A stretch of DNA of 63,628 nt, the filler included, from Olpidium bornovanus S191 (taxonomy: Eukaryota > Fungi > Olpidiomycota), in assembly GCA_017911155.1 (NCBI GenBank). It is 31 parts of 31 records of this genome, joined end to end, with 100 filler letters (N's around TTAATTAATTAA, not from the genome) between each part and the next. Parts side by side here need not be neighbours in the genome. Positions count along the whole stretch, not along the records: positions 41,182 to 42,230 come from JAEFCI010003941.1; 30 more parts are not named here. The stretch is one strand, 5' to 3'. The translations under genes and the position numbers were made by a program. Shown here piece after piece: positions 1 to 63,628 of the stretch (position 1 is the stretch's first letter; each line of letters begins with the position of its first letter). The notes under the pieces are model-generated. The model saw only the letters and a list, made by a program, of their open reading frames with translations, did no database searches and was not told the origin of the DNA.

Positions 1-34900: not shown

Positions 34901-35832
34901 CGGTGGTTCCCGAAGTTATACAGCTGTCTCCGCCGGCGCGGCTGGATCCGAGGTCCCCGTGCGTTGCGGAGTAGCAGAGAGGGCCTTTTGGAAGCGCCTG
35001 GCGGAGGAGCGGTGGGCATACCCGATGTGGAACGGGAACCAGAACGACATTCCGCGAGAAACGAGGGGTTGCTCGGCGAAGCTTCGCACGTGGTATCGCC
35101 GGGGGCTCCGTTCGTGACGCCGCTTGGGACGCCGCTGGGGACGCCGTTTGGGACGCCGTCTGCCTCGCGGGTTCAAGTTTCGAATGCGGGCCAGATGCGC
35201 AGGATTTTTACGAACGCTGCCCGGCCTTCCTGGGGGACGGGCTTCCCGCCGGAGGTTCGCCGGCCATGGCCGCTTCCTCCGCGGGAGGTCGGCCGGACCG
35301 TCCGGGCTCTGCGTTGGTTGCTCTGGTAGCAGCAAAACAAAACACTTCGGCTGTCTTGTTGCTGGATATCTTGTTGAGGCAAGCAACTTGCCAAATTTTG
35401 ATGTTTTAGCGGCTCATCAGCATTCTCACCGTGTTCCCATTCGTTCCTCCGTAGCTTTTGTCGGCACGGCTGCCTTAGCGCCTTGCGCCGGAAATCCAAG
35501 AAATTTCCTGCTCGCGTGACTTGTTGGCGGTGTTTCATTAACGTCAACGAGAGTGTTCCGCGATTACTGCTTAGCCCTTACGGCTTTATTGGGCGGACCG
35601 CAACCTTCGTTGGTAAGCCGTCCAGGACGCCACGACGACCCGTCAGATGCGCCTGTTGGCGACTTCGCTGCGAGCAGCAGTGTCATGANNNNNNNNNNNN
35701 NNNNNNNNNNNNNNNNNNNNNNNNNNNNNNNNTTAATTAATTAANNNNNNNNNNNNNNNNNNNNNNNNNNNNNNNNNNNNNNNNNNNNCATGTGGCCGCG
35801 TACCCGAATAATGACTTGCTCGCTTCCGGCAG

Positions 35833-36714
35833 GAGAAAGTCGAGAGACACTTCGGCGAGTTTGGCACACTAGAGCGCGTGCACGTTCTGCGCGACAAGGT
35901 CGTCGCATTCGTCACTTACGATAACCGAGCGAACGCCGAATTTGCCAAGGAGGCGATGTCGGACCAAAGCCTGGATCATAACGAGGTGCCTTTGCTGCCG
36001 GGTGATCACAAAAAAAAAATCCCGGCGCTGCTAACATTGAATTTTTTTTTCCAAAACAGATTCTTAATGTCCGGTACGACTACTGCTTCCAGGTGTGCTC
36101 GTCGGTTGTGTGCCGTCGCCTGACCACCGGCTCTTTATTCGCGGGAATCGGTTTCCAGTTGGGCAAGCGAAGATCCCAACCCTGCCGCCCAAGCGAGAAA
36201 GAGGCAGCGGGCGGTTGAACAAGCGGTAGAGCACGTTCGACAGAAGCAGCAGCGTTTGGACGACACCGCGGCGCGCACGAAGGCGAACATGGTACACGCC
36301 ATTATCCCCCCAATGGATGGGCGGGCGGCTGAGGCCGGACGTTACGTAACCCCCGGATACCCAACGCCGCAAGTGCCTGGGGTGCCAGTCGTGGATGCAC
36401 CCTATGCACCCTATGCGCCGGCATCTGCCGGTTCTTCGCTGGTTGAACATGTTGCCGGAGCGTTGAGCCAGTGCGCGCGCCCGGTGGACGTCAGGGCAAG
36501 AACAGCATCGTTGCAGAACGCAACAAATAGTGGTCCGCAATGTCTGAGCGCCATCATGGCCACGTACGGCGACACGTCGACGGACGACGAAGAGGAGGAG
36601 GAGGAGGGCGAGAAAGACGAGAAAGAGGAGGAAGGCGAGAAAAACGAGAAGGACGAAAAGGAGAGGGCAAGGAGGGTAGGAGGAGCGGGTGTTGGCGGCG
36701 GAAAACGAGTATAG
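35833..36714 (+). CDS. CWC2: Pre-mRNA splicing factor Cwc2 (RRM and C-terminus)
   Basis: HFGEFGTLERVHVLRDKVVAFVTYDNRANAEFAKEAMSDQSLDHNE/ILNVR/WASEDPNPAAQAR. Confidence 0.9.
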
Positions 36715-37110
36715 ACAAGGTGGAGGAATACACAGCCGGTGGCGTTAACGCCAGATGATGAAAAAGAGAGCAGGTGGAAATGCTCCTTCCGTTTCACTGT
36801 ACTTTGCGACCCAGTTCCGGAAAGAGGTGTGGAAGNNNNNNNNNNNNNNNNNNNNNNNNNNNNNNNNNNNNNNNNNNNNTTAATTAATTAANNNNNNNNN
36901 NNNNNNNNNNNNNNNNNNNNNNNNNNNNNNNNNNNCGTCCGGAATTGCATTGCGGTAAAAAATACTCCTGTGTCCCTTGTATTCCCTACATCGATCCTAG
37001 ATATGCAAATCTTTGGAGACCGTTCCTTGTAGGAAATTTTTGGAGACCGTCCCATGCAAATGCAGGGGGTTCTGCACGTGCCACCACGCGGGCGAACGGC
37101 CTTCCCCCCA

Positions 37111-37341
37111 CTCCACGTTCCACTCTCCCAGGCCAGCACGGCCCAAGGCTTCCCTACTTATCAAATGGCCGAACCGAGCGAAAGGGGGCCGCGCGTTCGT
37201 TGTTGCGTTCCACGTACCGAAAAAAACCCCCTCCCCCTCCACGTTCCACTCTCCCAGGCCAGCACGGCCCAAGGCTTCCCTACTTATCGAATGGCCGAAC
37301 CGAGCGAAAGGGGGCCGCGCGTCCGTTGTTGCGTTCCACGT
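37111..37341. repeat. 105-bp direct duplication (period 126 bp)
   Basis: 37111-37215 and 37237-37341 are nearly identical (about 3 differences) and separated by a 21-nt A/C-run spacer. Confidence 0.93.
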
Positions 37342-38595
37342 GCCGAGTACGCTGTGTCGGGACAAAGGCAGGCTCGCCGCTCAGAACCACACAGGTCGCA
37401 GCGGCGCTTGGCGGACGCGGCGACGAGGCCGAACACTTATTCTCGGAGAGTTTATTGCCGGCGCTTTCACATCGACTGCACACGATCCCCCTTCTGATTT
37501 CTGCTCCCTGTCGACCGCAGTTTTGGTAGTGCGCAATCGGGCCCGCATGGTCAAGTGGTCCGGTCTCCATATGTCGGCCAGGAGGCGCTCACGTTAGCGG
37601 CCCCTTTTTTCTTCCAGGGTTCAGCAAGACCGTTCGCGTTTTCAACCGGGATCCGCAGCTGATCGCGCACTTCACCTCCGCAAGACGCGACACCGAAAAC
37701 CGGGCAAGCCGCAGCCGGATCGCCGCCCGCAAAAATTTTGTAGCGAACCCGTTGGGAAAACCGGGAGTAAGGGCGGGGGGGATCGGGACCGCTGCTCCCT
37801 TTGCGTTGCGCTTGCCGCACGCGCTGGCTTGGTTTTTTTTTTTTTTTCCGCTTCCGACACCCGTCGCAGCACGCACGCGTAAGCGCGGAATTCGCGGCAT
37901 GTTCCGGGCGGCGACCGGTGATTTGAATTGCGATTTAGTTGGGGAGAGAAAGAGAGTGTGATAGTGTGACAGAGAGTGTGAGAGAGAGAGAGAGAGCGCG
38001 CGCGCGTGCGGCGCACGTCCTTTCCTTCTCATCTCCCTCTCTCTCCGGTTCTACGGCGCAGATGTTTTCGGGTCACCCTTTTCCCGCCCCACACGCGGTT
38101 TCCCCCCCGCCCACCGCCCCACCACCGCCCGCCCGCTGCAGACCGCGTCTCTGGTCTCTCTCTCTCTCTTTCTCTCTTTTTCCTCTCTCTCTGGTGGGCA
38201 AAAGATAAAAGCAACCCCAGGGAGAAAGATCTCCTCCCTCCCCTTCCAAACATGCTCCCCGGTCTTGGCTTCCGCGCCGGCGGACCCCGCCTGGCGACGG
38301 CGGCAGGTGGCCGCGTCAGATCGCGACGGTGAGGAGGAGACCATCGCCCAGAAAGCCCGGCGAGATAAATTGGGATTTCGCGTTTGACCCTCGGCAACCC
38401 CCCCTTCTTTCCCCGTTCCCGCAGACCGGACTCTCGTCGTCCCATTGCCTCGGAAAGAGGCCCTCTCCGTCCGGCGAGGAGGCGTCCTCCGCGGCCTTGT
38501 CCGGCAGTCGGAGCCGTCCCGGTGAGCGGAGGGATGCGCGCGAGCAGAACAGCGTGCCCGATGCGCTGCTGACGGAGGGAAACAAGCTCCCTTCC

Positions 38596-38741
38596 TGTTA
38601 GGAATAAAGAACCGAGCTTGCCGTGGCACTGCGCGCACCCTGCCCGGAGATTTTCCCCCTCTACGTAAAACCGGCAAATCGGCGGAATACAGAAGCTCTT
38701 TGAGCGCCTCTCAAAGCTCATATTCGACAGGTAATGAGCCC
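38596..38741 (+). mobile_element. 134-bp 5' LTR plus half-tRNAiMet-type PBS
   Basis: TGTTAGGAATA (38596)...TATTCGACA (38729) with imperfect inverted termini, followed directly by GGTAATGAGCCC (38730-38741). Confidence 0.75.
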
Positions 38742-38809
38742 AAGCCGTTGACTCCCCGTCCAACCACCACCACCACCAACACCGCTCGCCGTTCGTCGGC
38801 GCACTGCTC

Positions 38810-39175
38810 GCCGTCCGTCGGCGCTCGCGAAGAGAAGCCGTCCGTCGGCGCCCGCGAAGAAAAGCCGTCCGTCGGCGCTCGCGAAAAGAAGAAGAAGAAG
38901 CCGTCAGTCGGCGCACCGCTCTCGCTCGTTCGGGCGCACGGCTCTCGCTCGTTCGACACCGCTCTGCCGTCCGTCGGCGCACCGCTCGCCGTCCGTCGGC
39001 GCACCGCTCGCCGTCCGTTCGGCGCACCGCCCTCGCCGTCCGTCGGCGCCCCGCTCCCGCCCGTCCGGCGCCCCGCTCTCGCCGTCCGTCGGCGCACCGC
39101 TCCCGCCCGTCCGGCGCACCGTTCCCGCCGTCCGTCGACGCTTGCGAGGAAAAACCGTCCGTCGACGCTCGCGAA
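38810..39175 (+). repeat. GC-rich dispersed tandem array of the CCGTCCGTCGGCGC motif, downstream of the PBS
   Basis: About 10 copies with variable spacers. Confidence 0.85.
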
Positions 39176-39293
39176 GAAAAACCGCCCGTTGACNNNNNNN
39201 NNNNNNNNNNNNNNNNNNNNNNNNNNNNNNNNNNNNNTTAATTAATTAANNNNNNNNNNNNNNNNNNNNNNNNNNNNNNNNNNNNNNNNNNNN

Positions 39294-41003
39294 CTTGCGC
39301 AACGAGAGGATTACGGCTACGCCCCATTTTCAGGACGTGCGGCATATTGAGCTCGATGCCGGGAATATGAGGTGCACTGCGGAATTTTGGCGTTCGTATG
39401 CCGCGCACGTCATGCGGAATATGGTGCGAACTATTCACGTCGCAGTTACGAACCAGGAGACGTAGCAGTCATTCAGCCTAGAAATCTTCCAAACGATGTT
39501 GAAAATTTACTTCGCGTCTTGGGATGGCTGGAAATTGCCGACGTACCGATACAAATATTGCCAAGCACCGACGGTAGGACGTCGCGTTTTCCAGCTGATG
39601 ATTGCTCTTAGCGGGTGTTGTTTGTGTAATAACACCTTTCAAATGTCGCTTCGCTCGTTTTGTTTCGCGCAGAAATACCCGTACCCGCTCATTATGACAG
39701 ACCGCCTTCGGCCCTGTGGACTATGCGTCGCCTGCTTACCTACCGCCTGTCCGTGGTGAGCCCGCCGCGCAGACATTTTTTTGAGCTCGCGGGCTTCTTC
39801 ACCTCGTCCGATTTGGAGCGAGAGAAGCTTCAGGAGTTCGCGTCTACCGAGGGTCAGGAGGTCCTCCAAGAGTATTGTTATCTGCAGAAGCGCACTCCGC
39901 TCGAGGTTCTACGCGACTTTCCCAACACCCGCCCCCCGCCGGAATACTGCTTCGACCTATTTCCCGAGATGAAGCCCCGGCAGTTCAGCATAGCTAGCGA
40001 CCGCCGAGTCGTTGGTGATCGTATCGACCTTTGCGTCGCGATCGTCCAGTACAGAACCAAGCTCCAAGACCTCCGCGAGGGCGTCTGTACCAAGTGGATG
40101 AAGGAGCTCGGTGTTTATGGAGGTGGGATCGCGCGTTGTTATCGCGAGCATTCGCGGCGTGATTCGCTGTTAACCGTGACAATACGTTCCGCATTTGTAA
40201 CGAACGCCTTTCGAGATTGCCAGAACCCAGACATGGACCGGGTCCACTGTTGCAGTCCATCGTTCCTCTGTGCATCCAAAAGGGATCTATGCGTTTTCCG
40301 GCGGATCCGTCGGCACCGGTCATATTGGTTGGACCTGGTGTGTCTAATCGCTATCATTGCAATTCAAAAACATGTGTCCTGCTTTCCTGACAGAGCGTCA
40401 TCCTTTTTGCCGCCGTGAAAAGGGACGGGCGTCGCGCCCATGCGGTCATTCCTCCAACGTCGCCTGCCACCCGTCCCTTCATCTCCGCTGGACCCGGCCC
40501 TGAAACTCAGCATTTCACCCGAGGGACCGACAACCGCTCTCTTTTTCGGTTTCCGGCACGCTGCAAAGGACTTTTATTACCGGTACGAGCTACGATCCTG
40601 GGAATCCGCCGGCCACCTCCGCCTGTGCGTCGCACCGAGCCGGGACGGGCCGAGGAAAGTCTACGTGCAGGACCGTATCCGAGAGGCAGGAGAGTGGGTG
40701 TGGCTGTGGCTCAAGAAAGGAGGGGTCGTCAGAGTCAGTGGGTGAGTGGCCTTTTTCTTTTGTGAACTTGGCGCTATAACAAAAGGCTGATTGGCCCGCG
40801 GAGTAGTACAAAAAGGCGATGTTTTCATTTCTGTTACTCTTACCGTCCCCATGCGCAGCAACGCCAACCGCATGCCGCAAGACGTCCGACAGGCATTCGT
40901 GGACGTTGCCGTTGTCCATGGTGGCCTCACGAGGGAGCAAGCCACCGAGTACCTCCAGCACATGCTCAAATCTGGGCGATATATGGAGGAGTGCTGGTAC
41001 TGA
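39294..41003 (+). CDS. NDOR1: NADPH-dependent diflavin oxidoreductase 1 (Tah18), FAD/NADPH domains, 5' partial
   Basis: QDVRHIELD.../YEPGDVAVIQPRN...PPRRHFFELAGFFTSSDLEREKLQEFAS..GQE.LQEYCY..KRTPLEVLRDFP...LFPEMKPRQFSIAS...IVQYRTKLQDLREGVCTKW...ILVGPG...FFGFRHAAKDFYY...KVYVQDRIRE...NANRMPQDVR...GRYMEECWY*. Confidence 0.93.
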
Positions 41004-41181
41004 AAGAAGTTCGGAACAAAGTGCTCCTACCGATGGGGTGGCGCACTGCCCAAACGCGGCTGAGCGCCCGGAGCGGCAGTANNNNNNNNNNNNNNNNNNN
41101 NNNNNNNNNNNNNNNNNNNNNNNNNTTAATTAATTAANNNNNNNNNNNNNNNNNNNNNNNNNNNNNNNNNNNNNNNNNNNN

Positions 41182-41943
41182 CATGTGAGGCAACTCGAAA
41201 GCCCCGTAGTGCACCCCGCCGGCCACCGACATCCGCTGTATGGTGAACGCCTCGTCCTCGCCGGCGGCGGCGTCGTCGCCGCGGGGCGCGACGCTCCCGT
41301 CGAGGACTTCCACGAGGGCGTTGACGACGGTGGCGTCCGAGAGGCCCACGCCCGGAGCCGCCTCGTAGGCGAAGGCCCGGTTTTCGAGATAGCTGTGCCT
41401 GTACTTCTGCACGGCGCCGTTGTTGACGAAGTGCAAGACTTTGGCTTCGTCGGTGAAGGTGATCACGCCGTGCGGGACGGAAGCCGGGTCGATCTCGAGG
41501 GAGACCGAGCTGGCCTTCGGCGCGAAGAGGAGGGCGAGGGCGTTCCCCCCGCCCTCCTGGAAGCCGCTCATGCCGCAGAGGAAGCCGCTGTGGACGTCGA
41601 ACGAGTGGAGCACTGGGAACTCGCCCTCGCCGTCGTCCCAGGCGGCCTCGAAGTACTTCGTCGCCGAAGTGTTGAACCTGATCTTGCCGTGCCGATTGCC
41701 CCGGCAGTCGGTGGACTGCTCGAGGTAGGTGATCCTTTCGCCGGGCTCGAAGTCGTGCGACTCGTAGCAGCCCAGGGGGCTGCCCGCCGCGAACTGCTCG
41801 CCGTCGCGGAAAGTCATCCGTATGCCCTCCATTCGCCGCTCTCCCCAGACTTCGAGCTTCGTGATGGCGTTGCCGTTTCCGCAGCCGGTGTGGGAAAAGC
41901 GGGACCCTTCCCGGTTCCCGAGGGCGCTGACGTCGGCTTCCAT
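41182..41943 (-). CDS. Jacalin-like lectin plus aerolysin-type domain protein (natterin-like Dln1/Aep1 family), intronless, 3' partial
   Basis: GNREGSRFSHTGCGNGNAITKLEVW...GIRMTFRDG...GSPLG....DFEPGERITYL...GNRHGKIRFNTS...FDVHSGFLCGMSG...LALLF parallels zebrafish Dln1 as recalled ([25 protein letters not shown]...FTPGECFTSL...GTRLGAIKFKTN...MDVGSGYCLGIVG...MGFMF). The end HYGAFELP matches GRASFDLPY. Confidence 0.78.
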
Positions 41944-42778
41944 CGCAATCGCCGCCCGGACGGGCGGGCGCCGGACGGACTCGTTAGCGCCGCCCGGACC
42001 CTTTCCCTCTCGAGCAAGCGCCCACTCCCTCGCATTGACTGAAGGTCCGTCATTACAACTTCCTCCCTGGATAACGCTCGGACTTTGCAGGTTACCTGCG
42101 GGGAAGGACGACCGGGAGTTAAAATAAAAATAAATAAATTAAGTTACGGGGTCGAAGGTCCCGCGCAAATTAACCCGGCCGAATCATTTCCGGGCTGGCT
42201 GGAAACGAAAAAAAAGAAAAAAAAAAAAAANNNNNNNNNNNNNNNNNNNNNNNNNNNNNNNNNNNNNNNNNNNNTTAATTAATTAANNNNNNNNNNNNNN
42301 NNNNNNNNNNNNNNNNNNNNNNNNNNNNNNCATGGGAGTCAGATACGTACGATGGGGGAAGTGTAGCAAACAAAAGAGGGAAAGAGGGAATACGACGTGT
42401 GTATCGGCGCGCCGGGGACAACGTTTTATCGCACCCGTCATCCCATTAAGAATTCGGTGTTTTAAAAAGGCAGGAACCAGATGGCAGTTTTAAAAGAATT
42501 CATAGAGCCTTGTGGCTGCTTTGTCTCCGTCACTTTTCGAGCCTTGCGCGCTCTTCACCGGCTCGCCTTGGTTTACCACACGGAGGTGGTGTGTGGGGGA
42601 TGCGATAATAATCCGGTTTCTTTTTCTCCTCCCCCTTGAGCCTTGAGGGGGGTAAGAAATCTAATGCGGGTTAAAAATCTAATGCGGGGGGGGGTTTTTT
42701 TTTACAAAAAACAACAGAAAAAAGCGCTAATGATAAAGATGCAATGAAAAACAACGGGAGGACGGTTTTGATTCTTGG

Positions 42779-43484
42779 TCACCGGAACGGCTGGCCTGTT
42801 GCCCTGGACGCATCGGTGGGTAGCGGGTAAGGGTACCCCCTCCGGTAGCCGATGCCGTGATTGGCCAACGTCTCGACAATGTCGCCGAAATGCTCCAGGT
42901 CGCGGCCGTACGCGACGATGGTCATGCCGCCGCCGTTCATCTTGGCGGCGAGGGGCATGGCTGCCGTCGTCTTGATCCGCGAAGCTTTTGACCAGTCTGG
43001 GGAGGCTTGCTCGGCCCGGAGAGCCTTCCAGAATTTTCGCTGGGGGCCGTCCTCCTCCCGCCTCGGCACGAAGGGCCCCTCGGTCGCGCCGATGACTCTC
43101 ATCGGCCCGTCGACGAGCACGCGTTCGGCGACGCGCCGGACGTCCCGGAGGGTCACGGACGCGACGCGGTCGCACACCTCGCGGGCCGGGATCCTGCGCC
43201 CGAACAGCTGCACCTGTCGCGCCATGTCTTCGAGCTGGAAGGCGCGCCGTTCCAGGTTCATCAGAAACCCGAACGCAAGCTGATTGCGCGCGCGGCTCAG
43301 GTCCTCCTCCGTGATCGGCCGCCGGGGCACGTGCATCGCCGGCAGGTGAGGATCTGCGAGAGGCATGCGGAACGGCCTGCGCCCGCCTTCCCCAGCGCGT
43401 GATGAGTCGACGAACGGGCACAGCAAAGCGGCAAGCTCCGCGGCAATGACTGCCGGCAGAAGGCTGGCGTAGCGCGGTCGGCAA
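42779..43484 (-). CDS. MAS2: Mitochondrial processing peptidase alpha subunit (M16), C-terminus
   Basis: ITEEDLSRARNQLAFGFLMNLERRAFQLEDMARQVQLFGRRIPAREVCDRVASVTLRDVRRVAERV...TIVAYG. Confidence 0.82.
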
Positions 43485-43584
43485 NNNNNNNNNNNNNNNN
43501 NNNNNNNNNNNNNNNNNNNNNNNNNNNNTTAATTAATTAANNNNNNNNNNNNNNNNNNNNNNNNNNNNNNNNNNNNNNNNNNNN

Positions 43585-45340
43585 CCCCGCCCATTTCTCG
43601 CAAGGTGAGATGAGCATTCTTTGGCCCGCGGTGTGGCGGCGGATTATCCGCCGGCTTACGTGTGGAGCAGCTACATCCGTACGGCCGTAACTGGGGGAGG
43701 GGGGGGGTGCTCGATTACCGCGCCGTTTTCTAGAACTGAAGGACCTTCTCAAAAAGATCCTCGTCAAGGATCCCAAGGAACGCATCAGTGTCGAAGGCAT
43801 CCGTAATGATCCATGGGTCAATTTCGAGGAACCCGGCCCGCCGCTCCGCATCGAGCCGAAGGTGTCGGGAAAATTTGCGGCGCACAAGGCGGAGGACCCC
43901 GCGAGCTTTGCGAAACTAATATCGAGCATAACAAACGACATCGACTTCATCACGTACACGTTCACGCAACGCGGCGACCTCGAGACGAGGACGGAGCTCA
44001 TGAAAGCGGGGCTGCCGCCGAAAGAAAGCCCGCTGGCCGCGAAGCATCTCGCGGTCGTGCGCAGAAGACGCAGCCTGGCCGGCCCTCAGCCCGGCAGAGC
44101 GAGGGCGAGTTTCGGCGCGGCACCGGACCAAAATTCGTTCCGGGCGCAAGCGGCCGACGGAGACGACGTCAAGCGGATTTTGGAGGAAGGGTGCGAACTC
44201 GACACCCCACAGGGCCCGCCTGCGGACGGCCGCGGCCTCCGCCTGCCCGACCTGCCGGGGCAGGCGGACGGAGCCGAACCCACGGAAGAGCAGCCGGCGG
44301 AGATCGTCCCGCAGAGGCGCGCGCGTCGACATACGTCGGCGGTGGACCACGGGAGCCTGGCCTGCCAGCTGGCTCGAGCCCACGTGGCGGAGACGGCCGC
44401 CGCGAACGGCTTCCAGCCGGAGATCTACCCCGCCGCGTCCAGCGCGCGCGCCAGCAACGCGAACGTGCGCCGCCGGTCGGCGACCGCCGGCGACGGCGGC
44501 GGCTCGCCGCAGGGCGCGGACCAGGCGGTGACGTACGACGTCGAAGATTTCGAGGTCCCCGGACACCAGAAAAACCGGCCGCGCCGGCTGTCGATGGACG
44601 TGCTGTCGCTCACGGCCGCCCAGGCGCAGAACCAGCAGCAGTGGGCGCGCGGCCGCGCGGCGGCGGGCCCGCCACCGCCGCCGCCTGACGCCGCGGGCGG
44701 GCTCACGATGCAGGAGATCGAGGAGTACCACAACCTGCTCCGGCCGGCGCAGAAGATCCGCGTCGGGCGGTTCGCGTTCACGGTCGACACGACGTCCGCG
44801 GAGGCGCCGTCGACCGTCTTCTCGGAGATCCACCGCGCCCTGGTGGACCTGCAGAAGACGACGTACCCGACGCTCCGGTTCGAGCGCACGAACCCGGCCT
44901 ACTACCGGTTCACGTGCCGGTTCAGCAAGACCGGCGCGGAAGTCCCGCCGGCCTCGCCGGCCCTCTTCCCGAGCCAGGGGGGTGGGGCTGCGGTTGCGGC
45001 TGCGGCTGCTGCGGCGAGCGCGGCGTCCGAGCGGGGCGCGCGGGAAGAAGCCGACACCCTGTGCGCGCCTTCCACCAACCAGAGCTGGTTCTCGGGGGCG
45101 AGCCGCGGCGCGCCGGCGCCGCCCTCGCCGGGCGGCGGCGGCGGCGGCGGCACGACGCCGGGCGTAACCGCCAACATCCTGCCCATCACAGCGCAGCCCG
45201 AGGACGACGTCGTCTTCGAGGTCGAGGTCTGCAAGCTGTGGCTCCTGAAACTCCACGGCATCCGGATCAAGCGCAAGTGGGGGAGCGTGTTCCTGTACAA
45301 GGAGATCTACTCCATGCTCATCGAGCGGATTCACCTTTGA
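43585..45340 (+). CDS. MARK/KIN1/Par-1-type Ser/Thr kinase: end of kinase domain to C-terminal KA1 domain
   Basis: ELKDLLKKILVKDPKERISVEGIRNDPWVN (kinase subdomain XI); C-terminal FTVDTTSAEAPSTVFSEIHRAL...VVFEVEVCKLWLLKLHGIRIKRKWGSVFLYKEIYSMLIERIHL* (KA1). Confidence 0.85.
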
Positions 45341-45899
45341 GACTCTTCTCCGCGTCGGAAACCGCCGCCAATTTCCCCTCCCCGGCCTCCCTTTTCCCCT
45401 CAGTCAATTTTTTTTTAATTCTAGACCCGGCGTGACCCGCTGTCGTTCACGATGTGCCCCCCATTCGGCAGAATTAATCCCCCCCCCCCCTCTTCCCCCT
45501 TCCTTCCCGCCAATGCCACATTTCAAGCTCTGGCAACCCCCTTCGACAAGTCTGGGACTGGCGAAGGCATTGCCCCGATTTTTCAAAACCCCTCACCCCG
45601 CCCCCCTTCTCCTCTTTCCCGGCCGCCGCCGAAATTTTTTTTCTTTCGTTTTTTTCCACCGGCGGTTTCTTTTTTTTCCGGCTTGGGTTCGATTCACATC
45701 GATTTTGTGTTGTTTTTTTTTCTTTTTTTTTTTTAAAGAAAAAAGGAGGAAAAGGGGGGGAAGGGCGCCAACCAGCGGTTTTCTCGGCGAGGGGAGCAAA
45801 AAAGTCATCAAAAAGCGGCCGTGCCGAGAAAACGCCTCCCGGGTGGGGTGCGGATGGGGGGGGGGGAAGTGCGCGCGAGCGATTTTTTCTCCGTGCGTC

Positions 45900-46950
45900 C
45901 GCTAAAGCTTCCGCGGCGGCACCCCGTCCGAGAGGCCTGGTCTGTGACGGGCCTATTCTGGACTACGAACCGGTTTCGATACACATCGTACACCCGGCCG
46001 ACATCCGACTTGAAGAATGTCCTCTTCAAGCACGATCTTCGTTGGTTTGCCCCTCTTACCTGAACTAGCCACGGCCGCGCCTTCCGCAGGCTCAAGGGCA
46101 AGAGCTGCTTCCCGCTCTCGTACCGCTTTGAAAAATCGTCCGACCAGGTCCAGCTCCCCTAGCCATGAATAATTGCGTTCTGGAAGCGGCACGCCCCACA
46201 GGGTAGACACGGAACTGCGTTTGTTGCGCAGCTTGAGGTTCCGTGAGTCCAGCGTCTATCAGTTGTTGCAAAAAAATTCACTGCACGAGCGAAGTCGTGT
46301 TCCGTTGGATCAAAATTCCGTTCGTCACACCAGCCGCAACCACCGTTCCCACGGTGCCTCGCATCCCTTCCGAGTGGTATTACGATATCCAAATTGGGCG
46401 GGCAGGAGGTCGGCTGCACTGCCCGAAAGGCTTTCCGTGAGGAAGCGTCCGCGGAGATGCGCCAGACCACCACCATCGTCCTCGGCGCGTCCAATCCAAT
46501 TGAGAGGAACGTGTTCGGGTGATCTGGCAATAAGTAACGGTCGCTGCACCAGCATCGCGAGCAGCTCTGGATACCACGCTTGTGACGGCCAGATCGGCCC
46601 GAGTAGTGTCACCTTCACCCCTTCGGTACGCACCTTCGGGCCAGCACCTTCGGAATCAAAGCCCAAGGCGCTGGGTACAGCCAGAGGTTCTCCTCCTTCC
46701 AATTCATCTGGAAGGCGTCCTCCGCGTTTCGCCCCGTGGTCCATCCCCCGGGCGCAGAAGCGTGGGAGTTGTGCATTGACTGCCGAGGCCATTTCGTCGG
46801 CCGTGTGCGGCCCAAAACCGTCGAGCCGTGTCGATCCGGGCGAAGAGAAATGCATCGAGTCGCACTTCCATCTTCGGCGTCAACCTCGGAAGAAAAACGC
46901 GAGTCGCGGTGTCGACTTGCTCAGGCGAGCCGCGTTGTATAAGTGAGAGG
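45900..46950 (-). mobile_element. Degenerate DIRS-type (tyrosine recombinase) retrotransposon: Dam-like methyltransferase domain and YR N-terminus
   Basis: Across frameshifts: FGPHTADEMASAVNAQLPRFCAR / DAFQMNWKEENLWLYPAPWALIPKVL / VTLLGPIWPSQAWYPELLAML, then SLSGSAADLL...NTTRKGCEAPWERWLRLV and LDLVGRFFKAVR. Confidence 0.8.
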
Positions 46951-47149
46951 CAAAAGGGACAACGTGGGCTCTTGGCTGCGGAGGGCTGGCCGGTCGGGAA
47001 AAAGGGGAGCGCGAAAGGGGCTTTGAAACTCTCTTTAAACCTTCCTTCGAAGGTGTTGGCGATGTCGCTCAGGTCCCAGGGAGCTGCCGCCCCCGCTTCG
47101 TCGGGGCCGCAGTCGCAAGGCGCACCTTTTTTTGCTGTGTAGTTCGTTA

Positions 47150-47753
47150 AAGCTGTTATAGTCCAACCTGGATATTCCTCAACCTTAAGGTTGATACAAA
47201 AATGTAACTTAGATATTCCTCAACCCGCCAATGTTACATCACATTACGTCATAATTCACAACTTCCAGAAAATGCATCAAAATGCTCCTAAATGCGTCTT
47301 AAATGCCTCTAAATCGCACTTCCTGTTTGGTCATTTGGCTTGCCTATTTACACCGTTTTTGGCTTTTTTCCCTCCATTCTGCCACTTTTTTGATGCTGTT
47401 TTTCTTTTGCCAAATTTTGAAATATATTAATTTTTGCTAAAAGTTGAATACCCAAATACTCAAATTTTCTCCTATGGAAACAATTTATTAATTAATAGTA
47501 AAAATGTTCTCTACATGCCATGGAGAGGCAAAAACTTCCTTCACGCCTTACCAACATTTCATGGCATTTACAGCCACTTGGTCGATAAATATTTCTCTCT
47601 CTTCAGAAAAAAATTCATTCAAAGATATCTCCCTCCTTTTGTTTTATTTGACAATCATCACACTTCATTTTCCGAGGTATCCACTCAAATTTTTTTGCGA
47701 GGTATCCACTGAAATTTTTTTTTTGCAAGGTGTTCACTCAAATATTTTTTGCA
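47150..47753. other. AT-rich repeat-structured island
   Basis: Roughly 20-40% GC by line, against about 60% elsewhere; contains direct repeats, a 16-bp palindrome and a three-copy tandem repeat of about 29 bp at the end. Confidence 0.7.
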
Positions 47754-47853
47754 NNNNNNNNNNNNNNNNNNNNNNNNNNNNNNNNNNNNNNNNNNNNTTA
47801 ATTAATTAANNNNNNNNNNNNNNNNNNNNNNNNNNNNNNNNNNNNNNNNNNNN

Positions 47854-48867
47854 ACCCCAACGGGCATCCAAAGCTGCGAACCAGGCGGGGTGCAGCTTCC
47901 AATCAGTAGTGTGCGAACGTGAAGCGAGGAACGACGAAGCGTCGTCAGGGAGAGGCGGGCGATAGGCCACTGAAAACACAAGAGGCTCCGGCATTGGAAC
48001 AACACTTTCATCAGGGGGGCGAAGCCCGCCCCCGATGTCATCACTTAGCGGCAAAAGAACTTTGTCCTTGACGTCGTTTCCGTGTCCTTCTTCAAAGGCG
48101 TCGTCGAGCGAGCGATCCAACATAAAACGATATGCCAAACGATATGATGACGCGGGCAAACGATCCAACGCGGCGCTGTTGTTGTTGAGGGCGTAAAGAA
48201 CCTTGTCCTCGACGCCGTCGTCGAGCAAACGATCCAAAAGATCCAACGCGACGGCATCCAAATCATCGGACGCGGCGGCATCTTCGGCATCCTCCTCCCC
48301 CTCCTGCTCGGCAACGAGGCGAGAAAGTGCATCTGCATTACGGTGGCGAGCTGCACTGCGTTGACAACATTCAAAGAGAAAGTCGGCAAAAAACATGACC
48401 CAACGGGCGAACTTGCCGGAGAGGTCGGGCTTCTTGATCAAATCAACGATCGCCGTACAGTCGGTCCACAGAACAAAAGGAGAGTGTAAAAAAAACGGGC
48501 GGTGTTCGCGACAGGAACGGACAACTGCGAGACATTCCCGTTTTGGCTGACTGTAGTTCTGCTCCGTCCGCGAGAGCTTCCAACTGCCATAGTAGCACAC
48601 CCTGTGGTGGCCGGAGTCGTCGCGTTGATACAGGTTGCCGGAAATCGCGTGTGAACCAGCATCGACTGCGAGCTCGAAGGTGTACGACGGATCGGGGTGA
48701 GTAACGACAGGAGCAGAGGCCCCTTCAAAGAACAGAAGCTCTCTTCTTCAACGGAGGTCCAGCGCCAAGGCGTCGATTTGCGCATAAGATCCGTGAGCGG
48801 GGCAGCAATGGCGGCGAAGTCGACCAGCAAGCGGCGGAAGTATTGCGCAAGTCCGACAAATTCGCGC
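47854..48867 (-). mobile_element. Ty3/Gypsy pol fragment (RT thumb/connection and RNase H), frameshifted
   Basis: FAAIAAPLTDLMRKSTPWRWTSVEEESF...AVDAGSHAISGNLYQ...CYYGSWKLSRTEQNYSQPKRECLAVV...FVLWTDCTAI...GKFARW...HRNADALSRL. Confidence 0.92.
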
Positions 48868-49258
48868 NNNNNNNNNNNNNNNNNNNNNNNNNNNNNNNNN
48901 NNNNNNNNNNNTTAATTAATTAANNNNNNNNNNNNNNNNNNNNNNNNNNNNNNNNNNNNNNNNNNNNAGTCGTGTACTTTAATTTGACCACCAGGCGGCA
49001 CAGTCTACGAAAGGGGCTTCACTATATACGATGCCGGCCGGCGTGAGTGTCTGAGACGCCCGGAAGCTGCTCACGACAGGCTAGAAAACCTTTTGCAGCG
49101 GGACAAACAAAAAAATCCAGCGGGAAAAAGGGAATCCCTCCCATATGGACGGCATTGTCGAGCGGTTCGATGTCATGACAGGCGAGTCAACGACGCCGAG
49201 TGGTTCGATGTTTTGACAGGCGAGTTAACAACACACGAGGCGGCCGGAGACGTTAAAA

Positions 49259-49400
49259 ATGATGCTCGCGGAAGGCGACAGCATGAGGAAAGCAACGCGC
49301 ATCATCTCCCACCAATATGTCGGTGGGCGGGAAAGGGGATACGACTCTAAGGTCCAATGGAAAGAGCGCGGTCAGCTGGGAGGGCCCCCTGGCATTAATC
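49259..49400 (+). pseudogene. Possible degenerate chromodomain (chromoviral Gypsy integrase tail)
   Basis: RIISHQYVGGRERGYDSKVQWKER, continuing after a frameshift as VSWEGPL. Confidence 0.3.
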
Positions 49401-50276
49401 ATTCTGCCCGAAGCAAACTTCGACGCTCCTCGAGCCCGCAGTCGAGCAAGGGGGCGCTGATGGGATCCGGTACGAGCCAGATCATGTGCGCAGACCGATG
49501 GGCCATGGATAGCGCCGAAGGCGCGCACTGTCAAGACTGCGTTCAAAGGGAGTGAAACTTCAAAAATGGCGGGTAATAAGATTTTTTTTTTGTTCCCCCT
49601 TCCTATCCAACCAGGATTCCAAACCGACCGGCCAACTAAAGAAAAAAAAAATTATGAAGCCTCCCCGCTTCTTGGTCTTGTTTTGGTCTTGGTCTTGGAG
49701 TGGAGGGTGACGAAAGAAGGAGCGTCAGTGGTCAGAGCGCAGTTGCAACGAAGGTCACCTACCACGGAGGACGGCTTGTGCCGGGACGGATAGTCTTGGA
49801 CGTTCTTTTCCTTTTTTTGATGGGAGGGGAGGGGATAGTGGAGAGTAGAATATGTTGGAGCCGAGCCGAAGAGGAAGGCGAAGACGCGGCGTACGCCGCG
49901 AGCCTGAAAGAACGGAAAGAAAGGAAAACAGTCTTCGAGGGGTTTGTTTACTCGTTTCCCCTGGTCCTATTTTATATGGCGGCGAGTAAGGAATCTACAC
50001 AGGGGTAACGCAGGCTGGTGCACACAGTGCATCTACGCCTCAGTCCCCCTTTATTCTACAGCCCGCCTCACTGGGCGCGCCATTGCCCATTCCGCCCAAG
50101 AAACTGGAATCTATGACCTTTTCCTTCCGCCCTCCTGCCCCTCGGCTGTTTTACGTTTGGCTTTGCTCGCCCATGGNNNNNNNNNNNNNNNNNNNNNNNN
50201 NNNNNNNNNNNNNNNNNNNNTTAATTAATTAANNNNNNNNNNNNNNNNNNNNNNNNNNNNNNNNNNNNNNNNNNNN

Positions 50277-52164
50277 CATGCTTTTGGGAATAGGCTACGG
50301 GATGTTGGTCGGTGAGAGTAAGTTTGAGTCTTCCCGGTTGCTTACGTTCCGACAGATCTGGTGCGTACCGCCGCACTTATATTCCGGCCGTGGACCTGTT
50401 TCCGGGCTTATTATCTGGTTTTCCAGTGTTTGACAAGGAGCAGCGGCCAAAATTCCAAAATACGGCAATCAACGCGCTGAAGAAAGCGGTCGCGCTCCAC
50501 CCGGCAAACTGGGAGGCCGCTTACGCCCTCGCCGTGCAGCATGCCTCCGTCGGAAACGTCGACCAGGCGATCTCCGTTGCAGAAAAGGCCTTGTCGCTGA
50601 ACTCGCGGTACACGAATACGTACCACCTTCTGGTCATATTGTTGACTGCGAAGCGGAGGTTAGACGGCGCCCTGCTCGTATGTGACGCCGGGCTGCTAGA
50701 CTCGGACGGACCGGAAGCCTTGTCCGCGTTCTCCTTGTCCTCATTGGGCCGCGCGCTGAGCGCCACTTCGGCAACGGCCGCTCACGCGGTGGCGGACGGC
50801 CCCGGCAGCGGAAGTGCGTCACGCTCTCCGACGGAAAACCGCGCGGCGCACACCATCACCGGTGCAGGCCCACACGGCCGCTCTCGGCCGCTGAAAACGG
50901 AGACTGCGTTTGCGGAGGAAGCGGAGGCGTATTTTGCGCTTCAAATGACCAGAATGGCCATCATCCAGGCGCAAAACGGACACCTAAGCGACGTTACGCT
51001 CAAAACTCAGGAGAGATTACACGCTCTGCACGGGAAGGTCTACGGCAGCCTGTCGACACTATGGGAGGCGCCCGGGCGGCCAGTCGCACAGGCGCTCCAA
51101 GCACGGCTGTGGATCACGTCGTCCGGTCATTGCAAGGGCCTACACGCGGAACGCAGTGGAAGCGTGTCGTCGGCAAACTCAGGCGGTAGGCCCCTGGGCG
51201 CGACAAATTCGGCCCCCGCTAAACTTCATCTACAGGACGGCGGGAACGGGAACCGCGTTTCGAACGTCGCGCCGGTCGGGACCGCCGCGGGTGGAGGCGC
51301 TGGAGCCGCAGCGAAAGGCGATGGGGGCGGGGTTATTCAGAGCAGCGCGAGCGGGACGCTGAGGCAGAAACCGTACGCCGCGTCGGTCGCCTCCGTTTCC
51401 GCCTTTTCGGTGCGCTCGCAGCTGCCGGCTGCGGGCGGCGACCTGGTCCGCAAGTCACCGTCGTTGAGCCAACTTGCGAAAGCGGCCGCCAACCCGCCAT
51501 CCGCCAACAGCACGGGCGGAATCCTGAGTTCCCTTGTTCCCGACCGGCGGGGCAGGCTGCCCGAGACCCGCAGCTCGAAGCGGAACATGCGCGGGTTCAA
51601 GGCGCTCACGGAGCTCTGGCTTTTTAGCGCGCGAGGGCTGAGGGAATCCGCACTCTACGACAAGGCGGCTGAGATGCTGGACATTGCGGAAGCCGTTGGC
51701 GTCAACGAAGCCGACGTGTACTGCGAGGTGGGTGCCCGCGACGTTCTTGGAGCACATCGCCGACCCCTTTCCGCTAACCGATGCCACCGGAATGCTCCCG
51801 CTCCGAACGAAAATTCGATTGGGACCCCGCGCAGCGGGCTCTCCTGCTAATTGATCAATCTCTGCACGAGGAGGCTCTGGCGTGCCTCCTCCGCGCCCTT
51901 TCCAACGACGCGCACCACGTCCGGTCGGAGGTCGCGCTCGGGAAGCTCCACCTTGCCATGGGTAGACTAGACCTGGCCGAAGGAGTCCTAACTGCCGCCA
52001 CTGAGGGCCTCGGGTGGGCGTCTCCCGAGGCTTGGCTGCTGCTCGGCAAGGTCTACTCCGCAATGGGGCGGTACCGGCGAGCAAGGGAGTGCCTCCTGTT
52101 CGCCGCCAGCTGGGACTCAGTCACCGGCCTGAAAGACGTAGGCCTACTTCCCCAGTGTCCCTAA
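50277..52164 (+). CDS. YPP1: TPR protein Ypp1/TTC7 (PI4-kinase complex scaffold), C-terminal half
   Basis: AINALKKAVALHPANWEAAYALAVQHA...YHLLVILLTAKRRLDGALLVCDAGL...LWLFSA...EEALACLLRALSNDAHHVRSEVALGKL...LAEGVLTAATEGLGWASPEAWLLLGKVYSAMG...ARECLLFA. Confidence 0.85.
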
Positions 52165-52370
52165 TTACCTTACTACCGGTATATATTTATTCCCACCATT
52201 CTCCCCCCCCCCCCCCTTTTTTTTTTTCCCGCCATTGGCTTCGCAGGGGGGGGGGGGGGGGGCCCCCCTCNNNNNNNNNNNNNNNNNNNNNNNNNNNNNN
52301 NNNNNNNNNNNNNNTTAATTAATTAANNNNNNNNNNNNNNNNNNNNNNNNNNNNNNNNNNNNNNNNNNNN

Positions 52371-52556
52371 CATGGTTCGGACAAGGTCGACGATGCTGGG
52401 CGCCGCATTACAGCCGTCGAGCGTGACGAGGATGAGGGCCAGGTCGGCGAAGATATTGGGGGTGATGAAGACGACGAAGAGGTTTCGCTCGTGTACGATG
52501 CAGACCTAAGGCTATACATCGATCCCATCAGCGGTAAATACTATGATGCTGAGTGA
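52371..52556 (+). CDS. CFAP20DC: C-terminus of a CFAP20DC (C3orf67)-like protein
   Basis: Acidic stretch, then EEVSLVYDADLRLYIDPISGKYYDAE*, similar to the human C3orf67 end [22 protein letters not shown] as recalled. Confidence 0.55.
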   Translation, partial: HGSDKVDDAGRRITAVERDEDEGQVGEDIGGDEDDEEVSLVYDADLRLYIDPISGKYYDAE

Positions 52557-53547
52557 TGGTCCCCCGCGCGGTGAATGGTTGATCTGTCTCGGGTAGGATG
52601 TGTTTTGCTAGGGGGGATCTCGCCCTTTTCGGGACGGGGCCGTGTTCTGTTTCCGGTATCGGCGTGCGACTCGCGGACATTGGACGAAGCGCTAAGATTT
52701 TCTTCTGCATTGGACGCTCAACTGCAAAAGTTCGGACTTCAGCCGGGGGCCGACCGTGGAAATGTCGATTGCCGTCTGCTGGCAGCTTTGGCGGCAAGCA
52801 GCGGTCGGCAGCGGCCGTTTTCGGCGGTACCGTGTGCGCCCCACCCACCTCAGTCATTACCGAACGGACCACGTTCTCGGGGTGCATATACGTTACGAGA
52901 GCGGAGTTCCCACCCCGTGGGTCTCGCCGGCCGGTAATGCGACTGCTCATGTTTCTCAGTTAACTTTAAATTCACGGGCGTTCGGAGTTTGGAATTCTGC
53001 AAATTTTCATGTGCGTCGGAGTGCGAGCTGTGCATTGCCATGACACACCCCCAATACCAAGACGGGCGCAGGCGGTGAAGGTCAAAGAAGACGCTCCCTC
53101 CACGGTGGTTTTGGCATGGCGCGTTCGATTTTCTCGCTTGCCGGAGAAGCAGCGGTTGCTCGTCACGGGGCAATGGAAAGAAAGGGGAGGCGGAGGTGAG
53201 GGCGTGCAAATGGTCCTTTTGGCCCCTCATTTTGGTGGTGTTTTCATCCTCACGGGCATCTGCTGCCCTGTAAATAATTTATACGGGGTGCAGGTTTCTG
53301 AAACGCCTGCACTGCGTTTCGCGACGTGAGCGGCGGCGAAGCCCTTACTTGACCCCCGGCCAGCGGCGTGTCCGATCCCGCCCAGCCAGAATTTCCCGTC
53401 AGCTTCCGCCAGGATTGCCTCGGGGCTGTCCGACGGGAAGCGCCGGGGAAAGCCTCCCGCGGGTGACACCACTCTTGCTCGGGTTCCGCGCGGCTTCGCT
53501 CTGAGAATCTGCGCGCTTTCCGGCCGCGATCCCCGGCGACCAGCTTG

Positions 53548-55760
53548 ATGGCAACGCCGGAGCCAACGCCGTCGGACGACTCAGACGTGAACGTCCGGTT
53601 CAGGAGGGCGCTGCAGCCGCGTCATAACACGTTCGATGACCAGGACACGGATCATGCGAGCGGGACGGACGACGAGGCCGGGCGGTACCGGAAGCTGGTG
53701 CGTGCGATCGTGGTGAAGCGGCGATCAAGCGCCGCCCACATGAATGGACGTCTCACATCCCGTATCCGCTACTCCCGCGCCGTAGTTGAGGAGCTCCAGG
53801 GGCCTTGGAAACCGCTTGCATGCTGGTTTGGAGCTGTCGGACACGGAGGGGAGCGTATCACCCGGTGCGGACATCGCGGGGGACGGGGAGGGGAAGGGGT
53901 TGACTCTGCGCGCGCGCTCCCGATCAGTTCAGCCGTCGCCCTGACTCCGCCGTAGCGAGCGCAGGAAAGAGAAGGAAAGAGCTGGGCGATAGCCCTCCTT
54001 CGCCGGCTCACCAGCAATCTGAAGATTACGCGTTGAACACGGAGGACTCCGAAGATGACACGGTACCGTGAGGCGGATCTTTGGCAGGAGCGTAATTCGT
54101 CAGCTCCGCTGGAAGCTAAAACCGCCGTTGTCGAACAGGGAAGCGTGCGCGGTGCCCCGGAAACAGCGGTCGTGCCTGAAGCGGGGAAGCCGCAGTCGCC
54201 GGACACCCTCCGAGCGGGCTCGCAGGTCAGACTCGGCGGACGGAGGGCTAGCGGCGCGCTCAGTCAGCGCCAAGTGATAAACGACGACAGCGACGACGAC
54301 GGCCGCCGCGTGGTTGCCGGTGCGAACCCTGCAGCGGGGCAATATGGGTGCGGATCATCTTTTCTGACAGGAGGCTCTGACCGGCGCGGGCCGGGACAGG
54401 CGGATGACGCCCTCCACTCGCCCGCGCAGATTTGCGAAGAGAGCCGCAGGCGCGGCTGCCGCCGCTTCAGGAGCGGCAGACCAGAAATCCGGCGCGGAGG
54501 GCGCGCGGCGAAGTTCTGGAGCGGCGGCTGCGGTCACCGGGTCGACCGCTTCCGTGTCGTCGTCCATCACCACTGTCGGACTCTCCGACGAGATCAAAGA
54601 GCTTCTGGCTTATGTAGGGAGGTACAAACCACAGGACATCGATCTGGAACCGGAGCTGAAGCCCTTCATCCCGGATTACATACCAGCTGTTGGCGACATC
54701 GACGCATTCATCAAGGTTTCCAGTCGTTTGCTTTAAACGACGTCCGGGGAAGTCGCGCAATTGACTGCTGGGTGGATTTCCTGACGACATAACCTTTAAC
54801 GGGGAAGATACCAAGGCCGGACGGCAAAGCCGACACTTTGGGCCTGACAACCGTGGATGAGCCTAGTGGAAAACAATCTGATCCAACTGGTACCATCTGT
54901 CAACCATCTTTGCGCTGTGACTTGCGTTTTCCCGTTCTTTGTCGCGGCAGGAACCGCTGACCGGATTGTTACGGCTGCTTCGACAACAGTGCTGGATCTC
55001 CAGCTCCGTATATTGTCCAAGACATCGACCGCAGGCCCTATGACTGTGCACTCGATCGACGGGGAAGCGATGAAGAGCCGCAAGGGCGAGGCGCGCCTTG
55101 ATCAGTGGCTGAAAAACATCCGGAATTTGCACGAGTCCAAGCCGCCGCCTTCGGTGCACTTCGGGAGACGGATGCCTGACGTGGAGGAGCTGATGCAGGA
55201 GTGGCCAAAGGAGATTGAGGTGATATGGGGACAGGTGAGGACGCGGATTCTTGCGAGTCCGTCTCACATGATTGAGAAGTACTCGAGACTCCGCTTGTCG
55301 CCGAGCCGACTGTGCAGCGGTATTTTTTTTTTTCCCTTTTCATTTTTTTTTTCTCACCCGCTGACCCCGACAAGTTTCACAGCTTCAGCCGCCTTCTGCG
55401 GAGCTGAATATCTCCCTCGCCGACTACGCTCGATTGATCTGCGTCCTGCTCGACATCCCCGTTCCGGCCACGACGGACGGCGGTGGCGGCCCCAGTTCAA
55501 ACGCCAACCCGGCGACCTCGGGCCCGACTCGGAAGGTGGGCCGGGGACTCATCGAGTCGCTCTACATGCTGTTCACGCTGTACGCCGAGTTCAGGAACAG
55601 TCAGCATTTTGTCAAATCCGTGGGCGAAGGGTGGTGGCCCACCAATGCCCTGGTGGCCGGAGGTGACGCAGAGGGGCCTGGATGGGGCAGGGGAGAAGGA
55701 GGAGGTATGGGAGGGTCGCAGGAGAGCGGCATCCAGGGGAGTGTCATTTCAGAGTATTGA
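53548..55760 (+). CDS. IFT46: Intraflagellar transport complex B protein 46
   Basis: LSDEIKELLAYVGRYKPQDIDLEPELKPFIPDYIPAVGDIDAFIK/IPRPDGKADTLGLTTVDEP...TVLDLQLR...LDQWLKNIRNLHESKPPPSVHFGRRMPDVEELMQEWP...YARLICVLLDIPV...IESLYMLFTLYAEFRNSQHF. Confidence 0.95.
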
Positions 55761-55970
55761 ACGTGAAGGATTTACATTTTATGGAAAAATGTGAGCATGA
55801 CTTGGAACTGCGCTATAATCAACCTTTAGGCACAGTCAAACCTGCGTCGGCGTCGTCGGCCATTAAAAACNNNNNNNNNNNNNNNNNNNNNNNNNNNNNN
55901 NNNNNNNNNNNNNNTTAATTAATTAANNNNNNNNNNNNNNNNNNNNNNNNNNNNNNNNNNNNNNNNNNNN

Positions 55971-58557
55971 CATGGACGTGCGGGTGCGTGTCTGCCATTC
56001 TCGGAACCTTGGCGAAAAAAAAAAACGGAAAAATGGACACGGCGGACAAACGGGCAGGGAAAAGAAAATTCAGAAATCTTCCGTTCGTTTTGCCTCGTTC
56101 TTTGACCGGAAGAAGAAGAAAAAAAGCAAGGCAGAAACAGAAAAGCGAGGTCCAACGGGTCCCAAAAATCGCGATCTCGCGTACCTCCCGCTCTTGAACG
56201 TCGCCAACACCTTGGCGCCGCTTTCCGTCCGGATCATCTTCTTGTTGTCGCTGCCCACGGTGTCCCTCCGGATAAACTTCTTTTTCTTTGAGTCCCAGCG
56301 CAGCCCCCCGCGCAGGCGGCGTTCTTCTCCGCCGAGGTCCAGCCTCGCGTCCTGCGCCTGCTCGAGGAAAGAGCCGCTGCGGATCATCGAGTAGCTGTTG
56401 CGCGCAACGATATCACCTCAGTAACCGCGGTGGTAATGCGATGGATCGACCGTTGCCGAACAGCCGGGCTGACGCAATGCCGTGGTAAAGGGACATACCC
56501 CTTCTCAGTGTTTGCGTTGGCCTGGCTGTGCGATATGTAGAACTCCTCGTCCCGGAAGTTGCGTTCGGCTTTCTTCCGCTTCGCGTTTGCCCAGGACGAC
56601 GCGTCCCCTTTCCGCTTTTTGTCCGTGATGCCTCCGAACGCACCCTTAAAGTTAAAAGATGACAGATGGAACAACAAAACAAAGTCGGTCGTCAACCACC
56701 GAAGGCGGCCGCAGCACGATCAGTCGCCGAACAAAATAACATACAACAATCTCGTCCTCTCCAGCTTGCTTCAGTTGGACGGGGTCTAAGATTTCCGGCC
56801 TCGGACATGATTCATCTGTATTCTCCTTTGCCGCCTTGTCGTCGTCGGTGGCCGTAATCCCATTTCTCGACGAAGGAACGAGGCTTCTCACTATCTCTCT
56901 GCGTTGCTTCATCACGGCGCCGGCGGCAGACATTTTACCACCCTTGGACCCGACTTCAAAAATGGTCTGCGAGAATTTGGGTTGATATTATATTTCAACC
57001 GTCGTCAACCAAGCTATGCTCCGCTCGTGCACACACCTCTGCAGGCCTGAAACTCGAAAGCGAAGCCAAAAAATTGCTTCTTTCCACTTCCCTCTGGACT
57101 TCTTCGTCGCCTGGTTTGGCACGCAAAAGCATCAGACGTGCCACTCTGTCCACGGAATATCCGGACGTACCGCGTCAAACATCTGACTAACTGCAAAAAA
57201 CCGTACCAAACAACGGATGCACCTCCCAAAGCGACTTCTCTTTTGCCAACTCCTTCGCGCGCTTGTAGCTCTCGGGCGCGGCGCTTGGTCTACTCTTGCA
57301 ATACAGTCTACGTCCGTTATCGGCAGTCCTGCGAAGAGCATTTGCGTCGGGAACTGACCCCAACAGGTCCTGGACCCACTCCACGTCAAGTCCGACGGAG
57401 TCACGCGGGAGAGCACCCAGCGTGATTTCAGTGGTGTACGATGGAACACTGGTCGAACACCTGCCGAGGACGAGGGGCCTGCCCAAAAAGAGTTGAAGGT
57501 CGATAAGGTAAGGGAGCTGGCGGTTGTCAAATAGAAATTAGCGCTGGTCATCGAAGAAAAGCATTCAAGAAACGGACGCGACCAAGACGAAACTCACGTC
57601 CTCCGCGGTGAGCAGAGAGTACGCCCAGCCTCTCCGTCCGGCGCGTGCCGCGCGTCCAACACGGTGGACGAACACCTTGCTGCTGTCGACGAAGTCGTAA
57701 TTTACGACGTTCTCAAGCACAGGTATGTCGATTCCTCGTGCGGCAACGTCCGTCACGACTAGAATGTTAGTCCGGCCGTCCCGGAATTTGGATATGTGGA
57801 TCTTGCGCGCCGTCTGATCCATCGAACCGTATATCATCGAGCAACAGTAGCCGGCTTGCTCCAGAAGCGTGCCCAAGTACTCGACGTGGTGCTTGGTCGA
57901 GACAAAAACGATCGTCTGGTGTCCAGACGCAGAAATCTTCGAGGAAAAGGGCGGGCGGCGCTTCCCCCCCTTACCCTTTCCTGCTCCGTCTCCTTTCTGC
58001 TCGTCCTGAACAGCAACCGGCGCCTTGGGCACCCGGAGAACATCGCGCAGGAGACACAGAAGAGCTCCCTCCTTCTCGTCCGTCTTGACAACGAAGAACG
58101 CCATCTCAAGATCTTTGCTGATTTTTGTGTCCACGTCCAACCGGATTAGCGACGGATCCTGCAGTCCAGCTTTCGCGAAATCAACCAAAACACTGGGAAG
58201 CGTCGCCGAAAATAGCATTGTCTGGCGCGAAGAAGGTAGCTTGTAAAGGATCTCGTGCAACTGCACGGCAAAGCCCATCTCAAACAGCCTGGCAAACAGG
58301 TCGTCAGTCGGGTGAGACGGGCTATACCCACCAGCACAACAGGTGCAGATAGCGTGTAAGCGCTGGAAGGGTCCTACCTGTCCGCTTCATCAAACACGAC
58401 AACTTCGACTGAACGAAGGTCGAGCTCCATTTCAACGATCAGGTGCATCAAGCGGCCGGGTGTGGCAACCAAACTAGGGGAAACGGAATCAATCTCCTTT
58501 CAGCGGCCTGAAAAAGCGTTGCGCCGAATTACAAGACCAGTGTGTGGAACTCACATG
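55971..58557 (-). CDS. DBP10: DEAD-box RNA helicase Dbp10/DDX54, partial
   Basis: [36 protein letters not shown]...[10 protein letters not shown]...[12 protein letters not shown]...[20 protein letters not shown]; C-terminal [11 protein letters not shown]...[18 protein letters not shown] (DBP10CT). Confidence 0.95.
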
Positions 58558-58657
58558 NNNNNNNNNNNNNNNNNNNNNNNNNNNNNNNNNNNNNNNNNNN
58601 NTTAATTAATTAANNNNNNNNNNNNNNNNNNNNNNNNNNNNNNNNNNNNNNNNNNNN

Positions 58658-60057
58658 CATGTGCACCCGTGGATCGCCATTTGGGACGACCACGAGTTCA
58701 GTGATAAGTGGGTTTGGTTTTCTTTCTTTTTTTGTTTTTTTTTTTTTTGTTTTGCGCGGGAGCTATGCGGTTTCTTTCGCGCCTAGAATTTTTTTCTGGT
58801 GTGCGGTGCGACTTTCGGGAAAGCATTTACTCACTCGCAAAAACGCGACCTTCCCTCCCGCCCTTCCTGCCCATCGGCTCCTTCTCTTTTTCTTTCTCTT
58901 TTTTTCCCCCCGTCTTCCGCGCAGTGCGTTCAGGTGTGAGCGTTTTGCTTTTCAATCGACTTTCTCTTTATTTTTTAGTTTCGTGAACTTTCGGAGCCGC
59001 CGCGGTTTTTGTTTTTTAATTATTATCATTATTTTTTTTTTGGTTTCAGAGAAGGATCCCAAAACCACAACCCCGCTCTCGATGGGGACTGGTCCGCGAG
59101 GCGCGACGCGGCGATGCAGTAAGCGGACCACCCCGCTGCCGCCAGTCGGAAGTTTTTTTTGAGGGAGAAATGCGGCCCAGGACCGACCGCTGAACGTCTC
59201 CTCTGCGTGCCTTTTTTTTTCTTCCAAGGGCGTATTTTGAGTACATGCCGATCCGCCAGGTCCGGATGGACATGTTCCAGAAGATCTACAGGTCCTTCTC
59301 ATTCGGGACGCTGTTTGACCTGATCATGTTGGACACGAGGATGGCCGACAGGGACAAGCCCGTAAGTCTCTTATGCGGGGCGGGGTGAATGTTCCTCGGG
59401 ACATCTCGAAAACTTTCCTTTTGGGGAGGGGCAACGAATTTTTTTATTTTTTTATCTTTTTTTTTTGTGCCCTGCGGATTGTTAAAATCTCCGCCCGACT
59501 TCCGTGGTCACCCCAGGGCGCGAAAGGAAAAGACAAAAACGACGAAAACCGCACCATGTTAGGGCCGACCCAGATAGAGTGGTTGCAAGGCGAGCTGACG
59601 AAGTCGACGAGGCGTGGCGCGCCCTGGCGCCTCATCGGCAACCAGGTCCTGTTTTCCGAAGTCGTCGGGCTGAAGGCGGACACCTGGTCCAATTACCCGG
59701 CAGAAAGGAATCGCGTGATGGACTTCATCGCAAACGAAAAGATCGACAACCCCGTCTTCCTAACCGGCGACGTTCACATCAGGTAGGCCCCCCCCCTCCT
59801 TCCCCCCATTTTTTTTGGGAGAAAAGTGTCTGCGCATCTCTTTTTGTCACGGGGCTTTCTTTTTCGGCTGACCAACCGCCACCGGCCCTCCTATGCTCAT
59901 TCGTTTTCTTCCTCTGCTGTCTCTCTTCAGTCTCGGCATGGACGTGGCCCCTCACCCGTTCAATCTTCGTAAGTACCATCCCTGGAACGGAAAGGGTTCG
60001 GTGGCCGTGGAGTTCGTGACGCCGGCCATCACTGCCTCGAGCGTCGAGAACAAAATC
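58658..60057 (+). CDS. phoD: PhoD-family alkaline phosphatase, internal exons
   Basis: HPWIAIWDDHEFSD/...DGDWSARRDAAM/AYFEYMPIR...IYRSFSFGTLFDLIMLDTR/...RTMLGPTQIEWL...WRLIGNQVLF...DTWSNYPAERNRV...VFLTGDVHI/...AVEFVTPAITA; spliceosomal introns present. Confidence 0.92.
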
Positions 60058-60237
60058 NNNNNNNNNNNNNNNNNNNNNNNNNNNNNNNNNNNNNNNNNNN
60101 NTTAATTAATTAANNNNNNNNNNNNNNNNNNNNNNNNNNNNNNNNNNNNNNNNNNNNAAAAAAAAAGATCGGCGGCACCGAAAAAAAAAAAAAGGGGGGG
60201 GGAAAGGGGGAAAAGGGGGGGGGGGAAAGGGGGAAAA

Positions 60238-60268
<31 letters not shown>

Positions 60269-60500
60269 GGGGGTTGCGGTAGACGCGGACCGCACGTCAT
60301 TCGAAAGGCGCGAACGGGAGATTTGGAAAAGGACGTGCGAAATAAATGCAGCATTATGTATGACTGGTGGCGCTGCCGTTATGAAAGCGTAACGTTTCAT
60401 CCGAACGTAGACGACGTGAGCTTTTTTCTTTTTTTTTTTTTTTTTTTGGAATTTCTTGAATTTTGGAAATAAAATAAAATAGAAATGAAAACCAAACAAG

Positions 60501-61215
60501 TCAAATCTGCTCGTTCCCCACCGAGCAGTTCACCACGACGTTGGTTTTCGGCACGGACTCGGCAACCCAAGCCGGCACGTATCTCTCGATGACCTCCACC
60601 TCCCGCGTGTCAGGGTTCTTCCAGCTCCCCGCCTCCTCGACGCTTCTGGCGTCGAGCAGCACCGGCTCGCCGCTCTTGGCCCGGTCGGCAATCGCCTTGA
60701 TCAGTTCCGAGTTGGCCGACGTTTCGTAATCCGTGCGGGCGGAGTTCGACATGAGCTGCTTGACTTGCGACGGGTTGAGCAGGTGACACGCCTCGAGCAC
60801 GGTGTCGGCGTCTGCGGCAGTGACGTTCTGCAGTTGCAGCAGCTTGGCGGCGTGCATCAGCCGTTGCAGATGCACGGCTCCGTCGGCCTGCCCGTGCTCC
60901 TTGCACCAGGCTTCGATGCGGCTCAAGTTATATTGGATTTGAATCCCTGGCGGCGGTTTCACACATTGAAAATCGTGGCGTGAACAACGCCCGCTTCGGT
61001 TCGTAACGCCCTCGCTCACCCCGAGTCTTTAGTTAGGCATAGGTAGGTCGGCTTACCTCGCTTCCAGGAGCAGAAGCCCTTCCTCATTAAAAGGTGGTTG
61101 AAAGCAGTCAACTCAGTCAGCATCAACATTTCAATGATGACTTGCTTGATGAGGACTCCGTCAACGTGGAAGCACTGAAAGAGTAGACGGCCCGGTTGGT
61201 TGCGACAGTTGCCAG
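60501..61215 (-). CDS. MYO2: Class V myosin (Myo2) C-terminal dilute/cargo-binding domain
   Basis: TAFNHLLMRKGFCSWKR/GIQIQYNLSRIEAWCKEHG...HLQRLMHAAKLLQL...LNPSQVKQLMSN..RTDYE; intron 61056-60947. Confidence 0.88.
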
Positions 61216-61217
61216 TT

Positions 61218-61253
<36 letters not shown>

Positions 61254-62451
61254 GGGAAACAACGCCCGGGGACACCCCCCCCGGATTTCTCCCCCCACCC
61301 TCGTTTTTTTACATTTTGTGGCGGGAACACAAAAAACGCCACCACTCTTTTTGGCGAAAAGANNNNNNNNNNNNNNNNNNNNNNNNNNNNNNNNNNNNNN
61401 NNNNNNTTAATTAATTAANNNNNNNNNNNNNNNNNNNNNNNNNNNNNNNNNNNNNNNNNNNNCCATGTACCAATAATAAATCATTCGGTTCGGCAGACCT
61501 CGTCCCACTGGAATTTCTGGGCAACATTAACGACGCCGCGGAAGTGCACCGCCGGTCAGTCGCCAGTCTGCAGCGTCTGCAAAAGGTGAATGAGGGGATT
61601 CCCGCCCCGTTTTCCCTCTGCAAACTGTACTTACAAACGCCCGCAGAGCCGAACACTCACCGTTCCTGTTCCCCTCTTCCTCCTCCGCAATATGAAACAA
61701 CAAAAAAAGAACGTGATCAACGTCTCTGAAAAACTCGCGAGGGCAGATACGGTACTCCGGGATGAGTTTTGTTCTCGGTAAAAAAAAAACGGGCTTTATT
61801 TATTTCGAAAGTCCGCCAACCCAACCCGCTGCTGAAAAACGTACAGGACTTCAACTTAAATCCCCCCTCCGGGGTGTGGGGGGCAAACGAGTTCTTGGAT
61901 GGGGGAGGGAAGGAGGGGTCCGGGAGGAACCGTGTCCGACTTTTTATTTGCGGCGGTTGGTTTGGCGGTGGTTGCTCTGGTTGCGGGAGGTTATGTCGGC
62001 CAGAGATCGACGCTTTTTGGCACGGCGGGAAGTGGTGGAGGGGTGTTTTTCAGGTGAGTCGGCGGAAGGAGGGAAGGGAATAGTTACGTGGAAAGGAGCG
62101 CGCGTGCCATGTGTGTGCGCTCCTTACGCCGCGAGAGTGGGGCGACGGAACCGATCAAGGGGAAGGGGTCTGCCCCTTGGTGAATCCTCGGATTTCAGGA
62201 GATGGGAGGCCGGAGTGTACGTTTTTGAGTCAATTTTGGATGGCATAACCGATGGTAAGATATATTCTCCCTCTTCCCCAAAGAGCGAGCCAAAATAAAT
62301 TACGTGAAATTCTTCTGTTCGTGACTCCGTTGTTCCGGGCGAGCCGGATCGACGCTGCGACTCAACCGTCTTTTTTTTTGCCTTGGCTTGTAGTTGAATG
62401 TGTCGCAACGCCATCCGCGTATCTTTTCTCTTTCTCCCCTCTCCTCCTCCA

Positions 62452-63162
62452 TCATTTCCGGCAGGATCCAAGGTCGGGCATCATCCTGACCTCCCTGCCT
62501 TCGTTCATCGCGTGGACGCGCAAGGGCTCGAACACCGACAGGGCCCGAATGCTGTCGGGCGCCGCCTTCTTCCCCGTCACCCAATAGTAGATATCCCAGT
62601 CCGGCTGGTCGAGGAGAGCGTCGTAGTCGGCCAACTCCTGCTCGGACATGCCCCCCAGGTACCTGGACGCGAACGTCGACAGCAGGAGGTCGCTTTCGAG
62701 GATGCCGCGCTTCCGGCTCTACGTCCCCCACCACGGGCGCGCGGACGTGACGAAAATGGATCGAAATAAAAAAGAAGAAAAGGAAACAGAAAAAAAGGAC
62801 AGAGAAACGAGAGTCGCCCCCCCCCTTCCCCAAAAAAAAAGTTCTGCGCCGGGGGCGCGAGGTGGAATGGGAAGGACACGCAGGCGAACACACACCTGGT
62901 AGGCCAGGCGCGCCCGCTTCCGCTCGACCGGTTCGCCGGGCCTTGGAACGGGCGGGATGTTCTCGTACGGCGGCGGCGACGGCGGCTGCGACGACGCTCG
63001 GGAGGAAAAAGGTGCGCCGGTGTAGAAGAGGAAGCACGGATGGACGCGGACCCCCGGCGAAGTCCACCGTTGCTGCTGGTGCGCCGCCGAGCTGCCGCAC
63101 CTGACGGGCAGCTCGCCGGACCGGCGGCAGCAGCAGAAGCGCGAGGTCGCTCGTGCGAGCAT
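62452..63162 (-). CDS. SDHAF2: Succinate dehydrogenase assembly factor 2 (Sdh5/Emi5)
   Basis: Arg-rich presequence, then EPVERKRARLAYQ/SRKRGILESDLLLSTFASRYLGGMSEQELADYDALLDQPDWDIYYWVT; intron 62895-62719. Confidence 0.93.
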
Positions 63163-63628
63163 TTTTTTTTTTCCTTTTTTTTTGTTGCCCGCGTGGAAAC
63201 CGCGCGAAGAAGTGGCGGCGGGGAGGGCCGGTGGCACCGCCAGGTAGGTTGCGTGCCGTGGGACCCCACACGCCACCGGACCCCACACGCCACCTCGAAA
63301 ACACCGGACACCCACGGACAAGAGCCAGTTGCGAAAAAGCCAGATGCACGGTTTGGAACAAATCTCGTTTATTTATTTTTTTTTTTTTTTCCTCGGGGTT
63401 TCTGGGCTTCACCCGGCTGTTGACCAAATTTTGTTTCTTTTTTATTTCACACATCAGTCAACGCGATTCATTTCAGCGGCATGTTATACGCTCTGCGGTG
63501 CCGTGTGGTGCTTACAGATATCTGCTGCCCCAGCTGGGCCAGTTTGGGTAAGGGTAGCTCTATTCTGTAAACTGGTCGGGTCGGGTACGGGCCAAGCAGC
63601 ACTTGGGAGGGCAGAGGAGTAAGGGGGG

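Follow-up and report, generated by a model that had tools for sequence, protein, structure and literature searches.

In the window (the whole stretch of DNA that was analysed, 63,628 nucleotides), a genomic piece at positions 41182-42230 carries the beginning of a gene that had been read as a jacalin-aerolysin pore-forming toxin. The question raised by this locus is whether its product is a lectin-guided pore former or a relative of such proteins that no longer makes pores. Lectin-guided aerolysin-type proteins are known in fish, lamprey, Dikarya fungi and other eukaryotes. Olpidium is the zoosporic fungus closest to the terrestrial fungi; it parasitizes plant roots and serves as a virus vector. 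A member in this lineage would extend the lectin-guided aerolysin-type family to a zoosporic fungus. If the full-length protein indeed has neither the sugar-binding Asp nor the membrane hairpin, it would also represent a natural re-use of a pore-former scaffold.

We found that the fragment is a new, unannotated and divergent member of the known natterin-like family. It is described in these terms because natterin-like proteins have already been catalogued across eukaryotes, fungi included (PMC8402412), and Olpidium is unmentioned among the 12 top-ranked papers on natterin, aerolysin and jacalin pore-forming proteins. Our main reading, to which we assign a probability of about 0.45, is that of a diverged family member with doubtful pore activity. 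The value of the finding is modest and consists of a truncated gene, an unannotated divergent family member and the correction of a claimed aerolysin motif.

The gene and its coding signal

The gene is read on the minus strand. The list of open reading frames and their translation, the GC content at third codon positions (GC3) and a check for intron signals identify 41182-41943 (minus strand) as the 5' part of a protein-coding gene. The frame runs without a stop from the ATG at 41943 to the edge of the piece at 41182 and comprises 254 codons, in agreement with the coordinates and strand originally predicted. Translation of the upstream frame showed that no other in-frame ATG lies between the stop at 42139-42141 and the ATG at 41943, and codon periodicity is absent upstream of the latter. 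The GC content at codon positions 1, 2 and 3 is 0.64, 0.46 and 0.91, respectively. GC3 lies at 0.75-1.0 in each 20-codon window along the whole frame, and only two windows fall below 0.85. No donor-like intron signals were detected in the visible frame, and this together with the high GC3 throughout upholds the predicted lack of introns for the visible part. The predicted lack of a signal peptide likewise holds for this part, as the N-terminus is hydrophilic, provided that the ATG at 41943 starts the protein. The absence of a signal peptide is usual in the natterin-like and lectin-aerolysin family (PMC13433851). The piece is at most the 5' three quarters of an intronless eukaryotic gene.

The 5' flank (41944-42230, minus strand) is non-coding by composition, judging from the upstream translation, periodicity and sequence, and is T-rich on the gene strand at about 42115-42230. 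The latter interval is an AT-rich island within a piece of 63-67% GC and ends in A8-G-A13 on the plus strand. On the gene strand the T-rich tract sits 170-290 nt upstream of the ATG, at a place where public contigs break. Most probably it represents a promoter-side or genomic poly(dA:dT) tract upstream of the gene. The A-run was also considered as the poly(A) tail of a plus-strand transcript, and this was rejected since a G interrupts the run and the homology and codon evidence all lie on the minus strand. The plus-strand open reading frame at 41185-42042 (285 aa, GTG start) is an antisense shadow of the GC3-rich gene and not a gene.

The lectin module

The N-terminal part of the protein, aa 5-147 (41503-41931, minus strand), is a jacalin-like beta-prism I lectin module of the natterin-like type, as determined with phmmer, hhalign, profile HMM, AlphaFold and Foldseek. 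When all PDB chains were searched with phmmer, the best solved structures were Dln1 (4ZNO, E 7.7e-12, aa 5-180 of the fragment against 27-203) and the lamprey protein LIP (5ZU4, E 1.9e-7). Against 26 full-length natterin-like proteins, hhalign aligned aa 3-149 at 99.3% probability (E 9e-21), and hmmsearch with the natterin-like profile found the module at E 1e-30. In the AlphaFold model, which was built on an alignment of 34 sequences, pLDDT was about 90 for aa 11-100 and 121-140 and about 60 for aa 101-120. Foldseek matched the lectin model to Mevo lectin, Dln1, LIP and banana lectin (E 5e-9 to 1e-5), and also to Heltuba and ZG16. Because the PDB, profile and model comparisons agree, aa 5-147 is confirmed as a jacalin-type beta-prism module of the natterin-like kind. 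The original prediction that the first ~145 aa resemble the jacalin module of Dln1 is thereby substantiated, in that ~147 aa match Dln1 and LIP well above chance and model as a beta-prism.

Of the checks that had been proposed for the lectin, Foldseek found Dln1, but Pfam did not recognize the module: no Pfam family matched the fragment at E <= 10, Jacalin (PF01419) included, and the NCBIfam scan gave no family either. Several relatives (P0002, P0003, P0007, P0013 and P0024) do match PF01419. A protein-feature search with the whole fragment yielded jacalin leads only, at 0.84. HMMER searches of 1.84 billion representative sequences returned 62 matches at E <= 1e-3, mostly jacalin or jacalin plus aerolysin proteins. 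Aerolysin-like proteins of fish and fungal proteins with two modules predominate among them. They include proteins of fish (Clarias, Lepisosteus, Gadus), Mycena pura, Aspergillus homomorphus and a liverwort as well as metagenomic proteins, and nearly all of the full-length matches have the lectin plus aerolysin architecture.

The fragment resembles Dln1/Aep1 and LIP/LPFP in its N-terminal jacalin-type beta-prism with the same order of motifs (Foldseek E ~1e-8) and in having no signal peptide, although its identity to them is only 24-26%. The similarity to Mevo lectin (7BSM), banana lectin, Heltuba and ZG16 lies in the beta-prism I fold of three four-stranded Greek keys (TM score by target 0.7-0.84, rmsd 2.2-3.6). 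Mannose-binding jacalin-related lectins, however, are single-domain proteins of 17-22% identity to the fragment, and the key Asp of their binding loop is missing here. The modular combination of a lectin with an aerolysin-like part is shared with the fungal protein LSL of Laetiporus (1W3A) and with aerolysin-like proteins of Armillaria, but these carry ricin-B or fascin-like lectin modules. Lectin-aerolysin proteins without classical signal peptides have been described in both Armillaria and Laetiporus (PMC13433851).

The sugar-binding pocket

The pocket was mapped by HMMER/PDB alignments onto the LIP residues named in PMC6537362; the alignment posterior in the loop is moderate. The GG-loop Gly15 and Arg87 of LIP are kept as G13 and R84. 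By contrast, Trp39 is replaced by R36, and in the ligand-binding loop (aa 127-135; 41539-41565, minus strand) the Ser-Asp-x-Asp of LIP and Dln1 has become Gly-Gly-x-Asn, with Ser132, Asp133 and Asp135 of LIP replaced by G131, G132 and N134. In LIP, the mutation D135A abolishes both glycan binding and cell killing (PMC6537362). Since the Ser, both Asp and the Trp of the pocket are replaced, canonical mannose binding by the fragment is unlikely, as far as its sequence can tell. The module had been described as the mannose-binding jacalin module of Dln1; the type of module matches, but the usual mannose-binding residues are missing. Asn134 and the remodelled loop could still bind sugar.

Two bases distinguish the piece from contigs of two public runs, X1 and X6. 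The change 41546 C>A converts codon 133, inside the sugar-binding loop, from Gly to Val, and 41884 G>C is synonymous. Run X6 also contains a low-depth (2.2) contig of 244 nt that has only 31 bases, 41570-41600, in common with the piece. Translated in the frame of the gene, with its loose ends included, it shows the DVHSGFLCG core of the lectin but another binding loop. It is probably a paralogue from this sample, which would make the gene part of a small family.

The region after the lectin module

The rest of the fragment, aa 148-254 (41182-41502, minus strand), was assigned no fold by pairwise and profile searches, pLDDT, composition and counts of beta-patterns. Comparison of aa 146-254 with the natterin-like profile by hmmsearch gave an E value of 0.1 in a search space of one, with a misplaced alignment, and hhalign against natterin-like aerolysin modules gave a probability below 1%, with or without the Olpidium relative P0001 described below. 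The mean z of Smith-Waterman alignments of aa 150-205 with 26 aerolysin modules was 0.35 over shuffles. From aa 158 onwards the AlphaFold pLDDT was below 50. For the post-lectin part nothing was returned by Pfam, PF01117 and PF03318 included, by NCBIfam or by PDB searches, nor by a protein-feature search of aa 146-254 alone. The aerolysin core that had been placed in the C-terminal half was not shown by sequence, profile or model in the 107 visible residues. This half gave no aerolysin match, but it is cut by the edge of the piece.

The same applies to the motif on which that core had been based. GGVHYGAFELP had been equated with RASFDLPY of the aerolysin core, and this is not supported, as the scores of the last 55 aa against four natterin-like modules resemble those of shuffled sequences (p 0.45-0.99). 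Against P0001 they gave p 0.46-0.67 relative to shuffles. In the MAFFT alignment of 34 sequences GGVHYGAFELP is placed against the L-P-Y-T motif of the family; in the pairwise alignment with P0001 it is placed against an upstream segment of P0001 instead.

The composition of the region also departs from that of the family. Ser and Thr make up 10% of aa 146-254 (7% in the last 69 aa) compared with 16-33% in 26 natterin-like aerolysin modules, which bears out the prediction that the pre-stem segment is poor in these residues. Asp and Glu account for 14-16%, compared with 6-14% in the 26 modules. Only one 9-residue window has an alternating hydrophobic moment of at least 2, while the 26 modules have at least 4 and on average 17. 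By the same measures P0001 has 15.7% Ser and Thr, 16.4% Asp and Glu and 12 alternating windows. At aa ~195-235, where relatives place the pre-stem hairpin, the fragment is acidic and rich in Ala and Gly. An amphipathic Ser/Thr-rich pre-stem hairpin was not found in the visible part; the piece ends at 41182, and the hairpin or hallmark strands could lie beyond this position. The original prediction had also offered a lectin that lost pore formation, and of its two readings this one agrees better with the loss of the Asp residues and with a segment that is acidic, poor in Ser and Thr and not amphipathic. The lost Asp pocket and such a post-lectin region may mark a non-pore-forming variant, although the gene is truncated.

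HMMER alignments to Dln1, LIP and four natterin-like matches run 25-60 aa past the lectin module, to aa 175-208. The best local match of aa 166-182, which is not significant, is the C-terminal NG strand pair of natterin-like modules. A deleted module was considered on this account and rejected, because P0001 carries both regions in order.

The relative in Olpidium bornovanus

P0001 (KAG5458008.1) is a partial hypothetical protein of 799 aa from Olpidium bornovanus (contig JAEFCI010009124.1, locus L001, 636-3430) and is the only close relative that was found, with 38-40% identity over aa 14-207 of the fragment (E 1e-25 to 1e-30). Its source is a metagenome-binned assembly from non-axenic zoospores (PMC7865070). 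Since this species is a zoosporic parasite of plant roots, the earlier attribution of the gene to a zoosporic, possibly plant-parasitic fungus agrees with the closest relative.

Both proteins have the motifs HTGC-x-NG and DGE-x-FAAG, both have no Ser-Asp-x-Asp loop, and their GC content is similar. The alignment continues for ~60 aa past the lectin module, to aa 207, and contains a shared S-x-x-x-R-A-[FY]-x-Y-[EK] stretch; the first ~55 aa of the post-lectin region of the fragment run colinear with what follows the lectin module in P0001. When the post-lectin part of the fragment alone was compared with P0001 232-400, BLASTP gave E 0.009 and phmmer E 0.0013 in a one-to-one test. Unlike the fragment, P0001 has a ~90-aa leader, recognisable C-terminal strands of the aerolysin type and introns elsewhere, the last of these because its gene model is longer than its CDS. 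Besides its lectin and aerolysin-like core, P0001 has a signal peptide, two knot-like motifs of six Cys each and a long repeat tail rich in Pro, Ser and Arg.

The core of P0001 aligned end to end with natterin-like proteins (hhalign 97.9%, 271 columns), and the C-terminal part of P0001 alone matched their final strands (E 8e-5). No Pfam family matches P0001. The model of the core matched Dln1 and LIP over 282-336 positions (Foldseek E 1e-13), and other aerolysin-family entries ranked lower. The VIA Z score against Dln1/LIP was 16.7, which is only ~2 above lectin-only matches. The hairpin region of the model has pLDDT <50, and the model leans towards a Dln1-like fold because it was built on an alignment of natterin-like proteins. 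In this form, the core of P0001 models as a Dln1-like two-module protein. For the fragment itself, homology to the aerolysin module is weakly suggested by one weak pairwise bridge to P0001 and by colinearity. Taken together, sequence and modelling provide moderate support for the descent of the post-lectin region from a module of the aerolysin type. They give no evidence that it still works as one.

Distribution and phylogeny

A maximum-likelihood tree was built from 48 lectin modules. It groups the fragment with P0001 (100/99) on a long stem that falls neither in the clade containing fish nor in the one containing Dikarya. The jacalin-aerolysin proteins of Mycena pura and Aspergillus homomorphus, both matched by the lectin module of the fragment, belong to the Dikarya clade and are thus separate from it. 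The branch of P0001 (1.68) is longer than that of the fragment (0.25), and the lectin module of P0001 is partly eroded. Horizontal acquisition had been suggested for this gene; it is unsupported, since the pair does not nest inside any labelled clade of this tree, in which the majority of rows lack an organism label. An origin by transfer from fish or bacteria was set aside with the same tree and the same proviso, and no sign of a recent transfer emerged from the sequence comparisons.

Sequence of the piece occurs in 20 public runs, which come from 9 studies, and 17 of these runs contain at least half of its words. Most of the 20 runs carry one organism label, and partial presence was seen under three other labels and in a soil metagenome. 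The contigs from X1 (1841 nt) and X6 (1901 nt) are colinear with the piece, with 2 differences in ~1000 nt, and by their record coordinates they appear to reach beyond 41182 by 830 and 987 nt, respectively, so that public data seem to contain the rest of the gene. The protein itself is absent from a collection of 15 billion proteins, both by word-index searches and by exact look-up of the 254-aa product. A word-index protein search with the fragment and the Olpidium core found no match, and a scan of JGI metagenomes with six peptide patterns gave 112 pattern matches, none of them a relative. The coding sequence has a GC content of 67%, compared with 67-69% at locus L001.

Two RNA runs (X23 and X24) gave 0 reads on the piece, with ~6% of each sampled, which is no valid test of expression. 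These runs carry the organism label of the runs that match the piece best; the gene could be silent there, or the sequence may not belong to the organism of that label.

Discussion

The reading that we prefer places this gene in a rapidly evolving branch of the natterin-like family (Dln1, LIP and aerolysin-like proteins), a branch shared with Olpidium bornovanus. The region after the lectin module would derive from the aerolysin-type module of the family and would have diverged past recognition, and the Ser/Thr-rich amphipathic pre-stem hairpin would be missing where relatives have one. As a diverged module without the canonical hairpin is the premise, the protein would most likely be a soluble protein that binds a glycan or another ligand with changed specificity. 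It may be cytosolic or unconventionally released, as in its relatives. Any membrane activity would need a non-canonical C-terminal module, the last part of which lies outside the piece.

A bolder extension of this reading is speculative, and we regard it as rather unlikely. Root parasites of the Olpidium type may possess a private, fast-evolving family derived from natterins, in which the mannose pocket was rebuilt, with a Gly/Val polymorphism in its loop and other loops in paralogues, and the hairpin was turned into a short acidic loop. Such a converted aerolysin-fold protein would serve in non-lytic recognition, possibly of glycans on host roots or virus particles.

The closest competitor is a working pore former, in which the jacalin module binds a membrane glycan, after which an aerolysin module that is divergent yet complete, and lies partly beyond the edge of the piece, would oligomerise and insert its hairpin. 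Nearly all full-length matches combine a lectin with an aerolysin module, and P0001, which models as a two-module Dln1-like protein, has 12 alternating hydrophobic windows in its C-terminal part. In the fragment, both the reading frame and the codon bias persist through the post-lectin region, and the public contigs seem to have space for another 830-987 nt. However, the 109 visible aa contain a single alternating window, their Ser and Thr content falls below the range of the family, and neither profile nor pairwise comparison gave an aerolysin signal. The segment at the hairpin site is acidic and rich in Ala and Gly, and the Asp that LIP needs for killing is absent. Compared with Dln1 and LIP, the fragment thus differs both in the pocket (Gly/Gly/Asn and Arg instead of Ser/Asp/Asp and Trp) and in a post-lectin region that is Ser/Thr-poor, acidic, without detectable aerolysin signal and cut short by the edge of the piece. 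Pore formation by the protein of the fragment is doubtful, and we consider this explanation unlikely.

It is somewhat less likely still that the protein consists of a jacalin-like lectin followed by a C-terminal tail that has no relation to aerolysin and is either lineage-specific or partly disordered, and that it resembles natterin-like proteins in the lectin only. All significant similarity does fall within aa 3-149, and aa 158-254 combine pLDDT <50 with empty feature, Pfam, NCBIfam and PDB searches. An unrelated tail would not, however, be expected to align colinearly with P0001 for ~60 aa past the lectin and to share the S-x-x-x-R-A-[FY]-x-Y-[EK] stretch with a protein that, further downstream, matches natterin-like proteins in their aerolysin strands. 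Several independent natterin-like alignments also pass aa 175-208.

That the gene is a decaying copy, in effect a young pseudogene, or comes from a co-occurring organism instead of the labelled genome is improbable: the only close relative comes from a binned assembly of non-axenic zoospores (PMC7865070), the protein is missing from the 15-billion-protein collection, the piece occurs in runs labelled with four organisms and a soil metagenome, and functional residues are lost, but 254 codons at GC3 0.75-1.0 contain no stop or frameshift, the same sequence recurs across the runs of several studies with 2 differences in ~1000 nt, and its GC of 67% fits the Olpidium locus.

One of the relatives retrieved with the lectin module, the aerolysin-like protein of the gar Lepisosteus oculatus (P0013, XP_015217114.1), carries a CARD N-terminal to its jacalin and aerolysin modules and represents a death-fold fused to a pore former.
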